This document shows positions 1 to 44,739 of a stretch of 44,739 nucleotides of DNA, piece by piece; positions within the stretch are counted from its first letter, which is position 1, and each line of letters opens with the position of its first letter. The stretch lies in the UHGV virus genome UHGV-0135379; one strand, written 5' to 3'. Made by a program: the position numbers and the translations under genes. Below the pieces are notes generated by a model. The model saw only the letters and a program-made list of their open reading frames with translations, did no database searches and was not told where the DNA came from. Origin of the DNA: a virus.

Positions 1-629
1 AGCTGCTGCTTACGCGCCTGCGCATAAACGAAGCTGTGCATCGCGATAGCGCCAAGCACTTCACCACCGTTACCCATCAGCGCATCGCCCATAGTCTGGG
101 TAGCATCGATGAACGCGCCGGAGTCGAAGCCCAGAGTAGCGGACACGTCAATAACCATGTCGTTCTGCTCGTGGTACGCATCGGTAGCCGCTACGTTATC
201 ATTGTACAGACCGAGCGCGGTAGCAATAAGACGGCGTTGTGCCTGACGCTGCCAGAAGTTATCCAGACGGGAAGCCACGGATTGCAGCGGATTCTGGCTG
301 GTCAGTTCTACCGTCAGGTCAGCCTGACCAAAACCTTCGTTCAGGTAAGCTACGCGAACATCCATCTCACCGGTTTGCACGTTACGCGGGGTGGCGACGT
401 CCTGATATACGTCGTTCGAGTAGTTCGGCTCGATAGAGGTATCAATAGCTTTCCAGTACGGCAGGACCGCTTTGTTGGACGGGCCGTTTGCGATAGCGGC
501 GGCATACGGAGTCGAGGTAAGGATACCGGACTGGAAGAACGCGGTTTTCTCTACCGGGTCCTCTGTCATGTAGGACAGGATTACCGATTCTTTACCAGTT
601 ACGATGTCGCCGATAGTAGTAATTGCCAT
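1..629 (-). CDS. Major capsid protein, N-terminal part (gene runs off the window start and continues in frame at 44319-44739)
   Basis: ATG at 629 overlaps scaffold stop (TAATG), RBS GAGGA upstream; frame open to position 1; follows scaffold gene. Confidence 0.7.
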   Translation of the reverse strand, partial: MAITTIGDIVTGKESVILSYMTEDPVEKTAFFQSGILTSTPYAAAIANGPSNKAVLPYWKAIDTSIEPNYSNDVYQDVATPRNVQTGEMDVRVAYLNEGFGQADLTVELTSQNPLQSVASRLDNFWQRQAQRRLIATALGLYNDNVAATDAYHEQNDMVIDVSATLGFDSGAFIDATQTMGDALMGNGGEVLGAIAMHSFVYAQARKQQ

Positions 630-1333
630 TATTTTTTCCTCAGGGCTTTAAGTTGCCGTTCAAATTCGGCAGGGTTCGATTCGTACAGAGCGATACGCTC
701 CGCTTCACTCATGTCTTTAAACGCTGGTGCGGCCCCGCCGCCTTTGCTACCGGAAGCCCCGCCGCCGGAAGCTGCATTTGCTTTAATCAAATGTGAAAAC
801 GCTTTGTGTTCTCGCAAGTATTTGCGGAACTGTTCCGGGTCAGTCGTGATTACGTTACCGTCTGCACCAACAAACTTAGTAACCACATCATCGCCTTCGA
901 ACTCAGTCTTAACGAACGGCGCAAGAATGTCCACTGCTTCTGGGGTAATAAAGTCACCCGCGAAAGAGCCTAGCACCGCTTTACGTTCGCTGCCGAGGAT
1001 ACGCTCTGCCATTCTGGAGATGCGACCGTCTTTCTCGGCTAACACCGGGTCATACTGGCTACGAATCGTCTTTTCGAACTCATCCATCTTACCAGCGGCT
1101 TTTAACGCCTCCTGGTGCGCGCGCTGCCGTTCTTCTTCGGCCTCTTTTGCTTTGCGAGCGGCTTCTTTCTTCTCCGCCAACAATGCTTCCTGATTAGCCT
1201 TAAGCCCGGCAACTTCTTTCTCAATCAGCGCCTGAACTTCTTCAGCAGTGAACATTTTCGGCGCATCACCGCCACCAGCTTTATCTTCTGCCCCAGCTTC
1301 TTCCTGGAACGGATAACGTAAAAAACGATTCAT
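629..1333 (-). CDS. Capsid scaffolding protein (234 aa from ATG at 1333; track ORF extends to a TTG at 1387)
   Basis: Ala/Glu/Lys-rich coiled-coil-like composition, lies between portal-side genes and capsid gene, stop overlaps capsid start. Confidence 0.65.
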   Translation of the reverse strand: MNRFLRYPFQEEAGAEDKAGGGDAPKMFTAEEVQALIEKEVAGLKANQEALLAEKKEAARKAKEAEEERQRAHQEALKAAGKMDEFEKTIRSQYDPVLAEKDGRISRMAERILGSERKAVLGSFAGDFITPEAVDILAPFVKTEFEGDDVVTKFVGADGNVITTDPEQFRKYLREHKAFSHLIKANAASGGGASGSKGGGAAPAFKDMSEAERIALYESNPAEFERQLKALRKK

Positions 1334-1415
1334 AGTCAGTATGTCCCCTGGACGTTGGAACCCGGGCCACCCGGATTTACATGTCAAGAATAAATTATTC
1401 CAACATGCAAGGCAA

Positions 1416-1679
1416 CTATTCCAGAATATTCCTCACGTAATCCTGCAACATGAACACTTTCAGCCGCAGCTGCCGTACGCATTCAGCGTTCTGAACGTCG
1501 ATAGCTAAATCCTCGTCAGCGTCGCTACTCGGCGGTGCCAGCTTGCACGGAGGCTGCATCATCGTCGTATCCGGGGATGGAATTGGCGTTTGCGACGGCG
1601 CGGGATTTGAGCAGGACGCGAGCATCATCGAAAGTGCACACGCTGCGACCAGGCGTTTTAATGTACTTAACGACTTCAC
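1416..1679 (-). CDS. o-spanin (Rz1-like outer-membrane lipoprotein), GTG start
   Basis: Signal peptide with lipobox LASC, Pro-rich mature part, starts inside the i-spanin ORF in another frame. Confidence 0.6.
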   Translation of the reverse strand: MKSLSTLKRLVAACALSMMLASCSNPAPSQTPIPSPDTTMMQPPCKLAPPSSDADEDLAIDVQNAECVRQLRLKVFMLQDYVRNILE

Positions 1680-1911
1680 GGGTGATTACCTCGGTTTCGG
1701 TCTTGCCTTTTGAGTCGGCGGCGGCGGCCTTTGATTCGTCCTGCTGCTGCCGTTGTGTTTTCTTCGCTAACTCAGCCTGCGCTTTCTGCTGTTGCTGCGA
1801 AACGAGATTCGCCCGGCCTTCGCTCCAGCCGCTGCGATACTGGTAAATGCCGTGGGCGTAAGCCAGGATGATGAAACATGCTCCCGCTACGACAGTTGCT
1901 TTAAGATTCAT
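1525..1911 (-). CDS. i-spanin (Rz-like)
   Basis: N-terminal TM helix then charged Gln/Ala/Lys-rich periplasmic region; ATG with AGGGGA RBS; embeds o-spanin start. Confidence 0.65.
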   Translation of the reverse strand: MNLKATVVAGACFIILAYAHGIYQYRSGWSEGRANLVSQQQQKAQAELAKKTQRQQQDESKAAAADSKGKTETEVITREVVKYIKTPGRSVCTFDDARVLLKSRAVANANSIPGYDDDAASVQAGTAE

Positions 1912-2011
1912 GTTTCCCCTTTCTCGATAAGTAAAGCCCTGCCTTAAAGCAGGGCGCTAGTCCTTATCATTTAAACATAGAAACGGCGTAATCTCAGTAA
2001 ACCCGTTACTT

Positions 2012-2164
2012 TTTACACAAGCAATAGAGTATGGCCCTTCCGAACGCGTCAGCGTAACTACACTCAGGACTTACGTCCCGCTCCGTTACCTGCCCGCGCC
2101 GCGGTCGCTTGTTCATACTTCACAAGCTCAGGTGGAGCTTAGCACATTTTTGGTGAAAAGTCAA
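2012..2164 (+). repeat. Copy A of a ~150-bp non-coding element (perfect 51-bp core at 2099-2149)
   Basis: About 85% identity to 14230-14376 with a perfectly conserved core; no ORF; followed by an AT-rich tract. Confidence 0.8.
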
Positions 2165-2230
2165 CTATTCGAATAGTTTATTCCAACATTTACAATTGAG
2201 TGGAATAACCGGAATACATAAACAAATAGT

Positions 2231-2259
2231 TTGCGCACCCCAATATAATAGGGTACTAT
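2231..2259 (+). promoter_or_regulatory. Promoter TTGCGC-N17-TACTAT carrying palindrome AATAG-GGTA-CTATT (2247-2260); drives lipoprotein moron
   Basis: Near-identical 30-bp element also at 4374-4402; 17-bp spacer; about 30 nt upstream of ATG 2287. Confidence 0.6.
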
Positions 2260-2286
2260 TCATTCTATCGAACCGGGGAGGCCGTC

Positions 2287-2388
2287 ATGTTAGTCGTTAT
2301 TTCAGTAGTAATTGCAGTTGATGCGGTGATGTTTCTTTGGGCTTGTAGCGGTATTGGTGACATTGACACGGGTAATGGTGAACTATGA
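2287..2388 (+). CDS. Small hydrophobic peptide (33 aa), first gene of the lipoprotein moron
   Basis: ATG with GGGGAGG RBS directly downstream of promoter 2231-2259; stop overlaps next start (ATGA). Confidence 0.4.
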   Translation: MLVVISVVIAVDAVMFLWACSGIGDIDTGNGEL

Positions 2389-2729
2389 AATATATTAAAT
2401 TAGCAGTAGCAGGTGTTGTAGCCGTTTGTTTGAGTGGTTGTGTAAGGTCGTTGCCAGACCCGGCTTTACAGGTTTATCAGGCAGGGGATACAACGGCAAC
2501 ATGTAATCAGTTACTATCGAGAATCGCCACGACAAAACAAGCTCAAGCCAACGCTACGCACCGTGTTAATAAGCAAATAGGTACTAACGTTGTACTCGGT
2601 GTTACAGGCGCATTCCTGATTGTTCCGCTGTTCTTTATGGACACAGGCGCTGGGCCTTCTATGGACGAGATGACAGCCGGTAATCGTCTGTCGCAGTTAC
2701 AACAAACATACGACGAGAAATGCAAATGA
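2385..2729 (+). CDS. Lipoprotein of unknown function (114 aa); moron, candidate superinfection-exclusion protein
   Basis: Signal peptide with lipobox LSGC; plus-strand gene inside minus-strand late region; AT-rich. Confidence 0.7.
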   Translation: MKYIKLAVAGVVAVCLSGCVRSLPDPALQVYQAGDTTATCNQLLSRIATTKQAQANATHRVNKQIGTNVVLGVTGAFLIVPLFFMDTGAGPSMDEMTAGNRLSQLQQTYDEKCK

Positions 2730-2790
2730 CAAATAGTGTGATGTTTTATGTTGTTTTGTGGGTATCGGCTGCGGTTATCACCGCGATGTT

Positions 2791-2820
2791 CATATAAAAA
2801 TAAAGCCCCTTTCGGGGCCT
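2791..2820 (-). terminator. Rho-independent terminator after the Ig-like gene
   Basis: GC hairpin (GCCCC-TTTC-GGGGC) followed by a T-run on the minus strand. Confidence 0.55.
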
Positions 2821-2824
2821 CTTA

Positions 2825-3283
2825 TCATTCGGGCTTAATAACCTTCGCCGCTTTACTGAAGGCCTCTACGCCATCGGCATCGGTAACTTTAACGAAGTAT
2901 TCACCCACCGCGTTAACCGTCAGAGACAGAGCCTCTGCAGGGGCGTTTACCACTTCCTTACCGTCTTTGTACCAGGTCAGCGCGTATGGTGCTTTACCGG
3001 CCTTAACTTCGACAGTGATAGTCGCGCTGCCGTCTGTCAGTTCTGTGTCTTTCGGTTGTACAGAGAGATACACATCGCCTGCGTCCGCCAGATACGGAAT
3101 CTCATAGAGCATACCGGCCGCAGGCAGCGCAATGCCGGTTTTATCCGCAAACGGCATGTCGTCTACCGGTGTACCTAGTACACTTTCATCTTCAATAAAC
3201 ACCACGTTCTCACCAGAGCCAGACACGCGGGCGTACTGGACTACGCGACGCGACGGTACATCAGTTACTTTGAAAAAGCCCAT
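2825..3283 (-). CDS. Ig-like (Big-type) domain protein, probable virion accessory or decoration protein
   Basis: C-terminal Ig-like segment paralogous to 43598-43948 (shared APY..WYKD motif); ATG with AAAGGGGA RBS; terminator follows. Confidence 0.6.
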   Translation of the reverse strand: MGFFKVTDVPSRRVVQYARVSGSGENVVFIEDESVLGTPVDDMPFADKTGIALPAAGMLYEIPYLADAGDVYLSVQPKDTELTDGSATITVEVKAGKAPYALTWYKDGKEVVNAPAEALSLTVNAVGEYFVKVTDADGVEAFSKAAKVIKPE

Positions 3284-3285
3284 CG

Positions 3286-4329
3286 TTATTCCCCTTTCAG
3301 ATAATCAGCAACACGTTTATCGAGTTCCGCCATCTGCTTAAGCGTCAGCGGATTCCCGAAACCATCTACAGATATTACGCGAAACTCTTCCGGCGATATA
3401 CCGCTGTTGCGGAAAATCTTACCTCGCACCGGGCCTAGAGCCTGGTCCTGAAACCATGCAGGTTGTTGTTTCAGGAACTCGTAGTAAGTGGTGTCCGCGC
3501 TTACCTGAGTACCGCCGTCCGCACCCTTAGCCGCACGTTTCGCACCTTTATCCAGGAAGTCGAACTCTGAACTGATTACAGGCGCAGTGGTGCTTCGGCA
3601 ATTCGGGTGTGCTGGGGGCATTGGCCCTTTACCGATTTCCCACGTCATCCCGTCTCTGGCTCTGCAAATAGTACTGGTGCGGCTGTCCAGCGTTGACACC
3701 CACTCGTACTTCTCGATGATGTCGTCGTTCTGGCGGTACGTCTCGTTACGTGCTTCGTTGGACACGTGAGACAGCGCGGTGCGGATTACTGTGGCTGCGT
3801 TACGTTCAGAGATGTCTGCCAGTCCGCCAGCGCCTACGACATTTTTAACAATCTGCCGTGTTGTCTGGCCTTGCACAAAACCCATCTTAACGCCGGTTAC
3901 AAGGCGAGAGACTTCTGTTTCACCCCAGCCGTCCATCAGCTTGGTGAAGTCTACTGGTTTGTCGCTTAGCGATAATGGTTGAAACTCCGCAGCAGCCCAC
4001 ACCTGCTCGGCGGTAGGTGTGATAAATTCTGCATTAACGTTAGTTGTCAGCGTTTTTACGTTCCACTCAGCCTCATATGTCGCCAGTTCCTTAAGGTCTT
4101 CTGTCAGCTTTGTTTGCCAGTCAACTGTAAGTCCTGCCAGTGCTTCTTCGAGGTCGCGTAACATTTTATTCAGTCGCGCGGTGCTGCGACCGTCGTCACC
4201 GAATAACAGCACCTGCCGTTTGATTTCGTCCCGCATTTCCTGAATAAACGGTGCAAGGTCTTTCACTTCTCCGGAAGCGGTTCGTTGCAGCCATATCTGG
4301 TGGCTGATTAAGGATGTAAGTAAGCTCAT
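3286..4329 (-). CDS. Head morphogenesis protein (phage Mu F-like / SPP1 gp7-like minor head protein)
   Basis: Conserved STLDSRTSTICRARDG-type motif; downstream of portal; ATG at 4329 with AGGAGGG RBS (track ORF extends to a TTG at 4386). Confidence 0.8.
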   Translation of the reverse strand: MSLLTSLISHQIWLQRTASGEVKDLAPFIQEMRDEIKRQVLLFGDDGRSTARLNKMLRDLEEALAGLTVDWQTKLTEDLKELATYEAEWNVKTLTTNVNAEFITPTAEQVWAAAEFQPLSLSDKPVDFTKLMDGWGETEVSRLVTGVKMGFVQGQTTRQIVKNVVGAGGLADISERNAATVIRTALSHVSNEARNETYRQNDDIIEKYEWVSTLDSRTSTICRARDGMTWEIGKGPMPPAHPNCRSTTAPVISSEFDFLDKGAKRAAKGADGGTQVSADTTYYEFLKQQPAWFQDQALGPVRGKIFRNSGISPEEFRVISVDGFGNPLTLKQMAELDKRVADYLKGE

Positions 4330-4373
4330 AAGCCCTCCTGTAGTATCGACAGTGTAACGCATAAAAATAATAT

Positions 4374-4402
4374 TTGCAGACACCAATATAATAGGGTACT
4401 AT
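4374..4402 (+). promoter_or_regulatory. Promoter TTGCAG-N17-TACTAT with AATAG-N4-CTATT box (4390-4403); drives the 63-aa moron
   Basis: Shares a 21-bp identical core with 2242-2262; correct spacing to ATG 4431. Confidence 0.6.
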
Positions 4403-4430
4403 TCAGTTATCGGAACGAGGAGATACATAA

Positions 4431-4622
4431 ATGTTATATTCTAAAGAATGGTATGAAATCATGGAATTATTCGAGAAGAACTGCAAGGGGCGCTTCCGCT
4501 TCGATCGTGAAACAAAAGAAATGTGGAAAATTGGTGCATACTATGAGAACGGTGAATGCAACGAATGGTTTAAAATGTATCTCGCGGGGTATATGGCGGG
4601 GCGAGCAGCGTACCTTAACTAA
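4431..4622 (+). CDS. Hypothetical 63-aa protein; moron with its own promoter and terminator
   Basis: ATG with GAGGAG RBS, promoter 4374-4402 upstream, hairpin plus T-run downstream; AT-rich; inserted between portal and head gene. Confidence 0.6.
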   Translation: MLYSKEWYEIMELFEKNCKGRFRFDRETKEMWKIGAYYENGECNEWFKMYLAGYMAGRAAYLN

Positions 4623-4627
4623 AAACT

Positions 4628-4652
4628 AAGGCCCCGTTATGGGGCCTTTTCT
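4628..4652. terminator. Bidirectional terminator between the 63-aa moron and the portal gene
   Basis: Hairpin AAGGCCCC-GTTA-TGGGGCCTT flanked by T-runs on both strands. Confidence 0.6.
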
Positions 4653-6125
4653 TCACTCCTGTTGTTGCCGCGCCGACTGCGGAATTTCTCCCGCTACCTG
4701 AGCAACAGAACCCAACGGCAGAGGTGCGTCTTCAATAGCGTTCTGAATGTCCTCATCTGTCCAGTCAGTCACACCTGCCTTGCGCAACGCAGCATAGTAA
4801 GCGGTGGCGGGTAGCAGGCCAGCGTTAATATCCGCCATCCACTGAGCGCGGTCCTGAGCTGTCATAGGTTGCAGGAAGAATTCCATATTCAGCTTGAACT
4901 CAATCTCAGTATCTTCACTAAGCCCAAGCATACCCGCAACCCAGCGCAACGCATCGGTATACGCCATGCTTACATTACGTGCTATTGTTGCCATGACTGA
5001 CGTGTCGGCGCCGCGTTGCAGGCGGGCCGATTCCGCGGTGATTTGCTGCGTCGGGGTGATAAGCTGCGCGCCAATCTGGATGGCCTGATTCTCTTTATCC
5101 CGCATATTCTGTTTGGCGAGGTTAGTTTCCGCCGCCTGAACCAGAAACGCATTTCCGCCGGAGCCGATGTTGTGGCCTGAACGCGACCCCATGCGTATGC
5201 CGTGTGGGTTGGCTTCTTTCCACTGCTCCATGCTCATGTTCTCGCCGGGGGCAATGAACAGTGTCGGTTGACCTACTATAAAGCTGGCCTCTTCCACATC
5301 GGCCGAATTTCTGAAGTGTCCTATATTTAGCTCAGCTAACGGCAGTAAAGGCGCATCGTCTATAGTGGCGTCGTTGTTGCTTGCGCCAATGAACGTGAAC
5401 GGGATTTTACCGCGCAACTGTTCGCCGAGTTCCGGGAAGATTTCGATTACTTCATCCTGTGCGCCACCTTCGGCATCGAAGCGGTAGATGCGCTGGCGGT
5501 AGCGACCGTCAATCAGGTCAAGGACGCGGTATTGCTCGCCGAATTTTGTTTCAAACTCAGCGCCTGGTTCCGAGTATTCCCATGCCTCACGCAATACAAC
5601 CATCGTCACGCGGTTCACTGAACCGATGCGGGTGAGTCTCCAGTTGATAATGTTCTCCGCGGTATAGAATGCGATTACCGGGTTTAATAATCCCGCGTTC
5701 TGCTCTGCCGCCGTTGCTGCGGCTGTTTCCGGGGCGTCCACCAGCAACCCGCCACGGCCTATCGAGTTAATCTCCATCAGCGTATCCTGCGCGTGCTGCC
5801 ACAGCCCGACACCTGAACCGTCAGCGTTGTGCAACAGGTACTCAAGTTCAGGCGGGATAATCTGCTCAGGGTCTTTGCGCATCACTGACCCCGTCATCCC
5901 CGCCAGCGTGCGTTTGGTGAAATTGTAGCAGATAGCGCCGTTCTCGTATTCTTCCTGTCGCTGTGCTGCGTAGGTCTGGTCAGGCTCGTTCTTCCCGACG
6001 TTGCGCAGATAGCGGATAAGGTCGCCTTCAAGAGCGTGGCGTACCTTCTGCCATTTATCGAAGTGATGCAGCCATTCCCGGTGTTTTGTCTTAACACCCT
6101 GATTCTGACCGTTCATAGTTAACAT
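4653..6125 (-). CDS. Portal protein
   Basis: 490 aa, directly downstream of terminase large subunit; ATG with AGAGGA RBS. Confidence 0.8.
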   Translation of the reverse strand: MLTMNGQNQGVKTKHREWLHHFDKWQKVRHALEGDLIRYLRNVGKNEPDQTYAAQRQEEYENGAICYNFTKRTLAGMTGSVMRKDPEQIIPPELEYLLHNADGSGVGLWQHAQDTLMEINSIGRGGLLVDAPETAAATAAEQNAGLLNPVIAFYTAENIINWRLTRIGSVNRVTMVVLREAWEYSEPGAEFETKFGEQYRVLDLIDGRYRQRIYRFDAEGGAQDEVIEIFPELGEQLRGKIPFTFIGASNNDATIDDAPLLPLAELNIGHFRNSADVEEASFIVGQPTLFIAPGENMSMEQWKEANPHGIRMGSRSGHNIGSGGNAFLVQAAETNLAKQNMRDKENQAIQIGAQLITPTQQITAESARLQRGADTSVMATIARNVSMAYTDALRWVAGMLGLSEDTEIEFKLNMEFFLQPMTAQDRAQWMADINAGLLPATAYYAALRKAGVTDWTDEDIQNAIEDAPLPLGSVAQVAGEIPQSARQQQE

Positions 6126-6137
6126 TGAATAATCCTC

Positions 6138-7409
6138 TTAAAGTGCGAAAGTCACCGGGACGTTAATAACTGGTTTGCGAATCGGCATTTCATACGCGAT
6201 AGGGTATGTGGTTCCATCATTCTGGTGGTCCACACCGCCTGATTTATCCGGTTCGCCGTTCTTGTCGTAAGCCTGTTGCTCCAGGCATCGTGCGGTAACA
6301 GGGCAAGCCTGTTCATTAATCATGACCATACCAGATTCAAGCGCCTTATTCATCGCCGCTACGCGGTCTTTAACCGGTGGGTTTGTCGATTTAGCGCGCA
6401 CTTCGAAGCCGGCCTGCTGTAACTGGGCAATATCAGATGTGCTGGCGTTGTTACTTTTACGGTTTTTACCGCTTGCGTCGGGGTACATAACGATATAGTG
6501 GCCATTACTTTTCCAGCGCTCTGTTACGGCTCTCACCACATCGGGCGTATCGAACATATCCACCAACTCGGCGACTGCATGCCAGACTTTGCCACGTTGC
6601 ACGTAAACTGTACTAGCCATGTGGCCTACGTTAAAGTCCTGCCCGATATACAGAGTCTCGCCTGGTTTTATTGTTTCGCGGCTGCTGTTTTTCCTGCGGC
6701 CATAGGCGTAATAGACAGTCCCCGCCGTCAGGTTGACGAACTCGCCGTTGATGTAGGCGTCAATCAACTGACCTGGGTATGTGTCGCGTAACGACTGCAC
6801 ATAATCTTCTGGCAGGAACGGGTTAGACAGGGTGGACGCCTGAATCATCTCGTAGCCTGGATTCTTTTTGACTACCCAGCGGTCATGTACGAAACGGAAT
6901 CCTTCCGGGGTAGTGAACACGGAAACGGTATTAGCAGGTTTCGGTGTAATAGGTTTATATGTCCGCGGCAACTGGCGGTTACGGGCGATGACTTTGTTCC
7001 ACGCGTGCTCGGCGTGCTCCATGTTAAGGGTGTCCAACTCGTCGATTTTCGCACGAAACGATTCGTAGCCAACGATTCGTGCTGGATTATCAAGTGTACG
7101 CAGAACAAAATCCCCAAATTGTCCGGAAGACGTATAGATTATGTTGTCAGACTTGTTGTATTTGTACCGGATACCCCAGTCGGTGAGCTTTTCTTCCATA
7201 CGCGGTGCAAGGATGAGGCGCACCAGGTCATAAGTCGGCTCATACATGGCGATGATAGAATCGCTACCACCTTCCATGCTGTCGAGTAGTGCAGAGTTGC
7301 ACATAACTTCGGATTTACCCGTACCGAAGCCAGCTACGAATGCCGGAAACTTGCAATGCATACCGAGAAACGCGCCTTGCGGCTCCGTTGCCGTGATATT
7401 AACGTTCAC
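6138..7409 (-). CDS. Terminase large subunit (GTG start at 7409; alternative ATG at 7361)
   Basis: Walker A FVAGFGTGKS, ATPase then nuclease-like C-terminal half; AAGGTGG RBS before the GTG. Confidence 0.85.
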   Translation of the reverse strand: MNVNITATEPQGAFLGMHCKFPAFVAGFGTGKSEVMCNSALLDSMEGGSDSIIAMYEPTYDLVRLILAPRMEEKLTDWGIRYKYNKSDNIIYTSSGQFGDFVLRTLDNPARIVGYESFRAKIDELDTLNMEHAEHAWNKVIARNRQLPRTYKPITPKPANTVSVFTTPEGFRFVHDRWVVKKNPGYEMIQASTLSNPFLPEDYVQSLRDTYPGQLIDAYINGEFVNLTAGTVYYAYGRRKNSSRETIKPGETLYIGQDFNVGHMASTVYVQRGKVWHAVAELVDMFDTPDVVRAVTERWKSNGHYIVMYPDASGKNRKSNNASTSDIAQLQQAGFEVRAKSTNPPVKDRVAAMNKALESGMVMINEQACPVTARCLEQQAYDKNGEPDKSGGVDHQNDGTTYPIAYEMPIRKPVINVPVTFAL

Positions 7410-7908
7410 CGGACACCACCTTAATTGTTACTTCGCTGATTGGATCGTCGCGTACTTCTTCGGCGACAACTGTTTTATTCAGGCCCAGTTTCGCGGCAGC
7501 AAACGTAGCAGAGATGCCCGCGGCCCCCGTTTCAGTGAAGTATGCCTCTTCCAGCGCCTGTGCTGTCTCCCAGGCTTCTGCAAATGCGGGAATCTCACGC
7601 AGCCAAAGCTTAATAATCGGGATAGTGACTCCGATGTGTAAGGCGAAGCGGGCCAGTGACGGTGGTTTATCCTGAATCAGCGGGCGTTCGTCACCCTTAG
7701 ACGTAGGCACAAGCTCCCACGACGTGCGGTCGAAGAACTCGATTAGTGCATCGCAATAGCCCGGGTCCCACAACGCGGCGGAATTACGGGATGATTGATA
7801 AAGGCTCTGTTTACCGCGCGGTCGTTTACGGCGGCGGTTTGCGCTAACAGCTTCTTCATGTGCAGCTTGTACCACCTCTGGTGATGGCTGCTTAAGTTTC
7901 AGCTTCAT
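7399..7908 (-). CDS. Putative terminase small subunit (169 aa from ATG at 7908)
   Basis: Immediately upstream of and overlapping terL; basic N-terminus; AAGGGGA RBS. Confidence 0.55.
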   Translation of the reverse strand: MKLKLKQPSPEVVQAAHEEAVSANRRRKRPRGKQSLYQSSRNSAALWDPGYCDALIEFFDRTSWELVPTSKGDERPLIQDKPPSLARFALHIGVTIPIIKLWLREIPAFAEAWETAQALEEAYFTETGAAGISATFAAAKLGLNKTVVAEEVRDDPISEVTIKVVSGER

Positions 7909-7999
7909 AGAATCCCCTTGCATATGCGTCTGACCATCAGAGCGCACCAGACGCGCCCTACGCGTCTAAATGGATTATATAAGGGGATTGGGCGGGATG

Positions 8000-8026
8000 T
8001 ACAGAAAAGCCCTCCGTAGAGGGCTT
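8000..8026 (-). terminator. Terminator-like hairpin closing the leftward small-ORF block before terS
   Basis: 8-bp stem AAGCCCTC/GAGGGCTT followed by TTTTCT on the minus strand. Confidence 0.5.
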
Positions 8027-8035
8027 GTGGGTTGG

Positions 8036-8191
8036 TTATTCTGTTATATCGCCGCCGTCTACCAGTGCGATTGGTATTCTCACTTCACCGTTGAATGTTT
8101 CGGCATACCAGAACTTTTCACACTGCGTTACGCTGAAAACATCGAGTTCTGACGTAGCCCCTGTTTTCCAGTAGATAGTTAACTTTTTCAT
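8036..8191 (-). CDS. Hypothetical protein (51 aa)
   Basis: ATG with AAAGAGGAGAG RBS, start overlaps upstream stop (ATGA); hairpin terminator follows. Confidence 0.45.
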   Translation of the reverse strand: MKKLTIYWKTGATSELDVFSVTQCEKFWYAETFNGEVRIPIALVDGGDITE

Positions 8192-8424
8192 TCTCCACTC
8201 TCCTCTTTAGCAATACGTTGCTCAGTCTTTGTGATACCGCGGCGCGTGAATAACACCGGGCTTGTCTTAACGTGCGTCATAAGGCGGTTATTATAAATTA
8301 CATGGCGCTCGCATTTCACGTCTTTGCTGTACTTCGCAATCGTCATTTCGTTGAGGCCTGTTTGTCGGCACGTCTCCGCCATCGTGCCAAATTCTTCAAT
8401 CAGGTTCGGAATGCTGGTAATCAT
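8188..8424 (-). CDS. Hypothetical protein (78 aa from ATG at 8424)
   Basis: Track ORF 8188-8448; internal ATG overlaps the stop of the upstream small ORF (ATGA). Confidence 0.5.
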   Translation of the reverse strand: MITSIPNLIEEFGTMAETCRQTGLNEMTIAKYSKDVKCERHVIYNNRLMTHVKTSPVLFTRRGITKTEQRIAKEESGE

Positions 8425-8591
8425 CCTAAGAAATTCCTCGTCGTCCACATCGCATTCGGATATTTGTTATCGCGGTCCTGTACTACGGCAATCATGTTAC
8501 CGCGTTGTACCAGGCAGAAGTGCCGCTGCTGCTCGCCGTTGTAGCGACGCCAGATTGCTTCTTCGATTGCCGCGTTGATGTCGCTGAACAT
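8421..8591 (-). CDS. Hypothetical protein (56 aa)
   Basis: ATG ORF translationally coupled to 8188-8424; weak RBS. Confidence 0.35.
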   Translation of the reverse strand: MFSDINAAIEEAIWRRYNGEQQRHFCLVQRGNMIAVVQDRDNKYPNAMWTTRNFLG

Positions 8592-8678
8592 TAGTATCTA
8601 CCCCACACAAAACCAACCAATACGCCGATAAAATAGCTTGCCACTACAAGACCAATAACCGCCTCAAGACTCATACCC

Positions 8679-8861
8679 TCACCCCACTATCTCATCACCG
8701 AGCCACGCCGTTTCTCGTATATCATCGACCACACAGGCAGCATGCTCACGGCTAATTGCAAAAATGTAGAAGCTGAACTTCTTCCCGTCGGCGTCGATGT
8801 GGTTAACCGAGTATGGTTTCCACAGGACGCCATCAATAACTACTGGCTTAGGCAACTCCAT
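8679..8861 (-). CDS. Hypothetical protein (start uncertain; track ORF extends to 8945)
   Basis: Open frame; several candidate ATGs (8861, 8912, 8927), none with a strong RBS. Confidence 0.3.
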   Translation of the reverse strand: MELPKPVVIDGVLWKPYSVNHIDADGKKFSFYIFAISREHAACVVDDIRETAWLGDEIVG

Positions 8862-9087
8862 ACGCTTTACCGCACTTAATGCATGTGGCGCGATGTAACC
8901 CACCAACCACATGTAGGTAGTAGTCATGCGCACAAGGCTTTTCACCCTCTTTCAACTTATCAAGTAATAACTTAAACGCCTCCAGTTGAAACTCACCGTT
9001 AATTGACAGTTGCCCGCCTAACGTCTGTTTCTCTGACTCAAGGACCAGAATACGACGCTCAAGTGACGCGATTGTGATTTTAGGCAT
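8848..9087 (-). CDS. Hypothetical Cys/His-containing protein (79 aa)
   Basis: ATG overlaps upstream stop (TAATG); C..H...C..C spacing suggests a small zinc-binding fold. Confidence 0.5.
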   Translation of the reverse strand: MPKITIASLERRILVLESEKQTLGGQLSINGEFQLEAFKLLLDKLKEGEKPCAHDYYLHVVGGLHRATCIKCGKAYGVA

Positions 9088-9311
9088 TATTCGGCTCCCT
9101 CATAAAAATCGCCATTTCGGTAATCCCCATCGAAATCGTCAGAAATAGCGCGCCCCTTGTTCAGGTTGAAGCGGTTAATCAGCTCACGGCGGCGTTCCAT
9201 AAGATTATCCACCTGCCGTAAGTGGTGTTCGATGTGGGCGTCAATCCACGCTATTTCAGATTCACCGGTCGCGGATTCGACGCATGCTTTTTCATATTCG
9301 TTATTAGTCAT
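9087..9311 (-). CDS. Hypothetical acidic protein (74 aa)
   Basis: ATG overlaps upstream stop (ATGA). Confidence 0.5.
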   Translation of the reverse strand: MTNNEYEKACVESATGESEIAWIDAHIEHHLRQVDNLMERRRELINRFNLNKGRAISDDFDGDYRNGDFYEGAE

Positions 9312-9466
9312 ACTTTACGCTCTCCCCACATGCGATTGAGATACTTGTTCTTGTCCGGCCCAGGGAAACTGTTACGTTTCATCAGTTCCTCGCGTGTCGG
9401 GAACGGGGTGTGGCTGACTTTACGGCCTACCCGTAGTGGTTGGCTTACTTGACCTTGTTCGCTCAT
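9308..9466 (-). CDS. Hypothetical protein (52 aa)
   Basis: ATG with GGGAG RBS; stop overlaps next start. Confidence 0.45.
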   Translation of the reverse strand: MSEQGQVSQPLRVGRKVSHTPFPTREELMKRNSFPGPDKNKYLNRMWGERKV

Positions 9467-9660
9467 TCTACAATCTCCCATTTAACGCCGTGGAAGCCAT
9501 CACCTTCATCGTTACCAAAGTCTATGAAAATACAGCAGTCGTCGTCGGAGTCTATATAACCGAAACCAGTAGCTGTCGGGTTGTACACATCGTACACTTT
9601 ACCCTCTGTCACATAGTCAAGGGCGGCTAACCAGAGAATTTTAGCGGCTTTAACTTTCAT
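9463..9660 (-). CDS. Hypothetical acidic protein (65 aa)
   Basis: ATG overlaps upstream stop (ATGA). Confidence 0.5.
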   Translation of the reverse strand: MKVKAAKILWLAALDYVTEGKVYDVYNPTATGFGYIDSDDDCCIFIDFGNDEGDGFHGVKWEIVE

Positions 9661-9806
9661 TTCTTCTCTCCTGCATAAGCTGCTTTAAGTGTCTGCAGCG
9701 CAGCGAACCAGAACGCGTCCGCTGGAATGCTGTTGCTCAGGTTACTAACTGCGATGCGCGCCATCAGTTGCGCGTCTTTGAATGCTTCGATATCTGTGAT
9801 TTTCAT
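9657..9806 (-). CDS. Hypothetical protein (49 aa)
   Basis: ATG overlaps stop of 9806-10006 (TAATG); stop overlaps next start. Confidence 0.4.
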   Translation of the reverse strand: MKITDIEAFKDAQLMARIAVSNLSNSIPADAFWFAALQTLKAAYAGEKK

Positions 9807-10006
9807 TAGTTATTCTCCAGTATTTCTAACGCTTTCACGAGGTAACGTTTACGTAAAACATCAGTCTGCGCGCTATTAGCCCTGCGTATGTAGCCCGCAG
9901 CAGCCCTCATCTGTAGTTTTTCCACCGAACCATTCCCTATTATAGCTGATGCGATACATTTAACTTCGAGTTCTTCGGTTATTTCTATCGTCGATACGTT
10001 GCCCAT
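9806..10006 (-). CDS. Hypothetical protein (66 aa) sharing a C-terminal domain with 12123-12737
   Basis: ATG with GGAGTAGAGAGAA RBS just downstream of promoter 10041-10069; shared motif GYIRRANSA.TD.LR..YL.KALE.L. Confidence 0.55.
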   Translation of the reverse strand: MGNVSTIEITEELEVKCIASAIIGNGSVEKLQMRAAAGYIRRANSAQTDVLRKRYLVKALEILENN

Positions 10007-10040
10007 TTCTCTCTACTCCGTTCTCGTTGTCGATGAAGTA

Positions 10041-10069
10041 AATATAATAGGGTCGAGGATAATAGTCAA
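10041..10069 (-). promoter_or_regulatory. Promoter TTGACT-N17-TATATT on the minus strand, upstream of 9806-10006
   Basis: 5/6 and 5/6 matches to sigma70 hexamers, 17-bp spacer, right after the lysis-operon terminator; carries only a half-box (CCCTATTATATT). Confidence 0.55.
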
Positions 10070-10090
10070 CTAGTCATCACAGAAAATAGA

Positions 10091-10123
10091 TAAAAAAAAT
10101 CCCGGCTGGGTCAGGGCCAGGAT
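10091..10123 (-). terminator. Rho-independent terminator after the endolysin gene
   Basis: Hairpin followed by a T8 run on the minus strand. Confidence 0.6.
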
Positions 10124-10187
10124 AAAACTGGAGAGCAGAGGGATGGAGCAGGAGGTGATTTAAGTATCGTCGGATTAGTCTTATGTG

Positions 10188-10673
10188 TCAACCTTTCACC
10201 GCGCGCCCGATAGCCTCAGCCTCCTGCCACGGTTTACCGTCGAACAGCGCCAGACGACCGGCGGTACGACGACGCAGTCCAAGTATCGGTTTGCCGTTCT
10301 GGTTGATGAACAGCGCCAGCTTAGCCCGCAGAGTCGTGACGTCACCAGAACGCAGCGCCTTACCTGTGCCCGTGGTAGCGGCAATCACGCCAGCGCCTGC
10401 GTTGTAGACCAGGTCACACACAGCGTCGAACTGTGCCTGTGTCAGTGAATGGTGCGCTGCCGCATCAACCGCAGCTACGGCTTTAGCCATATCGCGATTA
10501 AGTAACAGGAGGCCTTGTCCTGGAGTGATGGTCTGCCCCGCCTTAACATGCGGGCCATAGCTTCCATACCCAATAGTCAGGTACTTCTCATTCGGTGTAG
10601 CGCGATACGCGGTTCCGCGGAATCCCTCGAACGCGGCGGTGAATTTGATGCCATTGTTGCTAATGTTTCTCAT
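10188..10673 (-). CDS. Endolysin (T4/P22-type lysozyme-like muramidase)
   Basis: N-terminal ISNNGI..FEGFRG..Y motif typical of phage lysozymes; ATG overlaps HNH stop; terminator follows. Confidence 0.85.
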   Translation of the reverse strand: MRNISNNGIKFTAAFEGFRGTAYRATPNEKYLTIGYGSYGPHVKAGQTITPGQGLLLLNRDMAKAVAAVDAAAHHSLTQAQFDAVCDLVYNAGAGVIAATTGTGKALRSGDVTTLRAKLALFINQNGKPILGLRRRTAGRLALFDGKPWQEAEAIGRAVKG

Positions 10674-11203
10674 AAAGCACCTTCCCGTAATTTATGGTTC
10701 GCGAAAACCCCGTGTATCTTCTCTCTAGCTTCTTCGGCAACTAGCGCGGCTAGTTCTAGGTCCGCAAAGTATCCGTAAAAATACTTAATCTTATGTATTT
10801 TTAATTGAACGTACCATCCTCCTTGTTGCTTCTGCCACATAACGTTCTTAATACCGGATTTGCTGTCCTTTCTTGGCCCTTTGTTGCATCCGTTTTCGGA
10901 TTTGTTGGCTTCACGTAAATTACAGAATCTATTATCACGACCATCGCCGTTTATGTGGTCTATTAGGGAGTTGGGCCATTCCCCTGTCATGTATAGCCAA
11001 GCGAGACGATGCGCCAAGTACCGCTTCCCACCGAAGGCTATGGAGCGATAGCCTGCACAATGGTTGGCGCCAGCCTCACTTCCCGCCCGAGCATTGTGCA
11101 CACGTGTAGCTTTCCATGTAAAAACTCCGGTATCGGGGTCGTAGTGTAAAACCTCGCGCAGCTTATCTGCGGTAAGTCCATTATCTGAAATGTTTCGAGA
11201 CAC
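10670..11203 (-). CDS. HNH homing-type endonuclease (GTG start)
   Basis: LHYDPDTGVFTWK N-terminus and H-N-H/Cys cluster (DHINGDGRDNRFCNL); sits between holin genes and endolysin. Confidence 0.8.
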   Translation of the reverse strand: MSRNISDNGLTADKLREVLHYDPDTGVFTWKATRVHNARAGSEAGANHCAGYRSIAFGGKRYLAHRLAWLYMTGEWPNSLIDHINGDGRDNRFCNLREANKSENGCNKGPRKDSKSGIKNVMWQKQQGGWYVQLKIHKIKYFYGYFADLELAALVAEEAREKIHGVFANHKLREGAL

Positions 11204-11453
11204 GCTTATGTCCTCCGTATGACAGCCACGACTGACGAATCTGTCGCAGCGCTACCAGGGTAATTAATGTCTCAGGCAGCGTCGGTGACATGCTGCCCTG
11301 TAACAGGTGGATACAACCGGCGGCGCAGACAATAGCAGTGAGGATATACAGCACACGACCAAACAGGCCATCATCTACGCTGGGGTGGTATACGTTAAAC
11401 AGCGATGTGCTCCCGATTGCGAGCATACCACCAAACCAGAATAACTCATTCAT
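11181..11453 (-). CDS. Two-TM membrane protein (90 aa from ATG at 11453), possible holin partner or antiholin
   Basis: Two hydrophobic helices; ATG overlaps holin stop (ATGAATGA); track ORF extends to 11546. Confidence 0.45.
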   Translation of the reverse strand: MNELFWFGGMLAIGSTSLFNVYHPSVDDGLFGRVLYILTAIVCAAGCIHLLQGSMSPTLPETLITLVALRQIRQSWLSYGGHKRVSKHFR

Positions 11454-11754
11454 TACCACCTCCGCGACGTGCGATGTATTCTCCGGCGACAATGCCAGAG
11501 AGACGGGAATAAATTGGCATCCAGAGAATAGCAATGATGAATCCAAGGCCCGCTATTTCGCGTTCACCTGCGATACCGAACCATTGAGCGGCGAGAGGCG
11601 CACCGAATACGGCGCACGCAAAGCCAGTGGCGAGAAAACAGAGAGCATCGACAGGGCCGGTAATAGTGGCTTTGTGTTGCCGTAAGCCTATTACCCCACC
11701 AGCTAGTGCGGCAGCGAGAAGCCACCCCGTCACTGTTTCAGTAAATTTATCCAA
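11446..11754 (-). CDS. Putative holin (TTG start with GGAGGA RBS)
   Basis: About three predicted TM helices and a charged C-terminus, 102 aa, upstream of endolysin. Confidence 0.55.
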   Translation of the reverse strand: MDKFTETVTGWLLAAALAGGVIGLRQHKATITGPVDALCFLATGFACAVFGAPLAAQWFGIAGEREIAGLGFIIAILWMPIYSRLSGIVAGEYIARRGGGNE

Positions 11755-11829
11755 GATGAATCCTCCAGGTGCGTATTAAGTATGCAGTAACTGGAGGATA
11801 GCACGGTTAGGAATTATCTTAATAACGGT

Positions 11830-12123
11830 TTATTTATGACGCCAGATGTATTGTCGTCTCTGCGGTTTAGTCGGAATATCATCGTATCCGAGCGATTTCC
11901 AGTAATTAAATAACCGATTAGCGATAGCTGCGCGTTCCTGTGTTTTAAACTCTCCTAGATTCACGGCCTTTCCGTTCTGGAATCCACAGGCGCGGACCGC
12001 TTTGCGCCTGGCCTGAATCTCGGGGTACAGCGCGTTACGGCGGCGCTTGTGTATACGTGTCTTCGCTCTCGGTGACAGCGGCGCAAGGCCGCTTCGTTTC
12101 AGGATGTCAGTTGCAAGAGACAT
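11830..12123 (-). CDS. Hypothetical basic protein (97 aa)
   Basis: ATG overlapping upstream stop (TGATG); Arg/Lys-rich. Confidence 0.5.
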   Translation of the reverse strand: MSLATDILKRSGLAPLSPRAKTRIHKRRRNALYPEIQARRKAVRACGFQNGKAVNLGEFKTQERAAIANRLFNYWKSLGYDDIPTKPQRRQYIWRHK

Positions 12124-12737
12124 CACTCCACCCCCTCCACATGTGTAACTGACCCACAGTTATCACAGACTACAGTGTTGCCGTAGTAAGTTCCGCAGTG
12201 AGCCGGAATGCACGAGCATACAGGTAGTTGAGCGTCTTCCTTTCGGCAACCGGATTGTTCTGGCGCATCCTTACATCCGAGTTCCTCAAGTGCTTTGCTA
12301 AGGTATTGGCGGCGCAGGGTGTCAGTCATTGCACTATTTGCCCGCCGGATGTACCCAATCGCGCCTTTAGGGTCCAGGTCAACGATTGAACGAAGACACA
12401 TAACCTCGTTATATAAACTATCTAGCGCGAGCGTCAACTCCTTAATCTGCACAGACTCGTCACCAGTGGCCTTAGCCAGTCGTTTTACCAGGTCCCCGAC
12501 TTGCGCTTGAAAGCGCAACGCATCATTGCGATACGCGGACAATTGCCCGGTCAGATGTGATATATGGTCGGATTTCTTAATGTTGTCTTCCTGCAACTCC
12601 GCCACCAGCGCCGACGCATCACGTAACTGATTCTTAAGTGACAGCACCTCATGTGCCAGGTCTTCGCACCGGTTGTTATTTACCTGCTGCCGTAGCTGGT
12701 CAATCAGGTACTCGAATACTTCGTTTTTGTTACTCAT
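12123..12737 (-). CDS. Coiled-coil protein (204 aa) with C-terminal domain paralogous to 9806-10006 plus a Cys-rich tail
   Basis: ATG at 12737 with GAGGAG RBS; track ORF extends to a TTG at 12794. Confidence 0.55.
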   Translation of the reverse strand: MSNKNEVFEYLIDQLRQQVNNNRCEDLAHEVLSLKNQLRDASALVAELQEDNIKKSDHISHLTGQLSAYRNDALRFQAQVGDLVKRLAKATGDESVQIKELTLALDSLYNEVMCLRSIVDLDPKGAIGYIRRANSAMTDTLRRQYLSKALEELGCKDAPEQSGCRKEDAQLPVCSCIPAHCGTYYGNTVVCDNCGSVTHVEGVE

Positions 12738-12858
12738 CTTCTGGCTCCTCAACACCTGCAGTGTAGGCACGTTTGAGGTCCCCGTCACAAACAACGACCC
12801 AACCGTGTGTGGCGTAAATCTCTGTTAATTTAGTTACGTCTAAAATTTCGTATTTCAT
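12730..12858 (-). CDS. Hypothetical protein (42 aa), first ORF after promoter 12890-12918
   Basis: ATG with AGAGGAGAGA RBS; end overlaps next start. Confidence 0.4.
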   Translation of the reverse strand: MKYEILDVTKLTEIYATHGWVVVCDGDLKRAYTAGVEEPEDE

Positions 12859-12889
12859 CTTCTGTCTCTCCTCTTGTTTGTGTAAATGA

Positions 12890-12918
12890 ATAGTAGCCTA
12901 TTCTATCTTAGTGTGCAA
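12890..12918 (-). promoter_or_regulatory. Promoter TTGCAC-N17-TACTAT (minus strand) with AATAG-N4-CTATT box (12889-12902)
   Basis: Same architecture as the moron promoters; followed by strong RBS and ATG at 12858. Confidence 0.6.
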
Positions 12919-12998
12919 GTAAATTTTATTGGTGTTTGTATTGTTGCATCTCCTGCAATAGTCGCTTCGATTGTTGCGTTTGGTGAAATAGAACAAAA

Positions 12999-13032
12999 AT
13001 GAGAAAAATGATACGCTGCTGTGTAGCAGCGT
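12999..13032 (-). terminator. Rho-independent terminator after gene 13066-13251
   Basis: Perfect 8-bp stem ACGCTGCT/AGCAGCGT followed by a T-rich run on the minus strand. Confidence 0.6.
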
Positions 13033-13065
13033 AAGTCACTCAGTAAAATCCCAAACTATTGAACA

Positions 13066-13251
13066 TCACACCTCCGGCGGCTCAGGTAACGGCATCCAGT
13101 GCGTTATATCACCGTGATATAAACTCTTTGCGGGCCCCCAGTAGCCATCTGAATTAACACGCATAACCTCACAGCCAACAAAACAATCAGTTACAAGAAC
13201 GTATTCATAAGGCTCCGGCATCCGCTCACTACACTTAATCCACTTGCTCAT
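13066..13251 (-). CDS. Hypothetical Cys-containing protein (61 aa)
   Basis: ATG overlaps upstream stop (ATGA); hairpin terminator downstream. Confidence 0.5.
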   Translation of the reverse strand: MSKWIKCSERMPEPYEYVLVTDCFVGCEVMRVNSDGYWGPAKSLYHGDITHWMPLPEPPEV

Positions 13252-13409
13252 AAATCGCCTCTCTTCTCAAATGCGCCAGCCATTACATTCGCACCAGCTT
13301 TCCACGCCCGCCACGCGAGACGCGTCTTAACGTTCAGGTACTCTTTCTTCGAACCCTTGTTAACCGGCAGACCCTCTACGACTGCCCACCGTTCGAATGC
13401 TTCTCTCAT
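13248..13409 (-). CDS. Hypothetical protein (53 aa)
   Basis: ATG with GAGGA RBS; translationally coupled to 13066-13251. Confidence 0.4.
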   Translation of the reverse strand: MREAFERWAVVEGLPVNKGSKKEYLNVKTRLAWRAWKAGANVMAGAFEKRGDL

Positions 13410-13412
13410 AAC

Positions 13413-13604
13413 TTAGTCCTCTAGAACTTCGCATTCACAGGAGTGCACAACCACATATCCGGCGTCACATTCGATAATGAACATATCGGAACCGGCCCGG
13501 GAAACCTCAAACACATCACCAAGGGCGACTCCCCAGTAACTAAGCGACAAATCGTCGCCATCGCGCGGGTCCACATAATCAACATCAGTTATACGAATTC
13601 TCAT
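13413..13604 (-). CDS. Hypothetical acidic protein (63 aa from ATG at 13604)
   Basis: ATG with GGGAGG RBS overlapping upstream stop (TAATG); track ORF starts at a TTG at 13613. Confidence 0.5.
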   Translation of the reverse strand: MRIRITDVDYVDPRDGDDLSLSYWGVALGDVFEVSRAGSDMFIIECDAGYVVVHSCECEVLED

Positions 13605-13819
13605 TAACGGCAACCTCCCTCAGAGTCGTCGGCACAAGCATCATTATTCGATGCCGGTTCTAGTAAAACGGTAACGCCACTTGCCTTCGTCAGAATGATA
13701 TAAACCGTCTGCAAATGTACGTACTGTTTTAACCAGGGACCTATTTCGGATTCACTGTTGAATTCTTTACTGGCTACAGTTTGTTTTGTCTCTTTCGATT
13801 TAATCTCCACCTTAATCAT
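13604..13819 (-). CDS. Hypothetical protein (71 aa)
   Basis: ATG with AAGGGG RBS, overlaps upstream stop. Confidence 0.5.
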   Translation of the reverse strand: MIKVEIKSKETKQTVASKEFNSESEIGPWLKQYVHLQTVYIILTKASGVTVLLEPASNNDACADDSEGGCR

Positions 13820-14004
13820 CACTTCGCCCCTTTGAATTTAAAATTGTTGCCGATGAGTGTTAAATTATCTCTGAAAGCGTAACCATGTTTCTTTCGTACA
13901 AGACCCCATACGTCTACAGCGGTACTATATTCATCCTCATTCTTGGTAACTATTACGTACTGTCCGCCGCGTTTTGTTTTAACCAACCGACCCTTCTTAA
14001 ACAT
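13819..14004 (-). CDS. Hypothetical basic protein (61 aa), first gene of the leftward early unit
   Basis: ATG at 14004 at good spacing from AGAGGAG; directly downstream of promoter 14039-14067. Confidence 0.5.
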   Translation of the reverse strand: MFKKGRLVKTKRGGQYVIVTKNEDEYSTAVDVWGLVRKKHGYAFRDNLTLIGNNFKFKGAK

Positions 14005-14038
14005 AACCATCACTCCTCTGTCTCGTTCCGATAAGTGA

Positions 14039-14067
14039 ATAGTATCCTATTATGTTGGGGTGTGCAA
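14039..14067 (-). promoter_or_regulatory. Leftward early promoter TTGCAC-N17-TACTAT with AATAG-N4-CTATT box (14038-14051)
   Basis: Near-identical to the element at 2231-2262 in reverse orientation; upstream of gene 13819-14004. Confidence 0.6.
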
Positions 14068-14229
14068 GATAATAGTTACGTTGCCGTTGTGATTCTTTTG
14101 TTTCTTTAAAGAGTACGCAACGCAGCGGGTGGGCTTTAGCCCACCCCAGCGGAGTGAAGTACTCTCTACCTTGCTTACGGCAACTATAGAAACTTTTAAT
14201 TATTAGTGACTTGGGCTATTTAGACGGGA

Positions 14230-14376
14230 TTTACAATAGATTATGGCCCTTCCGAATGCCGGCAGCGACACTACACTCAGTGCTGACGCACCGCTCCGTT
14301 TCCTGCCGCACCGCGGTCGCTTGTTCATACTTCACAAGCTCAGGTGGAGCTTAGCACATTTCTTAGTAAAAGTCAA
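14230..14376 (+). repeat. Copy B of the ~150-bp non-coding element (perfect 51-bp core at 14311-14361)
   Basis: Same orientation as copy A; lies in the 470-bp divergent early intergenic region. Confidence 0.8.
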
Positions 14377-14423
14377 TACCATTAGCATCTTTTGTATATT
14401 AGTAACTTTGTGTGGTGTTTTGG

Positions 14424-14452
14424 TTGCTTTTACATTCACGCTATCCTATACT
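14424..14452 (+). promoter_or_regulatory. Candidate rightward early promoter TTGCTT-N17-TATACT
   Basis: AT-rich region, 17-bp spacer, about 30 nt upstream of ATG 14484; no palindromic box. Confidence 0.4.
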
Positions 14453-14483
14453 CGTTTTCACCAAACAAACAGGAGATATAAAA

Positions 14484-14666
14484 ATGCAGCATTACATGAC
14501 ACAGAATGAAGTGGCTGAACGTATCGGGGTGACACGTCAAACAATTAATAACTGGTTGCGCAGCGGTAAATTCCCTGATTGCTGTATTAAGGTTATGGGT
14601 CGCCGTTTACCAGGAACATTTGACCGTAATAAAGTTGAAGCATGGATTAAGGAGAACGTGAAATGA
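14484..14666 (+). CDS. Small HTH DNA-binding protein (AlpA/excisionase-like fold), 60 aa
   Basis: Motif RIGVTRQTINNW; ATG with AGGAGA RBS; first gene of the rightward replication block. Confidence 0.6.
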   Translation: MQHYMTQNEVAERIGVTRQTINNWLRSGKFPDCCIKVMGRRLPGTFDRNKVEAWIKENVK

Positions 14667-14875
14667 TTGGGCGTATGGGTTGTTACTTTGAAAACTGTAA
14701 AGTTAAATACCGGTTTAAGTTTGCGCCGGAAATTACTGACAGCGGATTCTATGCGGAAATATGTAAGCCTAATCATTTGTTGGAACCGACACGCATTATT
14801 AAGATGCCAATCGAGGCTTTAAGTAAGTGTCGTTTCTACGCTTCGGAGCGTGCGTGGATTGCGGGCGTTAAGTAA
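14663..14875 (+). CDS. Hypothetical protein (70 aa)
   Basis: ATG overlapping upstream stop (ATGA). Confidence 0.5.
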   Translation: MIGRMGCYFENCKVKYRFKFAPEITDSGFYAEICKPNHLLEPTRIIKMPIEALSKCRFYASERAWIAGVK

Positions 14876-14943
14876 AAGAAACCCCAACGCCAGAACGTCG
14901 GGGCTAAAGTACAAATCATCAAAGTAAGCATAAGGATTATACA

Positions 14944-15072
14944 ATGACAAAGTTAATAGTTCCACAGCTACGCCGCCAGAAACACGGCGCTGACTTCTTC
15001 GCACCGGTAAAGATGAACCGCGCAATGCGCCGTATGCAGGAAGCCTTAGAACGTGCGGAGAAAAAGAAATGA
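14944..15072 (+). CDS. Hypothetical basic protein (42 aa)
   Basis: ATG with AAGGA RBS; stop overlaps primase-helicase start (ATGA). Confidence 0.4.
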   Translation: MTKLIVPQLRRQKHGADFFAPVKMNRAMRRMQEALERAEKKK

Positions 15073-17321
15073 ATATTGTTTTTGCAACGCTGCGCAACAC
15101 ATTCGATAAAAACCCTGTAGCGCGTGAGATGCCGCTCGAGCAGTTTGTGGAGTATGTCTGCGATACATCGAAGCGTTTATCCGTGGATCCGTCGTGGTCT
15201 AAGGAAGAGTACGACGCTGCCAAGATTAAGCAGAAAGCTATTGCGCCTGTTGGGGGTCGCCGTAAAAACGCTATCCTGGAAGACAGTGTGGTTAAGTTCG
15301 ATTTTGACCATCTCAACCGTACTCAGTACCGCGACCTTACCCGCAAATTCAAGAACGCACCGTTCTTCAATATTCTGCATACAACGGCATCGCATCAGCA
15401 TGTGTGTAAAAACGGTGATTACGCCTTCCGCGTTCTGGTTCCGGCTCGCACGCCGTTTAACTCTAACGACGCGTGGATGGTCCAACGGGCTATTTGTGCA
15501 GAGTTAGAAATAGATGAAGCCTTGCGTGACCACTGCACGGAAGACGGCAACCGCCTTATCTATCTGCCACATAGAGAGTCAAAGATAACGGTTACAGAAG
15601 GGCGTGTTATCCGTGCCGAGCGGTACATCAAGAAAGCCGAAGAGATGGGGTTGAGTAAACGTGAAGTTAAGACACTTGCCGCCGATGAGTATGGGCTTAA
15701 CGCTGATATAGCGCATTTCTGCGAAGCCGAGCTTGGCCTTGACGCTTTATCTTCCGGGCGCGGGTACGAAGTCCCATGCCCTAACGAACATCTGCATACA
15801 GGCAAAGGCTCCACAAGCATCATGCTTGATGGTAAAGAAGTGCGCTTTGTGTGCCAGCATACAAACAACGGCGCTTGCACCGAGCTTAACCGCCGACAGC
15901 ATTTGGCCCTGCGTATGTGCGGCCTGCCAGACGAGCTTAACGTAGACAAGCAACCTATCAGTATTAACAGCATTCGTGCGGCTCTGCCTGATTTACCGGA
16001 TGAAGAGATTGAAGAACTGCACCGCACAGAGAACGAGGAGCCTGTAACTTGCACGCTGGAAGACCTTGAAGAAGAGGACGAGTTACCAGAACCGGTAAAG
16101 GCTGATTTCGTCGTTGAGGGGTACATGCCGTCGGATTGTATCTGGGATATTGTCGGGGAATCCGGCACGTACAAATCATTCTATACGCTGGGGATGATGT
16201 ACCTGAGCGCCGCCGGGTACCGGTTTGCGGGGGCTGACACCCAACGTTGCCACCATTTCTATATTGACGGCGAGGGTGGTGCAGCTACACGAACACGTAT
16301 TGATGCACTCGCGGCTAAATATGGCGAGGAAGGTAAAGATTATGTACATGTCATCGATATGGGCGAAATACTCGCTACGCATGGTGATAAAAAAATTCCA
16401 GCTCTAATCCGCAGGATGCGCGAAACCGCAGGGGATGAACCTATTGGCATGGTTGCCTTCGACACCCTTAACCAGACGCTGGCCCTGACGATTGATAAGT
16501 TCGACGAGAACAGTTCATCAACGGCAATCGGTATGGGTAAAGTTATCGCCATCCTGAAAGAAGTGCGCGATGCAACTAAAGCCGCTGTCGGTGTCGTTCA
16601 CCATACTCCGAAGGGCGGAAAGAAAGCCCGCGGCAGTGGAGCATTGTATGCGGGTGTCGACGTGGAACTGACAATCGAACGCGCTACCGACCGTCAGATA
16701 AACGTATACCACTCTAAATTTAAGCACGGTCCGCAACAGAAGACGGTTGGCATGGTACTGGAGTCTGTACAGTTCCGTGAAGCACCGCCGCCGAAAGAGT
16801 ACCGCGCGGTTGAGTTCCTCGGTAGCACAGAGGAATACGGCACAATAGTAAACCTCGACCTGCCTGAGCCGCACAAGGCGCTTGTATTGATGCCGTGGGG
16901 CTTCGAGCCATTCAAGACCGACGAGGAGAAAGAGAGGGAAGAAGGGTTAACTAACGAAGGTAAACAAAATGTACGTAAAACCATAGAGAACGCCGTCAAC
17001 AGTTCCGAGGCCACGATACTCGCGGCGTTTGAACTGGCGGAGGGGACCTACAACGGCAACGAGGGCATCACGGTATCCGCAGCGAATAAGCTCGCGCAGT
17101 CTGACCCCAACGCAAAGGCGTTTAACTCCAAAGAAGCCATAGAACGCGGGAAGATTAAGAAAATGGTTGAGGCTGGGTATCTTGTTCCGGGTACTGACGA
17201 AAACAATCAGATAATCCCAGGCCGTTACAGACTGAACACCATGATAACAGATAACAAGATTCCGAAGACAATATACGAGCCGAATGAAATGCTGACAGTG
17301 ACCGAGGAGGATTTGGAATGA
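15069..17321 (+). CDS. DNA primase-polymerase (AEP-type) fused to a RecA/DnaB-like replicative helicase
   Basis: N-terminal DxD and sxH motifs (FDFDHL, ILHTTASH) plus Cys/His zinc cluster; C-terminal Walker A (GESGTYKS) and Walker B (VAFDTL). Confidence 0.8.
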   Translation: MNIVFATLRNTFDKNPVAREMPLEQFVEYVCDTSKRLSVDPSWSKEEYDAAKIKQKAIAPVGGRRKNAILEDSVVKFDFDHLNRTQYRDLTRKFKNAPFFNILHTTASHQHVCKNGDYAFRVLVPARTPFNSNDAWMVQRAICAELEIDEALRDHCTEDGNRLIYLPHRESKITVTEGRVIRAERYIKKAEEMGLSKREVKTLAADEYGLNADIAHFCEAELGLDALSSGRGYEVPCPNEHLHTGKGSTSIMLDGKEVRFVCQHTNNGACTELNRRQHLALRMCGLPDELNVDKQPISINSIRAALPDLPDEEIEELHRTENEEPVTCTLEDLEEEDELPEPVKADFVVEGYMPSDCIWDIVGESGTYKSFYTLGMMYLSAAGYRFAGADTQRCHHFYIDGEGGAATRTRIDALAAKYGEEGKDYVHVIDMGEILATHGDKKIPALIRRMRETAGDEPIGMVAFDTLNQTLALTIDKFDENSSSTAIGMGKVIAILKEVRDATKAAVGVVHHTPKGGKKARGSGALYAGVDVELTIERATDRQINVYHSKFKHGPQQKTVGMVLESVQFREAPPPKEYRAVEFLGSTEEYGTIVNLDLPEPHKALVLMPWGFEPFKTDEEKEREEGLTNEGKQNVRKTIENAVNSSEATILAAFELAEGTYNGNEGITVSAANKLAQSDPNAKAFNSKEAIERGKIKKMVEAGYLVPGTDENNQIIPGRYRLNTMITDNKIPKTIYEPNEMLTVTEEDLE

Positions 17322-17632
17322 ATATTTACGATTTTATAGATAACCCGTTTAAAGCAGTGAAGGCAGGATACCGCCCGTCATACCTGACATGTGTTTCCGC
17401 TGTAAGCAACAACTGGTGGACTTTTTGTGTGTATGCAGCGGGGATTTTTGCGGAGTTTAAAGACATTTTAGACATGACGCTGGCAGAGATTATAAAGTGC
17501 CTTTTCAAATTAATTATATCGATAACTATTGTTATAAGTTTTCCTGTAAGTGCGTGGTTTCTCGCCTGGATTCAGTACCTGAACGTGCAACACACTATTA
17601 AGAATTTGGAAGAACTCGATAAGTTGCTATAA
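17318..17632 (+). CDS. AT-rich membrane protein of unknown function (104 aa)
   Basis: ATG overlapping upstream stop; hydrophobic helices; markedly lower GC than flanks. Confidence 0.55.
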   Translation: MNIYDFIDNPFKAVKAGYRPSYLTCVSAVSNNWWTFCVYAAGIFAEFKDILDMTLAEIIKCLFKLIISITIVISFPVSAWFLAWIQYLNVQHTIKNLEELDKLL

Positions 17633-17656
17633 AAAGAAAGGGGCTTTAAGCCCCTT
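17630..17656 (-). terminator. Terminator hairpin overlapping the end of the Cro-like regulator gene
   Basis: Stem AGGGGCTT/AAGCCCCT followed by TCTTTTT on the minus strand; no T-run on the plus strand. Confidence 0.5.
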
Positions 17657-17861
17657 CACCTAACGCCAGCCACTTGGCGTCTACTTCCAGAACTTCCGCC
17701 AGTTTGAACAGCGTTGCCGGGCGGACGTCCTGAGTTACTCCAAGTGCCAGTTGGTTAATCGCGCCCTGGGAAACGCCGGTCAGGGCCGCCAAACGGCGCT
17801 GGGAGATGCCGAGTTCTTTACGGCGTTGTTCTACACGGATACCTAGTTCAGATGGTTGCAT
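17646..17861 (-). CDS. XRE-family HTH regulator (Cro/CI-like, 71 aa)
   Basis: Motif QRRLAALTGVSQGAINQL; transcribed divergently from the rightward genes across an operator-bearing promoter region. Confidence 0.8.
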   Translation of the reverse strand: MQPSELGIRVEQRRKELGISQRRLAALTGVSQGAINQLALGVTQDVRPATLFKLAEVLEVDAKWLALGEGA

Positions 17862-17891
17862 GTCAATTACTCCTTAGTCAGTTGATATGTG

Positions 17892-17905
17892 AATAGTACC
17901 ATATT
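17892..17905. promoter_or_regulatory. Degenerate operator copy (AATAG-TACC-ATATT) next to the start of the Cro-like regulator gene
   Basis: One intact half-site; lies 30 nt from the regulator ATG at 17861 and 30 nt from the operator at 17936-17949. Confidence 0.4.
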
Positions 17906-17925
17906 AATTATTTTAGAAAAGCCCA

Positions 17926-17954
17926 TTGACATGTGAATAGTTCGCTATTATAGT
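17926..17954 (+). promoter_or_regulatory. Strong rightward promoter TTGACA-N17-TATAGT with AATAG-TTCG-CTATT operator in the spacer
   Basis: Consensus -35, 17-bp spacer, 5/6 -10; divergent to the regulator gene; RBS and ATG 17983 downstream. Confidence 0.7.
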
Positions 17955-17982
17955 TAGCCCATACCAAACGAGAGGGGCGGAT

Positions 17983-18210
17983 ATGAACACAATAACGGGA
18001 GCCATAGCTAAAGGTTTTCTAGCAATTTTCGGAGAATCGCAGGAAGTGTGCACAAAACATAAATTTGTACTTTCTTGCGTAGTCGGGGACGAGTTTGATG
18101 GGTTCGATAAACTTGTTGTCTGCGACCATTGCGGGCAAGAAGCTATACAACACTCAAACGGTAAATTTGAATTAATAGACGATAGCCTTACAGAAGGCGA
18201 CGGCGAGTAA
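17983..18210 (+). CDS. Cys-rich small protein (75 aa), first gene after the strong rightward promoter
   Basis: ATG with GAGAGGGG RBS; C..C...C..H..C spacing suggests a zinc-binding fold. Confidence 0.55.
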   Translation: MNTITGAIAKGFLAIFGESQEVCTKHKFVLSCVVGDEFDGFDKLVVCDHCGQEAIQHSNGKFELIDDSLTEGDGE

Positions 18211-18234
18211 CCCAAATAAACAGGAGAATAAATA

Positions 18235-18759
18235 ATGTTAGAGAAATTCTTAGTATTACTGGAACGTTTCGTAGTTGCGCACGAACTGATTGCCGCGAAC
18301 AGTGCACGCCGTACTGAACTGCCGAAGGCTATCACTGCGCAATATGGTAAAGACGTCGACAGTGGTGTTGCAGAAACTGCAACAATCACGCCTACTGTTG
18401 TAAAAGAAGAAACAAAAGAAATCCCGGTTGAAGGTGAAGACGTAGTTGACACCAAACCGGCAGAAGAAGAAGAAGAGAAGCCTAAACGCAAGCCGCGTAA
18501 AGCTAAAGTCGAGGAACCTACGCCAGAGCCGGAAGAAGAGAAAGAAGAAGTCGATTACAAGTCTCTGCGTGACCAGATTCAGGCCATCGACGATGCAATT
18601 AATGAAGGTCCTAGCGATGCCGCGTGCGATGATTCTGATGAACTGCTGGAAGAGTTCACAGGTAAGAAGATGAAGATTGCCGCGATTAAAGACGAAGACC
18701 TGGTTGAGTACCTGGAACGCCTGACAGCAATCAAGAACAAGTATTTCGAAGAAGAATAA
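18235..18759 (+). CDS. Highly acidic early protein (174 aa)
   Basis: ATG with AGGAGA RBS; long Glu/Asp-rich segments. Confidence 0.6.
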   Translation: MLEKFLVLLERFVVAHELIAANSARRTELPKAITAQYGKDVDSGVAETATITPTVVKEETKEIPVEGEDVVDTKPAEEEEEKPKRKPRKAKVEEPTPEPEEEKEEVDYKSLRDQIQAIDDAINEGPSDAACDDSDELLEEFTGKKMKIAAIKDEDLVEYLERLTAIKNKYFEEE

Positions 18760-18802
18760 CTATCTCGCGGCCTTCGGGCCGCTTTAACTGAGGGTCGGAA
18801 TT

Positions 18803-19075
18803 ATGATTTACCAACTCTACCGAGCCGTCGACAGGCGGGATAACACAGAGGCGCTATGGCTATTGCGTGCTCCGTCCGGTGCGCACCAGATGGAAGAGAT
18901 GGCGTACTTAGGAAAAGTACCACGGCCTAAAGATATAGGCCGTCACGTGTCACAGATTAAGCGCACAACTTTCGCCAAGCCTGACTTTTATGTCTTCGAG
19001 TCGATGTATGGGTGGGCTATGCACTGCGAACATAAGACCCGGCATTTAATTGACCAGTGGGAGGTAAGGGTATGA
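18803..19075 (+). CDS. Hypothetical protein (90 aa)
   Basis: ATG with GAGGG RBS. Confidence 0.5.
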   Translation: MIYQLYRAVDRRDNTEALWLLRAPSGAHQMEEMAYLGKVPRPKDIGRHVSQIKRTTFAKPDFYVFESMYGWAMHCEHKTRHLIDQWEVRV

Positions 19076-19230
19076 CGAACCGTAAAGCGCGACTTCTATT
19101 TGTTAGACGTCACCTGCCTTTTCGAGTGAGTAACTCAACTTGGCTGGTCATCTTCAACCGTAGTGGCGACACGTGCGCCTACAAACGAAAAACGCGTAAA
19201 GCTAAATGGGGCGGGAGTTTAAGAGCATGA
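19072..19230 (+). CDS. Hypothetical basic protein (52 aa)
   Basis: ATG with GGAGGT RBS; coupled at both ends by ATGA overlaps. Confidence 0.4.
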   Translation: MTNRKARLLFVRRHLPFRVSNSTWLVIFNRSGDTCAYKRKTRKAKWGGSLRA

Positions 19231-20492
19231 AACTAAAAGAACGCAGCGGCAACAACGACGTGCACGCCTTACTGTCGCCGTCAGGCGCTAAGAAATGGCT
19301 TAGTTGCGCGGCATCACTGGCCTGTGAGAAGGATATCCCTAACACGTCAGGAAAAGCCGCGGTATTAGGCACAGCAATGCACACCATCGCAGAGATGCAC
19401 CTCAACCAGTACATCAAAGGCACTGCGCTGCCGTTAGAACGTGAAGTCGGTGCTTATGTGCTGGATGAGGGCAAAGGCCAGATTAAGGCGCTAATCAGTC
19501 CGATGAAAGGCGCGGTGCTGATTACGGCTGACATGATTGAGCAAGTGCGCAAGTACACAGACTACTGCAAAGCGATTATAGACGTCGCGACTTACGCCAA
19601 GCTGGAAATGCGCGTCAACCTTACTGAGGTATTGCATCCTGGCTACATTCATAGCCCTAACGGACGGCAAGAAGAAATACAAACCTTCGGAACCGCGGAC
19701 CTTGTTGCCGTACAGGAACTGGCTAACACTGACGAGCACATGCTTATCATTGGCGACCTGAAAACCGGGCGGCATCGTGTCGAAGCGAAAGAAAACAAGC
19801 AGCTTATGCTTTACGCTCTCGGTGTTTATCGCCGGCTCAAGAGACGTTATAACATAACAACGGTTCGTCTGGTAATCTTCCAGCCGTATGCCGGAGGTGC
19901 GTCGGAGTGGGATATCTCGGTTGAAGGTATGGAACTGTTCGCTAAGTTCGCACAGAAACGCGCGCTGTTAGCCCTTGATGCTTATTCCCGTGGCAAGAAG
20001 AACCTTAAAGCGTCGGACTTCAAGCCGTCGGTAGATGGTTGTCAGTGGTGTCGTTTCTCGGAACAGTGCGCAGCTCGTACAAAAACCGTTAACGCGGTAC
20101 TGGCGGAAGAACTTGAGGACGACTGTGCGCTGGAACTTACGCCAGAGCAACTCGTCGCTGAGTATGAGAAGCTGCCGTTGTTGCGCCAGCACATCGACAA
20201 GGTTGAGAAAGCGATGGCTGCTGCTTTGCATTCAGGTAAGAAAGTGCCAGGATACAAACTGGTTGAAGGTCGCCCCGGTAATCGTGCGTGGAAAGATACC
20301 GACGCAGTATTCGAGAAGTACGGTACTATGCTGCAAAAGGTAGTTCTTATGACACCGACCGAAGCGGTTAAAATTGTACCGGAAGAAGAACTGAAAGACT
20401 TCATTACCCGTAAGCCCGGTGCGCCATGCGTCGCAACGGCGGATGACAAACGTCCTGAGTGGAATCAAGTTACAGAGGAGGATTTAGAATGA
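19227..20492 (+). CDS. PD-(D/E)XK family exonuclease with C-terminal Cys cluster (RecB/Cas4-like)
   Basis: Motifs IGDLKTG and QLMLYA, Cys cluster CQWCRFSEQC; ATG at 19227 with GGGAG RBS (track ORF starts at 19206). Confidence 0.7.
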   Translation: MKLKERSGNNDVHALLSPSGAKKWLSCAASLACEKDIPNTSGKAAVLGTAMHTIAEMHLNQYIKGTALPLEREVGAYVLDEGKGQIKALISPMKGAVLITADMIEQVRKYTDYCKAIIDVATYAKLEMRVNLTEVLHPGYIHSPNGRQEEIQTFGTADLVAVQELANTDEHMLIIGDLKTGRHRVEAKENKQLMLYALGVYRRLKRRYNITTVRLVIFQPYAGGASEWDISVEGMELFAKFAQKRALLALDAYSRGKKNLKASDFKPSVDGCQWCRFSEQCAARTKTVNAVLAEELEDDCALELTPEQLVAEYEKLPLLRQHIDKVEKAMAAALHSGKKVPGYKLVEGRPGNRAWKDTDAVFEKYGTMLQKVVLMTPTEAVKIVPEEELKDFITRKPGAPCVATADDKRPEWNQVTEEDLE

Positions 20493-20692
20493 TTCAAGTA
20501 AATGAAATGCCGACTGATAAAGATTTTTTGATGGTATGGCGCTGGGATGGGTATCTACACTCGGAATCGTTCACGTTCTTGAACGGTACCATGATGCGAT
20601 ACGACCCTGTAGAGGATGAGTTCGAACCGGCCAATATGCTTAATTTCGAGAACATAATCCCTATTGCAAAATTTTATTTGACACATGAATAG
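20489..20692 (+). CDS. Hypothetical protein (67 aa)
   Basis: ATG overlapping exonuclease stop, GAGGAGGA RBS embedded in the exonuclease C-terminal codons. Confidence 0.5.
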   Translation: MIQVNEMPTDKDFLMVWRWDGYLHSESFTFLNGTMMRYDPVEDEFEPANMLNFENIIPIAKFYLTHE

Positions 20693-20706
20693 TTAGCTAT
20701 TATAGT
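20678..20706 (+). promoter_or_regulatory. Promoter TTGACA-N17-TATAGT with AATAG-TTAG-CTATT operator; upstream of SSB-like and DNA polymerase genes
   Basis: Near-identical architecture to 17926-17954; overlaps the stop of gene 20489-20692. Confidence 0.65.
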
Positions 20707-20764
20707 TCTAATCACTGGCCGGGCAGATCCCGGAGTAAACTGAAACTGAAAAGCGAGAAATCAA

Positions 20765-21394
20765 ATGGGACTGAAATTAAATCTGCGTAAAGTAAACACT
20801 GCCTGGGTTAACGTATTCGAACGCGAAAAAGACCGTGAAAACGACGATGGCTCAATCACTAAAGGTCAGTACAGCGCTACTATTATCCTGCCGTCCGACC
20901 ACGCGCAAATCGACGCGCTCTACGACACCGTTTACGCGGTAGTCGAAGAAGCGTTAGGCGCCGCCGCTGCCGAGAAATGGATGAAGTCCAACTACGGCGA
21001 AGGTAAGCACATGGATAAATGTGCGATTAAAGACATTGCCGAGCGCGACAATCCGTTCGAAGACTTCCCGGAAGGCTTCTACTTCAAAGCGAAGGCACAG
21101 AAACAGCCACTGATTGTAACCTCTAAAAAAGGTGAGACTCAGGTAGAGCAGGACTTCAATGTAGACGGCGAACAGATTGAAGGTGAACAGGTTTACAGTG
21201 GCTGCGTTGCTAACGTAAGCGTAGAAATCTGGTTCAGTCAGAAATACAAAGTTCTCGGTGTTAACCTGTTGGCAATTAAGTACGTTGGAGAAGGTAAAGC
21301 GTTCGGCGGTTCTAAAGTCGCCGCGAGCGTCAATGACCTGGAAGACGACGAAGAGGATGAAGCACCACGCCGCGAACGTCGTCGCCGTGGTTAA
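20765..21394 (+). CDS. Putative ssDNA-binding protein (T7 gp2.5-like)
   Basis: Similar size and acidic C-terminal region (DLEDDEEDEA); sits just upstream of DNA polymerase; terminator follows. Confidence 0.5.
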   Translation: MGLKLNLRKVNTAWVNVFEREKDRENDDGSITKGQYSATIILPSDHAQIDALYDTVYAVVEEALGAAAAEKWMKSNYGEGKHMDKCAIKDIAERDNPFEDFPEGFYFKAKAQKQPLIVTSKKGETQVEQDFNVDGEQIEGEQVYSGCVANVSVEIWFSQKYKVLGVNLLAIKYVGEGKAFGGSKVAASVNDLEDDEEDEAPRRERRRRG

Positions 21395-21413
21395 TATCTG
21401 AATCTGTTTAACT

Positions 21414-21437
21414 AAGGCCCTTCATTGGGCCTTTTTA
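21414..21437 (+). terminator. Rho-independent terminator after the SSB-like gene
   Basis: Hairpin AAGGCCC-TTCATT-GGGCCTT followed by TTTTT. Confidence 0.6.
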
Positions 21438-21453
21438 CTAAGGGTCGAAAATA

Positions 21454-23625
21454 ATGAGTTACCTGTTCTTAGACTTTGAAACATTCTCCGAAGCCGATTT
21501 AAAGAAAGTCGGCTCCTACGCTTACGCCGAACACCCGTCAACCGAAGTGCTAATCTGCACATATGCCTTTGATGACGAGCCTGTACAGGTATGGGATTGC
21601 ACCGACGGCAGCGACATGCCGGGAGATTTGCACCGCGCCTTGCGCCGCCTGGTTAAGCCAAACAGCCGCACCAAGATGGTGTGGCACAACGGCTCAATGT
21701 TCGATAGGCTCATCATGAAGCACTGCTGGGGTTTTGATATTCCCGTAAGCAACACCATTGATACGATGATTTGGGCGTTTCGTCACGCGCTGCCAGGTTC
21801 ACTGGATGCCTTGTGCGAAGTGTTGGGCGTATCCGCCGACAACGCGAAAGATAAACGCGGCAAGGCGCTGATTCAGCGTTTCTCTAAACCGACACCGAAG
21901 AACTACAAAATCAGACGCTATACCGCAGAAACACACCCGGACGAGTGGGCGCTGTTCATCAAGTACGCCGTGAGCGACATCACCGCGATGCGTGAAGTCT
22001 TCCATAAGCTGCCACGTTGGGGTAACTCCGAGTTCGAAGACCGTGTACTGGAACTTGACCAGTTAATAAATGACCGCGGGTTTAAGGTTGACGTTGCACT
22101 GGCAGAAGCCGCGATTGAAGCCGTGGAGAAGCACAAGGCGCAGTTACAGGAAGAAGCCCAACGAAAATACGGTGGCTCTCTTACTGGTAAGGACTTCCTG
22201 CCGATTCTGCGTGAACTTGCGCCAGCGCACCGTATCCACAACGCGCAGAAGTCAACGCTTAACGACCTGCTGGCGGATGAGGATTTACCCGACGACGCCC
22301 GCACAATTATAGAAATGCGCCTCGGGGCCGCGTCCACTGCGTCAACGAAATATAACCCGCTGCTGTTGGGTCGCTCGTCGGACGACCGCCGCCGTGGTTG
22401 CATCCAGTACGGTGGGGCCAAGCGTACGTTACGGTTCGCAGGTAAAGGCTTCCAACCACAGAACCTGGCGCGCGGGTACTATCACGATGATGAACTGGAT
22501 AAGGGCATTTCAGCGCTACTTAAGGGTCGTGCGCATCGCCGTTTCGACGTAGCCAAGCTAACGGCGTCGACGGTTCGTAGCTGTATTATCCCGGAAGCAG
22601 GGCATAAGTTTGTCGTAGCCGATTACTCTAACGTTGAAGGCCGTGGTTTGGCGTGGCTGGCTGGCGAAGACGATTTAATAGAAGTATTTGTAAACGGGGT
22701 TGATGTGTATAAGAAACTCGCATCAACCGTGTTCAACGTTAGTTATGACGACGTAACAAAGGACCAAAGACAAATAGCCAAAGCAATGGTTCTCGGACTG
22801 GGTTACGCGGGGGGTGTAGGGGCTTTCGTCACGTTTGCTAAAAACTTAGGGCTTGATTTGAACGATATGGCCCGTACTTTAGACGGGACTTTCCCTGACC
22901 ATATCTGGGCCGCTACCGCACGAGGATATGAATGGGCGCGTATTCAGGAAGCCAAGCGACCGCCACGTCCTGGTGAAAAAGATGACCGACCATCATATAT
23001 TCTTGATAAGAAAGTTTGGCGCACCTGTGACGCTTTAAAGCGCATGTACCGGGAAGCTAACCCAGCAATAGTCCAATTCTGGCGCGATATTGAAGATGCA
23101 GCTATGGCGGCTATCCGCAATCCGGGTAAAGAGTTCACCGCAGGGCCGCGCGGGGTTAAGTTTTCGCGTAACGTAGAGACAGATAACAACGGCAACAAAG
23201 TCGCTGGTTGGTGGTTGCGTATGACGCTGCCGTCGGGTCGTGTTATGTCTTATCCAGGCGTCGGGTTAAGCGTATCAAAAGAGACAGACGAAGACGGGAA
23301 GGTGTCTACTAACGTGCGCATCAAGTACCAGGGCGAAAATCAGCTAACCCGACAGTGGGGGTTCCAGTACACATATTCCGGTAAACTCGTGGAAAACTGT
23401 ACGCAGGCGCTGTGCCGTGATTTGCTGGCTAATGCACTGCTGAACGTAGAAGCAAACGGCTACCCTATTGTACTTCATGTACACGATGAACTGGTATGTG
23501 AAACTCCAGATACGCCGGAATACAACGTAGCTGAACTGGAGAAATTAATGTGTGCGTTGCCAGAGTGGGCAGAGGGCTTCCCTCTTGTAGCAGAAGGTAG
23601 CGAAATGTACAGATACGCCAAGTAG
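21454..23625 (+). CDS. Family A DNA polymerase with 3'-5' exonuclease domain
   Basis: Exo I motif FLDFETFS; polymerase motif B (K...YG) and motif C (VHDE). Confidence 0.9.
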   Translation: MSYLFLDFETFSEADLKKVGSYAYAEHPSTEVLICTYAFDDEPVQVWDCTDGSDMPGDLHRALRRLVKPNSRTKMVWHNGSMFDRLIMKHCWGFDIPVSNTIDTMIWAFRHALPGSLDALCEVLGVSADNAKDKRGKALIQRFSKPTPKNYKIRRYTAETHPDEWALFIKYAVSDITAMREVFHKLPRWGNSEFEDRVLELDQLINDRGFKVDVALAEAAIEAVEKHKAQLQEEAQRKYGGSLTGKDFLPILRELAPAHRIHNAQKSTLNDLLADEDLPDDARTIIEMRLGAASTASTKYNPLLLGRSSDDRRRGCIQYGGAKRTLRFAGKGFQPQNLARGYYHDDELDKGISALLKGRAHRRFDVAKLTASTVRSCIIPEAGHKFVVADYSNVEGRGLAWLAGEDDLIEVFVNGVDVYKKLASTVFNVSYDDVTKDQRQIAKAMVLGLGYAGGVGAFVTFAKNLGLDLNDMARTLDGTFPDHIWAATARGYEWARIQEAKRPPRPGEKDDRPSYILDKKVWRTCDALKRMYREANPAIVQFWRDIEDAAMAAIRNPGKEFTAGPRGVKFSRNVETDNNGNKVAGWWLRMTLPSGRVMSYPGVGLSVSKETDEDGKVSTNVRIKYQGENQLTRQWGFQYTYSGKLVENCTQALCRDLLANALLNVEANGYPIVLHVHDELVCETPDTPEYNVAELEKLMCALPEWAEGFPLVAEGSEMYRYAK

Positions 23626-23659
23626 TAGATTTAGGAAATACGTTGTAGAAAATGTAAAT

Positions 23660-23692
23660 ACCGATATAGTGGCTATGTCGGTATTTTTTTTT
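23660..23692 (+). terminator. Rho-independent terminator after the DNA polymerase gene
   Basis: About 10-bp stem followed by a T9 run. Confidence 0.65.
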
Positions 23693-23702
23693 GGAGTTAT
23701 TA

Positions 23703-24398
23703 ATGAAAAAGTGTTCAAGATGCGGCGAAGATAAACCGGCGACTACAGAGTATTTTTCAAAGTCAACGCGCCTCGGGCTGCAACGCTGGTGTAAAGAGTG
23801 TGTAAATGCTAACAGGAAGGAAAAGTATGACGAAAAACTTAAATTACAAGGTAAATCCAGACGAGAAAGCCCTTGGTATGTTTTCACTGGGAAGCCTGTT
23901 AAATGCAGAAAGTGTGGGGAGGTAAAACCTTTAACAGAGGAAAACTTCAGGAAAGGAAATAAAAGTAATGGCTCTCATATCAGGAAAGATTGCCGGGAGT
24001 GTCTCAACAAGCAACGCAGGGAACTGGTGAATAAGGACCAAAGGACGCGGGCGTACGCGCTTTTGTTAGGATACAAAAGAGCAGATTCAGGAAAAGGGCT
24101 TATCTGCGATTTAACACTGGAAAGCGTTATTAAACTAATATCACAGCCATGCCATTATTGCGGAAGCACTACAAAAGTCGGGGTAGACCGCATAGATAAT
24201 ACAAGCGGGCACATAGTATCTAACTGCGTTTCTTGTTGTCAGACATGTAATCTTACCAGAGGACACCGGTTTACATTCATTGAAATGGTTACGGAGATAG
24301 GTCCCGCCATTAAAAGAATAAAAGCGGCGAGAGAAGTTTCACATATACCGTCTTTTCCTAATAGGTGGCCTGAAGGAGAATGTAGAGATGCCAAGTAA
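23703..24398 (+). CDS. HNH endonuclease with N-terminal zinc-ribbon repeats
   Basis: Repeated C..C pairs and HNH-like core VDRIDNTSGH...NCVSCCQTCN; AT-rich; ATG with GGAG RBS (track ORF starts at a TTG at 23691). Confidence 0.7.
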   Translation: MKKCSRCGEDKPATTEYFSKSTRLGLQRWCKECVNANRKEKYDEKLKLQGKSRRESPWYVFTGKPVKCRKCGEVKPLTEENFRKGNKSNGSHIRKDCRECLNKQRRELVNKDQRTRAYALLLGYKRADSGKGLICDLTLESVIKLISQPCHYCGSTTKVGVDRIDNTSGHIVSNCVSCCQTCNLTRGHRFTFIEMVTEIGPAIKRIKAAREVSHIPSFPNRWPEGECRDAK

Positions 24399-24519
24399 AC
24401 TAAGTATCGCGGTGCTGGCGGGATTCGCCGCTGGTGTCTACTGTCACGAGGGTCAATACGGCATGATGGTCGCCGTATTGGGTATGCTAGTAGCAATTTA
24501 TTTGTGGGTGCTGGAATGA
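24388..24519 (+). CDS. Small hydrophobic peptide (43 aa)
   Basis: ATG with GAAGGAGAA RBS; coupled to the next ORF. Confidence 0.35.
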   Translation: MPSKLSIAVLAGFAAGVYCHEGQYGMMVAVLGMLVAIYLWVLE

Positions 24520-24605
24520 AAATTTACTGGTTATACGAAGAAGACTGCCGAATCTGTCCGCGCTGCGGGATTGAGCATACGAAACGTGAGGGGTGCGTAT
24601 TATGA
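24516..24605 (+). CDS. Tiny Cys-rich peptide (29 aa)
   Basis: ATGA coupling at both ends; C..C....C..C spacing. Confidence 0.25.
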   Translation: MKIYWLYEEDCRICPRCGIEHTKREGCVL

Positions 24606-24754
24606 CAATGTTAGTATTCTGGACCATAGTAACCATGCTCGCACTGTTACTCGGCGCGGGAATAGCTGCGATGTTCTGTTACGGCCTGTTCTTTAAGTTT
24701 GTTGGCGTTGCCGTTCTCGGAGGAGCGTTTATAACCTGGGTTCTGCGCTCATGA
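24602..24754 (+). CDS. Small membrane peptide (50 aa)
   Basis: Two hydrophobic helices; coupled to the VRR-NUC start. Confidence 0.35.
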   Translation: MTMLVFWTIVTMLALLLGAGIAAMFCYGLFFKFVGVAVLGGAFITWVLRS

Positions 24755-25035
24755 CCCCGGAAGGCAAGATTCAGAAATACGCAAAAGAGCGATTCGAGGC
24801 CATTGGTGGCCTCGTTCGTAAACTTTCCTACGAGGGGCGCTCCGGTGCTCCTGACCTGCTGGTAATTCTCCCCGGCGGCATCGTCTGGTTCGTCGAGGTT
24901 AAGAAAGACGAAAATACGAAGCCAGACCCACACCAGTTACGTGAGCATGAGCGGATGCGTAAACGCGGTGCAAATGTTTTTGTCGTCGGTTCGTTTAAAC
25001 AGGTTGACGACCTAATAGCGAACTATTATAGTTAG
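24751..25035 (+). CDS. VRR-NUC domain nuclease
   Basis: PD-(D/E)XK-type core GAPDLLVIL...FVEVK; 94 aa. Confidence 0.75.
   Translation: MTPEGKIQKYAKERFEAIGGLVRKLSYEGRSGAPDLLVILPGGIVWFVEVKKDENTKPDPHQLREHERMRKRGANVFVVGSFKQVDDLIANYYS
25004..25032 (+). promoter_or_regulatory. Promoter TTGACG-N17-TATAGT with AATAG-CGAA-CTATT operator; upstream of 25066 and the SNF2 helicase
   Basis: Same architecture as 17926 and 20678; overlaps the last codons of the VRR-NUC gene. Confidence 0.6.
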
Positions 25036-25065
25036 CCTTACACCAACAATATAAGGAATTGAGAA

Positions 25066-25260
25066 ATGAAACACGAATATGACCGCAAACCAGCACGTGA
25101 CATCGTACCGGGTGACATGATTTTCAGCGTTAAGACCCGTCGGCCTGTTGCCGTTGATACTGTGTTTGTAGAGTCGAACGGTAAACTGGTTATCGAGGAC
25201 GTAACAGGTAACGTTACGGCGTTCGGGCGCAAAGAGCTGGTGCTCTACGTTAAGGGTTGA
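25066..25260 (+). CDS. Hypothetical protein (64 aa)
   Basis: ATG with AAGGA RBS after promoter 25004-25032. Confidence 0.5.
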   Translation: MKHEYDRKPARDIVPGDMIFSVKTRRPVAVDTVFVESNGKLVIEDVTGNVTAFGRKELVLYVKG

Positions 25261-25262
25261 GT

Positions 25263-26687
25263 ATGTCTAAATTTATCCGTCGAGAGTACCAGAAGCTCAT
25301 GACCTCGTTCATGCTGCAACACCCGCGCTGTAATATCTGGTGCGGAATGGGGGGAGGTAAAACCTCCTCCACTATGTGGGTGCTCAACCGCCTGTTCCGC
25401 AACGGGCAGCTTACAGAAGAGGACCGCGTGTTAATCCTCGCCCCGTTGCGCGTTGCGTCCGGTACATGGCCTGCAGAACAAGAGAAATGGAAATTCCCTT
25501 GTCTGCGCGTCGTAGATGCAACCGGTTCAGAAAAGCGCCGCATCGCAGCGCTGGAGTCTGATGCTAACGTGGTGTGCACTAACTACGAAGTTATCGAGTG
25601 GCTGATTGACTACTACGGCAAAGACGACTGGCCTTTTACCGTTATCGTTGCCGATGAAAGCACGAAGCTTAAATCGTTCCGCAGCCGTTCAGGTGGTAGC
25701 AAGAGGGCGAAGGCGCTTAGCAAGGTTGCGTTCGGCAAGGTTAAGCGTTTCATCAACCTTACGGGTACACCATCACCAAACGGCCTCAAAGACCTGTGGG
25801 GGCAGAACTGGTTTATCGACGCTGGCGAGCGCCTCGGTTCTTCGTACACAGCGTTCACTGACCGCTGGTTTAACTCGGTACAGAAAGGCAAATCGGCTAT
25901 GGCACGTGAATATCACGCACGCCCGGGTGCAGATAATGAGATTCATCAGAAGATGAAAGACATCAGCCTGACCATAGACCCCGCCGAATGGTTCGGTTGT
26001 GAAGCGCCGATTATTGTACCGGTCGAAATCGACCTGCCGAAGAAAGCGCGTCAGGCGTACATTGATATGGAGGAGAAGTTATTTGCGGAACTGGAGAGCG
26101 GGGAAGTTGAAGCGGCTAACGCCGCGGCGAAGACGTCGAAGTGCTTGCAAATTGCATCCGGTGCTGTGTATGTGTCAGGACCAGACGGCGAAGCGACCAA
26201 AGACTGGGAGAAAGTGCACGACACGAAACTGGATGCGCTTGAGTCAATTGTCGAGGAGTTACAGGGCGCGCCGCTGCTTGTAGCCTATCAGTTTAAGCAC
26301 GAACTGGAGCGCATCCTTAAGCGATTCCCGCAGGCGCAGGCATTTGCTAAAGGCGCTAAAGGTAATAAGCAGATGGAAGCGTGGAACCGCGGGGAAATCG
26401 AAATCTTATGCGTGCATCCAGCGTCAGCCGGTCATGGTTTGAATTTACAGGACGGCGGGCATCATCTGGCATTCATCTCGCAAGGCTGGAACCTTGAGCA
26501 CTATTTGCAGGTTGTTGAGCGCATAGGCCCAGTCCGCCAGAAACAGGCGGGTCACGAGCGCCCGGTGTTCCTTTATCACATCGTTGCTAAAGACACTCTG
26601 GACGAGGTTGTCGCCGCGCGTACCGACGAGAAGAAATCGGTACAGGAAGAGTTGCTTAATTACATGAAGAGACGAGGTAAGAAATGA
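25263..26687 (+). CDS. SNF2-family (DEAD/DEAH-like) helicase
   Basis: Motifs MGGGKT, ADESTKLK, NLTGTP; ATG at 25263 (track ORF starts at a TTG at 25257). Confidence 0.85.
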   Translation: MSKFIRREYQKLMTSFMLQHPRCNIWCGMGGGKTSSTMWVLNRLFRNGQLTEEDRVLILAPLRVASGTWPAEQEKWKFPCLRVVDATGSEKRRIAALESDANVVCTNYEVIEWLIDYYGKDDWPFTVIVADESTKLKSFRSRSGGSKRAKALSKVAFGKVKRFINLTGTPSPNGLKDLWGQNWFIDAGERLGSSYTAFTDRWFNSVQKGKSAMAREYHARPGADNEIHQKMKDISLTIDPAEWFGCEAPIIVPVEIDLPKKARQAYIDMEEKLFAELESGEVEAANAAAKTSKCLQIASGAVYVSGPDGEATKDWEKVHDTKLDALESIVEELQGAPLLVAYQFKHELERILKRFPQAQAFAKGAKGNKQMEAWNRGEIEILCVHPASAGHGLNLQDGGHHLAFISQGWNLEHYLQVVERIGPVRQKQAGHERPVFLYHIVAKDTLDEVVAARTDEKKSVQEELLNYMKRRGKK

Positions 26688-27199
26688 TGGATTTCGAAGA
26701 GTTTCTACTTAAAGCTCATCTGCTGGCGCGTGGGTTTGACGCTGACCGTCTCCAGGTAGTCTTAGCCCCTGGAGTAGCTACGTTTTACCTGTGGGGGTTT
26801 GACGGTAGGCTTCGCGGATACCAGCATTACAAACCACATGCCGAAAAGAACTGTAAAAACCCTAAAGACGCGCGGTACTTTACCAGAACAACAAGGCCGT
26901 GTTTATGGGGGCTTGAGTATTTGCCGGAAAGCGGGGTGGTATTTGTTACCGAAAGCATATTCAAAGCCGTAGCCTTGATGAATTGCGGGTTCAATGCTGT
27001 AAGCGCACTGGGGTCAAATATATCAACAGACCTACGGCAGCAAATGTCACTTTTGCCGTATGACTGGGTGTGCGCTGGCGACAATGATAAAGCTGGATTA
27101 AAGTTCAGCAAAACATTCACCAGAGGATTTGTATCTAACGACCTTGATGAACTTTGTGAAGAAGAAATAACGTATCTTGCGAGGAAATTTACCAGATGA
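26684..27199 (+). CDS. TOPRIM-domain protein (primase-like)
   Basis: Conserved Glu (VFVTES) and DxD (AGDND) typical of TOPRIM. Confidence 0.5.
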   Translation: MMDFEEFLLKAHLLARGFDADRLQVVLAPGVATFYLWGFDGRLRGYQHYKPHAEKNCKNPKDARYFTRTTRPCLWGLEYLPESGVVFVTESIFKAVALMNCGFNAVSALGSNISTDLRQQMSLLPYDWVCAGDNDKAGLKFSKTFTRGFVSNDLDELCEEEITYLARKFTR

Positions 27200-27333
27200 A
27201 CATCATAGCCCCAATTCCGGCATTGCAAAAACGTATCAAGGAACTCGAAGAAGAGGTTCTGCGGCTACGTCAGCAAAGAGACGCCGCTAATGCGCAACTG
27301 GCGTTTGTACTGGAGAAGTTATCAGAAGAGTAG
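27196..27333 (+). CDS. Hypothetical coiled-coil peptide (45 aa)
   Basis: ATGA-coupled to the TOPRIM gene; terminator follows. Confidence 0.4.
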   Translation: MNIIAPIPALQKRIKELEEEVLRLRQQRDAANAQLAFVLEKLSEE

Positions 27334-27337
27334 AGAA

Positions 27338-27366
27338 AAGGCCCCGTTTGGGGCCTTAGTTTTAAG
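27338..27366. terminator. Bidirectional terminator between the replication block and the tailspike gene
   Basis: Hairpin AAGGCCCC-GTTT-GGGGCCTT with T-rich flanks on both strands; convergent genes. Confidence 0.6.
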
Positions 27367-29347
27367 CCAACGACATTCGGGAGTTAGCGAAAGCTAAAGC
27401 CTGAGCCTGCGTCGTAAACTCAGCGATGAAGAAGTCACTAAATCTGATAACAGCACCTGAACCTCCCCCAGTAGAGACGTACAGACCTACAGTACCGTTA
27501 GCGGAAGCTTTACCCACCCCAAATGTGCTAATCCACTCACCAGACTTAGTATAAACGCTACCCATAGTAATACCTAACGTTATACTCACATCTGCTGTTC
27601 CTGATTGGAGGCGAGAGTTGACGCCCCACACGTACCATCTACCGGATGTAAGTGTCGTTCTTGACGCTACCATTTCATATAAACCGGACCCAGGGAATGA
27701 AAATTCGGTACATGTAGCGGCGTGAAGTCCGTCAGATACAGTCGAACCGTTAACGGTACCGCTACCAGAAAAATTATGGCTACCTGAGTCAAATGTGATA
27801 GCTTTTAACTTATTCCCCGTCGGCGTATTAAACACTCGTCCCCTTGTTAAATTTCCTCGTAGAGACAAGTTTGTAGTGGCTATCGTTGCGGATTGCGACG
27901 CGACAGACTCTACAATAACGTCCTTTCCAGAGCTGCCGTTTAAATACACGTCGTGGGCTACGATGGTGCTTTGTGCATCCACTACAATATCCTGATTACC
28001 ATCGGCGTTGTCAAAACGGCAACCATAAGTTACTAAGTTGGAGTTGGATAGCTCGATGTTGTTGAGATAAGAATACTCAGCAAAGAATATCGCGGTGTCT
28101 ACCAACTTGAGAACTCGCGGTTTTTGCGCCACGCCGTCTACCTGAACAGCCGATGATGTTGCAATCGCTTCCGTCCATACATTGGATACCCCGCATGGAG
28201 ATGTAGGGCAGTCACCTGATTTGCTTTTTAAATATATCCCGCCGCCTCCGGAAGCCTCAATAATGGAGTCTTTAAGCCACCATCCGCCTATCCCGCCGTT
28301 ATCGACAGTGCCGTTTAGGTAGACGGCATAGGTGGAGATGCCGTCGAAGTGGATATTGTAGAGGGTATCGGCCCCGCAATGCATCTCTGAGCCACTAATC
28401 GCGTAATACCCCCAATCACACGTAGATACCCCAATATTTCTCCATGTATTACCGATGTTCCCGGAAGGCTTCTGAATGGCCTTGTTGATGTTGTGGATGT
28501 ATAAATCACTAAAATTATGACGTCCGGAATATTGGTCTGACGGGTCAAAACTAATACCTACGGCCCCAGTTGTACCTGTACCATCTACGGCAAAACCACC
28601 GCTGTGTCGAAACTGCCAGTGCGGGGTGGATAAATTAACCTGTACAGTATTTGCATAGTTTGCCGATGGTTTTAATATTGCAGCACCACCTACACCTTTT
28701 ATCTGCTTACTACCCAGAGTGATTGCTTCTGTATACTCACCCGGAGAAACAATTAAGTCGTTTTTAGTTAACGACGCATCTACCGCGGCTTGAAGGGTAG
28801 AAAAGTCGCCAGAATGCTTAATATCATTGTTACGTGCAAGCAAACTCCTTTCGCCACTGCCTATGTTCTTGGCACCTTCCGCGTCAGATAATGTTTCAAC
28901 GGTGTTACCGTTGGAAAAAGACACCAGTGAAGCCCCTAAACCGGCGGTACTTGACGCCAAATCATTACGCAAATTTGGGTCTGTCTGCGGCTTCCAGTTA
29001 GCGTTACCGACTGGATTAAAACTCGCGGGAACAACAACCGGCAACGTACCCGCATATGAGTACCACGTCTTGCTTACGGGGTCATACACCACTTTGTCGC
29101 GGTCATTAACTGTTAACGTACCGCCGGTGGAAAAGTCCCACGATACGGGAGAAAAACCGGCATCACGCAACACAGCAGGAAGCGTCTTCTGGGTCTGCCC
29201 GGTAACAGGGTTGGTCGCGTAATCAATATCGGCGCCACCAGCAACCCCGCCGGATTTACCGGTGATAACCTCGGCTTCAAAAATTTGGTGTTTCTTGGCG
29301 GTTTGTAAATCCGCCAGGCTTAAAACGTCACCGCATCCGCTTGACAT
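27362..29347 (-). CDS. Tailspike or tail fibre with right-handed beta-helix (depolymerase-like) domain
   Basis: 661 aa, last gene of the tail operon; Gly/Ser/Asn-rich repeats; ATG with AAAGAGGA RBS. Confidence 0.7.
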   Translation of the reverse strand: MSSGCGDVLSLADLQTAKKHQIFEAEVITGKSGGVAGGADIDYATNPVTGQTQKTLPAVLRDAGFSPVSWDFSTGGTLTVNDRDKVVYDPVSKTWYSYAGTLPVVVPASFNPVGNANWKPQTDPNLRNDLASSTAGLGASLVSFSNGNTVETLSDAEGAKNIGSGERSLLARNNDIKHSGDFSTLQAAVDASLTKNDLIVSPGEYTEAITLGSKQIKGVGGAAILKPSANYANTVQVNLSTPHWQFRHSGGFAVDGTGTTGAVGISFDPSDQYSGRHNFSDLYIHNINKAIQKPSGNIGNTWRNIGVSTCDWGYYAISGSEMHCGADTLYNIHFDGISTYAVYLNGTVDNGGIGGWWLKDSIIEASGGGGIYLKSKSGDCPTSPCGVSNVWTEAIATSSAVQVDGVAQKPRVLKLVDTAIFFAEYSYLNNIELSNSNLVTYGCRFDNADGNQDIVVDAQSTIVAHDVYLNGSSGKDVIVESVASQSATIATTNLSLRGNLTRGRVFNTPTGNKLKAITFDSGSHNFSGSGTVNGSTVSDGLHAATCTEFSFPGSGLYEMVASRTTLTSGRWYVWGVNSRLQSGTADVSITLGITMGSVYTKSGEWISTFGVGKASANGTVGLYVSTGGGSGAVIRFSDFFIAEFTTQAQALAFANSRMSLA

Positions 29348-29359
29348 ATAGAGTCCTCT

Positions 29360-31927
29360 TTAATTAAAACCATTGCTGAATCCGTCGGAGAAACCGCTGC
29401 CGTATGGCGCGACGCCGTCGTATTTATAGAATCCGTCATCATAGTTGTAGCCCGTAATCTTGACCGTGCGGTCGTCGCCGGGGTCGATTGAAGAAACAAC
29501 TATCTTCTGAGCATTATGCCTTGCTTCGTTGCCGAATGAAAACTCAGTTTTTAGCGCACTATTCCCCGTGTAGATTGCCTCCTCCGGCGCGGAGAGCATA
29601 ATCACTTCGCGGTCGTGGCTTCCTTTGATAACAGAAATACTCTGCACAGAGCCGTCGCGCTTCTTAAGAATGATGGAATGGTCATCACCAGGAGTAAACG
29701 TAACAGGCTGAGACAGCGTCAGCGTAAGGCCATTGACGGCAACAACATAACCATCCTGCGGCGCGATACGCGAGCCTTTAACCACACTGATTACGCCGCC
29801 GGGAGTAGCGAGAGCGCCTTCTTCGGTAGCTTCGAACTCTACGACAACTTTACTTAACGTGTTGCGCTGGTAGCGACGCCACGCCAGCCAGTACGCTTGC
29901 TGATAGTTACGTACACCCTTCGATTCGTACTCCTCGGTGTTCGCGCCGAGTTCTTCCGGGATATAAATCGTCTCCTGTACGTTTGTATCCGGGTCAATGT
30001 ACGAGAACGACAGGCTATCGTAGGTTGTCGAATCGTTGAACGTGCGCGTCCATTTCTCCGTACCGGTCGTTTTGCTGCGGTGGGTGAAAACCATCTCAGG
30101 CCCCGCAACAGGACGGTCGAATCGCAGCATAATATCAGCACCTTTACGGTATGCCGTACAAAACACGGCTTCCGCGATGGTCTGAACGATGTCTTGCATG
30201 GTTGTGTCGTAGTCGTCGAATGTGTAGCAGAACTGCCCGGCTAATTCACTGTCAAAATACGACTCAATTTCTTCCTGCACGGCAAGTAACTTGTCCATAT
30301 TTGCCGTTGTCAGTTCCAGATTACCCACCACAGGGTCACGCGCCAGCCTGATTAGCGACTGCACGGCCTGAGTGTTCGGTGTCATTACCGTATCGAATAC
30401 GCCGTTACCTAAGTATTTGTAGCACATCTCGGTTGCAATCATGCGCAGTTCCGGTTCGGACACCTCGGCTGCACGTGGGGTTTGTTTACGGGCGCAGTGT
30501 ACGGTAGTACGGTTGCCGTAGTGGGGGGTTGTGTCCAGCGACTGCCCATACAGATTAGTGAAAGTAACCTCGTCGCTAACAGTACCTTCAAAATCTTTAT
30601 CGGTGTCCGAAACACGACGCATACGGGCGCGGAATCTGGAAGCAGTTGGTAAACTTCCGTAAAGAGTAATCCCTGTGTAATCCGTGTTCCGGCCTGTTAC
30701 GGTTCCTCGTACGGTAAATATGTCACCTACAGGCTGTTTCAATTCATCTACCATCTGGTATTGCAGTTCGACTGTCACTGAAGCGCGGTTATAGTCGCCG
30801 TTGTATTTGTACATGCCGTTGCTGGCAGCCACATTGGCTACAACACGGTCGACGGTTCCGCGGGTGATGTACGCCCATTCAGAGAGGGAAGCCGCGTAAG
30901 TATCCGCCGGGCCTATAAGATGGTTGCCCTCTTCACCTATAAACCATACAGATGTTCCTAGCTGGTTCCATATTGATTGATTTGTACTGACGTCCACAAT
31001 AAGGGTCGTTTCACTAACAGAAAGAACCGTGTACCTCCCGTCCAGGTTAACCTCATTACCCAAAGACCCTGGGGTTGTATCTGCATATACGTTATCGAAG
31101 TATGCCAGGTCCCCGACCGCCAAAAACTCATCGAAACCAGCGTCATCGCCTACTACAACGCCGGTTGTTCCCTGCCGCTGGACAGTGTAGTCCTGCACGT
31201 CTATAGCGATATCATTAGGGGCGGGAAGAACAGCGCCATCGACATCGGCGTTTTTAAATGTAACGTACAATTTCTGGTCTATAGGGGCGCCGATATGCAA
31301 TTGTGGTGTGCTGGTGTTATTCGGCGAAGTGTAAGGAGAATACACCGTCACCGACGAGCCAGTTATCTCGCTGATTCGGGTATCTGCCTCAGTTACACCG
31401 TCTTCCTCAATATGCAGATACCCTCGACCGGCGTCATAGTACGCATATTCAATAAGCGCCCCCGTGGCGTTAAACACCTTATACGTCTGCATCAGGTCAT
31501 TGGGTATAGTCTGCACTGTCCCGCAGATGTCATAAGAACGTTCATAAGGACGTGGCTTGTTCGAGCGGTCAGTAAGACTGTTGTTAGGCGACGTAGCCTG
31601 ATTGTTGGTAGCGGAATAATTAGCGTTAGCTGCTGTGTTTAGCCCGAACAATTTGGCGATTGGCTTAAGGATGAAACTGAATACACTCCCGATGGCGTCG
31701 CCAATGCCGCCGCCAGCGCCCTCTATAATGTGGTACACGGCGTCCTCGTCTTTGAGCGCGTCGAAGTCGTCTGTAACATCAGTATCATCACCAATCTCGC
31801 CAAGATAGACGCGTACCGGAACGCCGTCCGGGATACGGTTAACGACAAACTCCATCGGCATCCCGACGTGTTTTGTACGGTTGAAAGCGCCATCAGCGTT
31901 TCGCGTGTAGTGCAGGATTATCGCCAA
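29360..31927 (-). CDS. Central tail tip / host-specificity protein (lambda J-like)
   Basis: 855 aa, follows K- and L-like genes; TTG start with GGAG RBS (alternative ATGs at 31861 and 31855). Confidence 0.7.
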   Translation of the reverse strand: MAIILHYTRNADGAFNRTKHVGMPMEFVVNRIPDGVPVRVYLGEIGDDTDVTDDFDALKDEDAVYHIIEGAGGGIGDAIGSVFSFILKPIAKLFGLNTAANANYSATNNQATSPNNSLTDRSNKPRPYERSYDICGTVQTIPNDLMQTYKVFNATGALIEYAYYDAGRGYLHIEEDGVTEADTRISEITGSSVTVYSPYTSPNNTSTPQLHIGAPIDQKLYVTFKNADVDGAVLPAPNDIAIDVQDYTVQRQGTTGVVVGDDAGFDEFLAVGDLAYFDNVYADTTPGSLGNEVNLDGRYTVLSVSETTLIVDVSTNQSIWNQLGTSVWFIGEEGNHLIGPADTYAASLSEWAYITRGTVDRVVANVAASNGMYKYNGDYNRASVTVELQYQMVDELKQPVGDIFTVRGTVTGRNTDYTGITLYGSLPTASRFRARMRRVSDTDKDFEGTVSDEVTFTNLYGQSLDTTPHYGNRTTVHCARKQTPRAAEVSEPELRMIATEMCYKYLGNGVFDTVMTPNTQAVQSLIRLARDPVVGNLELTTANMDKLLAVQEEIESYFDSELAGQFCYTFDDYDTTMQDIVQTIAEAVFCTAYRKGADIMLRFDRPVAGPEMVFTHRSKTTGTEKWTRTFNDSTTYDSLSFSYIDPDTNVQETIYIPEELGANTEEYESKGVRNYQQAYWLAWRRYQRNTLSKVVVEFEATEEGALATPGGVISVVKGSRIAPQDGYVVAVNGLTLTLSQPVTFTPGDDHSIILKKRDGSVQSISVIKGSHDREVIMLSAPEEAIYTGNSALKTEFSFGNEARHNAQKIVVSSIDPGDDRTVKITGYNYDDGFYKYDGVAPYGSGFSDGFSNGFN

Positions 31928-32283
31928 AATTCAATCTCCGTGTACGTGTCTCTGAGATCCGCCAGCCTGTCAAGCCGTACCTGACGGGAAGCAAGCTCGC
32001 AATGGCTCACCATCCCGTCGAAGTAAACTCCTGCGTGCCACACGATACGACCGCCGCGGCGATACCCCATAAGCACCGCACAGAAGTTTTCAGGCTTATC
32101 AATTTTTGTAAGCCCCTTCGTGTTGCGATGCCCTTCGTCAAACGCTTCGTTAATCGCCGTTGGGCTTGCAACGTCGAACGCTGGGGTTTCTAACCCGGCA
32201 TCCGCGCGGACAATGCGCACGTGATGCCAGCAATTACGTTTGCGAAAGTCGTAAGGTATTCCCGTGTAGTCGTTAATATTCAT
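31918..32283 (-). CDS. Tail assembly protein with NlpC/P60-like fold (lambda K-like)
   Basis: Cys/His catalytic-type residues (NCWHH...H); position in tail tip cluster. Confidence 0.6.
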   Translation of the reverse strand: MNINDYTGIPYDFRKRNCWHHVRIVRADAGLETPAFDVASPTAINEAFDEGHRNTKGLTKIDKPENFCAVLMGYRRGGRIVWHAGVYFDGMVSHCELASRQVRLDRLADLRDTYTEIEFWR

Positions 32284-32795
32284 GTAGTCAACAGGCCGCG
32301 TAATAACGGTATCTCTTTAGGTGTCATCAGTATACCAGTGCTTCGTTGGTTCAGCATAGGTGTACCGACATCCGCAGAGAACTCGCCCTTCTCCTGGTTG
32401 ATGGCCTGTAACTCGTACACGACAGGGCCATCCGCCGGGTAAGACAGGTCGGTGCTGACGTAACGGCGGAAGACGAACTTCGGCAACTCGGTATTGCTCA
32501 TCGGGATTTTATCCATCTCATCGTCAAGTTGATTGAGAATATCCGGTAAAGTAAATGTCGTCGTCTGGTCCATATCACTGTTGTTAGCCGCACCCGACGC
32601 TTCCATAGGAGTAGGTTCGAACGTGATTGTTTCTCCCGTCTCCAGCGTTGCCGTAAGTTCCTGTAGCCCGCGCACAAGATAGTACGTCTTTGACAGCAAC
32701 GGGTGGCTGATTTGCAACGTGATGTAGTCCATCTCGCCGTCGGGATTTGAGGCCAGCTTACGGCGATAGGCAGCTTCTACTGATTCCTGGCTCAT
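32280..32795 (-). CDS. Minor tail protein (lambda L-like)
   Basis: 171 aa, position between distal tail protein and K-like gene. Confidence 0.55.
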   Translation of the reverse strand: MSQESVEAAYRRKLASNPDGEMDYITLQISHPLLSKTYYLVRGLQELTATLETGETITFEPTPMEASGAANNSDMDQTTTFTLPDILNQLDDEMDKIPMSNTELPKFVFRRYVSTDLSYPADGPVVYELQAINQEKGEFSADVGTPMLNQRSTGILMTPKEIPLLRGLLTT

Positions 32796-32798
32796 AAA

Positions 32799-34196
32799 TT
32801 AACCGTCCACATTAAAATCAATACGAGTGATGTATTTACTACCCCACGCCGAATCCGCTTGGGGTATGGAGGCGTAACCGTCAACAGCCTGAACGTTTAT
32901 CACGGAGCCGTCGGAGTAGGTAATGTCAATGCTTGTCGCACCATTCATGGTTACTTTTGCTGATGCCGTCGTTCGGGTTACCGGTGACGATTCGGTTACT
33001 ATTGGCGACGTGGCAAAAGGTGATTTTTCTATTTGCATCGCGCACACTAATATCCCACTAACCCCGTCACCGACAAATGAACCAACGGCGGAGTTGTTGT
33101 ACACCCATGACGCTAAAAGCAGAGAAGATGCGCCGCCCTGGCGTATAGCTACCGTTTCTGTAAATCGATACCAACCATCGCCAAGCTCTGCTATATCGCT
33201 GCCGGGGGCGCCAGCGTAAATAACCCCTGTCGATAAGTTAGCAACACAATCCGCGATAAACCCAGCATCATCAGCGGCGCGAAGTCTCGCATAATTATAA
33301 CCATATGCCTTAGCAACGTAACTGAGAGTGTATACATCACCCTCCGCAAAAGCGGAAGACACCGATTGATATGCGAGATGGCTGTCGTTTGTCTGGGTCG
33401 GGACTAGTGAGAACGTACCGCCGTTTAGAAATCCGTCAACTGCGTCCGACACTGTTGCTCTAGTTTTAGCCCACGATGCGTCAGATAATTTCGACGATTT
33501 AATCAGGATATTGCTGGATGTGGATTCTGGCGGCACACGCCCGACCGCAACACCATCAATGAACGTAAGAGGCCATTCATTGGCGGCGGACTGCACAAGA
33601 TTGCCATTTCGGTTGATGTAGTAAACCTGTGGCCCATCGTAAACAATGCGGCTATCAAGAGTCGACGCCAGAAGGTTAATCGGTGGATACCCGGCAGGCA
33701 CTTCATTGCTCCAGATGCGCGGGAACGTAGTTTCGTAGTTCGCGTATATTTTCAGGAAACTACCCAGACAATCCCCGTAACAACCGTACAAATCTGGAAG
33801 ATTGTTAATCAGGCACTGGTTCTCGAGGTCCTGGAACGGTGATTTCTCAGCGGTTGCCGTGAAAGTAATCGTCCAGTTAATCCCGTCTTCAGTGGACTCC
33901 GCAATGGTGGACGTGATTGTCACCTGGTAGTCCTCAATACCCATGCCGAAGTCGTGCGCCATCCAGAAACTCGACGCACCACCGTCGACTTTCTCAAGGA
34001 ACGACAGAAACGCCTGCCGACCCAGCGCCGATGTAATCAGGGTTACGCTTACCGGGAACACGTCATAATACGTGTCACGGCCCTGACGCACCCCGCCACC
34101 GGCTAAATCTACGCTCCAGACGTTGTTACGTCTGGTCATTGAGTAGCCTTTCGACACCACCGGCTTAAGGCTACGTGGGAAATATAATTCGGTCAT
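32799..34196 (-). CDS. Distal tail / minor tail protein
   Basis: 465 aa, immediately after tape measure; start overlaps tape measure stop (TAATG). Confidence 0.5.
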   Translation of the reverse strand: MTELYFPRSLKPVVSKGYSMTRRNNVWSVDLAGGGVRQGRDTYYDVFPVSVTLITSALGRQAFLSFLEKVDGGASSFWMAHDFGMGIEDYQVTITSTIAESTEDGINWTITFTATAEKSPFQDLENQCLINNLPDLYGCYGDCLGSFLKIYANYETTFPRIWSNEVPAGYPPINLLASTLDSRIVYDGPQVYYINRNGNLVQSAANEWPLTFIDGVAVGRVPPESTSSNILIKSSKLSDASWAKTRATVSDAVDGFLNGGTFSLVPTQTNDSHLAYQSVSSAFAEGDVYTLSYVAKAYGYNYARLRAADDAGFIADCVANLSTGVIYAGAPGSDIAELGDGWYRFTETVAIRQGGASSLLLASWVYNNSAVGSFVGDGVSGILVCAMQIEKSPFATSPIVTESSPVTRTTASAKVTMNGATSIDITYSDGSVINVQAVDGYASIPQADSAWGSKYITRIDFNVDG

Positions 34197-36535
34197 TATT
34201 TGAACCCCGGCGCATTTCTTGTGGCCTTGCGGGCCTTGCTAATCTTACTGTTACTGTTCTGCAAAGAGGCAGCCACTTGCTCCTCGATGATGATACGCAA
34301 ACGGCCTTCATCATCTTGCTCAGTGGATACGTTGCCTATTTGAGAACTCGTGTTATTTACGATAGTAACATTAGATGGGCCGGAAGAAGACCCGTTTTGA
34401 CCCATAATTTCTTTCATCTGCTGCGCGGTGCGCACACGTGATGCACCAGCCGGCATGATAACTTCTGGTTTACCGCGCTCGGCGATGGTGGAAGCCTGTC
34501 CCGCAGATAACTGACCGCCCTGTTCACGCGCGGACCTGATAGCGGAAACCTGAGCCATACCTGCACCAACGGCAGCGGCAGCGGCTACAGGGGCCAGGAA
34601 CGGACCAACTACAGGGATAGCCGCCGTGGACTTGTAAGCCTCGATAGCTGCGGTGTACGTGGCTATGGTGGCCTGTACGATAGCGAATGCCTTATACGCA
34701 CCAGAAGCCTCGCCCAACGCAGACCCGATGTTTGACGCCATGTTACCGAAGGCGGTTGCCGTTGCGTCGGCTCGCTTGGTTGCGTACTGCTCGTTGATGG
34801 CGTTAAGCGCGGCCTGATACTGCTTCTCGCTAATAAGACCCTGTTCACGGTACTTATCGGCTACTGCCAGTTTCTGCTGTTCCTGAATATCCAGAAGCTC
34901 AAGCTCGGTGGCGTTCTGACCCATAATCTGAGCCATGAAATCCTCGCCTTTCTGCTGATTCTCCTGGGCCTCCTTCCTTTTCTTATCCAGTTCTTCCTGG
35001 CGGGCCTGTTCCGCGGATAACATAATCTGCGTCTTGGCGTTTTCGTACTGTTGGTCGCTAAGAAGCTTATTGCTATAGAAGTCCTGCAACTTAGACAGTT
35101 GCTCTTCCTGGTTAGCTTCTATTTTCTGAAATACGTCATCATTAAGATGGATTGACTGATAGTAGAAGTCTTCCGCCGCTTTTTTCTGGCGCTCGAACGC
35201 GTCCGCCGCTTTCTTAGCGGCTTTTGCGGCTGACCCGTCATCGTCAGAACCGCCGCCAGTTCCGGTTACCTTAAATTTGTTTAACCCCTCAGCTTTTGCG
35301 GACTCCTTATCGATGTCATACGCCGCGCGTTTTAACGCTACAATATCCTGTTGAGCTTCTACCTGTTCGCGGAAACTTTTACGCGTAACGTCGGTGACAT
35401 CGCGCTGGGTATCCAAAGCCAGGCCAAGCTGGAAGTTGATATTTTTAGCTACGTCTACTGATTCCCCGGGGGTAAAAGCGGCTCGTACAAGACGGCCCGC
35501 GTCCTGCGCGCCTTTAACCATATCTTCAAAGAATCTCTCCATCGCGGTGAACTCTTCCGCGATGAAGTCAAGCGCATCGGCGGCGGATTCAGCGATGGTA
35601 GTAGCCGTTTGTTCTCCGCTATCCGTAATACTCTTGCTGCTGAAATCCCACAGTTCATTAAGCCCGTTGATGGCATCGCCAACAAAGCCAAACGCAGCGT
35701 CGAATGACATCTCGATAGCGCTTCCTACTTCCGACGCGATGTTCCCCCACATCTGCATTTCAGCGGCTAATTCACCGGAAGCAACAGACGCGTTTAATTC
35801 CTGAATCAAGTCATCGATATACCTGATAGGTTCAGCAAGTGCGCCAACATCAAGACTGGTGGCAAGCGTCATTTTTAGCTGCGACCATGAGTCACTGGCA
35901 CTCGCGATAGCGCCGTTAAGGGTGTTGGCCTGGTCAGCCATAGCCCCCGCAAAATTTACGTTACCAATGTTAAGTAAATACTGCTCAATATCGGCAGCGC
36001 TTTTCTTAACTACGGTTGTCGTTCCCTGGAACGTAAACTCTACGTCGGTTTTGTTCTGCTTGGCTTTGATGCCGAATTCTTTGAGGCGTTCGAACTCAAA
36101 CGTACTGGCGTCGGCTACCGCCTCAATCATCTGATTAAGGTCCTTACCCATAGCCGATGCGGTATTGCCGTAGGACCGCAACGCCTCCTCGGATGGGGTA
36201 AGGCCAAGGGCCACCAGCTTACGGAAGCCTTCCACCGCCTGCTCCAGTCCGTATGGGGTGTCGCGTGCAAAATCTTGCAGGATACTTAGCGCCTGTTTAG
36301 CACCTTGGGTACTTCCGGTTAAGGTCTTCAAACTGGCGGACATCTTGTCCAGTTGCCGCTGTGAGTCAACTAGTTCTTGGGCGGCTTTATACGCGGTAGC
36401 CGCTACGATAGAAGCGAGGCCTGCTACGGCGGCCCCCGCTACTTTTGCGGACTTTGAAAGATTATCAAGACGGTCTGATGTGGCTTTCGCGCCTTGCTCT
36501 GATACTTTTACGACTAAACTAGCTACATCAGCCAT
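34196..36535 (-). CDS. Tail tape measure protein
   Basis: 779 aa, Ala/Gln/Glu-rich helical composition, follows G/GT chaperones. Confidence 0.85.
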   Translation of the reverse strand: MADVASLVVKVSEQGAKATSDRLDNLSKSAKVAGAAVAGLASIVAATAYKAAQELVDSQRQLDKMSASLKTLTGSTQGAKQALSILQDFARDTPYGLEQAVEGFRKLVALGLTPSEEALRSYGNTASAMGKDLNQMIEAVADASTFEFERLKEFGIKAKQNKTDVEFTFQGTTTVVKKSAADIEQYLLNIGNVNFAGAMADQANTLNGAIASASDSWSQLKMTLATSLDVGALAEPIRYIDDLIQELNASVASGELAAEMQMWGNIASEVGSAIEMSFDAAFGFVGDAINGLNELWDFSSKSITDSGEQTATTIAESAADALDFIAEEFTAMERFFEDMVKGAQDAGRLVRAAFTPGESVDVAKNINFQLGLALDTQRDVTDVTRKSFREQVEAQQDIVALKRAAYDIDKESAKAEGLNKFKVTGTGGGSDDDGSAAKAAKKAADAFERQKKAAEDFYYQSIHLNDDVFQKIEANQEEQLSKLQDFYSNKLLSDQQYENAKTQIMLSAEQARQEELDKKRKEAQENQQKGEDFMAQIMGQNATELELLDIQEQQKLAVADKYREQGLISEKQYQAALNAINEQYATKRADATATAFGNMASNIGSALGEASGAYKAFAIVQATIATYTAAIEAYKSTAAIPVVGPFLAPVAAAAAVGAGMAQVSAIRSAREQGGQLSAGQASTIAERGKPEVIMPAGASRVRTAQQMKEIMGQNGSSSGPSNVTIVNNTSSQIGNVSTEQDDEGRLRIIIEEQVAASLQNSNSKISKARKATRNAPGFK

Positions 36536-36887
36536 CGTTTCTACCCTCGAAAATAGCGTCTAAGCTCATGATGATGTCAGATTCGAACATCCCTATATTC
36601 TGGCCTGAAACGGTGCTGTACGCCACTAAATCTGACCATCGTAATTGCTCGCGCGGGTACATCTTGATGCCGTCGTCGTCCACTCGGCGGGTGAATTTAA
36701 TTTCCCTGTACTTCTCAAATGTGGTTAGTAGTTCAGGGGGGCATTCCGGCCCAGTGGCCTGCGTTGCGTCCGGCGCGTCTTGCATAACCCCCATAGCAAT
36801 TAGCGCGGCTTTATGCCCATCGGCGATACTGTCAAATTCCCGCCGTTTGTGGCGGGTTATGAAGTTCCAACGGGCGAACTGGAGCAA
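36528..36887 (-). CDS. Tail assembly chaperone T segment (-1 frame relative to G; probably expressed as a G-T fusion)
   Basis: -1 frame ORF overlapping the last codons of G, no ATG of its own (TTG only), overlaps tape measure start. Confidence 0.5.
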   Translation of the reverse strand: MLQFARWNFITRHKRREFDSIADGHKAALIAMGVMQDAPDATQATGPECPPELLTTFEKYREIKFTRRVDDDGIKMYPREQLRWSDLVAYSTVSGQNIGMFESDIIMSLDAIFEGRNDG

Positions 36888-36892
36888 CGCGT

Positions 36893-37309
36893 CTACTTTT
36901 CCTGTAGCTGGTGCAGTTGTTCGTTATGAAACACAACAACAAGTTCCGCGAGTCGTTTATATTGCGTCAGGAGTGTGTTCAGATTCTCTTTATTGAATTC
37001 GTCGTCAAGGCTCCACCCGTTAACCAATTCAACCGCTAACTGACGGTTAAGGTCCGTCGCCGCGTCTTCCATCTTCAGGTTGTATTCAGAGAAATCTTTC
37101 ATCTCTTCGCACTTATCACGAAGCGGTTTTAATTTCCCTAACACTGCCCGGTATGCAAGGGTGAACGCGCGCATAGCCTTAACGGCAACGTCTGCCTCAG
37201 GAGAAACAACATTAAGCCATTCCCCGGAATCGGTACCGTCTTTTAATGGTATCGGCATACGTGCACCCTTTTCAGCTTCAGCTTCGTAATAAAAATCAGA
37301 AAGTTTCAT
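36893..37309 (-). CDS. Tail assembly chaperone (lambda G-like)
   Basis: 138 aa acidic protein between major tail and tape measure genes; ATG with AAGGA RBS. Confidence 0.6.
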   Translation of the reverse strand: MKLSDFYYEAEAEKGARMPIPLKDGTDSGEWLNVVSPEADVAVKAMRAFTLAYRAVLGKLKPLRDKCEEMKDFSEYNLKMEDAATDLNRQLAVELVNGWSLDDEFNKENLNTLLTQYKRLAELVVVFHNEQLHQLQEK

Positions 37310-37416
37310 TCTTTAATCCTTTGGTTAAGAGGTTACTGGTTAAAGGAAATGCGCCAGACGGGAACCACCCGCTTTTCGTGTGCGACACTAGGCGCAAAAT
37401 TATTCTAACATACTAC

Positions 37417-37445
37417 TTGCACACCCTGATATAATAGCGTACTAT
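37417..37445 (+). promoter_or_regulatory. Promoter TTGCAC-N17-TACTAT with AATAG-CGTA-CTATT box (37433-37446); drives the 4-gene plus-strand island
   Basis: Same architecture as the moron and leftward early promoters; about 40 nt upstream of ATG 37488. Confidence 0.6.
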
Positions 37446-37487
37446 TCACTTACACCAACGATGTTATCTCAAATCAGGAGTTATGTT

Positions 37488-37679
37488 ATGACCGGTATCG
37501 CTATGTTCTTTTTAATTATTGTTGTAGGCGTTTATTTTATCCCGTTTTTTGTGGCCCATATGCGAAACCATAAAGCAAAGCTAGCGATATTCATGGCTAA
37601 CTTATTTCTCGGGTGGGTTCTGTTGCCGTGGGTATTCATTTTAATCTGGGCTTGTAACTCGAACGTGAAAGAGAAGTAG
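37488..37679 (+). CDS. Small 2-TM membrane protein resembling superinfection-immunity (Imm-type) proteins
   Basis: 63 aa from ATG at 37488 (AGGAG RBS); motif FIPFFVAHMRNH...LGW...ILIWAC; AT-rich; track ORF starts at 37461. Confidence 0.55.
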   Translation: MTGIAMFFLIIVVGVYFIPFFVAHMRNHKAKLAIFMANLFLGWVLLPWVFILIWACNSNVKEK

Positions 37680-37717
37680 GCTACTATAAGACAAATCCTA
37701 AACACGAGGAAGTAAGC

Positions 37718-38848
37718 ATGGCCCGGAAGAAAATAACCGACGAACAGTTACAGGAAGAATTGAACGCCGGAATGAAGAATGTAGACATCGCCCGTAAATA
37801 CGGCATCTCAGACCGCGTAATTCGTATCCGTAAAGCGAAGCTGGCTAAGAAAGGTGTAGGTCACGGACGTGATGTTAGCCACCTTGTCCCGGACGGCTAT
37901 AAGATTAAAGGAACGTCGTCACTGGTGGATGAGTTCGGCAACACTAAGTTGCAATGGGTTAAGACCGACACTGACGCCGAACGTCAGGTTGAATTGATGA
38001 AAGCCGTGATCGAAGGCATGAAATCGGAGATTACGCCCGTTGCACCTGTTAAAGCCGTTCGTGCCAAACGGGACGATAAGCTGCTCAATCTTTACACTGT
38101 ATCCGATTTCCATCTCGGTATGCTGGCCTGGGCCGACGAGAGCGGCGACGACTGGGACATGAAGATTGCGGAAGACCTGTTCTCTCGTTGGTTCGATGCA
38201 GCATTCCAGAAAGCACCGGATGCCGGTACTGGGGTTATCAATCTTCTTGGCGACTTAGCGCACTTCGATAGTCTTGATGCCGTTACGCCCGCAAGCGGTC
38301 ATGTCCTTGACGCTGACACGCGCTATCAGAAACTGGTCCGTTACATGATTCGTATGGTCCGCCGTGTCGTTGATATGGCGTTGGTTAAGCATAAAAATGT
38401 TCGCTTGCTTATCGTGCAAGGGAATCACGACGAATCGGGTATGATTTGGTTGGCTGAGATGTTCAGTACGCTGTACGACAATGAGCCGCGCGTGTTCGTC
38501 GATACGTCGCCGGATGTTTACAAGATGGTGCAACACGGCAAAACGACGCTGTTCTTCCATCACGGGCATAAAGCACGATTCGACGCTATCGAACCGGTTA
38601 TGATTGCCAAGTTCCGTAAAGCGTTCGGCGAGAGTGTTTACAGCTACGCCCACGTAGGCCATCTGCACCACCAGAAGATTGTAGAAAGCCGTAACATGAT
38701 TGTTGAGCAACACCGCACCTTAGCGGCTAAAGACGCCTACGCCTCTCGCGGCGGATGGATGTCGGGCCGCAGTGCAAATGTAATTACTTATAGCGCCGAA
38801 TATGGCGAGGTCGCACGTTTAACTATTTCACCGGAGATGCTGGGATGA
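37718..38848 (+). CDS. Calcineurin-like metallophosphoesterase with N-terminal HTH-like domain
   Basis: Motifs DFHLG, GDLAHFD, QGNHDE, HHGH, GHLHH; ATG with GAGGAAG RBS. Confidence 0.75.
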   Translation: MARKKITDEQLQEELNAGMKNVDIARKYGISDRVIRIRKAKLAKKGVGHGRDVSHLVPDGYKIKGTSSLVDEFGNTKLQWVKTDTDAERQVELMKAVIEGMKSEITPVAPVKAVRAKRDDKLLNLYTVSDFHLGMLAWADESGDDWDMKIAEDLFSRWFDAAFQKAPDAGTGVINLLGDLAHFDSLDAVTPASGHVLDADTRYQKLVRYMIRMVRRVVDMALVKHKNVRLLIVQGNHDESGMIWLAEMFSTLYDNEPRVFVDTSPDVYKMVQHGKTTLFFHHGHKARFDAIEPVMIAKFRKAFGESVYSYAHVGHLHHQKIVESRNMIVEQHRTLAAKDAYASRGGWMSGRSANVITYSAEYGEVARLTISPEMLG

Positions 38849-39333
38849 AAGATATTGTAATTTTCGATTTAGACGGGACATTGGCCGACGGTACCCATCG
38901 CTTACACCTGTTACCAAAAGATAACTACGGAGAAACGTGGGCGTGGAAGCCATTTAACATGGCCTGCAAAGATGACGCTCCGATATACGACAATATCCAT
39001 TTGTGTAGCGTACTGTGGCATTCCGGACTTACTATAATTATCCTTACCGGGCGAAGTGATGACGCTGAGGAGGAGACTCGCGAATGGTTACGAGAGAATA
39101 ACGTTAGGTTTGACACGCTAATCATGCGCAGCAAACACGACAACAGAAAAGACATCGTAATTAAAGAAGAGGTGTTGCGTGCTTTCGGACTGGAAAGAAT
39201 CTTGTGTGCGTTCGACGACTCTCCAGCGGTAATAAAGCATTTCCGTGACCTCGGCATAACCGCACACGCAGTTACCGAATACGACTGTAACGGGAACTCT
39301 ACACACTTAAAACCACACGGGAGCGATAAATAA
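38845..39333 (+). CDS. HAD-superfamily phosphatase resembling the 3'-phosphatase domain of T4 polynucleotide kinase-phosphatase
   Basis: HAD motifs FDLDGTL, ILTGRS, RKDIVIKEE, FDDSP in the same order and spacing as remembered for T4 Pnkp. Confidence 0.75.
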   Translation: MKDIVIFDLDGTLADGTHRLHLLPKDNYGETWAWKPFNMACKDDAPIYDNIHLCSVLWHSGLTIIILTGRSDDAEEETREWLRENNVRFDTLIMRSKHDNRKDIVIKEEVLRAFGLERILCAFDDSPAVIKHFRDLGITAHAVTEYDCNGNSTHLKPHGSDK

Positions 39334-39887
39334 TGGCTAAGGTAATTATTCTTAATGGCCCTGCGGGTTGCGGGAAAGACACGCTTGCTATGGCGCTGGT
39401 AGAAATGGGCTTTGCGAAAGGAACTACCAGTTTCAAGAATCCAATGTTCAATATTGCTTTGGCAGCGTTAGGCCAGGATGCTTACCACGAATTTCTCGAC
39501 GGCTACGACGACCGGGCGCGGAAAGAAAAACCCGAGGGTTTTCTTAATGGGTTGTCCCGCCGCCGGTTAATGATTGCCATTTCTGAGCAATTCATTAAAC
39601 CGGTATTCGGCGATGATTATTTCGGTAAGTATCTTGCTGAAAACTTGCCTGACGGCGACGAAGTTTTTGTAGTGTCCGATGGTGGATTCGCCAGTGAAGT
39701 TGCCCCTATCGTCGCCGCGGGGCATGACGTGCGAATCGTCCGCCTCCATCGTGACGGCTATACGTTCATCTGCGATAGCCGTGGCTATCTGTACGATGTT
39801 AGTGGTGTAAAAGATTACGACACCTACATCATACCGGGTGACGTTAAATCGAACGTTATAGACATTGCTTTAAAATTAGGTTTGTAA
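39333..39887 (+). CDS. P-loop kinase resembling T4 gp1 deoxynucleoside monophosphate kinase
   Basis: Walker A GPAGCGKDT and RRRLM motif; ATG overlaps HAD gene stop (TAATG); terminator follows. Confidence 0.7.
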   Translation: MAKVIILNGPAGCGKDTLAMALVEMGFAKGTTSFKNPMFNIALAALGQDAYHEFLDGYDDRARKEKPEGFLNGLSRRRLMIAISEQFIKPVFGDDYFGKYLAENLPDGDEVFVVSDGGFASEVAPIVAAGHDVRIVRLHRDGYTFICDSRGYLYDVSGVKDYDTYIIPGDVKSNVIDIALKLGL

Positions 39888-39918
39888 GAAAAAGGCCCCG
39901 AAAGGGGCCTTAGTTTTA
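39886..39918. terminator. Bidirectional terminator between the plus-strand island and the major tail gene
   Basis: Hairpin AAGGCCCC-GAAA-GGGGCCTT, T-runs on both strands; convergent genes. Confidence 0.65.
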
Positions 39919-41082
39919 TGCGTAGGTGATACGTTGAATTACGATAGACGACTGGTACTGATTGCCGGTAGCCTGGCCTTCAATGGACTGAGTGATTGAC
40001 TCAGGCCCACCAATCTCAGGTGTAACCGCCGTAAGCTCTGCACGTTTCAAACTGAAAGACATAGCCCCGTTTACCCCTGCCAGAATAGAGTTAATCTCTA
40101 CCTGCTGCTCGTTGATAAACTTCTGAATCATCGTCATGTCGTACAGCTTGCCAGAGATAGAGAATGTGTTAGCTGCGCGTCCACGTTCGACGAACGCCAC
40201 GCTACTGTTACCGAGTTCGAACTGCGCGGAAGCTCCGTTGTCGTTGGTGATGGTGAGAGTATCGCAACGCAACGGCGTGGAGCCATCGAACACCGACACA
40301 TCTACCGACGAGAACGGCTCATCGGTGAACGTAACCTGAGAGAAATCAGAGCCAGACGGCGGCGCGGTAAGAATCTCCTGACTCAGGCCGATGAACGGGA
40401 AGCTGCCGGTGACCATGGCGTTAACCGCCTGCTCTACGGTAAAGCCAGAGATTTCCACACCTTTGGTCAGCATGTACGCGTCCGGGTTACCACACTGGCC
40501 CTTGAACCACGTCAGGATGGAGAACGTCTTACACGCGTTACCGGTTTCCAGCTTGTCGCCAGTTTTTGCGTCAGTGGTTACTGTCTCTGCTGTCAGCGTG
40601 TGCTGAATACCTGCGCCCGTAACTACCAGAGCGGAAACCGCGGTCACGATAAACGGTTTTGCGTTGTCGCCGGTTAAGTCGGTGAACGCAATAAGGTCGC
40701 CAACTTCTACACCGTCAGTAATGAAGCTACCGGCAGCGCGGGTGAATGTTTTACCTGCTGGGGCGACCGTAATTTCGGCGCCAGTAATCTCTACCCCAGC
40801 TTGCCACGTAGAAGTCATCGCTCCCGCAAGGAAATCATCCTGGCTACGAGAGCTAAGTTCGATGGCGTACTCCCCGCTAACCTGTTTGTTACCGGTTCGG
40901 ATGGATGTAGTTTCACGGCTGCCGTCTAGTTCGTTGGAAGTCAGCGCATCGCGGGTTACGGCAGGAACACCGCCAGTGTTACGCAACGGCGACCAGACAG
41001 GGTTAGCCGGTGTTACGCCCGGGGTAGTTTCCGCCACATAGAATTGCGCGGTATTCGCGCCCTTAAAAGGAGTTGTAGCCAT
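39916..41082 (-). CDS. Major tail protein (tube), probable
   Basis: 388 aa from ATG at 41082 (AAGAGG RBS); last large gene before the G/GT chaperones; terminator hairpin after stop. Confidence 0.55.
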   Translation of the reverse strand: MATTPFKGANTAQFYVAETTPGVTPANPVWSPLRNTGGVPAVTRDALTSNELDGSRETTSIRTGNKQVSGEYAIELSSRSQDDFLAGAMTSTWQAGVEITGAEITVAPAGKTFTRAAGSFITDGVEVGDLIAFTDLTGDNAKPFIVTAVSALVVTGAGIQHTLTAETVTTDAKTGDKLETGNACKTFSILTWFKGQCGNPDAYMLTKGVEISGFTVEQAVNAMVTGSFPFIGLSQEILTAPPSGSDFSQVTFTDEPFSSVDVSVFDGSTPLRCDTLTITNDNGASAQFELGNSSVAFVERGRAANTFSISGKLYDMTMIQKFINEQQVEINSILAGVNGAMSFSLKRAELTAVTPEIGGPESITQSIEGQATGNQYQSSIVIQRITYA

Positions 41083-41084
41083 AT

Positions 41085-41501
41085 TCACAGCCTCTTGGTG
41101 AATGCAATAAAGTTAATTGACAATGGTCGTTTGGCCCATCCGTTTTCTACAATCAGCGGCCCCAGGCTAACCGATTGAACCTCGGCGCAGATGTCGTTAC
41201 GCGAAAATGCCTTACCTGATTTAAACGCCGTGTTAAGTAAGTCTGCCATTTTATTGATTGGCGCGCTACCTTTCACCGATGCGTAGTTAATGTCTATCTG
41301 ATAGACACCGGCGCGTTGTTCCGTGAAGAATAAGTCAGCCTGCTCGGTATCCGCCAGCAACATGTAACTTGCCAGATACGGCGTATCTGTTGACGTCGGC
41401 GCGTAGATGTTTTCAAGCGCTACCTTGATGCCGTTGGTGGTTCCGAAGGCTACCAGCGGCACATCAAACGCTTTTGTTAAGTCCTCAAAGTAGCCCATCA
41501 T
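41085..41501 (-). CDS. Putative tail terminator / tail completion protein
   Basis: 138 aa, immediately upstream of major tail gene; overlapping start and stop. Confidence 0.4.
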   Translation of the reverse strand: MMGYFEDLTKAFDVPLVAFGTTNGIKVALENIYAPTSTDTPYLASYMLLADTEQADLFFTEQRAGVYQIDINYASVKGSAPINKMADLLNTAFKSGKAFSRNDICAEVQSVSLGPLIVENGWAKRPLSINFIAFTKRL

Positions 41502-41893
41502 CTCACCTTGCTAGCTTCTTCGTTAATGAGTTGCTGGAAGCGGGACACGTTAGTCCTGACGAATCCTTGCGGGGCCTGTTGCGACCAGCCATACTCCAGC
41601 CGTTGTGCATACGGCAGGTTATTTGTCAGCGTGAACTCATGCCAGTCGGTGGCTTTCAGCACGAAACTTGTAGCGTTTCCGGTTGCTGTGTTTCCTGATT
41701 TATCCGTAGCATCCGTAATCCCGGAAGCAGGAGTACCGCCAGATGCCATCCAGTTCATGCGAAACCGACCAGTATCTACCGGACTCGCCTTTATAATAGC
41801 GGAAAACAGCTTGATAGACACCTGACGCATCACCTTCTCAGGGTTCTTCTTCGCCTTTTCCACGAACTTAGAGACGTCCAGCGCGAAACTCAT
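41498..41893 (-). CDS. HK97 gp10-like tail component
   Basis: Motifs SPVDTGRFR and YAQRLEYG typical of the gp10 family. Confidence 0.55.
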   Translation of the reverse strand: MSFALDVSKFVEKAKKNPEKVMRQVSIKLFSAIIKASPVDTGRFRMNWMASGGTPASGITDATDKSGNTATGNATSFVLKATDWHEFTLTNNLPYAQRLEYGWSQQAPQGFVRTNVSRFQQLINEEASKVR

Positions 41894-42249
41894 TTTCTCA
41901 CCTGAATAAAGTAGGACACAACATCATCGTTAACCACCTTCTTCTCAATGGCTACGACGGACCATTGCTCGCCGCCGAATTGCACTTTGTCTTCCATCTT
42001 AGGAACGACGCTGTAATCGGCTTTAACAATCATGTCACCAGCCTGAATCGTCGTACCGTTCACCAGACCCGCATTAACAGGAACCGGAACGGCCTTCAAC
42101 GGCAACACTTCATCCGCAGACCAGACGTACTCACCGAGAACTTCATCCCACACTTTCGAGCCAGCGCGAATCAGAGATACCGTGCTACCGAATTTGGTTA
42201 ACAGGCGTGTACCTACGCCTTGCATACGTTTACTGAAAGCTGTGCTCAT
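41890..42249 (-). CDS. Putative head closure / head-tail joining protein (119 aa from ATG at 42249)
   Basis: GGAGG RBS before the ATG at 42249; track ORF extends to another ATG at 42303 without RBS. Confidence 0.4.
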   Translation of the reverse strand: MSTAFSKRMQGVGTRLLTKFGSTVSLIRAGSKVWDEVLGEYVWSADEVLPLKAVPVPVNAGLVNGTTIQAGDMIVKADYSVVPKMEDKVQFGGEQWSVVAIEKKVVNDDVVSYFIQVRK

Positions 42250-42863
42250 CAGGCGGCCTCCAGTCTCGAGATAACCAGTAGCGCGGATGGTGCTGTACCC
42301 CATGCGGTTACGGTAGCCGCTTGCGGGTATACGCCGCCGAAGTTGCTTCCGGCGCTATCCCGCATAATCTGAACGGCAAAAGTCTGGCCTGCTGTTGGGT
42401 TAATAACAACGCGAGATTCAATCGGGATTGTGGTGTCCGCGCTTACCAGTTTCGTGGCGGCTGGTGAGCCGTACTGAGCGCCGTTTACTAAAATACGTGA
42501 TAGCAGGATTGACGTTCCGCTGGCACCTGTGCGGCCTGCCTGTAACTTGATGCGAACGGCGTAGTTACCGGCGGTGTTGAATGTAACCAGCCCCGCAGCA
42601 TTAATCATTACCGGGTCGGATGCACTACCCTGAGCTGCACCGAAAGTTAACTGCAATGCCGTATCTACCGCGGTAGGCGCTTGGGTTACCGTAGACGCGG
42701 CACGGAGAACTTCAACCTCTTTAACACCTGGAGTGGCGTAAATAGGTGAGTCAGCCATCTGTGTCATTACCTCGCGCAACGCTGCTGGGGTAATAAGCCC
42801 GGTAGTGTTATCGGGGGGGTTTGCGCCGATAAGAGTAAACATCTCTGATTTAGTCTTCGCCAT
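42249..42863 (-). CDS. Structural protein of unknown function (204 aa)
   Basis: In head-tail joining cluster; Ala/Thr/Gly-rich. Confidence 0.4.
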   Translation of the reverse strand: MAKTKSEMFTLIGANPPDNTTGLITPAALREVMTQMADSPIYATPGVKEVEVLRAASTVTQAPTAVDTALQLTFGAAQGSASDPVMINAAGLVTFNTAGNYAVRIKLQAGRTGASGTSILLSRILVNGAQYGSPAATKLVSADTTIPIESRVVINPTAGQTFAVQIMRDSAGSNFGGVYPQAATVTAWGTAPSALLVISRLEAA

Positions 42864-42865
42864 TT

Positions 42866-43378
42866 TTAACCCCGGTACACATTAAATGAGAAGCCGTTGT
42901 TAAGACCACCACACAGTAACGGGCGTAAGGCGTCGTCAGCGGCGGTAATCGCGGTTGTGGCCCCGCTGTTGCCGTTGTTGAAGTAGGTAACTGTTACCGC
43001 ACCCTCTACACGCTCGGTCTGCACGGAACGTCCATCGGAGTTAGCCCGAACATCAGTGCCCGCTCCATACGTAACAGCGGCGATTACCTGCGCCCGGATT
43101 AACTGCGGTGGGATAACATTATCAGCTACGGTGAAGCCGTTTAGTGTTGTTCCCGTACGCGGGTACGCCAGGGACTGCTCGGCGGACACACGGCGGCCGC
43201 ACATCTGCGGTTCTGCAAGCCCGACATAAGTAGCGCCGTTGCGCAAGGCTACTTCGGTGGCAGTATCGTCTTCCGGTAGCTCCAGGCCATAATTAGCCGC
43301 TAACGCGCGGGCGTCAGCCAGACTAACGTAACTGTCAGCGTTAGGTACTATCGACCCATCTTCCACGATTAGCGGCAT
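42866..43378 (-). CDS. Putative head-tail connector/adaptor (gp6-like)
   Basis: N-terminus LADARALAANYG...EDD resembles head-tail adaptor proteins; ATG with AGAGGA RBS. Confidence 0.45.
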   Translation of the reverse strand: MPLIVEDGSIVPNADSYVSLADARALAANYGLELPEDDTATEVALRNGATYVGLAEPQMCGRRVSAEQSLAYPRTGTTLNGFTVADNVIPPQLIRAQVIAAVTYGAGTDVRANSDGRSVQTERVEGAVTVTYFNNGNSGATTAITAADDALRPLLCGGLNNGFSFNVYRG

Positions 43379-43381
43379 AAA

Positions 43382-43561
43382 TTATTCCTCTGACTTACGG
43401 CGACGTCGCTTAGTACCACCACCGTTGTTGTGCGCTTCTTCGTTGTCCGGTTGTGTTGCAACCAGTTCTTCCGCTTCTACCGCACCGCGAACAGGCATCA
43501 CCTGACCGTCAACAACATCAACGTGGGTGTACTTTTCGCGGATTACATAATTATCTGCCAT
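43382..43561 (-). CDS. Hypothetical small protein with basic C-terminus (59 aa)
   Basis: ATG ORF just under the 60-aa track cutoff; AAGGAAAGG RBS. Confidence 0.35.
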   Translation of the reverse strand: MADNYVIREKYTHVDVVDGQVMPVRGAVEAEELVATQPDNEEAHNNGGGTKRRRRKSEE

Positions 43562-43597
43562 GACCTTTCCTTATTACGGCCCCGAAGGGCCGTTGTA

Positions 43598-43948
43598 TTA
43601 AGACACAGTTGCTACAGTGCTGCTGGAGATAATATTACCATACACATCGTGAACAACCACTTTATACGTACCGGAATCGGTAGTAGCGAGCGAAGTTTTC
43701 TCGTAGGTGGCGGCGGTAGCGCCTGGGATAGCGTTGTTATCTTTGTACCACTGGTATGTGTACGGGGCCAGACCGCCAGTTACGGCTACGGTAAGAGTCA
43801 TCGTCTGCCCCGTAGACTTGGTAGTGGTAGCGGCAAGTGCGGTAGAAAAAGATGCGGGCGAGATATTCGCCATATCGATTTCAACCTGACCATCGGCAGG
43901 AGAATCATCAGAAACACCAGTAATACGACGTTTGATTACATCAACCAT
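43598..43948 (-). CDS. Ig-like (Big-type) domain protein, candidate capsid decoration or surface protein
   Basis: Paralogous to the Ig-like part of 2825-3283; ATG with AAGGAG RBS. Confidence 0.6.
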   Translation of the reverse strand: MVDVIKRRITGVSDDSPADGQVEIDMANISPASFSTALAATTTKSTGQTMTLTVAVTGGLAPYTYQWYKDNNAIPGATAATYEKTSLATTDSGTYKVVVHDVYGNIISSSTVATVS

Positions 43949-43960
43949 TTTTAAGCTCCT

Positions 43961-44259
43961 TTAGCTTACAGTTCCTGCATTTTTAAGCGCAGTCAACAGA
44001 TTTGCTACGGTAGTGCGCAGCGCGGTTACATCAGTTCGAAGTTTGTTGTACTCGGCTACAAGGGCATCGAACTCGGTCTTAGTCGGGTCCGCAGCGGACT
44101 GCGACCCGGCGGCAGCGGTAATGGCCGCGGGGCGGCTACAGTAGCTGACTTTTTAACCCCACCAACTACGCTGGTAGTAGCCGGCGTTACTGGGATGTCA
44201 AAGTCGCCGAAGTCGACATTCTGAAGGCTGCGAGGCAAGCCTTTTCCGGTCTTAGCCAT
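43961..44259 (-). CDS. Small capsid-proximal protein needing a -1 shift at an A5 run (about 44150-44154) to join its two halves
   Basis: ATG at 44259 with AAGAGG RBS; frame 1 ends in Pro/Arg-rich junk at 44056, while the -1 frame continues as an amphipathic-helix peptide to a stop just before the next RBS. Confidence 0.4.
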
Positions 44260-44269
44260 AATTTACCTC

Positions 44270-44302
44270 TTAGTAAATGAAAAGAGGGACCGAAGTCCCT
44301 CT
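44270..44302 (-). terminator. Terminator or attenuator hairpin immediately after the major capsid gene
   Basis: 7-bp GC stem followed by TTTTCATTT on the minus strand. Confidence 0.5.
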
Positions 44303-44318
44303 CGATTATATCTTAACC

Positions 44319-44739
44319 TTAAGCCCCGACACCAGTTACCAGGAAGGCAATCGGTACATGCTTACGGTCAACCACACGGTTCCAGTTGGAAGCGTTCGCC
44401 AGGTCCTGCCAGGAAGCAGAGCGGGCGATAGTCTCGGTGCCGTTGCCGGTGATTACAGTGCTGGTGAAACTGTAACCAAACGGATGCAGCAACCAGGTCT
44501 TACGGGTCCACAGGGTTTCGACACCACCACCGTTACCGCGAGACGCTTCGCGCTCGTATTCCAGCGGGTTTGACGGAGAACCTTCGCCGTAACCGATAGC
44601 ACCGTTGCCGAAGATGATGGAGATGAACTTACGGCTGTTGTCAGTTCCGACTACGGTCATGCTGTCGTCAACAATCACACGATAGCCCTGGTAGGTGGCG
44701 AACATGGTGTTGTTGTCAGCGTCGCGAATGAAGTCGATA
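44319..44739 (-). CDS. Major capsid protein, C-terminal part (continues in frame from the window start)
   Basis: Frame open to the last base of the window; positions 2,1 plus 44739 form one codon (CTT) linking both parts into a 349-aa protein. Confidence 0.7.
   Translation of the reverse strand, partial: IDFIRDADNNTMFATYQGYRVIVDDSMTVVGTDNSRKFISIIFGNGAIGYGEGSPSNPLEYEREASRGNGGGVETLWTRKTWLLHPFGYSFTSTVITGNGTETIARSASWQDLANASNWNRVVDRKHVPIAFLVTGVGA

Follow-up and report, generated by a model that had tools for sequence, protein, structure and literature searches.

The viral genome analysed here (UHGV-0135379; 44,739 nucleotides, referred to as the window) carries two copies of an element that is very probably a promoter fused to a structured leader RNA, read from the minus strand. 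The module is best described as real, functional-looking and undescribed, that is, as a new structured leader RNA family carrying its own promoter. Published genome reports and the transcriptome study of the group do not mention it, the transcriptome covering genes only. The source genome is an essentially complete Kagunavirus (Guernseyvirinae), whose nearest relative is vB_EcoM_SHAK7858. Copy A (2012-2164) and copy B (14230-14376) are paralogous and lie in the same orientation (BLAST 88.3% identity over 145 nt, E = 5e-44), which bears out the same-orientation repeat of ~150 bp reported in an initial annotation of the window. The identical 51-nt run given there (2099-2149 and 14311-14361) is placed exactly right and is the longest identical run of the two copies, and both inverted repeats ascribed to it, CTTGT-N9-ACAAG and AAGCTC-N5-GAGCTT, are found in the sequence. 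The run does not, however, correspond to one RNA motif: it comprises the extended -10 element, the start site, a first stem-loop (SL1) and the base of a second (SL2). In the following, the sequence type of the source genome is denoted K type, and the diverged homologue of most Jerseyviruses J type.

The predicted RNA of 108 nt consists of SL1, the 65-nt irregular hairpin SL2 and a conserved tail, AAGGGCC..CUAUUG. SL1 (GCUUGU-GAAGUAUGA-ACAAGC; 2107..2127, minus strand; RNA +3 to +23) is predicted in every K-type variant and is invariant within this type, which therefore yields no SL1 covariation. The J-type hairpin at the equivalent place is a different one (ACGCU-UUC-AGCGU) and overlaps the predicted start site, so that an organisation in two stem-loops may not be universal. 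SL2 (2040..2104, minus strand) has the same architecture in 18 independent MFE folds: it comprises the helices P2a (CCG/CGG), P2b (GGCGCG/CGCGUU), P2c (CAG/CUG) and P2d (GUAAC/GUUAC), an internal loop (GGAG/AGUGUA) and an apical stem P2e (CGGGAC-GUAA-GUCCUG), the latter occurring in at least five versions (GGGAC/GUCC, CGGAC/GUCCG, GGUGC/GCAC, GGGGC/GCCC and CACGU/ACGUG). The tail (AAGGGCCAUACUCUAUUG; 2022..2039, minus strand) is apparently single-stranded and lies directly 3' of SL2; its motif CGGAAGGG(C/U)C is retained in the K-type and J-type versions as well as in those of phages SLMP1 and phiEap-2. In copy B, SL1 (14319..14339, minus strand) has the same sequence as in copy A, and SL2 (14252..14316, minus strand) shows compensatory differences, with C-G replaced by U-A in P2b, U-A by A-U in P2d, and GGGAC/GUCC by GGUGC/GCAC in P2e. 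Homology between the copies stops at the conserved tail of copy B (AAGGGCCAUAAUCUAUUG; 14234..14251, minus strand). SLMP1 has lost the entire distal part of SL2 and keeps P2a, P2b and the tail, with ~8 bp of SL2 remaining, which points to the SL2 base and the tail as the minimal core.

Covariation was assessed in two alignments. The first, a sequence-only MAFFT alignment of 23 distinct variants, has 92.7% of its cells paired and contains 38 compensatory cells, compared to 13.0 +/- 2.7 after shuffling (0/500), with a covariation score of 0.180 versus 0.076. When the 3' partners are slid as a control, pairing falls to 30-40%. The second, a covariance-model-guided alignment of 43 distinct sequences including the J type, has 94.9% of cells paired, changes on both sides in 16 of 29 pairs, and 133 compensatory cells versus 31.6 +/- 6 after shuffling; being fitted to the structure, this alignment leans towards it, a bias from which the sequence-only result is free. 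The description of a structured, non-coding and duplicated element with genuine covariation is thereby supported (92.7% paired, with the only reading frame broken in relatives). The particular hairpin that had been singled out as covarying, CGTAA/TTACG in one copy and CAGCG/TGCTG in the other, held up in part: both stems are present, but they do not occupy homologous columns, and across the 23 variants the hairpin is paired in only 75% of cells with one covarying pair. It also excludes P2d and P2e and was rejected in favour of the better supported GGGAC/GUCC (copy A) versus GGUGC/GCAC (copy B). A candidate long-range closing helix, AGUAUG/CAUACU, was discarded as well, its partner position taking all four bases while G12 is invariant.

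The same alignments bear on the strand. G-U pairs occupy 70 cells compared to 15 cells with A-C juxtapositions, and this bias within SL2 fixes the strand as minus. Fold energies are -39.9 and -36.8 kcal/mol for copies A and B on the minus strand, versus -26.7 and -26.8 kcal/mol on the plus strand. The element had been considered non-coding, and we concur: its sole open reading frame is a minus-strand frame of 36-41 codons that is not conserved among relatives. It spans 36 codons in copy A, and its counterpart in phage fBC-Eco01 has been annotated as a CDS of 38 aa; several relatives have indels that leave only 9-22 codons of it, and in its middle part the two copies are read in different frames. 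A mini-ORF following the SD-like sequence GGAAGGG was examined and dismissed, since some variants have CUG or UUA in place of its UUG, and a start codon is missing at this position in phiEap-2. ARAGORN finds no tRNA or tmRNA, in agreement with the earlier reading that tRNA-like features are missing. A search with the Rfam 15 covariance models returned no family at gathering score and only chance-level matches up to E 10.

An RNA fold of this kind might also serve mRNA processing or stability, SL2 being an RNase III-type site or a 5' stabiliser of the late mRNA. SL2 is a long irregular hairpin with internal loops close to the transcript's 5' end, and hairpins like it in such a position resemble the RNase III sites of T7 and lambda. 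We consider this account very unlikely. The loops and the tail are conserved far beyond the need of such sites, the version in SLMP1 retains only the ~8 bp mentioned above, and the promoter that travels with the RNA is left unexplained.

The promoter of copy A (2136..2164, minus strand) consists of the -35 hexamer TTGACT (2164-2159), a 17-nt spacer, a TG (2144-2143) and the -10 hexamer TAAGCT (2141-2136). The promoter of copy B (14348..14376, minus strand; -35 TTGACT at 14376-14371, 17-nt spacer, TG, -10 TAAGCT at 14353-14348) has the same geometry with a different spacer sequence. Among ~45 copies from public phage and viral-contig collections, no change occurs in either hexamer or in the TG, whereas the spacer and the 'n' of TGn are variable, as is characteristic of an extended -10 sigma-70 promoter. 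The J-type promoter reads T(T/A)GACT-17-TGnTACGCT, and the geometry is also kept in phiEap-2. A simple consensus scan misses the promoter because TAAGCT agrees with TATAAT at only 3 of 6 positions; the annotators of fBC-Eco01 did predict a host promoter at the site of the copy-A promoter and a terminator further on (PMC9825357). The predicted transcription start is a G at 2129 in copy A and at 14341 in copy B (minus strand), 7 nt after the -10 hexamer. Its position derives from promoter geometry, and 2129 coincides with the 5' end of the covariance-model match. The AT-rich tracts noted initially as following both copies are real, but relative to the direction of transcription they precede the promoter instead of following the element.

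Upstream of copy A, a dyad GGAATA-AAC-TATTCG (2170..2184, minus strand) ends 5 nt before the -35 hexamer. It is missing from copy B and is found at identical spacing in the K type, the J type (GGAATA-CTT-TATTCA) and phiEap-2 (GGAATA-AAT-TATTCC). The dyad is a probable regulator binding site of the site-A promoter, to which a protein would bind. A second set of palindromes, AAGCTC/GAGCTT in the K type and TACGCT-N3-AGCGTA in the J type, spans the -10 hexamer together with the predicted start site, which prevents AAGCTC/GAGCTT from forming a hairpin in the RNA.

These palindromes constitute one argument for a site acting at the level of DNA, be it an origin of replication, a site for packaging or an operator made up of the start-site palindromes (K type AAGCTC-N5-GAGCTT), which cannot form in RNA; another is that copy B adjoins the primase-helicase module. 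Such a site is nonetheless a highly improbable explanation of the whole element. The excess of G-U over A-C denotes strand-asymmetric pairing, the helices are maintained through compensatory change and not as sequence, the terminase genes are 5 kb off, and most phages have no copy in region B. The replication or packaging site listed among the initial candidates is hence not favoured, the pairing being strand-asymmetric and the unit bearing promoter and terminator signatures. An operator role for the palindromes alone would be compatible with the promoter-leader reading.

The minus strand of the source genome corresponds to the conventional 'rightward' strand of the RefSeq maps of phages Golestan, K1H and the Jerseyvirus FSL SP-101. 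Both copies head the two long rightward operons and both point along the minus strand. The operon that follows region B (~14.0-14.5 kb) comprises small early genes, holins, endolysin, terS, terL, portal and head genes. Its end is marked by a strong terminator (2821-2802), beyond which lies a small cassette of opposite orientation; rightward transcription then has to start anew in region A (~1.9-2.3 kb), whose operon consists of spanin, scaffold, major capsid and tail genes. Copy B had been described as lying before the replication genes; as the minus strand is the functional one, copy B does not lead into these genes and is aimed at the early-lysis-terminase-head operon instead. Strong minus-strand terminators are also located inside both downstream operons (13033, 4648, 44303 and 39911).

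In region A, the tail of the leader is followed by a linker of 66 nt (1956..2021, minus strand) with a diversity of 0.025-0.034, as low as that of the core, which is partly alignable between K and J type. The linker holds a second, weak promoter-like site (TTTACT-16-TATGTT), and the annotation of fBC-Eco01 places a 'host promoter 2' in it (PMC9825357). Next is an intrinsic-terminator-like hairpin, GCCCUGC-UUUAAG-GCAGGGC followed by UUUACUUAU (1927..1955, minus strand; hairpin 1955-1936), which was called by a terminator scan and lies ~25 nt ahead of the spanin start codon (1911). ARNold predicts the same site-A terminator in fBC-Eco01 (PMC9825357). The stem covaries within both types, from GCCCUGC/GCAGGGC to GCCCCGC/GCGGGGC in the K type and from GCCCGGC/GCCGGGC to GCCCGAC/GUCGGGC in the J type. 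A riboswitch-type pairing of SL2 or the tail with the 5' arm of this terminator was considered and rejected: it comprises 4-6 bp, is inconsistent between the types, and SLMP1 has no apical hairpin. In the Jerseyviruses, the promoter is located directly after the terminator of the preceding gene, and the late operon has no other promoter; late transcription must hence begin there and pass the hairpin.

Region B is built differently. Downstream of copy B, a GC-rich hairpin (GGGUGGGC-UAAA-GCCCACCC; 14127..14146, minus strand) has no U tract and is not called by the terminator scan. It belongs to the region-B scaffold and not to the repeat, and is present in K1H, which has no copy B. Between copy B and the first early gene lies a second promoter, TTGCAC-17-TACTAT (14036..14070, minus strand). 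This motif has 4 copies in the genome with 0 expected by chance, and corresponds to the PHIRE 'phage promoter' motif of fBC-Eco01 (PMC9825357).

The K type is found at 95-100% identity in ~180 GenBank phage records, including a group of Salmonella Jerseyviruses; only ~43 of these ~180 records harbor copy B at the second place. The J type occupies site A in ~280 Jerseyvirus records (282, among them Jersey, SETP3 and MB78) and is scored at 29-42 bits by a covariance model derived from the K type. A still more distant version exists in Enterobacter phage phiEap-2. Common to K and J type are the dyad GGAATA-N3-TATTC, the promoter geometry T(T/A)GACT-17-TGnTA(A/C)GCT, the SL2 base CCG-C-GG(C/U)GCG ... 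CGC(G/A)UU-CGG, the motifs AAGGG(C/U)C and UAUUGCUU, as well as the covarying hairpin ahead of the spanin ribosome-binding site. Nucleotide diversity is 0.025-0.05 over 2183-1884, versus 0.07-0.20 in the flanking structural genes, and the element is 96% identical to that of FSL SP-101, compared to an average of 77% over the aligned genome. Judged from these comparisons, copy A is ancestral and universal, and the least variable stretch of its neighbourhood, and copy B is a lineage-specific duplicate. A recent segmental duplication without constraint, the outcome that the initial annotation named as speaking against function, is refuted for copy A; for copy B the duplication part applies, in the form of a lineage-restricted duplication with gene conversion. 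The latter is shown by one site-A copy (L026) that has a B-type SL2.

Outside of this group of phages, no sequence similar to the leader exists in 5,426 complete E. coli genomes. When 185,579 species genomes were scanned with the core pattern, the matches were mostly chance ones in GC-rich genomes, the sole true match being a phage contig binned into a MAG, and pattern scans of viral contigs gave matches only in contigs of Guernseyvirinae size.

Most phages have no copy B, and unrelated leaders occupy their region B. In K1H and FSL SP-101, region B consists of a non-homologous promoter, a leader of ~200-300 nt and a hairpin, with the same second promoter downstream; these leaders match Rfam at chance level only. 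The presence of other cassettes at this place indicates that copy B replaced a promoter-leader cassette with a copy from site A. FSL SP-101 itself combines a Jerseyvirus backbone with a K-type patch, ~600 bp long, that has the element at its centre. The K and J versions are thus interchangeable, and their interaction partner should be conserved. This partner is most simply the host transcription machinery, for example the host polymerase. No linked partner gene emerged from gene-content co-variation, and the K-type patch of FSL SP-101 is confined to the element.

We propose, at somewhat less than an even chance, that the element acts as a cis-acting leader that would make the polymerase read through downstream terminators and would thereby control the late genes. 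A cis-acting RNA with antitermination function was already among the candidates of the initial annotation, and it is also our best reading, as an inference. Host sigma-70 RNA polymerase would transcribe each copy from the minus strand, and the nascent leader would act in cis on the polymerase that made it, either alone, similar to the put sites of phage HK022, or by binding a factor of the host or the phage, similar to nut sites. Elongation would become resistant to the nearby terminator as well as to the terminators inside the long operon, so that expression of the distal late genes would be limited to transcripts begun at the leader's promoter; a short, terminated leader of ~200 nt would be the by-product. 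The position of the element, fixed in ~180 K-type and ~280 J-type records, argues for this reading. We know of no encoded RNA polymerase and of no recognisable Q or N protein in Guernseyvirinae. No Q-type, AlpA-type or N-type antiterminator was recognised among 20 small ORFs (PHROGs; 10 also searched with Pfam), and the RefSeq annotations of Golestan, K1H and FSL SP-101 name no Q or AlpA antiterminator. Other observations argue against read-through. The second promoter after copy B makes the region-B operon independent of the element, the hairpins following the J-type element and copy B have no good U tract and may not terminate, and SLMP1 is viable despite the loss of its distal SL2. The upstream dyad suggests that timing at site A might instead be controlled when transcription initiates.

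The main competing explanation is a stand-alone small RNA gene. Its RNA of ~200 nt would have a host factor or host mRNA as its target in trans and might serve as a decoy, a regulator or an anti-defence RNA, the downstream operon being expressed through leaky read-through. A self-contained cassette of promoter, RNA and terminator that is duplicated and exchanged between lineages fits such a gene well, as does the extreme conservation that extends even to unpaired positions such as CGGAAGGGCC. The promoter following copy B likewise implies that this copy need not serve genes in cis. We nevertheless regard a small RNA gene as unlikely. The leader shows no antisense complementarity to other phage transcripts beyond chance level, and nothing similar to it exists in E. 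coli genomes, a search that is blind to short antisense seeds. Its 3' end is not the typical long-U tail of Hfq-type RNAs, and copy B has no terminator of its own. The strictly constant distance of 25 nt to the late operon, for which Jerseyviruses have no other promoter, also speaks against a small RNA gene.

A further alternative follows the lambda PR'-tR' type, in which a Q-like or AlpA-like protein would join the polymerase at the promoter during a sigma-dependent, promoter-proximal pause, with the RNA fold being of secondary importance. The order of elements agrees with this type: a promoter is succeeded after ~200 nt by a terminator and then by lysis and head genes. In the J type, the -10 hexamer TACGCT is repeated without change 3 nt past the -10, and the K type has GAGCTT (nAnnnT) at +1 to +6; for comparison, the P. 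aeruginosa promoter PalpB has CACGAT at -1 to +5, and the Q paradigm is comparable (PMC9371919). The genome's third restart site also consists of an extended -10 promoter and a terminator-like RNA, int-alpA, and the covariance model gives a weak match on the PR' region of HK022. Several properties of the family render this alternative distinctly improbable. The -35/-10 spacer, which contains the binding elements in the lambda Q and AlpA systems, varies between copy A, copy B, copy B of Golestan and the J type, and a -10-like hexamer is missing in phiEap-2. With 56 aa, the only HTH_17 protein is too small for the nozzle fold of AlpA (PMC9371919). The RNA helices that are maintained by covariation are left unexplained.

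The read-through reading can be compared with three known systems. The put sites of HK022 are two similar copies just past sigma-70 promoters at the heads of long operons (PMC9378689). Each is ~70 nt long, with two bulged stem-loops from ~+3 and a NANNAT hexamer (PMC9378689), and confers factor-independent antitermination through the beta' zinc-binding domain of the polymerase (PMC9378689). The element shares with put the two related copies past predicted sigma-70 promoters at the heads of terminator-containing operons, in the K type, stem-loops beginning within a few nt of the predicted start, a weak NANNAT hexamer (AAGUAU) early in the RNA and the lack of a recognisable dedicated antiterminator gene. 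Unlike put, it is ~92-108 nt long and combines a short and a long hairpin with a conserved tail, in different proportions; its host genome is that of a virulent siphovirus and not of a lambdoid phage, both copies point in the same direction, and its function is inferred. A covariance model of the element (R1), run with filters off on the whole HK022 genome, gives no match at the PL and PR leaders that harbor the put sites; the sole match, with 17.6 bits, lies at PR'. The element thus resembles put and lambda PR'-tR' in logic and is not a member of the put family. That it represents another class of self-sufficient antitermination RNA, the second after HK022 put and unrelated to it, is doubtful, on our estimate.

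With the arrangements PR'-qut-6S RNA-tR' and PalpB-tB the element has in common a constitutive-looking promoter, a distance of ~200 nt, an intrinsic terminator and subsequent lysis or morphogenesis genes (PMC9371919). A -10-like hexamer near +1 is a further possible likeness to the Q and AlpA systems (exact TACGCT in the J type, GAGCTT in the K type, none in phiEap-2). In contrast to these systems, structural selection acts on the very RNA that separates promoter and terminator, and the spacer is variable. The lambda nut sites and the rrn antiterminator are similar to the element in that cis-acting RNA sites come as a pair, close to where two operons begin, and a conserved single-stranded segment follows a hairpin. 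Unlike in nut, the best candidate for boxA, (A/G)CUCUAUU, agrees with the consensus GCUCUUUA in only 5-6 of 8 positions, at places that vary within the family, and reading of the sequences revealed neither a boxB-like conserved loop nor an N homologue. On the same reading, ops/RfaH and boxA motifs were rejected as too poorly matched.

The module is the most conserved non-coding stretch beside the structural genes in >450 sequenced isolates, and it lies where late transcription has to start. Many Kagunavirus and Jerseyvirus isolates are used in therapy and biocontrol or are part of the BASEL collection. If the RNA does reprogramme the host polymerase, it would be a rare new case of RNA-mediated processive antitermination: a promoter-linked RNA would alone render the E. 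coli or Salmonella polymerase terminator-resistant, and would drive the late genes across a subfamily of virulent siphoviruses while moving as a plug-in cassette of promoter plus RNA. Such a cassette (a promoter and ~110 nt) would provide a compact, portable part for phage engineering. If the element is a small RNA gene instead, it would constitute a new and very widespread phage RNA family absent from Rfam.

We note that the same genome harbors one RNA motif already contained in Rfam, the int-alpA RNA (RF02996). It is also located after an extended -10 promoter, differs from the element in sequence and fold, and is not matched by it. The motif is found at the third operon restart of the genome, ahead of the tail genes, and its 3' end is a U tract.

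The only Rfam match in the window is an int-alpA RNA (RF02996, 36.6 bits; 37334-37398, minus strand). A predicted extended -10 promoter, TGTTAGAAT (about 37405-37435, minus strand), lies directly 5' of it, and the RNA ends at its 3' side in a U-rich tract immediately before the tail assembly chaperone gene. A third rightward restart therefore also pairs a predicted promoter with a structured leader of terminator-like character, as does the element at the heads of the two long rightward operons.

A further promoter type is predicted from a repeated 25-bp motif, CCCCAAYATAATAGGRTACTATTCA (TTGCRC-17-TACTAT), which has 4 copies in the window, compared to 0 expected by chance. The copies are located at 2238-2262, 4381-4405 and 37424-37448 on the plus strand and at 14036-14060 on the minus strand. 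Three would drive small cassettes on the opposite strand, and the fourth the early rightward genes. A dyad, AATAG-N4-CTATT, covers the -10 region of the motif, which corresponds to the 'phage promoter' that PHIRE reportedly identified in relatives.

A different dyad, GGAATA-N3-TATTC (2170-2184, minus strand), is situated on the upstream side of the copy A promoter, with 5 nt between it and the -35 hexamer. Its spacing to the promoter is unchanged in Kagunavirus, Jerseyvirus and phiEap-2, and in the K type (the sequence type of the element in the window) it is overlapped by a perfect 16-bp palindrome, AACTATTCGAATAGTT (2153-2168). The dyad, which is absent from copy B, is probably a binding site for a regulator. 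Recognisable transcription regulators found in the window are limited to a 56-aa excisionase-like DNA-binding protein of the HTH_17 family (14496-14666, plus strand), whose gene opens the leftward replication operon of this integrase-lacking phage, and a Cro-like HTH protein (17649-17861, minus strand). The lysis cassette harbors an inserted HNH homing-endonuclease ORF (10673-11203, minus strand) in the interval of the holin and endolysin genes.

The element also occurs in natural variants. In the Salmonella phage SLMP1 (33814-33867, minus strand) a deletion of approximately 41 nt removes the entire distal part of the hairpin SL2, leaving the basal helices P2a/P2b capped by a GGAC loop; SLMP1 is the only isolate showing this deletion. 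The Jerseyvirus FSL SP-101 carries a mosaic patch of approximately 600 bp (3901-4500) in its Jerseyvirus backbone, which covers the element together with the 3' end of the Hoc-like gene and has an identity of 81-96% to Kagunaviruses versus only 64-67% to other Jerseyviruses. K-like patches of this genome are also found in the portal gene (601-1500), the tail chaperone and tape-measure genes (13501-16200) and the early genes (35401-36600).

Region B, the head of the operon with copy B, is highly plastic among Golestan, K1H and FSL SP-101. Golestan has a (CTCA)n microsatellite 3' of its copy B (about 37800-37830), and K1H (34850-35260) and FSL SP-101 (35090-35480) have unrelated leaders, each with its own strong promoter. 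Short motifs, such as TATCTAAGTT, are common to both leaders.

Outside the subfamily, the SL1 part of the covariance model aligns weakly (17.6 bits) to HK022 (36892-36956), namely to an inverted repeat, GTTGGG-TAAATTTGA-CCCAAC, around the -10 of the late promoter PR'; this alignment is probably due to chance. A 98-bit copy of the element (2136-2245) is located on a 6.2-kb contig (JAEWLW010000073.1) of a 'Bacillota bacterium' MAG; this contig almost certainly comes from a Guernseyvirinae phage and was mis-binned.

What the first reader, a model, noticed from the sequence alone, without database searches (positions are those of the whole stretch)
2231..2729. Lipoprotein moron with a leader membrane peptide on the opposite strand of the late region
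A 33-aa hydrophobic peptide and a 114-aa lipoprotein (lipobox LSGC) are encoded on the plus strand between head and lysis genes. They are driven by the shared operator promoter and the region is AT-rich. The phage already has an o-spanin lipoprotein, so this second lipoprotein is surplus to lysis. Comparable small lipoproteins in other phages block receptors or DNA entry, so this is a candidate superinfection-exclusion or host-envelope modifier.
Basis: partly seen in the sequence, partly recalled or inferred. Interest (0 to 1): 0.55.

Follow-up and report, generated by a model that had tools for sequence, protein, structure and literature searches.

The report
Phage accessory cassette encoding envelope lipoprotein
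A virulent E. coli phage carries an optional, self-contained gene cassette for a membrane-anchored lipoprotein of a large uncharacterised family; where its relatives sit in other phages and mobile elements suggests, but does not show, that it blocks entry of competing phages.

Summary
Window 2217-2821 (+) is a self-contained unit in a Kagunavirus genome (92% identical to phage Golestan over the first 4.3 kb): a promoter-like element with an AATAG-N4-CTATT palindrome, a 33-aa hydrophobic ORF, a 114-aa lipoprotein (lipobox LSGC) and a terminator. It lies between the spanin genes and a Hoc-like head gene on the opposite strand.

Only 11 of 181 related phage records carry the cassette. One relative has an empty slot; others have the same promoter with a methylase or endonuclease VII. 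In a relative whose lipoprotein is 82% identical the 33-aa leader is absent. The trailing ORF is kept there under purifying selection.

The lipoprotein belongs to an unnamed family (1,464 clusters, no Pfam or PDB match). Its members share two conserved cysteines and a near-invariant hydrophobic motif, N-x-x-LGVTGAFLIVPLFFMD.

Its closest relatives outside Kagunavirus sit in P22-like prophages in the interval where P22 keeps sieA. Others sit in a lambdoid immunity region and next to ICE transfer and defence genes. The same promoter class heads a T4-Imm-like immunity gene in this phage.

Superinfection exclusion is therefore the best-supported function (about 0.4), but it is untested. Many family members are ordinary chromosomal genes.

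The parts
2217..2262 (+). Promoter-like element of the 'D2' class (TTGCGCAC...ATATAATAGGGTACTATTCA). A possible -35 is TTGCGC and a possible -10 is TACTAT with a 17-nt spacer. It is part of the cassette, not of the backbone.
   Evidence: Three + strand copies (2217, 4360, 37403), plus two D2-like sites that I read on the - strand near 12889 and 14038. It is absent from the empty-slot phage KMB36 and present ahead of other cargo in EM1 and LSPA1. It was not picked up by the sigma-70 consensus scan, so promoter activity is inferred.
2247..2260 (.). Palindromic operator-like site AATAGGGTACTATT (AATAG-N4-CTATT).
   Evidence: 11 matches in the window against 1.09 expected. The same palindrome sits in the spacer of the strong sigma-70-like promoters (TTGACA-N17-TATAGT) ahead of the replication genes. 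The fBC-Eco01 paper reported it as a PHIRE motif.
2287..2388 (+). 33-aa hydrophobic leading ORF with a Shine-Dalgarno sequence (GGGGAGG). Probably translated, but dispensable for the module.
   Evidence: It is annotated in Golestan (gp06) and fBC-Eco01. Among the phages compared, changes are few and conservative (0-3 nonsynonymous against 1-4 synonymous). It is absent from metagenomic relative L029, where the lipoprotein has its own ribosome-binding site and a GTG start. No equivalent was found in the 14 non-Kagunavirus homolog loci scanned.
2385..2729 (+). 114-aa lipoprotein. Signal peptide 1-18, lipobox LSGC, Cys19, Val at +2. The mature protein of about 95 aa has helix 40-72, a hydrophobic core 69-85 within the motif N68...D86, helix 93-112, and Cys40/Cys113.
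   Evidence: PHROG 13472 at E 1.2e-44. Family alignments A1 and A3. AlphaFold2 mean pLDDT 68.5. pN/pS 0.20 against L029. Family statistics.
2726..2797 (+). Trailing 23-aa hydrophobic ORF (MTNSVMFYVVLWVSAAVITAMFI). Its ATG overlaps the lipoprotein TGA as ATGA.
   Evidence: It is conserved in L029 as MTNSLGFYAVLWVTAAVITGMFI. pN/pS is 0.13 in frame, against 3.25 and 1.43 in the other two frames. phiEc4 and K-02 carry a Trp-to-Arg change in it (my reading).
2802..2821 (.). G+C-rich hairpin AAAGCCCCTTTCGGGGCCTC, a terminator shared with the convergent Hoc-like gene. The T-run is good on the - strand and weaker on the + strand.
   Evidence: Annotated as a terminator on both strands in fBC-Eco01. In the empty-slot phage the backbone runs straight into this hairpin.
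37403..37679 (+). Sister unit, not part of the cassette: the same promoter class followed by a 63-aa Imm-like superinfection immunity gene (37488-37679). This gene heads an opposite-strand operon inside the tail genes.
   Evidence: Pfam PF14373 at E 1.6e-13, above the curated cut-off. PHROG 1039 'immunity to superinfection' at E 7.5e-23. Golestan gp22-gp19 annotation.
4360..4622 (+). Sister unit, not part of the cassette: the same promoter class followed by a 63-aa ORF (4431-4622) of unknown function, in a second variable slot between the portal and head-morphogenesis genes.
   Evidence: No Pfam or PHROG match. Golestan has only a 70-bp gap at this position, and fBC-Eco01 carries a different gene there.

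Best explanation
The region is an accessory ('moron'-type) transcription unit of a virulent Kagunavirus: promoter-operator, optional 33-aa membrane peptide, 114-aa lipoprotein, 23-aa membrane peptide, terminator. Steps shown by the sequence and comparisons: the ORFs, the lipobox, the translational overlaps, purifying selection on the lipoprotein and on the trailing peptide, presence or absence among relatives, and family membership. Steps inferred: (1) the unit is transcribed from the D2 element by host RNA polymerase and is co-regulated, through the shared AATAG-N4-CTATT site, with the replication genes and the Imm-like gene, not with the late genes. (2) The product is exported, lipidated at Cys19 and, lacking Asp at +2, sorted to the inner leaflet of the outer membrane. 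(3) The mature part is a periplasmic alpha-helical hairpin closed at its base by a Cys40-Cys113 disulfide. Its tip is the near-invariant hydrophobic motif LGVTGAFLIVPLFFMD, which inserts into a membrane or a conserved envelope component. (4) In the infected cell it alters the envelope so that DNA delivery by a second phage fails after adsorption. This would be a superinfection-exclusion function working like P22 SieA, T4 Imm/Sp or TP-J34 Ltp, and complementary to the phage's own Imm-like inner-membrane protein. The 23-aa peptide is proposed to be a small inner-membrane partner or modulator. The confidence of 0.4 applies to step 4; that this is a real, selected, envelope-targeted accessory cassette I hold at about 0.9.
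For: Cassette status: 11 of 181 related records carry it. The empty slot and the alternative cargo share exact junctions and the same promoter. GC is lower than in the flanks. Selection: pN/pS is 0.20 for the lipoprotein and 0.13 for the trailing ORF, while synonymous divergence (0.64 and 0.91) far exceeds that of the flanking Rz gene (0.18). The cassette therefore has its own history. Lipoprotein and topology: lipobox; +2 residue A, G or V in 116 of 116 family members; exactly two further Cys in 111 of 116, spaced 74-75 residues apart; a 17-residue hydrophobic core (mean hydropathy 2.45); flanking net charge +1.2 before and -2.8 after the core, which argues against a membrane-spanning N-out/C-in segment; a helix-loop-helix model. 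Context of relatives: three separate protein clusters at 38-42% identity lie directly after ejection-protein gene 16 in P22-like prophages, before mnt/arc/ant and the tailspike. This is the interval in which sieA lies. Another lies between N and cI in a lambdoid prophage. Others lie after TraH/TraG of an ICE beside DISARM/BREX-like genes, beside an integrase, in an integrase/IS islet, on a plasmid, and upstream of the primase and helicase genes among small hypothetical genes in Aeromonas T7-like phages. Co-regulation: the same promoter class heads the Imm_superinfect gene. The host lacks a close copy: no DNA-level match in 5,426 complete E. coli genomes.
Against: There are no functional data. 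There is no sequence or fold similarity to any known exclusion protein. In 80 species-representative genomes the immediate neighbours are mostly housekeeping genes with no consistent partner (examples). The family therefore probably has a cellular role, and the phage copy may simply supply that role. The same slot and promoter carry DNA-metabolism genes in relatives, so the position itself says nothing about function. Timing is unknown: the one RNA-seq study of a Kagunavirus placed the imm gene, together with DNA polymerase and methylases, in the class that peaked last. Exclusion proteins usually evolve fast, whereas this motif is almost invariant across phyla. The structure model has only moderate confidence, and low confidence (pLDDT about 50) over the key motif.
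Confidence: 0.4

Rival explanations
1. A captured envelope-maintenance lipoprotein. The family has a cellular role in diderm bacteria (membrane or cell-wall homeostasis, or assistance to a conserved envelope machine). The phage copy supplies that role to a host that lacks it. This would stabilise the infected cell, for example against premature lysis, lysis from without or envelope stress, without excluding other phages.
For: The family is very broad (1,464 clusters at E <= 0.001). It occurs in Proteobacteria, Planctomycetota, Nitrospinota, Omnitrophota, Deferribacterales and small-genome symbionts. Neighbours are mostly housekeeping genes. The motif is nearly invariant, as expected for a conserved cellular partner. 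E. coli has no close copy at the DNA level.
Against: This does not explain why the closest relatives repeatedly sit in exclusion or immunity intervals of prophages and beside defence genes. It also does not explain why this phage places the gene under the promoter class used for its imm gene.
Confidence: 0.25
2. A receptor-masking exclusion lipoprotein of the Llp/Cor/Rtp45 type. It would bind the periplasmic face of the outer-membrane protein used as terminal receptor and change its surface loops. Adsorption of further virions would then fail, on infected cells and on lysis debris.
For: It is a virulent siphophage with a predicted periplasm-facing outer-membrane lipoprotein carrying a disulfide, as for T5 Llp and Rtp45 (PMC9586334 as listed; PMC12685063). 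There is a weak PHROG hit to Cor over the signal peptide only.
Against: There is no homology to Cor or Llp. The gene is not next to the receptor-binding genes. Kagunaviruses are described as depending on surface glycans through tailspikes, and no protein receptor was named in the passages I read. Homologs occur in phages with unrelated receptors and hosts (P22-like, Aeromonas T7-like, Alcaligenes lambdoid) and in non-mobile contexts, which does not fit a receptor-specific binder.
Confidence: 0.12
3. A lysis accessory or regulator that acts with the neighbouring spanins, for example by modulating outer-membrane disruption or lysis timing.
For: It lies next to Rz/Rz1. It is a lipoprotein with a hydrophobic segment, and small membrane peptides are co-encoded.
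Against: It is on the opposite strand, with a promoter class shared with replication and immunity genes, not with late genes. Relatives without it keep the same spanin, holin and endolysin set. Homologs sit in prophage intervals where P22 keeps its prophage-expressed genes (sieA, mnt), where a lytic factor would be harmful. The holin and endolysin genes are several kb away.
Confidence: 0.08
4. An entry-exclusion-like factor aimed at conjugative transfer or other contact-dependent delivery, not at phages.
For: One homolog lies directly after TraH/TraG_N in an ICE, where F-like plasmids keep the exclusion genes traS and traT (my own knowledge). Another is on a plasmid.
Against: There is only one ICE example, and the genes that follow are defence cargo. 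A virulent phage with a short latent period gains little from blocking conjugation.
Confidence: 0.05

Closest known systems
P22 SieA (inner-membrane superinfection exclusion protein)
   Same: Homologs of the lipoprotein occupy the gene 16 to gene 9 accessory interval of P22-like prophages, where sieA lies. The proposed action is the same: a block of DNA delivery after adsorption.
   Different: No sequence similarity, and no hit to the SieA PHROG family (phrog_7745). SieA is a 164-aa inner-membrane protein with several predicted transmembrane segments, encoded on the complementary strand. This protein is a lipid-anchored 114-aa hairpin, and in the prophages its gene runs in the same direction as gene 16.
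T5 Llp, T1/phi80 Cor and Rtp45 (exclusion lipoproteins of virulent and temperate siphophages)
   Same: A small phage-encoded lipoprotein with a disulfide, predicted to face the periplasm from the outer membrane. It is carried by a siphophage and is surplus to lysis.
   Different: Not homologous. Larger (about 95 aa mature, against roughly 60 for those proteins). Not adjacent to the receptor-binding gene. It has an invariant hydrophobic motif and a wide cellular family, which those proteins lack. Their mechanism is receptor masking, which fits poorly here.
T4 Imm (Pfam PF14373) with Sp
   Same: This phage has an Imm-family gene under the same promoter class. T4 likewise pairs an inner-membrane Imm with a periplasmic factor, Sp (my own knowledge).
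   Different: The lipoprotein is not an Imm or Sp homolog. Any functional pairing with the Imm-like protein is conjecture.
Classical lambdoid morons (for example lambda bor, HK97 gp15)
   Same: Own promoter and terminator, deviating base composition, presence or absence among close relatives, and an envelope-directed product.
   Different: The carrier here is a strictly virulent phage. The promoter is a phage-wide class that also serves core genes. There is no match to the Bor family.
PHROG 13472 (unknown function)
   Same: Full-length match at E 1.2e-44. This is the only library family that contains the protein.
   Different: It carries no annotation. The cellular breadth of the family is not visible from a phage-only library.

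Membership tests
Bacterial lipoprotein (Lgt/LspA/Lnt substrate) | N-terminal signal peptide with a basic n-region and a hydrophobic h-region, ending in a lipobox [LVI][ASTVI][GAS]C | tested here: met
   MKYIK-LAVAGVVAVC-LSG-C19. My simple lipobox pattern matched 67 of 78 family ORFs called in genome loci, and Cys19 is invariant in 116 of 116 aligned members. SignalP and LipoP were not available.
Bacterial lipoprotein (Lgt/LspA/Lnt substrate) | Actual lipidation and signal-peptidase II cleavage | not testable with these tools
   Needs globomycin sensitivity, palmitate labelling or mass spectrometry.
Outer-membrane-sorted lipoprotein (Lol pathway, Enterobacteria) | No Asp at position +2 after the lipidated Cys | tested here: met
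   Val20 in the phage protein; A (53), G (45) or V (18) and never D in 116 family members. The internal hydrophobic segment could still hold the protein in the inner membrane, so localisation is unproven.
Moron / accessory transcription unit | Own promoter and terminator flanking the gene or genes | tested here: inconclusive
   A conserved promoter-like element and a terminator hairpin bracket the ORFs. The element fails a strict sigma-70 consensus scan, and no transcript data exist.
Moron / accessory transcription unit | Present or absent among otherwise syntenic close relatives, with clean junctions | tested here: met
   11 of 181 records carry it. Empty slot in KMB36; methylase in EM1; endonuclease VII in LSPA1, at the same junctions.
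Moron / accessory transcription unit | Base composition differs from the surrounding genome | tested here: met
   GC 0.39-0.45 against 0.51-0.57.
Cor / Llp / Rtp45 receptor-masking exclusion lipoproteins | Sequence or profile similarity to the family | tested here: not met
   Only a weak match (E 0.29) of the signal peptide to the Cor PHROG family. No Pfam match, no PDB sequence match and no fold match at E <= 0.001.
Cor / Llp / Rtp45 receptor-masking exclusion lipoproteins | Gene adjacent to the receptor-binding protein gene | tested here: not met
   The gene lies between head and spanin genes. The tail fibre and tailspike genes are more than 15 kb away on the Golestan map.
SieA family | Homology to SieA (phrog_7745); inner-membrane protein with several transmembrane segments | tested here: not met
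   BLASTP E 6.0. P22 SieA matches phrog_7745 at E 9e-109, whereas the lipoprotein has no hit to that family at E <= 1. It has a single 17-residue hydrophobic core.
Imm_superinfect (PF14373) | Match to the Pfam model above its curated cut-off | tested here: not met
   No match for the lipoprotein. The separate gene at 37461-37679 does match (50.8 bits against a 27.9 cut-off).
Spanins (o-spanin or unimolecular spanin) | An outer-membrane lipoprotein paired with an i-spanin (embedded, overlapped or adjacent gene), or a lipoprotein with a C-terminal transmembrane domain, in the lysis cassette | tested here: not met
   A separate overlapped Rz/Rz1 pair exists at 1416-1911. This gene is on the other strand and has 28 residues after its hydrophobic segment. 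It also has cellular homologs.
Known anti-phage defence systems (PADLOC-DB) | Match to any model in the library | tested here: not met
   No family at E <= 1.
Unnamed lipoprotein family (PHROG 13472 plus cellular homologs) | Lipobox Cys, the motif N-x-x-L-G-x-x-G-x-F-x-x-V-P-x-F-F-M-D, and two Cys 74-75 residues apart | tested here: met
   All 13 invariant columns of the 116-sequence alignment are present in the phage protein. PHROG match at E 1.2e-44. Profile search statistics.

The most novel reading that the evidence does not exclude
The family is a new, widespread class of lipid-anchored exclusion factors. A disulfide-stapled periplasmic hairpin uses its invariant hydrophobic tip to jam a conserved step of trans-envelope DNA delivery. 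Virulent phages, prophages (in place of SieA), ICEs and plasmids would deploy it interchangeably, so one mechanism would link phage superinfection exclusion with conjugative entry exclusion. In Kagunavirus it would work together with a 23-aa membrane peptide.
Probability: 0.2. Interest if true: 0.75.

Novelty: new variant of a known kind. Interest (0 to 1): 0.5.

Why it matters
If the exclusion function is confirmed, it would add a new protein family to the short list of envelope-level phage exclusion factors. It would be unrelated to Cor, Llp, SieA or Imm, and present in more than a thousand sequence clusters across diderm bacteria. It would also give a handle on an envelope step that podoviruses, siphoviruses and possibly conjugative systems share. 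The cassette is carried by several Kagunavirus isolates characterised against clinical or multidrug-resistant E. coli, some explicitly proposed for therapy. Such a gene could affect how phages in a cocktail interfere with each other. Even if the function is cellular, the near-invariant motif marks an unstudied, widely conserved envelope lipoprotein. The slot anatomy is also useful for phage engineering: a promoter plus exchangeable cargo, inserted between a terminator and a conserved restart element.

Tried and rejected
No Pfam, NCBIfam or PADLOC family was found for any of the three ORFs.

A PDB sequence search with the family profile gave only chance hits at E > 0.6.

Two AlphaFold2 runs gave mean pLDDT 59.6 and 68.5. 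Foldseek against PDB and BFVD then returned only generic alpha-hairpins at E > 0.5. The afdb50 library was unavailable.

Rfam found nothing in 1900-2900.

I looked for a conserved gene partner of the family in 80 species-representative genomes. There is none beyond clade-level synteny (a PepA-type aminopeptidase in 9 loci and N-terminal-methylation-motif proteins in 6).

I looked for the leading and trailing peptides next to non-Kagunavirus homologs. They are absent.

I tested whether the 149-aa gene beside the Citrobacter prophage homolog is a diverged SieA. It is not.

DNA-level searches of complete E. coli genomes with the cassette and with the prophage homolog found nothing.

I considered a true transmembrane topology for residues 68-86. 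I rejected it as less likely because of the two invariant, fixed-spacing cysteines, the 17-residue core containing two Gly and one Pro, and the flank charges that run against the positive-inside rule. One Pirellulales homolog has a C-terminal Cys-x2-Cys...Cys-x2-Cys tail, which looks like a zinc ribbon and leaves some doubt.

I considered a virion role because of the HSE2 'structural protein' label. The paper reports no proteomics.
Full report
IDENTITY OF THE WINDOW. The window is a nearly complete genome of a virulent siphophage of genus Kagunavirus (Guernseyvirinae). Over 1900-2900 it is 98% identical to Escherichia phage VB_EcoS-Golestan, and it is collinear with that genome in reverse orientation. 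In window coordinates the late structural genes run on the - strand. The replication genes run on the + strand.

THE OBSERVATION. Both ORFs are present as described. The 33-aa ORF (2287-2388) has a GGGGAGG ribosome-binding site. Its stop overlaps the ATG of the 114-aa ORF (2385-2729) as ATGA. The 114-aa product starts MKYIKLAVAGVVAVCLSGC, a textbook lipoprotein signal peptide with lipobox LSGC and Val at +2. The flanks are the overlapped Rz/Rz1 spanin pair (1416-1911, -) and an Ig-domain Hoc-like head decoration gene (2825-3283, -). GC drops to 0.39-0.45 here, against 0.51-0.57 around it.

A third ORF was missed. ORF 2726-2797 encodes 23 aa (MTNSVMFYVVLWVSAAVITAMFI), and its ATG overlaps the lipoprotein stop, again as ATGA. 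A G+C-rich hairpin at 2802-2821 closes the unit.

THE PROMOTER. A 46-nt element at 2217-2262 recurs at 4360-4405 and 37403-37448 on the + strand. I also read D2-like versions on the - strand near 12889 and 14038. Its core palindrome AATAG-N4-CTATT occurs 11 times in the window against 1.09 expected. The same palindrome also sits in the spacer of strong sigma-70-like promoters (TTGACA-N17-TATAGT) ahead of the replication genes. The fBC-Eco01 paper had listed the motif as a PHIRE-predicted promoter.

The cassette therefore shares a probable operator with the replication genes and lies on their strand. It does not share one with the late genes. Promoter activity and timing are inferred. The element does not pass a strict sigma-70 scan. 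The one Kagunavirus RNA-seq study placed the imm gene, together with DNA polymerase and methylases, in the class that peaked last.

The copy at 37403 heads a 63-aa gene that matches Pfam Imm_superinfect (E 1.6e-13, above the cut-off) and PHROG 'immunity to superinfection'. In Golestan this gene is followed by an exonuclease and a polynucleotide kinase.

ACCESSORY STATUS. Of 181 related phage records, 11 carry the cassette, with a lipoprotein that is 99-100% identical. An alignment of the slot shows that window 1905-2216 is almost invariant backbone, even in Salmonella Jerseyvirus LSPA1. In the empty-slot phage KMB36 this backbone runs straight into the terminator hairpin. In EM1 and LSPA1 the same promoter element precedes a DNA adenine methylase or endonuclease VII. 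The slot is thus a promoter-plus-cargo exchange site between the terminator of one late operon and a conserved element ahead of the spanin genes. This meets the usual criteria for a moron, except that promoter function is unproven.

WHICH PEPTIDE IS THE PARTNER. A metagenomic Kagunavirus contig (L029) has a lipoprotein that is 82% identical, in the same slot and behind the same promoter. It lacks the 33-aa ORF; its lipoprotein has its own ribosome-binding site and a GTG start. It keeps the trailing ORF as MTNSLGFYAVLWVTAAVITGMFI.

Between the window and L029, pN/pS is 0.20 for the lipoprotein. For the trailing ORF it is 0.13 in frame, against 3.25 and 1.43 in the other two frames. Synonymous divergence (0.64 and 0.91) is far above that of the neighbouring Rz gene (0.18). 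The lipoprotein and the 23-aa peptide are therefore a selected two-gene module whose history is older than, or separate from, the backbone. The leader shows only conservative changes among the phages that have it, but it is dispensable. Neither peptide accompanies homologs outside Kagunavirus.

THE PROTEIN FAMILY. Pfam, NCBIfam and PADLOC give nothing. PHROG 13472 (unknown function) matches at E 1.2e-44. Homology searches find an unnamed family: 1,047 clusters at 90% identity scored E <= 0.001 in one database, and 1,464 representatives at 50% identity did so in another. The family spans Proteobacteria, Planctomycetota, Nitrospinota, Omnitrophota, Deferribacterales and small-genome symbionts such as Rickettsiella and Wolbachia.

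In a 116-sequence alignment the invariant positions are Cys19, Asp35, Cys40, Asn68, Leu71, Gly72, Gly75, Pro81, Phe84, Asp86, Arg101, Leu105 and Cys113. The consensus of the central segment is (T/K)GKNVALGVTGAFLIVPLFFMD. After the lipobox Cys, 111 of 116 members have exactly two cysteines, 74-75 residues apart. The +2 residue is A, G or V and never D. The hydrophobic core is 17 residues long (mean hydropathy 2.45). The twelve residues before it carry a net charge of +1.2, and the twelve after it -2.8.

AlphaFold2 with the deep alignment gives helices 40-72 and 93-112 at pLDDT 72-88 and an unresolved tip at pLDDT about 50. Fold and PDB searches are uninformative.

My reading is inferred. The protein would be a lipid-anchored periplasmic alpha-hairpin, closed at its base by a Cys40-Cys113 disulfide. 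The invariant hydrophobic segment at its tip would dip into a membrane or dock on a conserved partner. Outer-membrane sorting is predicted from the +2 rule but is not certain.

CONTEXT OF RELATIVES. The closest relatives outside Kagunavirus (38-42% identity) are mostly on mobile elements.

- Three distinct clusters (P0004, P0007, P0173) lie directly after ejection-protein gene 16 in P22-like prophages of Citrobacter, Kluyvera and an unidentified host. They come before mnt/arc/ant and the tailspike. This is the interval where sieA lies in P22-like prophages.
- No SieA homolog was identified in these intervals, and the lipoprotein is unrelated to SieA.
- Other members lie between N and cI in an Alcaligenes lambdoid prophage and after TraH/TraG_N of a Seleniivibrio ICE, next to DISARM/BREX-like genes.
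- Others lie beside an integrase/AlpA island, in an IS-rich region, in an integrase/IS islet between queA and tgt and on a plasmid.
- Ten Aeromonas T7-like phages carry distant homologs upstream of the primase and helicase genes, among small hypothetical genes.

Against this, members in Nitrosomonadales and in another gammaproteobacterium sit among ordinary genes. The immediate neighbours in 78 of the 80 species-representative loci are mostly housekeeping genes with no recurrent partner. Complete E. coli genomes have no DNA-level homolog.

INTERPRETATION. The cassette is real, selected and envelope-directed, and it is optional for the phage. The best-supported function is superinfection exclusion at the envelope, most likely a block after adsorption. 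Three lines of indirect evidence support this. Relatives sit where P22-like prophages keep sieA, in a lambdoid immunity region and beside defence genes. This phage puts the gene under the promoter class of its own Imm-like gene. And carriers of the family use unrelated receptors, which argues against receptor masking. I put this at about 0.4.

The main rival (0.25) is that the phage has captured a cellular envelope-maintenance lipoprotein and uses it for that role. Receptor masking (0.12), a lysis accessory role (0.08) and conjugative entry exclusion (0.05) are less likely, for the reasons given under each. A virion role has no support.

COMPARISON WITH KNOWN SYSTEMS. The cassette works like a moron and, if the hypothesis is right, like SieA, Imm/Sp or Ltp. 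It is not a member of any of those families, nor of Cor, Llp, Rtp45 or Bor. All sequence-based membership tests failed. The published exclusion lipoproteins Llp and Rtp45 bind the periplasmic face of their phage's outer-membrane receptor. The distribution of this family makes that mechanism unlikely here.

NOVELTY AND SCORE. I rate it a new variant of a known kind: a phage accessory gene for an envelope lipoprotein, from an uncharacterised and widespread family with a distinctive architecture and a co-selected micro-peptide. Interest is 0.5. It is a well-defined, cheaply testable candidate with suggestive but purely contextual evidence.

Noticed in passing
window 2022-2164 and 14234-14376 (conserved block 1912-2216): A roughly 143-nt element occurs twice (81-92% identity) and is almost invariant across Kagunavirus and Jerseyvirus. 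The two copies differ by compensatory changes in one hairpin (GGAC..GTCC against GTGC..GCAC). On the - strand both copies are preceded by a conserved TTGACT-N15-TGC-TAAGCT promoter-like site. The copy at 2 kb is followed by a hairpin (1955-1936) and then Rz. Each copy stands at the head of one of the two long late-direction gene blocks. This suggests a structured leader or a processive-antitermination element (like HK022 put or lambda pR'-tR'). Rfam has no match, and the folding z-scores are weak (-1.25 and -0.92).
   Followed up: partly
window 37403-37679 and downstream to about 39900: An opposite-strand operon lies inside the tail genes. It is headed by an Imm_superinfect gene (63 aa from 37488) and followed by a 376-aa HTH plus metallophosphoesterase protein. 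By Golestan annotation a polynucleotide kinase and a hypothetical gene come next. It is driven by the same promoter class as the lipoprotein cassette.
   Followed up: partly
window 4360-4622: A third promoter-plus-cargo island lies between the portal and head-morphogenesis genes. It holds a 63-aa ORF (MLYSKEWYEIMELFEKNCKG...) with no Pfam or PHROG match. Golestan has only a 70-bp gap at this position, and fBC-Eco01 has a different gene annotated as a sliding clamp.
   Followed up: partly
window 1416-1679 (-): The o-spanin is annotated in Golestan and fBC-Eco01 as a 47-48 aa product starting at M(M)QPPCK, which lacks a signal peptide. The full ORF from the GTG at 1679 (87 aa) begins MKSLSTLKRLVAACALSMMLASC, with a lipobox, and overlaps Rz. 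This is the expected form of an overlapped Rz1, so the database start appears to be truncated.
   Followed up: partly
L025 (CP088689.1, E. coli strain C16EC0033 'plasmid' pC16EC0033-2, 44,086 bp, circular): This record, deposited as a plasmid of a blood isolate, shows over the 12.3 kb I examined the same gene order as the phage, including the lipoprotein cassette, and its size (44,086 bp) matches a Kagunavirus genome. It may reflect a carrier state or co-purified phage DNA.
   Followed up: no
window-wide: 2247, 4390, 12889, 14038, 17892, 17936, 20688, 25014, 37433: The AATAG-N4-CTATT palindrome marks two promoter classes: a strong sigma-70-like class ahead of the replication genes, and the TTGCRCAC...TACTATTCA class ahead of accessory and small early-type genes. 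The fBC-Eco01 paper attributes the motif to a phage RNA polymerase, but none is annotated in Golestan. A phage HTH regulator binding this site seems more likely.
   Followed up: partly
window 2287-2388: The 33-aa leader contains FLWAC, which resembles a degenerate lipobox (L-W-A-C). It is followed by an acidic 13-residue tail. It has no basic n-region, so a tiny second lipopeptide is only a remote possibility.
   Followed up: no
L110 (phage vB-Eco-KMB36), next to the empty slot: The head-morphogenesis gene of this relative is annotated as carrying an inserted intein. The gene is about 1.97 kb, against about 1.04 kb in Golestan.
   Followed up: no

Follow-up and report, generated by a model that had tools for sequence, protein, structure and literature searches.

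A swappable accessory-gene cassette encoding an uncharacterised 63-residue protein in a hypervariable slot of a Kagunavirus-like phage

Why should the packaging operon of a phage be interrupted by one small gene on the opposite strand, flanked by signals of its own? The question is raised by positions 4374-4652 of the viral genome UHGV-0135379, whose whole analysed stretch of 44,739 nucleotides is called the window here. The window phage is a Kagunavirus-like (Guernseyvirinae) E. coli siphophage. A first-pass annotation of this region had described a moron between the portal and head morphogenesis genes, with a promoter and terminator of its own. We find that 4373-4652 is a self-contained, swappable accessory-gene cassette in a hypervariable slot. 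We describe below its gene and signals, its exchange among relatives, and the role that its product may play.

The 63-aa gene and the signals around it

The accessory gene (4431..4622, plus strand, ATG start) encodes 63 amino acids and is the single ORF between a promoter-like element and a hairpin. Both of its neighbors lie on the minus strand, as the first-pass annotation had stated: to the left a head morphogenesis gene of the Mu-F/SPP1-gp7 type, hereafter Mu-F-like (3286..4329, minus, with its ATG at 4329; PF04233 E=2e-13, phrog_241 E=3e-154), and to the right the portal gene (4653..6125, minus; DUF4055; PF13264 E=4e-25, phrog_145 E=5e-147). The window composition bore out the reported AT-richness, with a GC content of 0.38-0.40 across 4300-4600 against 0.50-0.58 on both sides. 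Direct reading placed an RBS, GAGGAG (4417..4422, plus), 8 nt 5' of the ATG, and agreed with the earlier description of the product, MLYSKEWYEIMELFEKNCKGRFRFDRETKEMWKIGAYYENGECNEWFKMYLAGYMAGRAAYLN, as rich in aromatic residues (14 of 63), with two Cys and without a hydrophobic segment of the length that a TM helix needs. The nearest copy of the gene, in phage vB_EcoM_SHAK7693 (SHAK7693), differs at 24 nt, 22 of them synonymous and 2 non-synonymous, and pairwise dN/dS values for the gene were 0.007-0.065. An overlapping alternative frame of 58 codons is not conserved, having lost its start or gained a stop in relatives. By these data the 63-aa ORF is a genuine gene on which purifying selection acts strongly, and relatives do not keep the region as a non-coding stretch; the first-pass annotation had named an unconserved ORF as what would count against its reading.

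Upstream of the gene we recognized, from sequence only, a putative promoter that we term class A (4374..4402, plus), consisting of a -35 element TTGCAG (4374-4379), a 17-nt spacer and a -10 element TACTAT (4397-4402). It is weak compared with the consensus (3/6 at -35 and 4/6 at -10), and a generic consensus scan did not pick it, instead picking TCGACA-16-TAATAT at 4346-4373. This alternative promoter-like element is held by the leader that precedes the cassette (4330..4372, plus). The cassette promoter is one copy of a 55-nt motif that repeats at 2221-2275, 4364-4418 and 37407-37461 and, inverted, at 12889 and 14038; all five copies in the window share TTGC(A/G)(C/G), a 17-nt spacer and an invariant TACTAT, with an RBS and start codon 25-40 nt downstream. 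The other two plus-strand copies precede a T4 Imm-like superinfection immunity gene (PF14373, E=2e-13) and a lipoprotein cassette. The Imm-type gene (37461..37679) lies behind the copy at 37407-37461, and directly upstream of that promoter is an Rfam match to int-alpA sRNA (37334-37398, minus; 36.6 bits, only slightly over the gathering score of 35.8; E=5e-4).

Overlapping the -10 element of the cassette is a palindrome, AATAGGGTACTATT (AATAG-N4-CTATT; 4390..4403), which may be an operator. The pattern has eight exact matches in the window, where 0.04 would be expected, and all of them fall in promoter-like intergenic regions (2247, 4390, 12889, 14038, 17936, 20688, 25014 and 37433). Three further promoters, class B, have near-consensus TTGACA-17-TATAGT with the palindrome in the spacer, and they precede the genes for an Enc34-type SSB, DNA polymerase A (PolA) and an SNF2 helicase, together with neighboring genes. 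Because the palindrome is thus common to the promoters of replication and leftward early genes, the 63-aa gene is probably expressed early, and the cassette appears to belong to a non-structural, early-type regulon. The gene for a 71-aa HTH_3 protein (17646..17861, minus) adjoins a double site at 17882-17955, and we consider this protein a candidate binder of AATAG-N4-CTATT; the palindrome could also be part of the promoter signature and not a binding site for a regulator. By analogy with class B we looked in the palindrome region for a minus-strand promoter that would serve the Mu-F-like gene, where the -35 is poor (CCGATA) and the scan picked no such promoter. The accessible portion of a Kagunavirus transcriptome report (PMC12645636) calls one doubtful ORF in the slot between portal and Mu-F genes and assigns it no temporal class.

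At the other end of the gene is the hairpin AAGGCCCC-GTTAT-GGGGCCTT (4628-4648; 4628..4655 with its U-rich tails), which has an 8-bp stem with 6 G-C pairs and stops 4 nt short of the portal stop codon (4653-4655). Read as plus-strand RNA it folds at -15.4 kcal/mol (z = -3.0), and as minus-strand RNA at -19.4 kcal/mol (z = -4.4); a U-rich tail follows in either direction, and a terminator scan calls it as a minus-strand terminator. Hairpins of the type AAAGGCCCC-loop-GGGGCCTT, flanked by A- and T-runs, are also found at 27337-27357 and 39891-39911, both of which are junctions where plus- and minus-strand genes converge. Their recurrence at convergent junctions indicates that a bidirectional terminator module of this type is standard in the genome. 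The cassette hairpin is therefore a likely bidirectional terminator, and at the level of sequence this part of the first-pass annotation stands, with the qualification, developed below, that the hairpin belongs to the slot.

Exchange of cargo at two slots

The gap between the portal and Mu-F-like genes, which we call slot 1, was extracted from a dozen genomes for comparison. In most relatives, including 590B, NTEC3, Bas70-76, K1ind2 and many others, the slot is empty and the two flanking genes are separated by 69 nt, so that the slot-1 region spans 2591 nt when empty and 2836 nt in the window. Other relatives carry varied inserts, and the presence-or-absence comparison suggested by the first-pass annotation thus came out as expected of an inserted element. 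In every occupied slot the first ~80 nt past the Mu-F start are near-identical (CCCTCCTGTAGTATCGCCAGTGTAACGCATAAAAATAATATTTGCAGACACCAATATAATAGGGTACTATTCAGTTA), the leader included, whatever the cargo; all the extracted occupied slots end with a hairpin of the GGCCCC/GGGGCC type; and the cargo is in every case encoded on the plus strand, opposite to the structural operon. The empty slot of 590B retains a copy of the palindrome matching at 13 of 14 positions, AATAGCATACTAT, directly against the hairpin.

At this position we found six types of cargo in addition to the empty state. The 63-aa gene occupies slot 1 in the window and in one ENA contig (L006). A gene for a 173-aa, beta-clamp-like protein (phrog_3007) takes its place in phage 26, SHAK7693 and NRG857CP3, and one of 94 aa (phrog_1273) in K-02. 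UTEC10 carries genes of 53 aa (DUF7170) and 121 aa, while phiWAO78-1 and SXAU_B4 carry genes of 64 and 79 (and 102) aa. The position is taken in SZH-1 and phiSD1 by a 55-aa gene (phrog_35937); the comparison of promoter and hairpin covers the other five types. The breakpoints between cargo types fall after TATTCAGTTA, at the RBS and at the stop codon. The promoter and the hairpin are constant parts of the slot and are not private to the 63-aa gene. The claim that the gene has its own operator promoter therefore holds for the existence of a promoter-like element with a palindrome, and fails for its ownership, the element being common to the cargoes of the slot.

Two further observations concern genes at this locus. 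The 173-aa cargo (L003 1732-2253, L001 5325-5846, L015 1141-1662 and L075 763-1284) matches phrog_3007 at E=5e-37 and, weakly, a single beta-clamp domain (Pfam E=0.005); its public annotations are inconsistent ('DNA polymerase III', 'sliding clamp', 'RusA-like resolvase') and probably wrong. In some relatives the Mu-F-like head gene is ~800 nt larger (L016 1-1856, from GZMU_E2010; KMB36), and the enlarged gene of KMB36 is annotated 'minor head protein with inserted intein'.

The 63-aa gene is also found elsewhere. In SHAK7693, whose slot 1 holds the 173-aa gene, the 63-aa gene lies on the plus strand between a Hoc-like decoration gene and the spanin genes, with its class A promoter kept at this other site. 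The DNA common to the window and this second site runs from ~4373, at the -35 element, to 4652, at the hairpin, a near-exact match to the boundaries of 4374-4652 drawn by the first-pass annotation. The corresponding slot 2 of the window (1912-2824) lies between an Rz-like spanin gene (1525..1911, minus) and a Hoc-like gene (2825..3283, minus). It contains a class A promoter in the form of a 55-nt motif copy (2221-2275, plus), a 114-aa lipoprotein gene (phrog_13472; 2385..2729, plus) flanked by two small membrane peptides, hydrophobic products of 33 aa (ATG at 2287) and 23 aa (~2729-2800), and a hairpin at ~2806-2822. Slot 2 is as variable among relatives as slot 1. The 173-aa gene occupies slot 1 in phage 26 and SHAK7693 and slot 2 in XY2, so that the 63-aa and 173-aa genes have each been found in both slots.

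How closely the exchanges approach the genes can be read from the 5'UTRs: each of two variants, TCGRAACGAGGAG and AAMTTAAACAGGAG, stands in front of several unlike ORFs, which places crossovers as close as the RBS itself. In a diverged relative the slot-1 63-aa protein is 84% identical in amino acid sequence, compared with 64% for the portal and 63% for the Mu-F-like protein, a difference that fits either transfer of the cargo or unusually strong constraint upon it. We also noted a direct repeat of ~143 nt with 81-92% identity (2022-2164 and 14234-14376). One copy lies upstream of the slot-2 promoter and the other at the start of an ORF (14243..14509) beside the class A promoter at 14038, and the repeat may be a scar left by recombination, or else a regulatory or RNA element common to the two places.

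The 63-aa protein family and its possible role

As the first-pass annotation had reported, the product is not recognized: scans of the 63-aa protein and 75 family members against Pfam, PHROGs v4, NCBIfam and PADLOC returned only noise. Relatives of the protein are nevertheless numerous. Pseudomonas phage IME307 encodes a homologue with 44% identity, which as a query found 83 relatives, and a family profile built from 75 sequences and searched against 1.84 billion cluster representatives (clusters at 50% identity) matched 495 representatives at E<=1e-3 and 276 at E<=1e-10. The homologues come from viral contigs and prophage-like regions assigned to Pseudomonas, Rhizobiaceae, Brevundimonas, Denitrobaculum and others. 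The family is thus widespread in phages and present in none of the family libraries tested. A tblastn search of the protein against plasmids gave only noise, and a full-text literature search with peptide strings from the family gave zero matches.

We used AlphaFold2 with the family alignment to model the protein, and the small fold that it returned is a highly confident prediction (pLDDT 97, pTM 0.83). The predicted fold consists of a helix (residues 5-17), a short beta-bridged hairpin and a second helix (41-62), and most of the invariant polar residues (R23, D25, E27, K29 and W32) sit on the beta-bridged hairpin of the model. Invariant positions of the protein include F14, R23, E27, W32, N44, F47 and G53. 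The two Cys are replaced in homologues and so are not functionally required. The structure prediction proposed with the original annotation therefore gave a confident model, but one with no fold relative: Foldseek searches of the PDB and BFVD reached a best E of 2-7 with TM-scores of 0.3-0.5, which is not meaningful, and a sequence-profile search of the PDB found nothing at E<=10. Longer homologues were scanned for domain fusions and gave one HTH_31 match and one weak DUF551 match; their C-terminal extensions are otherwise mutually unrelated, and some may be gene-calling artefacts. DUF551 also occurs in a protein of the leftward early region of the window (13066..13251, minus; E=1e-15), as a weak DUF551-like C-terminus fused to the 63-aa family in a distant homologue (P0189), and in a weakly matching gene near a homologue in Denitrobaculum (L022).

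The surroundings of the homologues bear on what the protein may do. In temperate phages, homologues are found in stretches of small early genes. Those of IME307 and of a Pseudomonas prophage follow closely downstream of an S24 repressor gene on the same strand, and others lie near ERF/YqaJ, near RecT/SSB and near an Acb2/Tad1-like gene. Clustering of the ORFs within 2.5 kb across 47 loci revealed no conserved partner gene. The best neighbor cluster, of HNH endonucleases, was present at 7 of the 47 loci in variable positions, and NinG-like, methylase and terminase genes at 4-5 loci. These contexts, the lack of a steady neighbor and the unrelated extensions point to a stand-alone, dispensable, cytoplasmic early protein with a wide host range. 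Our best guess, from guilt by association only, is that it is a binding protein for host takeover or counter-defence.

Together, these data lead us to propose the following. Host sigma-70 RNA polymerase would read the cassette from TTGCAG-17-TACTAT, starting near 4409, and transcription would stop at the hairpin, so that almost no antisense RNA would be made over the late genes. The 63-aa gene would probably be expressed with the early, non-structural genes, under the control of the same phage DNA-binding protein that governs the replication and leftward early genes, possibly the 71-aa HTH_3 protein. Cargo would be swapped by homologous recombination in the common promoter/RBS and hairpin sequences. 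The 63-aa product would be non-essential and cytoplasmic, and it would most likely bind a conserved component of the host or of its defences one-to-one; this last step is the weakest. Taken whole, the explanation of an exchangeable early accessory cassette with recombination-swapped cargo, whose product serves host takeover or counter-defence, is one that we hold to be probable, with moderate confidence. A bolder version is offered only tentatively and is rather doubtful: that the protein has a new fold and founds a new counter-defence or host-takeover family across phages of Enterobacteria, Pseudomonas and Alphaproteobacteria, carried as ORF-precise cargo between 'expression sockets' that would each combine an early promoter under operator control with a bidirectional hairpin, resemble the PeSL elements of T4-type phages (see below) and lie antisense in the Kagunavirus late operon.

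The main rival to host takeover or counter-defence is a part in superinfection exclusion or inter-phage competition, with the protein as an effector that acts in the infected cell on co-infecting phages. Like our preferred reading it draws on association: the other two plus-strand class A cassettes encode the Imm-like protein and the lipoprotein with its small membrane peptides. In lambdoid phages the exclusion genes come a short way after the repressor, the very position of the homologues in IME307 and the Pseudomonas prophage. The 63-aa protein, however, differs from exclusion proteins of the Imm and Cor types in lacking a signal peptide or membrane segment; most homologues are found in early lytic operons beside recombination genes and not by a repressor; and PADLOC gives no match. 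We consider a role in exclusion unlikely.

Less likely still is that the slot acts mainly in cis, with the hairpin, and perhaps a regulator bound at the palindrome, setting late transcription from portal to Mu-F and the cargo ORF being a passenger of little value. The empty slots, which keep the palindrome copy against the hairpin, would be accounted for in this way, as would the better folding of the hairpin on the minus strand, where it has a U-rich tail and is called by the terminator scan. Such a role leaves unexplained the strong purifying selection on the cargo and the conservation of its family across phages of distant hosts, and we judge it improbable as the main function; a cis role and a function of the cargo are not mutually exclusive.

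Two other functions are very improbable. A factor for head assembly or packaging is suggested by position only and is effectively refuted: the gene runs against the strand of its neighbors, most relatives lack it, SHAK7693 has it at another site, and unrelated genes take the same slot, while its homologues are found in early regions of temperate phages. That the 63-aa protein itself binds AATAG-N4-CTATT, in an Aca-like autoregulation, would suit the overlap of the palindrome with the gene's own -10 element. We rejected this reading since relatives without the gene keep the palindrome promoter with other cargo, since even the cargo-less 590B keeps its near-complete copy, and since a DNA-binding fold is neither predicted nor matched; the HTH_3 protein encoded beside the double site is the better candidate. 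Finally, the notion that the ORF arose by chance within an AT-rich intergenic spacer, prompted by its shortness and its lack of a match in catalogued families, has a negligible probability and is ruled out by dN/dS values of at most 0.065, the 495 profile matches, the pLDDT of 97 and the RBS 8 nt 5' of the start.

The slot and the family have several uses. Variable slots of such a kind hold phage genes for counter-defence, exclusion and host takeover, and the sharp borders of this one, with at least six alternative cargoes, narrow the candidates for screening to a handful within one small phage. The family is large (495 clusters), well folded according to its model, and uncatalogued, so that one phenotype would supply an annotation for hundreds of phage genes. 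In addition, the constant promoter and hairpin amount to a natural, tolerated site for inserting a payload in these phages. Kagunavirus isolates, including BASEL phages Bas70-76, whose slot is empty, have been called attractive models for synthetic biology (PMC11990801).

Comparison with known systems

A cassette of this kind is in itself already known and ordinary; it is the family of the protein it carries that is uncharacterised. We compared the cassette with three known arrangements. In Mu-like Pseudomonas phages, acr-aca loci place small accessory genes behind an inverted-repeat promoter among the head-morphogenesis genes, with variable content. The cassette is similar in being a small accessory gene among head genes, with a promoter-like element that bears an inverted repeat and a variable presence in relatives. 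It differs in having a single ORF with no aca-type HTH gene downstream, in being antisense, and in encoding a protein that lacks sequence or fold similarity to solved proteins. As no regulator gene follows the ORF, the cassette is not an acr-aca locus.

Morons have been defined as extra DNA with its own promoter and terminator and a deviating GC content (Juhala/Hendrix; Cumby, Davidson and Maxwell 2012, PMC3594210). The cassette resembles lambdoid morons of the HK97 gene 15 type in being extra DNA, of odd GC content and with a promoter-like element and a predicted terminator, between genes of a virion operon that are adjacent in relatives. Unlike lambdoid morons, it is antisense to the operon, and its promoter and terminator are constant in the slot and common to unrelated cargo. 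A further difference lies in the life style of the phage. Kagunavirus isolates are described as lytic in the accessible parts of the reports concerned (e.g. PMC12919940, PMC7203180), and in a blastn search against 5,426 complete E. coli genomes the cassette and the portal/Mu-F region both went unmatched, so that no prophage relatives turned up among them. With a lytic phage and no match in those E. coli genomes, the classical picture, in which a prophage expresses the moron, does not apply. The term used in the first-pass annotation is therefore supported in its structural sense only, that of an insertion with deviating GC content, a terminator and a promoter-like element.

The closest mechanistic analogue is found in the PeSL (promoter-early stem-loop) cassettes of T4-type phages, in which repeated early promoters and stem-loops flank ORFans and, through recombination, bring about their gain, loss and exchange (Arbiol et al. 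2010, PMC2839356; see also PMC4122927). The PeSL set is characterized by its place in the hyperplastic regions of T4-type myoviruses and by the formation of mini-circles. In both systems a repeated, sigma-70-like early promoter motif and a G+C stem-loop surround non-essential ORFans; insertions, deletions and replacements among close relatives occur exactly at the motifs, and the motif ends at the Shine-Dalgarno sequence. In both, a few of the elements lie inside virion modules. The empty slots here have a remnant of the -10 element and palindrome directly beside the hairpin, comparable to the single fused promoter and stem-loop of PeSL sites. The differences are that the host of the cassette is a siphovirus of the Guernseyvirinae and not a T4-type myovirus, that it has few slots compared with ~50 motifs, that in its occupied slots promoter and stem-loop are kept apart by the whole length of the cargo, and that the promoter carries a palindromic putative operator. 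By this analogy the cassette would be PeSL-like in its working, and it lies outside that set. If the bolder version proposed above is true, the modular exchange of cassettes in sockets extends beyond the T4-type myoviruses that have so far been its main described setting.

Follow-up and report, generated by a model that had tools for sequence, protein, structure and literature searches.

The window analysed here is the whole stretch of 44,739 nucleotides of the virus genome UHGV-0135379, assigned to Kagunavirus (Guernseyvirinae). The lysis genes, the HNH open reading frame (ORF) and the spanin genes proposed in an earlier sequence-only reading of this DNA were all found, by an ORF check, to exist at the positions assigned to them, and all lie on the minus strand. 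They are reported below, together with the domains detected in the HNH protein; coordinates refer to the window.

11446..11754, minus strand: holin-like protein 1, 102 aa, TTG start, GGAGG SD; phrog_2359 holin, E=3.7e-29
11181..11453, minus strand: holin-like protein 2 (possible antiholin/partner), 90 aa, ATG start; phrog_2508 holin, E=1.6e-32
10670..11203, minus strand: HNH homing endonuclease ORF, 177 aa, GTG start, intact; phrog_99, E=1.3e-69
10889-11020, minus strand: HNH_3 domain, HNH residues 62-105; Pfam E=2.5e-14, 53 bits against a cut-off of 24.8
HNH residues 117-165, minus strand: possible C-terminal AP2-like DNA-binding domain; PF00847, E=0.02, below the curated cut-off
10188..10673, minus strand: endolysin, GH24 phage lysozyme, 161 aa; PF00959, E=1.3e-25; phrog_33703 and phrog_7
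1525..1911, minus strand: i-spanin, 128 aa, N-terminal transmembrane segment; phrog_2536, E=5.7e-55
1416..1679, minus strand: o-spanin, 87 aa, lipoprotein signal, lipobox LASC; phrog_5672, E=4.4e-30

Lysis gene set and HNH ORF

The canonical parts of a Gram-negative lysis system are present, namely holin-like membrane proteins encoded upstream of the endolysin, a soluble muralytic enzyme and a two-component spanin. By hydropathy, holin-like protein 1 contains three hydrophobic segments, in a class I-like topology, and the endolysin, in which neither a hydrophobic segment nor a SAR or signal sequence was detected, is taken to be soluble. Holin-like protein 2 had been described as a partner with two transmembrane segments; one of them was recovered, residues 28-56 being the only segment above the hydropathy cut-off, while a second one, N-terminal at about residues 4-22, is visible by eye only. 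In the related phage Schulenberg the corresponding two genes have been termed a 'holin/antiholin pair' (PMC6763661). Consecutive genes overlap, by 8 nt between the two holin-like genes, by 23 nt between partner and HNH gene (11181-11203) and by 4 nt (ATGA) between HNH gene and endolysin. A promoter and terminator scan of positions 9800-12300 gave results no better than shuffled sequence.

The o-spanin gene overlaps the 3' end of the i-spanin gene by 155 nt, in the 'overlapped' architecture of the Jersey spanin family, in which K1G, K1H and SETP7 were placed by Kongari et al. 2018 (PMC6139136). The pair is located between the scaffold gene (629-1387) and a Hoc-like gene (2825-3283). Terminase, portal and head genes are found in the 8.3 kb that separate it from the endolysin, so that the lysis genes do not form a contiguous cassette of the lambda type. 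The same position is found in Golestan and other phages, at 95-96% identity. The sequence-only reading had treated the distant spanins as part of a lysis system split by the HNH gene: their position (1416-1911) was confirmed, but it is unrelated to the HNH gene, the placement being conserved throughout the subfamily. It is to be regarded as ordinary, because the location of spanins among head genes is a published trait of the Guernseyvirinae as a whole (PMC6763661, PMC7203180, PMC6139136). The lysis module is thus of the ordinary Kagunavirus type with a mobile HNH gene added, and involves no new lysis mechanism.

In the HNH protein, the HNH_3 match covers the DH-N-N catalytic motif, contained in LIDHINGDGRDNRFCNLREANKSEN. 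The AP2 match is weak (15.6 bits, against a Pfam cut-off of 33.3); over the same residues, 117-165, a low-confidence single-sequence AlphaFold model (mean pLDDT 40) features three strands followed by a helix. The combination of HNH and AP2 domains is a recognised architecture of phage homing endonuclease genes (HEGs), as in IPA-HNH of ICP1 (PMC10448857). A sequence search of the PDB with the HNH protein returned nothing below E=0.1, and no HNH paralogues were found elsewhere in the window. The presence of a splicing element was considered and rejected: no group I intron was found around the HNH gene in Rfam at E<=1 in the scan of positions 9800-12300, and an intein is excluded since the HNH ORF is closed by a stop codon and the endolysin has an ATG start of its own, leaving no intein-type in-frame read-through. 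The sole Rfam match in the scanned region was a chance sRNA (E=0.41). Judged by its sequence, the HNH gene is predicted to belong to a known kind of free-standing homing endonuclease genes.

Insertion in the endolysin 5' end

Comparison with relatives lacking the HNH gene located the insertion point after codon 10 of the endolysin. Two copies of the endolysin 5' end, one on each side of the HNH gene, were recognized:

11174..11203, minus strand: captured endolysin start (left copy), GTG and 9 further codons (VSRNISDNGL), corresponding to the first 10 HNH codons
10644..10673, minus strand: replacement endolysin 5' end, ATG AGA AAC ATT AGC AAC AAT GGC ATC AAA (MRNISNNGIK)

In 33 Kagunavirus loci the site is empty, and the partner gene overlaps an endolysin gene that begins with VSRNISDNGLHF and has at its start the same 30 nt as the HNH ORF; the HNH gene is therefore in frame after endolysin codon 10. 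At 29 of its 30 positions the captured start agrees with the start of the endolysin gene in Kagunavirus loci without an HNH gene, L005 (GTGTCTCGAAACATTTCAGATAATGGACTG-CATTTCACC) for example, an agreement that bears out the suggestion, made from the window alone, that the resemblance of the two N-termini is the footprint of a homing insertion. In the uninvaded state, the final 23 nt of the gene for the holin partner include the GTG of the endolysin. The HNH gene had been viewed as separating the lysis genes; its overlaps at both ends were found as described, but it is not merely intergenic, being inserted inside the endolysin frame.

The replacement 5' end is re-coded with respect to the ancestral CGA AAC ATT TCA GAT AAT GGA TTG CAT. 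It is preceded by an SD-like GGGAAGGTG inside the 3' end of the HNH gene, and its ATG overlaps the HNH stop. Because the HEG follows codon 10 directly and in frame, the HNH protein is predicted to be translated from the endolysin's original SD and GTG, and to bear the first 10 residues of the endolysin; since the end of the cassette carries a new SD, an ATG and re-coded codons 2-10, full-length endolysin would still be made. The literature found by searching refers to HNH or homing endonucleases of Jerseyvirus and Kagunavirus genomes in general terms only, and a paper on 'multiple endolysin ORFs' turned out to be unrelated; no earlier account of the insertion anatomy was found, which thus appears not to have been described before.

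Occupied, empty and decayed sites in related phages

Matches to the lysis region were found in 253 records of the phage collection, and about 24 distinct phages among them (~10%) carry an HNH gene at the endolysin site. At the level of scored loci, 50 of 63 are empty and 13 are occupied or contain a remnant. In Kagunavirus as well as in Jerseyvirus, a second HNH allele, about 50% identical in protein sequence, is also found at the codon-10 site, each time with its own re-coded endolysin start. Decayed forms were also detected. In L059 the HNH gene is frameshifted to 53 aa, and in Bas74 and one further locus (L009) an in-frame internal deletion has removed 417 nt of the HNH gene between GGAGTTTT and GGGGTTTT; in Bas73, as in Bas74, the match is limited to the two ends of the HNH gene. 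Phages of the Bas74 type were considered as empty sites and rejected as such, a 38-codon remnant joining both HNH ends. The remnant preserves the frame and the ATGA overlap. Four Salmonella loci (L049-51 and L060) look like candidates for precise loss of the gene, via recombination between GAAACAT repeats. Among the accepted signatures of HEGs are their variable presence and the occurrence of frameshifts and in-frame deletions (PMC10448857).

The HNH ORF is variously labelled in public records as endolysin, holin or two split coding sequences (CDSs), and several GenBank records already annotate it as HNH or homing endonuclease. The BUCT825 copy, entered in GenBank as two CDSs, was evaluated as a possible pseudogene and rejected, as tblastn and reading of the ORF gave an intact protein of 177 aa, 100% identical to that of the window.

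Far from being carried by all relatives with no mark at the target, the HNH gene is missing from most of them, and the site bears a clear signature in the duplicated, re-coded 5' end of the endolysin gene and in a block of identity with sharp edges. The target site is marked as well: the codon right after the insertion point encodes Lys (AAA/AAG) in 13 of 13 loci with an HNH gene or a remnant, and His or Gln in 44 of the 50 empty loci (Fisher p=9e-9, uncorrected for phylogeny). Re-coding of endolysin codons 5-10 is linked to the HNH gene and does not extend beyond the bases adjoining the insertion point. Six empty loci already have Lys at the diagnostic position; these are read as probable cases of past invasion followed by loss, and could alternatively be ancestral variants.

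The borders of the mobile unit were derived from comparison with phage BUCT825:

10636..11210, minus strand: mobile/conversion tract, 575 nt, zero mismatches to BUCT825

The flanks of this block diverge by about 22% upstream and 14% downstream, and the holins of the window and of BUCT825 are just 80% and 86% identical at the protein level. Similar boundaries (~11190 and ~10640) were obtained against Salmonella phage SETP7. The loci with flanks most similar to those of the window (L013; L002/SHAK7858) are empty or contain a different allele. The Salmonella Jerseyviruses SETP7, SETP13 and AG11 carry the HNH gene at the same place with 98.2% nucleotide identity to the window, while their upstream DNA is about 40-55% identical, their endolysin about 75%, and their holins are unrelated and cannot be aligned. 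Three independent sources, namely the window, BUCT825 and L036, contain intact copies of the gene that are 100% identical, and the Salmonella copies differ by only 2 amino-acid changes in 173 aligned residues, the DH..N..N motif being kept.

Alternative explanations were evaluated against these data. Within the window alone, the likeness of the HNH and endolysin N-termini might be taken for coincidence: the two copies match in only 15 of 24 nt (codons 3-10), with 7 of 9 residues shared (SRNISDNGL versus MRNISNNGI) and Ser codons that are fully different (TCA versus AGC). The probability left to this explanation is negligible, as the start of the HNH ORF is the actual endolysin start of the 33 HNH-less Kagunavirus loci, and the same fusion, with a Jerseyvirus-type start (MPNRNISDNGL-TADKL), is found in SETP7-like phages; coincidence is thereby already refuted. 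The HNH gene might instead be a dead or passive passenger, spread without endonuclease-driven homing. Decayed HNH copies do exist, and the Guernseyvirinae are strongly mosaic, as indicated by many partial matches, so that transfer of the block by ordinary homologous recombination, with no help from the endonuclease, is conceivable in principle. An intact ORF, identical in three sources and with its catalytic motif retained, makes this improbable, as do the very sharp edges of an identity block centred on the HNH gene, the presence of two alleles at exactly the same codon in two genera, and the restriction of the linked re-coding to the bases beside the insertion point.

Domestication of the HNH gene for the benefit of the phage, for instance in regulating the timing of lysis or the translation of the endolysin, or as a nuclease acting on host DNA or in packaging, would agree with its translational embedding in the late lysis operon, where it controls the path of ribosomes to the endolysin start, and with the conservation of frame and ATGA overlap in the deletion remnant. 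About 90% of the related phages, however, are without the gene and lyse normally, in some phages it is frameshifted or deleted, and its phylogeny is discordant with that of the flanks; the terminase genes are located elsewhere (6138-7947), so this is not a packaging-associated HNH. Domestication is accordingly rated as very improbable, well below the passive passenger.

Proposed mechanism and known systems

The explanation held with considerable confidence is that a standard Kagunavirus operon of holin, holin partner and endolysin was invaded by a free-standing HNH(-AP2-like) HEG. During co-infection, the HNH protein would introduce a cut or nick near the codons for Leu9/His10 in the endolysin 5' region of relatives that lack the HNH gene, and repair off the HEG-bearing genome would copy in this gene together with a few tens of flanking bases. 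A genome carrying the HEG would be immune to its own enzyme, since its left copy of the endolysin 5' end stops short at the insertion point and its right copy has been re-coded (TCA GAT AAT GGA TTG CAT to AGC AAC AAT GGC ATC AAA, with His10 replaced by Lys), changes that would block cleavage. Target sequence and immunity mechanism are both putative, and we infer them from polymorphism only. As both homology arms are found in the same conserved endolysin 5' sequence, the cassette could move between genera with unrelated holins. The spanins, encoded elsewhere in the genome, would complete lysis and are unrelated to the HEG.

A more specific proposal, that this is a distinct strategy of HEG insertion, may well be correct and is advanced with moderate confidence. 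It comprises insertion at an early codon, capture of the translation start of the target, and a re-coded 5' duplicate that restores the gene and also confers immunity, with the His10-to-Lys codon as key determinant. If true, both homology arms would be contained inside ~60 bp of one conserved gene, and homing between Escherichia Kagunaviruses and Salmonella Jerseyviruses with unrelated upstream genes would be explained.

The locus offers a clean, staged natural HEG life cycle in a well-sampled phage group, comprising the naive site, its invasion by either of two alleles, decay by frameshift and by internal deletion, and a precise loss that leaves a resistant site. Boundaries are defined at the base-pair level, and target and immunity substitutions are predicted and can be tested. 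A selfish gene is housed here in an essential late gene with neither intron nor intein. The results are of use for annotation, given the inconsistent labelling of the HNH ORF, and for the engineering of therapeutic Kagunavirus and Jerseyvirus phages, since the HNH gene may spread in cocktails and alters the start codon and ribosome-binding site of the endolysin.

Compared with the lysis set of other Guernseyvirinae (Jersey, K1G, Golestan, Schulenberg), the window has the same composition, with a pair of neighbouring holin-like genes, a GH24 endolysin that in the uninterrupted arrangement overlaps the second member of this pair, and an overlapped i-/o-spanin pair among head genes (PMC6763661, PMC7203180, PMC6139136). 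The HNH insertion is the only difference. With homing endonucleases of introns and inteins the Kagunavirus HNH shares the location of both flanks of the element in one conserved gene, providing portable homology arms; unlike them, it is associated with no splicing element.

The T4 seg and mob genes (SegF, SegG, MobE) are free-standing HEGs, which spread by 'intronless homing'. The Kagunavirus HNH resembles these genes and IPA-HNH in being a small nuclease ORF placed next to or into a conserved gene and sporadic among close relatives, in its decay by frameshift and in-frame deletion, in the sharp identity block with short co-converted flanks, in the substitutions by which HEG-plus and HEG-minus alleles differ at the presumed target, and possibly in the order of domains, an N-terminal HNH_3 followed by a putative AP2-like DNA-binding domain. 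It differs from them in that it is not intergenic, but in the frame of its target after codon 10, borrows the target's SD, start codon and first 10 residues, and repairs the target by providing another 5' end, re-coded and equipped with a start of its own; its homing and cleavage are predicted.

A parallel to the duplicated end is reportedly found in mitochondrial genes such as Allomyces atp6, where Paquin, Laforest and Lang are said to have described in 1994 a free-standing endonuclease ORF inserted in a gene end and bringing a duplicate of that end. In both systems the gene remains functional with neither intron nor intein by means of a duplicated terminal segment, the foreign, re-coded copy being used and the native fragment left as a remnant. 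The Allomyces type involves the 3' end, a GIY-YIG or LAGLIDADG enzyme and an organelle, whereas in the present case an HNH enzyme is found at the 5' end of a phage lysis gene, and the native fragment is reused as N-terminus and translation start of the HEG.

Organization of the lysis genes and spanins

A total of 253 phage records match the region 9800-12200 of the window, most closely those of the Escherichia Kagunaviruses (Guernseyvirinae) BUCT825 (91%) and SHAK7858 (95% over 77% of the query). The record of the latter is classified as Autographiviridae/Kayfunavirus, yet its sequence is Kagunavirus-like. A metagenomic viral contig (L036, IMGVR_UViG_3300045988_004574) encodes proteins 100% identical to holin 1, holin 2, HNH and endolysin residues 1-127 of the window, and probably represents the same phage or a near-clone. 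The observation made in the sequence-only reading was confirmed, ORF calls returning all its ORFs as described. Every lysis gene, spanin and HNH gene discussed here lies on the minus strand.

Lysis-related features of the window
11446-11754, minus: holin-like 1; TTG start after GGAGG, three hydrophobic segments, phrog_2359 holin
11181-11453, minus: holin-like 2; ATG start, 90 aa, phrog_2508 holin, one segment above the hydropathy cut-off
10670-11203, minus: HNH, predicted homing endonuclease; GTG start, Pfam HNH_3 (E=2.5e-14), phrog_99 (E=1.3e-69), sub-threshold AP2 match at residues 117-165
10188-10673, minus: endolysin; PF00959 lysozyme (E=1.3e-25), N-terminus not hydrophobic
1525-1911, minus: i-spanin, overlapping the o-spanin
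1416-1679, minus: o-spanin, lipobox LASC, overlapping the i-spanin

The first four genes overlap successively by 8, 23 and 4 nt. Of the two TM segments originally proposed for the holin partner, one passes the hydropathy cut-off. Downstream of the endolysin, on the same strand, about ten small ORFs are followed by the terminase small and large subunits, the portal, head-morphogenesis and Hoc-like genes, the spanins and the scaffold gene. The distant spanins, part of what had been called a 'split lysis system', are real, but their separation from holins and endolysin is an already published trait of the subfamily and therefore no finding in itself: in Golestan spanins are ORF7-8, and holins and endolysin ORF66-68 (PMC7203180), while the 'Jersey' family of overlapped spanins includes K1G, K1H, K1ind and SETP7 (Kongari et al., PMC6139136). 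The spanin region is 95-96% identical to that of Golestan and others, with unchanged neighbours, and the layout is ordinary.

A variable cargo slot is located between spanins and Hoc-like gene (1912-2824), where only ~67% of the query aligns in relatives, which hold other genes there (adenine methylase, RusA, sliding clamp). Its plus-strand ORF (2385-2729, phrog_13472), opposite to all neighbours, encodes a lipoprotein-like product, whose signal and lipobox (LSGC) are accompanied by another hydrophobic segment; a role as a moron or in superinfection exclusion is possible. A second presence/absence polymorphism borders the lysis genes: a gene for an HslV-family peptidase ('ATP-dependent protease') lies just upstream of holin 1 in many Kagunaviruses, including BUCT825 (L001:3175-3615), phiEc3, K-01 and Bas73, at a position occupied in the window by a 75-nt intergenic gap (11755-11829). 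In addition, the motif GYIRRANSAxTDxLRxxYLxKALExL occurs both in a 66-aa ORF immediately downstream of the endolysin (9806-10006) and in a 223-aa ORF upstream of the holins (12123-12794), which suggests a paralogous segment on either side of the lysis cassette.

Anatomy of the insertion

With the endolysin as query, 57 loci were retrieved from IMG/VR, and comparison with those lacking HNH defined the insertion point. In 33 Kagunavirus loci, whose holins are 80-98% identical to those of the window, the site is empty and the second holin gene directly overlaps the endolysin. The junction reads ...GGAGGACATAAGC GTG TCT CGA AAC ATT TCA GAT AAT GGA TTG CAT TTC ACC GCC..., translated as VSRNISDNGLHFTAAFEG; the endolysin thus natively starts at a GTG within holin 2, 23 nt from its 3' end.

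In the window the same 30 nt (11203-11174) open the HNH ORF, and HNH-specific DNA (ACC GCA GAT AAG...) takes over directly after the Leu codon. The resemblance noted between SRNISDNGL and MRNISNNGI thus reflects a genuine footprint: the initial ten codons of the HNH ORF are those of the endolysin, whose Shine-Dalgarno sequence and start codon it uses. The HNH ORF ends with ...GGGAAGGTGCTTTATGA, within which the endolysin restarts at an ATG (10673), followed by AGA AAC ATT AGC AAC AAT GGC ATC AAA; after AAA, the window rejoins the common TTC ACC GCC GCG TTC GAG, for a net insertion of 527 nt. Differences between the replacement and the ancestral 5' end cluster in codons 5-10 (Ser TCA to AGC, Asp to Asn, Leu to Ile, His to Lys). 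Since no intron was found by Rfam, and a stop and a restart separate the HNH and endolysin ORFs, the insertion contains no splicing element.

Distribution, decay and probable target site

The phylogeny of the insertion is discordant with that of its surroundings. The window and BUCT825 show no mismatch over 575 nt (11210-10636), but differ at ~120 of the 550 positions upstream and at ~65 of the 448 downstream, and their two holins are only 80% and 86% identical. In its flanks the window is most similar to L013 (holins 98-99%) and SHAK7858 (100% and 99%), whose sites are empty or occupied by a different HNH allele. The same HNH is found at the same place, with 98.2% nucleotide identity, in Salmonella Jerseyviruses (SETP7, SETP13, AG11, STP03, SB3 and others); in a sliding comparison with SETP7 identity rises from ~40-55% to ~98% at ~11190, and falls to ~75% at ~10640. 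The SETP7-type ORF starts with ATG CCA AAC CGA AAC ATC AGT GAT AAT GGA CTT / ACC GCG GAT (MPNRNISDNGL-TADKL), which is the endolysin start in its Jerseyvirus form, and MRNISNNGIKF again comes after HNH. The gene is already annotated in GenBank as HNH or homing endonuclease in SETP13, AG11, SB3 and DUEC01. In other records it is labelled 'endolysin' (STP03) or 'putative class I holin' (S4lw), and in BUCT825 the intact 177-aa HNH is split into two CDSs.

A diverged version, allele 2, ~50% identical at the protein level to that of the window (allele 1), occupies exactly the same codon in both genera (Kagunaviruses SHAK7858, DUEC01 and L018; Jerseyviruses of the S102 group, dunkel and sam), and brings its own re-coded endolysin start, MRSMSDNGLKF. 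S102-type Jerseyviruses (Salmonella phage S102, L062, 1447-1965) have a chimeric HNH: its N-terminal segment, TADKLREVLHYDPDTG, resembles allele 1 (89.5% nt, 57 nt compared), and allele 2 makes up the remainder (94% nt), which shows that recombination occurs between the two alleles.

Decayed copies were also observed. Allele 2 is frameshifted and truncated at 53 aa in locus L059. Bas74 and L009 were rejected as empty sites, as they contain a 38-codon remnant ORF: 417 nt have been lost in frame between GGAGTTTT (11128-11121) and GGGGTTTT (10711-10704), so that the 28 codons opening allele 1 are joined to its final 10; both still have the re-coded endolysin start. Bas73, like Bas74, matches just the two ends of HNH. 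In four Salmonella loci without HNH (L049-51 and L060) the endolysin starts with ATG TCA AAC CGA AAC AT/T AGC AAC AAC GGC ATC AAA, the left copy of the endolysin 5' end being joined to the right one at the shared GAAACAT, as would be expected from recombination between the two repeats.

The putative target site was scored in 63 loci, 13 with HNH or a remnant and 50 empty. Lys (AAA/AAG) directly follows the insertion point in all 13 of the former, His or Gln (CAY/CAG) in 44 of the latter (Fisher test, p=9e-9, shared ancestry ignored). As the His/Gln loci include distant outgroups, SDNGLHF is taken as the ancestral state.

A putative homing mechanism and its known relatives

The sequence evidence supports the reading of these features as a homing footprint. 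During co-infection, HNH would cut the 5' end of a naive endolysin gene around codons Leu9/His10, and repair would then copy in the cassette with short flanks. The genome bearing the endonuclease would escape cleavage because its left copy is truncated and its right copy re-coded. Both homology arms would derive from one short conserved stretch, which would allow movement between genera with unrelated holins; the left arm, which also codes for part of holin 2, is under an additional constraint.

The element would act like T-even phage endonucleases of the free-standing 'intronless homing' type and like the phage HNH-AP2 class; its own AP2 match is below threshold. Patchy presence, frameshifts and in-frame deletions count as recognised hallmarks of the HNH-AP2 class (PMC10448857). 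Unlike both, the HNH of the window sits inside its target ORF, borrows its translation start and mends the target gene with a duplicated 5' end. No published description of this anatomy was found in a literature search. The nearest known analogue is provided by mitochondrial endonuclease ORFs, which duplicate gene 3' ends. The element belongs to a known type, and its insertion architecture is exceptionally clear and a little out of the ordinary.

Follow-up and report, generated by a model that had tools for sequence, protein, structure and literature searches.

Matching C-terminal acidic tails on the primase-helicase and exonuclease of a Kagunavirus-like coliphage suggest a shared docking peptide

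We analyzed a 44,739-nucleotide stretch of viral DNA (UHGV virus genome UHGV-0135379; hereafter the window), which belongs taxonomically to a Kagunavirus-like coliphage (Guernseyvirinae). The genes and motifs considered here are listed in Table 1. The primase-helicase gave a full-length match to phrog_3228 ("replicative helicase-primase", E=0), with Pfam AAA_25 at residues 328-517, and a PDB sequence search with this protein returned no match. The exonuclease matched Pfam DUF2800 (E=4.6e-66), PDDEXK_1 and phrog_69 ("exonuclease"). Its start in databases lies at 19227, giving a protein of 421 aa, and a database protein of that length (P0001) was 100% identical.

Table 1. Coordinates of the genes and motifs in the window
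Feature	Position	Strand	Evidence
Replicative primase-helicase gene, 750 aa	15069..17321	+	ORF; phrog_3228; Pfam AAA_25
VTEEDLE of primase-helicase, residues 744-750	17298..17318	+	Kept in 65/68 non-redundant relatives
GAGGAGGATTTGGAATGA: tail codons doubling as Shine-Dalgarno, with ATGA stop/start overlap	17304..17321	+	
Accessory small gene, 104 aa, phrog_2638, function unassigned	17318..17632	+	ORF
DUF2800 / PD-(D/E)XK exonuclease gene, 428 aa	19206..20492	+	DUF2800, PDDEXK_1, phrog_69
Degenerate internal motif copy LAEELEDD in exonuclease	20100..20123	+	Alignment
VTEEDLE of exonuclease, residues 422-428	20469..20489	+	Kept in 71/77 non-redundant relatives
GAGGAGGATTTAGAATGA: tail codons doubling as Shine-Dalgarno, with ATGA overlap	20475..20492	+	
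Accessory small gene, 67 aa, phrog_6314, function unassigned	20489..20692	+	ORF
gp2.5-like / Enc34-type (DUF2815) ssDNA-binding and annealing protein (SSB)	20765..21394	+	PF10991, phrog_112
SSB motif copy SVNDLEDD, start of C-terminal tail	21326..21349	+	Sequence, alignment
Family A DNA polymerase (PolA)	21454..23625	+	Pfam DNA_pol_A; PDB matches

The last seven residues of the primase-helicase and of the exonuclease are identical (VTEEDLE), and four of them are D or E. Re-reading of both gene ends gave ACA GTG ACC GAG GAG GAT TTG GAA TGA at 17295-17321 (T V T E E D L E stop) and GTT ACA GAG GAG GAT TTA GAA TGA at 20469-20492 (V T E E D L E stop), and the DNA at both ends can be written as GAGGAGGATTT(G/A)GAATGA. 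With up to three mismatches allowed, the 18-mer GAGGAGGATTTRGAATGA occurred at these two sites only in the window, and shuffled sequences predicted 0.02 matches. The window has 379 stop-to-stop ORFs of 50 aa or more, and among them the seven-residue common C-terminal suffix was an outlier: the next longest common suffixes had four residues, except for one 13-residue match elsewhere that is due to a 71-nt DNA repeat. None of the window's other ORFs had [STAV][DE][DEG]DL at its C-terminus.

Both junctions are textbook examples of overlapping-ATGA coupling with an in-frame upstream Shine-Dalgarno (SD) sequence. Unlike plain ATGA coupling, the coupling is facultative in relatives and the peptide is constant. 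The accessory gene that follows the primase-helicase sits between the tail and a terminator (17636-17657) and is missing from many relatives, such as Bas75; in many relatives, the primase-helicase stop is TAG or TAA instead of TGA, and a terminator hairpin stands directly 3' of it without a downstream gene. The accessory gene that follows the exonuclease stop lies upstream of the SSB gene, from which it is separated by a promoter-like site (20678-20706). The two downstream proteins are unrelated to each other. The initial annotation, which had named the families of the two large proteins, reported their identical tails and DNA, and proposed that the tail DNA supplies a ribosome-binding site (RBS) and an ATGA start to the next gene, was accurate for the window on all of these points.

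To find out how far the motif extends, we compared about 70 non-redundant relatives, reaching approximately 30-45% protein identity; the word-indexed homologue search for the exonuclease returned only proteins with at least 83% identity, and an exhaustive representative search was used for depth. A C-terminal [VA][TS][DE][DEG]DLx was kept in both proteins across the sampled relatives. Endings of the form ..[DEG]DLx(0-3)-COOH were present at 65 out of 68 primase-helicase junctions and 71 out of 77 exonuclease junctions, and D and L were invariant in all in-register tails (46/46 and 48/48, respectively), Leu being the sole conserved hydrophobic residue. The codons varied synonymously (TTG, TTA or CTG for Leu; GAG or GAA for Glu; GTG, GTT, GTA or GTC for Val). 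DUF2800 representatives with at least 40% identity all ended in x[DE]xDLx[DE]. Jerseyvirus-like, Klebsiella VLCpiS11a-like and Dhillonvirus clades all retained the motif, even those with the primase-helicase gene on the other strand, and distant clades write it in quite different DNA, for example GCGACCGATGACGACTTAAAAGATTAA. In the C-terminal alignment of the primase-helicase, a linker of variable length joins the last folded domain to the tail, which stands out as a conserved island. The tails of the two proteins varied in parallel, with 16 matched identities against a permutation mean of 10.7 (p=0.022; seven lineages, uncorrected for phylogeny).

Uncoupled junctions, defined as having no co-directional gene within 10 nt of the stop, separated the peptide from its DNA. 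We counted 61 such junctions that kept the motif (36 for the primase-helicase and 25 for the exonuclease), in which a TAG or TAA stop was followed by a terminator hairpin or by a TTGACA..TATTAT promoter-like site. The uncoupled exonuclease genes used the codons GAAGAAGAT, lacked the SD sequence and had a TAA stop, and still encoded VSEEDLE. An SD-like sequence was present at 45 out of 47 coupled exonuclease junctions versus 2 out of 25 uncoupled ones (Fisher p=2e-14). In the window, the DNA likeness between the two sites covered 25 nt (88%) centred on the motif, with none further out. Across relatives, different small genes begin at the same ATGA (eight families at the primase-helicase junction and 11 at that of the exonuclease), and comparison of the relatives' junctions revealed no gene family common to both slots. 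Duplication of a DNA cassette was ruled out because homology around the sites stops at 25 nt, as was a recombination joint, with the same accessory gene moving between the two junctions, because no family is held in common.

Because the peptide is kept with or without a downstream gene, SD sequence or ATGA, the likeness spans at most about 25 nt and the genes that follow are unrelated, we rejected the cassette reading. These comparisons indicate that the shared tails are due to a conserved peptide and not to DNA doubling as a ribosome-binding site. As uncoupled exonuclease genes drop the SD sequence and keep the peptide, the RBS and ATGA at the tails are a secondary overlay, a consequence of the peptide and not its cause. 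The DNA identity of the two sites follows from the peptide, since peptide, SD and ATGA together leave only the Asp and Leu codons free; where an accessory gene directly adjoins the stop, the acidic codons are spelled GAG GAG GAT ... GAA TGA. The initial annotation had held a docking motif and a coupling cassette to be equally likely and had suggested examining relatives. The peptide was found in both proteins in all related clades, and this balance has shifted: peptide conservation and a copy in the SSB (see below) favour docking, and the 61 uncoupled junctions speak against the cassette.

The SSB carries a third version of the motif. SVNDLEDD spans residues 188-195 of the 209-residue SSB, with an acidic and then a basic tract (EEDEAPRRERRRRG) after it; it is not at the extreme C-terminus, whereas the primase-helicase motif constitutes the last seven residues. 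This part of the SSB tail reads SV[ND]DLEDD in Kaguna/Jersey-type phages and ETATDDDLGDDDD (loci L073 and L104), SDEDLGDDD or NDDDLDDDD in other clades, and SVNDLEDD matches the position of ETATDDDLGDDDD and of ..DDFDD[LI].. in distant SSBs. An AF2 model of the window SSB, built from an 11-sequence alignment, was of low confidence (mean pLDDT 36, pTM 0.38). The motif is common to three proteins, and its conservation is independent of coupling. The exonuclease also has a degenerate internal copy, located in a variable linker after a Cys cluster. It reads TATD[DE]DLGD in Dhillonvirus-type and related clades, and the consensus of the distant exonuclease family has DFxDL at this place. In the literature, the C-terminal region of a Dhillonvirus homologue of the nuclease is reported as predicted to be disordered. 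Among the four core proteins compared (primase-helicase, exonuclease, SSB and PolA), PolA alone had no tail. Its PDB matches were confined to the palm region of Pol I. Its C-terminus is ..YRYAK in the window and ..RYRK[DE] in distant loci, and a tail was found in 0 out of 56 non-redundant PolA C-termini, which were never acidic.

The order of the DUF2800, PF10991 (E=6.7e-16) and DNA_pol_A (E=9e-23) genes at 19206-23625 is the canonical order of the duf2800-gp2.5-polA module (Steczkiewicz 2012). The module is defined by an adjacent DUF2800 nuclease, PF10991 SSB and family A polymerase without a classical ssb (PMC8093625). The window has the same genes in the same order as this module, and its SSB is of the Enc34 ORF6 / DUF2815 kind, described as having an unstructured acidic C-terminal segment (PMC5686142). 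We found no mention of a nuclease and a primase-helicase ending in the SSB-tail motif in PMC8093625, PMC5686142, the retron IX preprint or the other papers that the literature searches returned.

Distant modules carry tails of related design. More distant DUF2800 proteins end in ..[DE][DE]F[DE]D[LIV].., and Phe is present in distant tail forms (..DDFEDL.. and ..DDF). In BPP-1-like and other distant modules, the nuclease and SSB of one genome share one lineage-specific tail, ..DDFEDL..DLV; at one locus (L119), the adjacent PF10991 SSB and nuclease have the same bipartite tail, ..EDDFEDVTSDENVEDLV and ..EDEFDDIAEGATADDLV. Ten distant loci have a PolB-like enzyme in the PolA slot, and their nuclease and SSB keep acidic DF tails, so a strictly PolA-specific receptor is not needed. 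Tip type was associated with polymerase type (PolA or PolB-like; p=0.03 and p=0.01, uncorrected for phylogeny), and many loci come from one metagenome. Similar tips occur in distant lineages on GapR-like and small-terminase-like proteins and occasionally on methyltransferases, and some distant small carriers end in ..GLDLI or ..GLDLV. A census of DL[VILA]-COOH ends showed them concentrated in four families (nuclease, SSB, TerS-like and GapR-like), with sporadic cases in methylases, Mom and primases. Given this concentration, the idea of a general tag of all DNA enzymes was not supported, and we toned it down.

We consider it rather likely that selection maintains VTEEDLE as a C-terminal short linear motif that acts as a shared docking peptide resembling an SSB tail, with PolA as the favoured receptor and the SD and ATGA as secondary features. 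Its core, [TS]-[DE]-[DEG]-D-L-x-COOH, would be the local form of the acidic tail typical of the duf2800-gp2.5-polA module. Helicase-primase, nuclease and SSB would bind the same basic receptor site, in common or in turns; PolA is the candidate because it is encoded immediately downstream and is the sole core replication protein that never has a tail. We infer the docking function and the receptor by analogy, mainly with T7. One basic patch of T7 gp5 accommodates both the gp2.5 tail and a DTDF peptide that mimics the tail of gp4 (PDB 6P7E; PMC12339929), and the acidic tails of Enc34-type SSBs have been described as protein-interaction segments (PMC5686142).

As in T7, similar acidic C-terminal peptides are found on both the helicase-primase and the gp2.5-type SSB of a single phage, the module includes a family A polymerase, and the primase-helicase tail follows a linker of variable length. 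There are also differences from T7. The tails described here have an Asp-Leu core plus 0-3 residues and end in Glu in the window, without the essential terminal Phe; a PD-(D/E)XK recombination exonuclease is tailed too, with two copies in some clades; the SSB copy lies within a longer acidic and basic tail; and the helicase is AAA_25/RepA-like, not recognisable as a gp4 homologue by the searches run. The T7 tails bind the front basic patch of gp5, and the polymerase contact of the window tails would be its analogue. A broader version of the docking explanation, which we put forward only tentatively, is that the whole module uses a lineage-specific C-terminal "address" peptide on the SSB and its clients, all converging on one co-evolving receptor. 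In Guernseyvirinae and Dhillonvirus the address would read T[DE][DE]DL-COOH, and in BPP-1-like phages DDFxDL...DL[VI]-COOH; the clients of the SSB would be the nuclease, the primase-helicase and a small protein encoded upstream of PolA.

The main alternative receptor would be the OB groove of the SSB. An OB-fold groove that binds ssDNA can also serve as a peptide receptor, and physical contact is known for exonuclease-annealase pairs such as lambda Exo-Beta and RecE-RecT, to which the nuclease and SSB of the module may be compared. By this account, the helicase and the 5'-3' exonuclease would hold apo-SSB by its ssDNA-binding groove through their acidic tails, nascent ssDNA would displace the tail so that the SSB/annealase is handed to DNA, and the SSB's own tail would be a placeholder, in cis or in trans. 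Enc34 ORF6 crystallizes with its acidic C-terminus inserted into the concave beta-sheet groove of a neighbour (842 A^2 buried), and the same placement occurs in two other DUF2815 structures and in T7 gp2.5 (PMC5686142); AF2 puts the gp2.5 tail into its own basic groove (PMC12339929). The nuclease-SSB gene pair is, moreover, what varies least in the module, and its acidic tails persist alongside a PolB-like enzyme. However, an acidic DNA mimic should not require an invariant Asp-Leu, SSB tails classically recruit partners and partner tails do not bind the SSB, and the distant GapR-like and small-terminase-like carriers generate no ssDNA. We regard this account as possible, if doubtful.

It is unlikely that the tails are cis-acting autoinhibitory DNA mimics, each covering the DNA-binding surface of its own protein without a common partner. 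All carriers found are DNA-acting proteins, removal of the acidic tail alters DNA binding by T7 gp2.5 and T4 gp32, and tail-less Enc34 ORF6 binds dsDNA as well (PMC5686142). General acidity would be enough for such a role, however, which leaves unexplained the invariant D-L, the extreme C-terminal position and the presence of the same lineage-specific sequence, changing in parallel, on non-homologous proteins.

A host target, such as the beta sliding clamp, partners of the host SSB or a protease adaptor recognizing a C-terminal degron, seems quite improbable. The logic has a precedent, as T4 polymerase, gp33 and gp55 bind the gp45 clamp through shared C-terminal peptides, and the distant ..GLDLI and ..GLDLV ends resemble the clamp-binding pentapeptide QL[SD]LF. 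Yet VTEEDLE ends in Glu and has neither Gln at position 1 nor the terminal hydrophobic pair of clamp-binding motifs (QL[SD]LF or QLxLxL), which excludes a beta-clamp motif; it is likewise unlike the LAA of an ssrA-type degron, excluded on sequence grounds, and unlike the bacterial SSB-Ct tip (D-D-D-[IL]-P-F, PF00436), the SSB here being a PF10991 protein with no Pro-Phe terminus. Phages of E. coli also differ from one another (TEEDLE in Kagunavirus and TDDDLKD in Dhillonvirus), and such variation within one host is easier to reconcile with a phage receptor that co-evolves than with an unchanging host receptor. Finally, a DNA-level cause, in which a duplicated or convergent SD-ATGA coupling cassette or a recombination joint yields the peptide as a by-product, could draw on the GAGGAGG found 7 nt upstream of the stop-overlapping ATG at both window sites and on both junctions being hot spots for varied small genes, but is extremely improbable in view of the uncoupled and SD-less junctions, the short likeness, the unrelated downstream proteins and the divergent DNA of distant clades.

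The docking explanation has parallels outside T7. Like the bacterial SSB-Ct (..DDDIPF) interactome, it features a short acidic-hydrophobic C-terminal docking tag in DNA metabolism. In the bacterial case, the SSB alone is tagged and many clients have pockets, whereas here several clients are tagged, which points to one receptor for many tagged proteins; the sequence also differs and lacks Pro-Phe. In eukaryotes, the basic cleft of RPA70N binds acidic-hydrophobic motifs of ATRIP, RAD9, MRE11 and p53. As with RPA70N and with T4 gp45, which binds gp43, gp33 and gp55 peptides, one surface would accept similar peptides on unrelated DNA-metabolism proteins; there is no homology with these systems, and the analogy is one of logic only. 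None of the window ORFs examined was seen to encode a clamp.

If the address reading is true, the peptide would be the phage equivalent of a PCNA/PIP-box or RPA70N hub, and the polarity of the bacterial SSB-Ct would be reversed, with many tagged clients and one receptor. For readings made from sequence only, the case also advises caution: an in-frame SD sequence at a gene end can be the passenger of a functional acidic peptide. The duf2800-gp2.5-polA cassette is among the commonest replication/recombination cassettes of tailed phages and is widespread in those infecting many bacterial phyla; its carriers include BASEL coliphages, Salmonella Jersey-like phages and Bordetella BPP-1. A lineage-specific tail common to SSB, nuclease and helicase-primase would offer a cheap experimental handle on replication-recombination coupling, and it could account for specificity barriers in the exchange of module genes between phages.

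In the window, the primase-helicase and the exonuclease end in the same peptide, VTEEDLE. The closing bases of both genes are GAGGAGGATTT(G/A)GAATGA, with an embedded ATG that opens the next small gene, just as the initial annotation had read them. A common C-terminal suffix of seven residues was an outlier among all pairs of open reading frames (ORFs) in the window, and the motif was present at the C-terminus of no other window ORF. The 18-mer had no further copy in the window with three mismatches allowed (chance expectation, 0.02 matches). A 13-residue common ORF suffix was spurious and resulted from a 71-nt direct repeat (92% identity, copies 12.2 kb apart), the second copy of which is intergenic and lies upstream of the early/replication genes. 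Members of a 46-nt repeat family (72-100% identity) each have a promoter-like ..TTTGC..N..ATATAATAGGGTACTATTCA element; possibly they are phage promoters in which an extended discriminator/leader is conserved. The window belongs to a Kagunavirus-like coliphage, with Escherichia phage vB_EcoM_SHAK7858 as best match (95.5%) among 474 related phage records, and it clearly encodes the duf2800-gp2.5-polA module (PMC8093625). Between the regulator and the exonuclease lies the gene for a very acidic, Lys/Glu-rich phrog_3127 protein with the C-terminus ..KYFEEE; relatives have it annotated as '13.88 kDa late protein' or as hypothetical.

Positions of the module genes, tail motifs and neighbouring elements in the window
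Feature	Position	Basis or remark
71-nt direct repeat	2094-2164; 14306-14376	
46-nt repeat family	2217-2262; 4360-4405; 37403-37448	
Primase-helicase, 750 aa	15069-17321	full-length phrog_3228 'replicative helicase-primase' match; Pfam AAA_25 core
Primase-helicase end	17295-17321	T-V-T-E-E-D-L-E-stop
Small ORF after primase-helicase, 104 aa	17318-17632	opened by embedded ATG
Terminator	17636-17657	
phrog_3127 protein, 174 aa	18235-18759	
Exonuclease, 428 aa	19206-20492	DUF2800 and PDDEXK_1; phrog_69 'exonuclease'
Degenerate internal motif copy, exonuclease	20100-20123	LAEELEDD
Exonuclease end	20469-20492	V-T-E-E-D-L-E-stop
Small ORF after exonuclease, 67 aa	20489-20692	opened by embedded ATG
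Promoter-like site	20678-20706	
ssDNA-binding/annealing protein (SSB), Enc34/gp2.5-like	20765-21394	PF10991
Motif copy, SSB	21326-21349	SV[ND]DLEDD (Kaguna/Jersey-type)
Family A DNA polymerase (PolA)	21454-23625	gene after SSB

The initial annotation had called for a check of motif conservation in relatives. We took both gene ends from ~108 related loci with both genes, removing redundancy at the junction-sequence level only; many of the loci compared in this work come from a single metagenome (3300045988). Of the non-redundant junctions, 65 of 68 for the primase-helicase and 71 of 77 for the exonuclease kept the pattern ..[DEG]-D-L with 0-3 further residues before the stop. Junctions off the pattern were near-variants such as ERDLE, DADLE, NSDLED and DKDLSNE, together with one L-to-S change, one stop-loss extension and the three most distant loci. 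Asp and Leu were invariant in all in-register tails (46/46 and 48/48, respectively), with varying codons behind the fixed residues (TTG/TTA/CTG for Leu, GAG/GAA for Glu, and three to four codons each for Val and Thr). The primase-helicase tail forms a conservation island preceded by a linker of varying length and sequence, and no residues other than D-L are invariant across the final 40 columns of the alignment. A short C-terminal peptide was shown to be under purifying selection in two unrelated enzymes.

Far from being absent in relatives, the motif was kept across several clades. Primase-helicase and exonuclease end in ..TTEGDLE and ..VTEDDLE(A) in Jerseyvirus-like phages, in ..VASDEDLNS and ..QASDEDLS in Klebsiella VLCpiS11a-like Guernseyvirinae, and in ..SATDDDLKD and ..EATDEDLSNE in Dhillonvirus (Gluttony, Pride, Sloth), respectively. 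Three more lineages (L073, L104 and L105) also retain the motif, which persists even where the primase-helicase is only ~30% identical and on the opposite strand. At the five positions before D-L, the two enzymes had 16 same-genome identities versus a mean of 10.7 between lineages (permutation p=0.022, seven lineages, kinship ignored). The proteins of one genome have a lineage-specific motif version in common. In more distant clades, the variable linker past the Cys cluster of the exonuclease houses another copy of the motif, TATD[DE]DLGD; this internal copy is degenerate in the window. In an exhaustive search against 50%-identity representatives, all DUF2800 proteins of at least 40% identity ended in x[DE]xDLx[DE]. 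More distant DUF2800 proteins have ..KRPAL(5-9)[DE][DE]F[DE]D[LIV].., often plus a second tip, ..DL[VIL]-COOH, and their consensus includes an internal DFxDL, too. Judged by spacing from the conserved KRP, TEEDLE of the window is the counterpart of the first of these elements.

A duplicated coupling cassette, which the initial annotation had put forward as an alternative, would place the cause in the DNA and not in the peptide. We classed a junction as coupled when an ORF of at least 35 aa starts -12 to +10 nt from the stop. The motif was kept at 36 primase-helicase and 25 exonuclease junctions where no ORF in the same direction lies within 10 nt of the stop. At the uncoupled primase-helicase junctions, a terminator hairpin (GTAAAAAGAAAGGGGC..GCCCC) comes directly after a TAG/TAA stop, an arrangement also seen in the annotated phage Bas75; at the uncoupled exonuclease junctions, a TTGACA-17-TATTAT promoter-like site comes after TAA. 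The uncoupled exonuclease codons GTT AGT GAA GAA GAT TTG GAA TAA retain the peptide, as VSEEDLE, without Shine-Dalgarno (SD) sequence or ATGA. Among exonuclease junctions, 45 of the 47 coupled and only 2 of the 25 uncoupled ones have an SD-like GGAGG/GAGGA (Fisher p=2e-14, kinship ignored). In the window, the two sites resemble each other over 25 nt of DNA and no further, the proteins downstream of the two tails are unrelated, and none of the 8 gene families at the primase-helicase junction was also among the 11 at the exonuclease junction (loci L001-L108). On these grounds we rejected the cassette. The near-identical DNA itself follows from the peptide, since peptide, SD and stop-overlapping ATG together leave only the Asp and Leu codons free. 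Each window small gene lies exactly between the tail and the terminator or promoter-like site, the elements that abut the stop codon in uncoupled relatives; the coupling signal is thus an overlay that comes into use when an accessory gene fills this slot. A DNA-level cause is thus less likely. Small accessory genes of unrelated families replace one another often at both junctions, which are hot spots in this respect; nearly all begin at an ATGA overlap, and many of the products are small, hydrophobic and membrane-like.

In the SSB, the C-terminal tail begins with the motif, at a fixed distance past the ..FGG end of the OB fold. Outside the Kaguna/Jersey type it reads ETATDDDLGDDDD in two of the additional lineages (L073 and L104), SDEDLGDDD in Dhillonvirus and NDDDLDDDD in the Klebsiella clade. 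The peptide at the end of the two enzymes was thus shown to be identical to the motif with which the acidic SSB tail of the module starts. SSB tails are normally purely acidic. Those of Dhillonvirus and the Klebsiella clade (L051-L074, L104, L105) are expanded, with two to three alternating acidic (D/E x 8-12) and basic (PRKRRK/PRRRR) tracts past the motif, and the last run is always basic, an unusual type. S11a_00023, an annotated 62-aa protein of Klebsiella phage VLCpiS11a (L189:9571-9759), ends in ..MTATDEDLE. It and a protein encoded at L051:12408-12599 are basic, 62-63 aa long and without family match; their genes lie directly upstream of the polymerase gene, overlapping its start, and both C-termini are the module tail motif ..RRRKAMTATDEDLE. 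A small polymerase-associated factor is a possible identity.

We also compared 80 distant loci (L109-L188), with relatives of Bordetella BPP-1 and Xylella Xfas53 among them; the loci are not independent. There, the nuclease and the adjoining PF10991 SSB of the same genome end in one common bipartite tail, as in L119 (SSB ..EDDFEDVTSDENVEDLV, nuclease ..EDEFDDIAEGATADDLV) and L146 (..ADEFTDVSVDDLV and ..EDEFDDLTAGASAGDLV). The second element, the DL[VILA]-COOH tip, was enriched 16-fold at C-termini versus internal positions (non-independent loci), and it is encoded with 6 Leu codons and, at the final residue, with 13 codons. We observed the tip in 27/74 nucleases (broad definition), 44/72 SSBs, 11/17 Sf6-TerS-like and 7/10 GapR-like proteins, and sporadically in methylases, Mom and AEP-VapE primase. 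The GapR-like gene (PF10073, 85-95 aa) directly follows the SSB gene in several BPP-1-like loci, its product ending in ..A[IL]GLDL[IV]; the Sf6-TerS-like proteins (~150-170 aa) end in ..DGSDL[AVL]. PolA lies directly downstream in 56 of the 80 loci and carried the tip in none of these 56; it ends in a conserved basic ..GFExxRYRK[DE] there and in ..YRYAK in the window.

Ten loci (L135, L160, L164, L171, L173, L180, L182, L185, L187 and L188) have in the PolA slot a ~593-aa protein (e.g., L160:14062-15852) with the PolB-type motifs DxE, DVTSYYP, KITINGSFG and NTDG and sub-threshold Pfam PolB scores only. It looks like a non-orthologous polymerase replacement inside the module. With this putative replacement, tip type differs from that in PolA genomes, the SSBs ending in ..DF[MLIV] or ..DDF and the nucleases having no tip (Fisher p=0.03 and 0.01, uncorrected, kinship ignored). 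The acidic tails of nuclease and SSB persist.

By analogy, we infer that the tail peptide is a docking tag, such that primase-helicase, exonuclease and SSB would dock on one common receptor. The shared docking motif suggested in the initial annotation is supported at the level of selection and homology by the conserved peptide and the SSB copy; the candidate receptors are PolA and the SSB OB groove. We tentatively favour PolA, because it is the only one of the four core proteins compared without the tail and because tip type differs between PolA and PolB-like genomes. The OB groove, the main alternative, seems somewhat less likely than PolA; there, ssDNA-producing enzymes would present SSB to ssDNA in a hand-off. 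Crystal structures of Enc34 ORF6, of two other DUF2815 proteins and of gp2.5 have a neighbouring molecule's tail in the groove (PMC5686142), and the persistence of nuclease and SSB acidic tails after PolA replacement fits this model somewhat better. A tail acting purely in cis as a DNA mimic, or one binding a host receptor, is less likely still.

In T7, the front basic patch of gp5 is bound both by the gp2.5 acidic tail and by a DTDF peptide that mimics the gp4 tail (PDB 6P7E; PMC12339929), and Enc34-type SSBs are gp2.5-like, their acidic tail being regarded as a protein-interaction segment (PMC5686142). The tails described here may work in a similar way. However, they lack the terminal aromatic residue that helps to define the T7 tails, the conserved hydrophobic being Leu at -2; a PD-(D/E)XK recombination nuclease is among the carriers; and the SSB copy is non-terminal. 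We therefore did not place them in the T7 tail class; they would belong, as a new variant, with the acidic C-terminal docking tails of phage replisomes in general. The literature searched did not mention a tail common to nuclease, primase-helicase and SSB, the nearest published statement being a predicted disordered C-terminal region in a Dhillonvirus DUF2800 protein. With the tail, the coordination of a very widespread phage replication module becomes accessible to simple tests.
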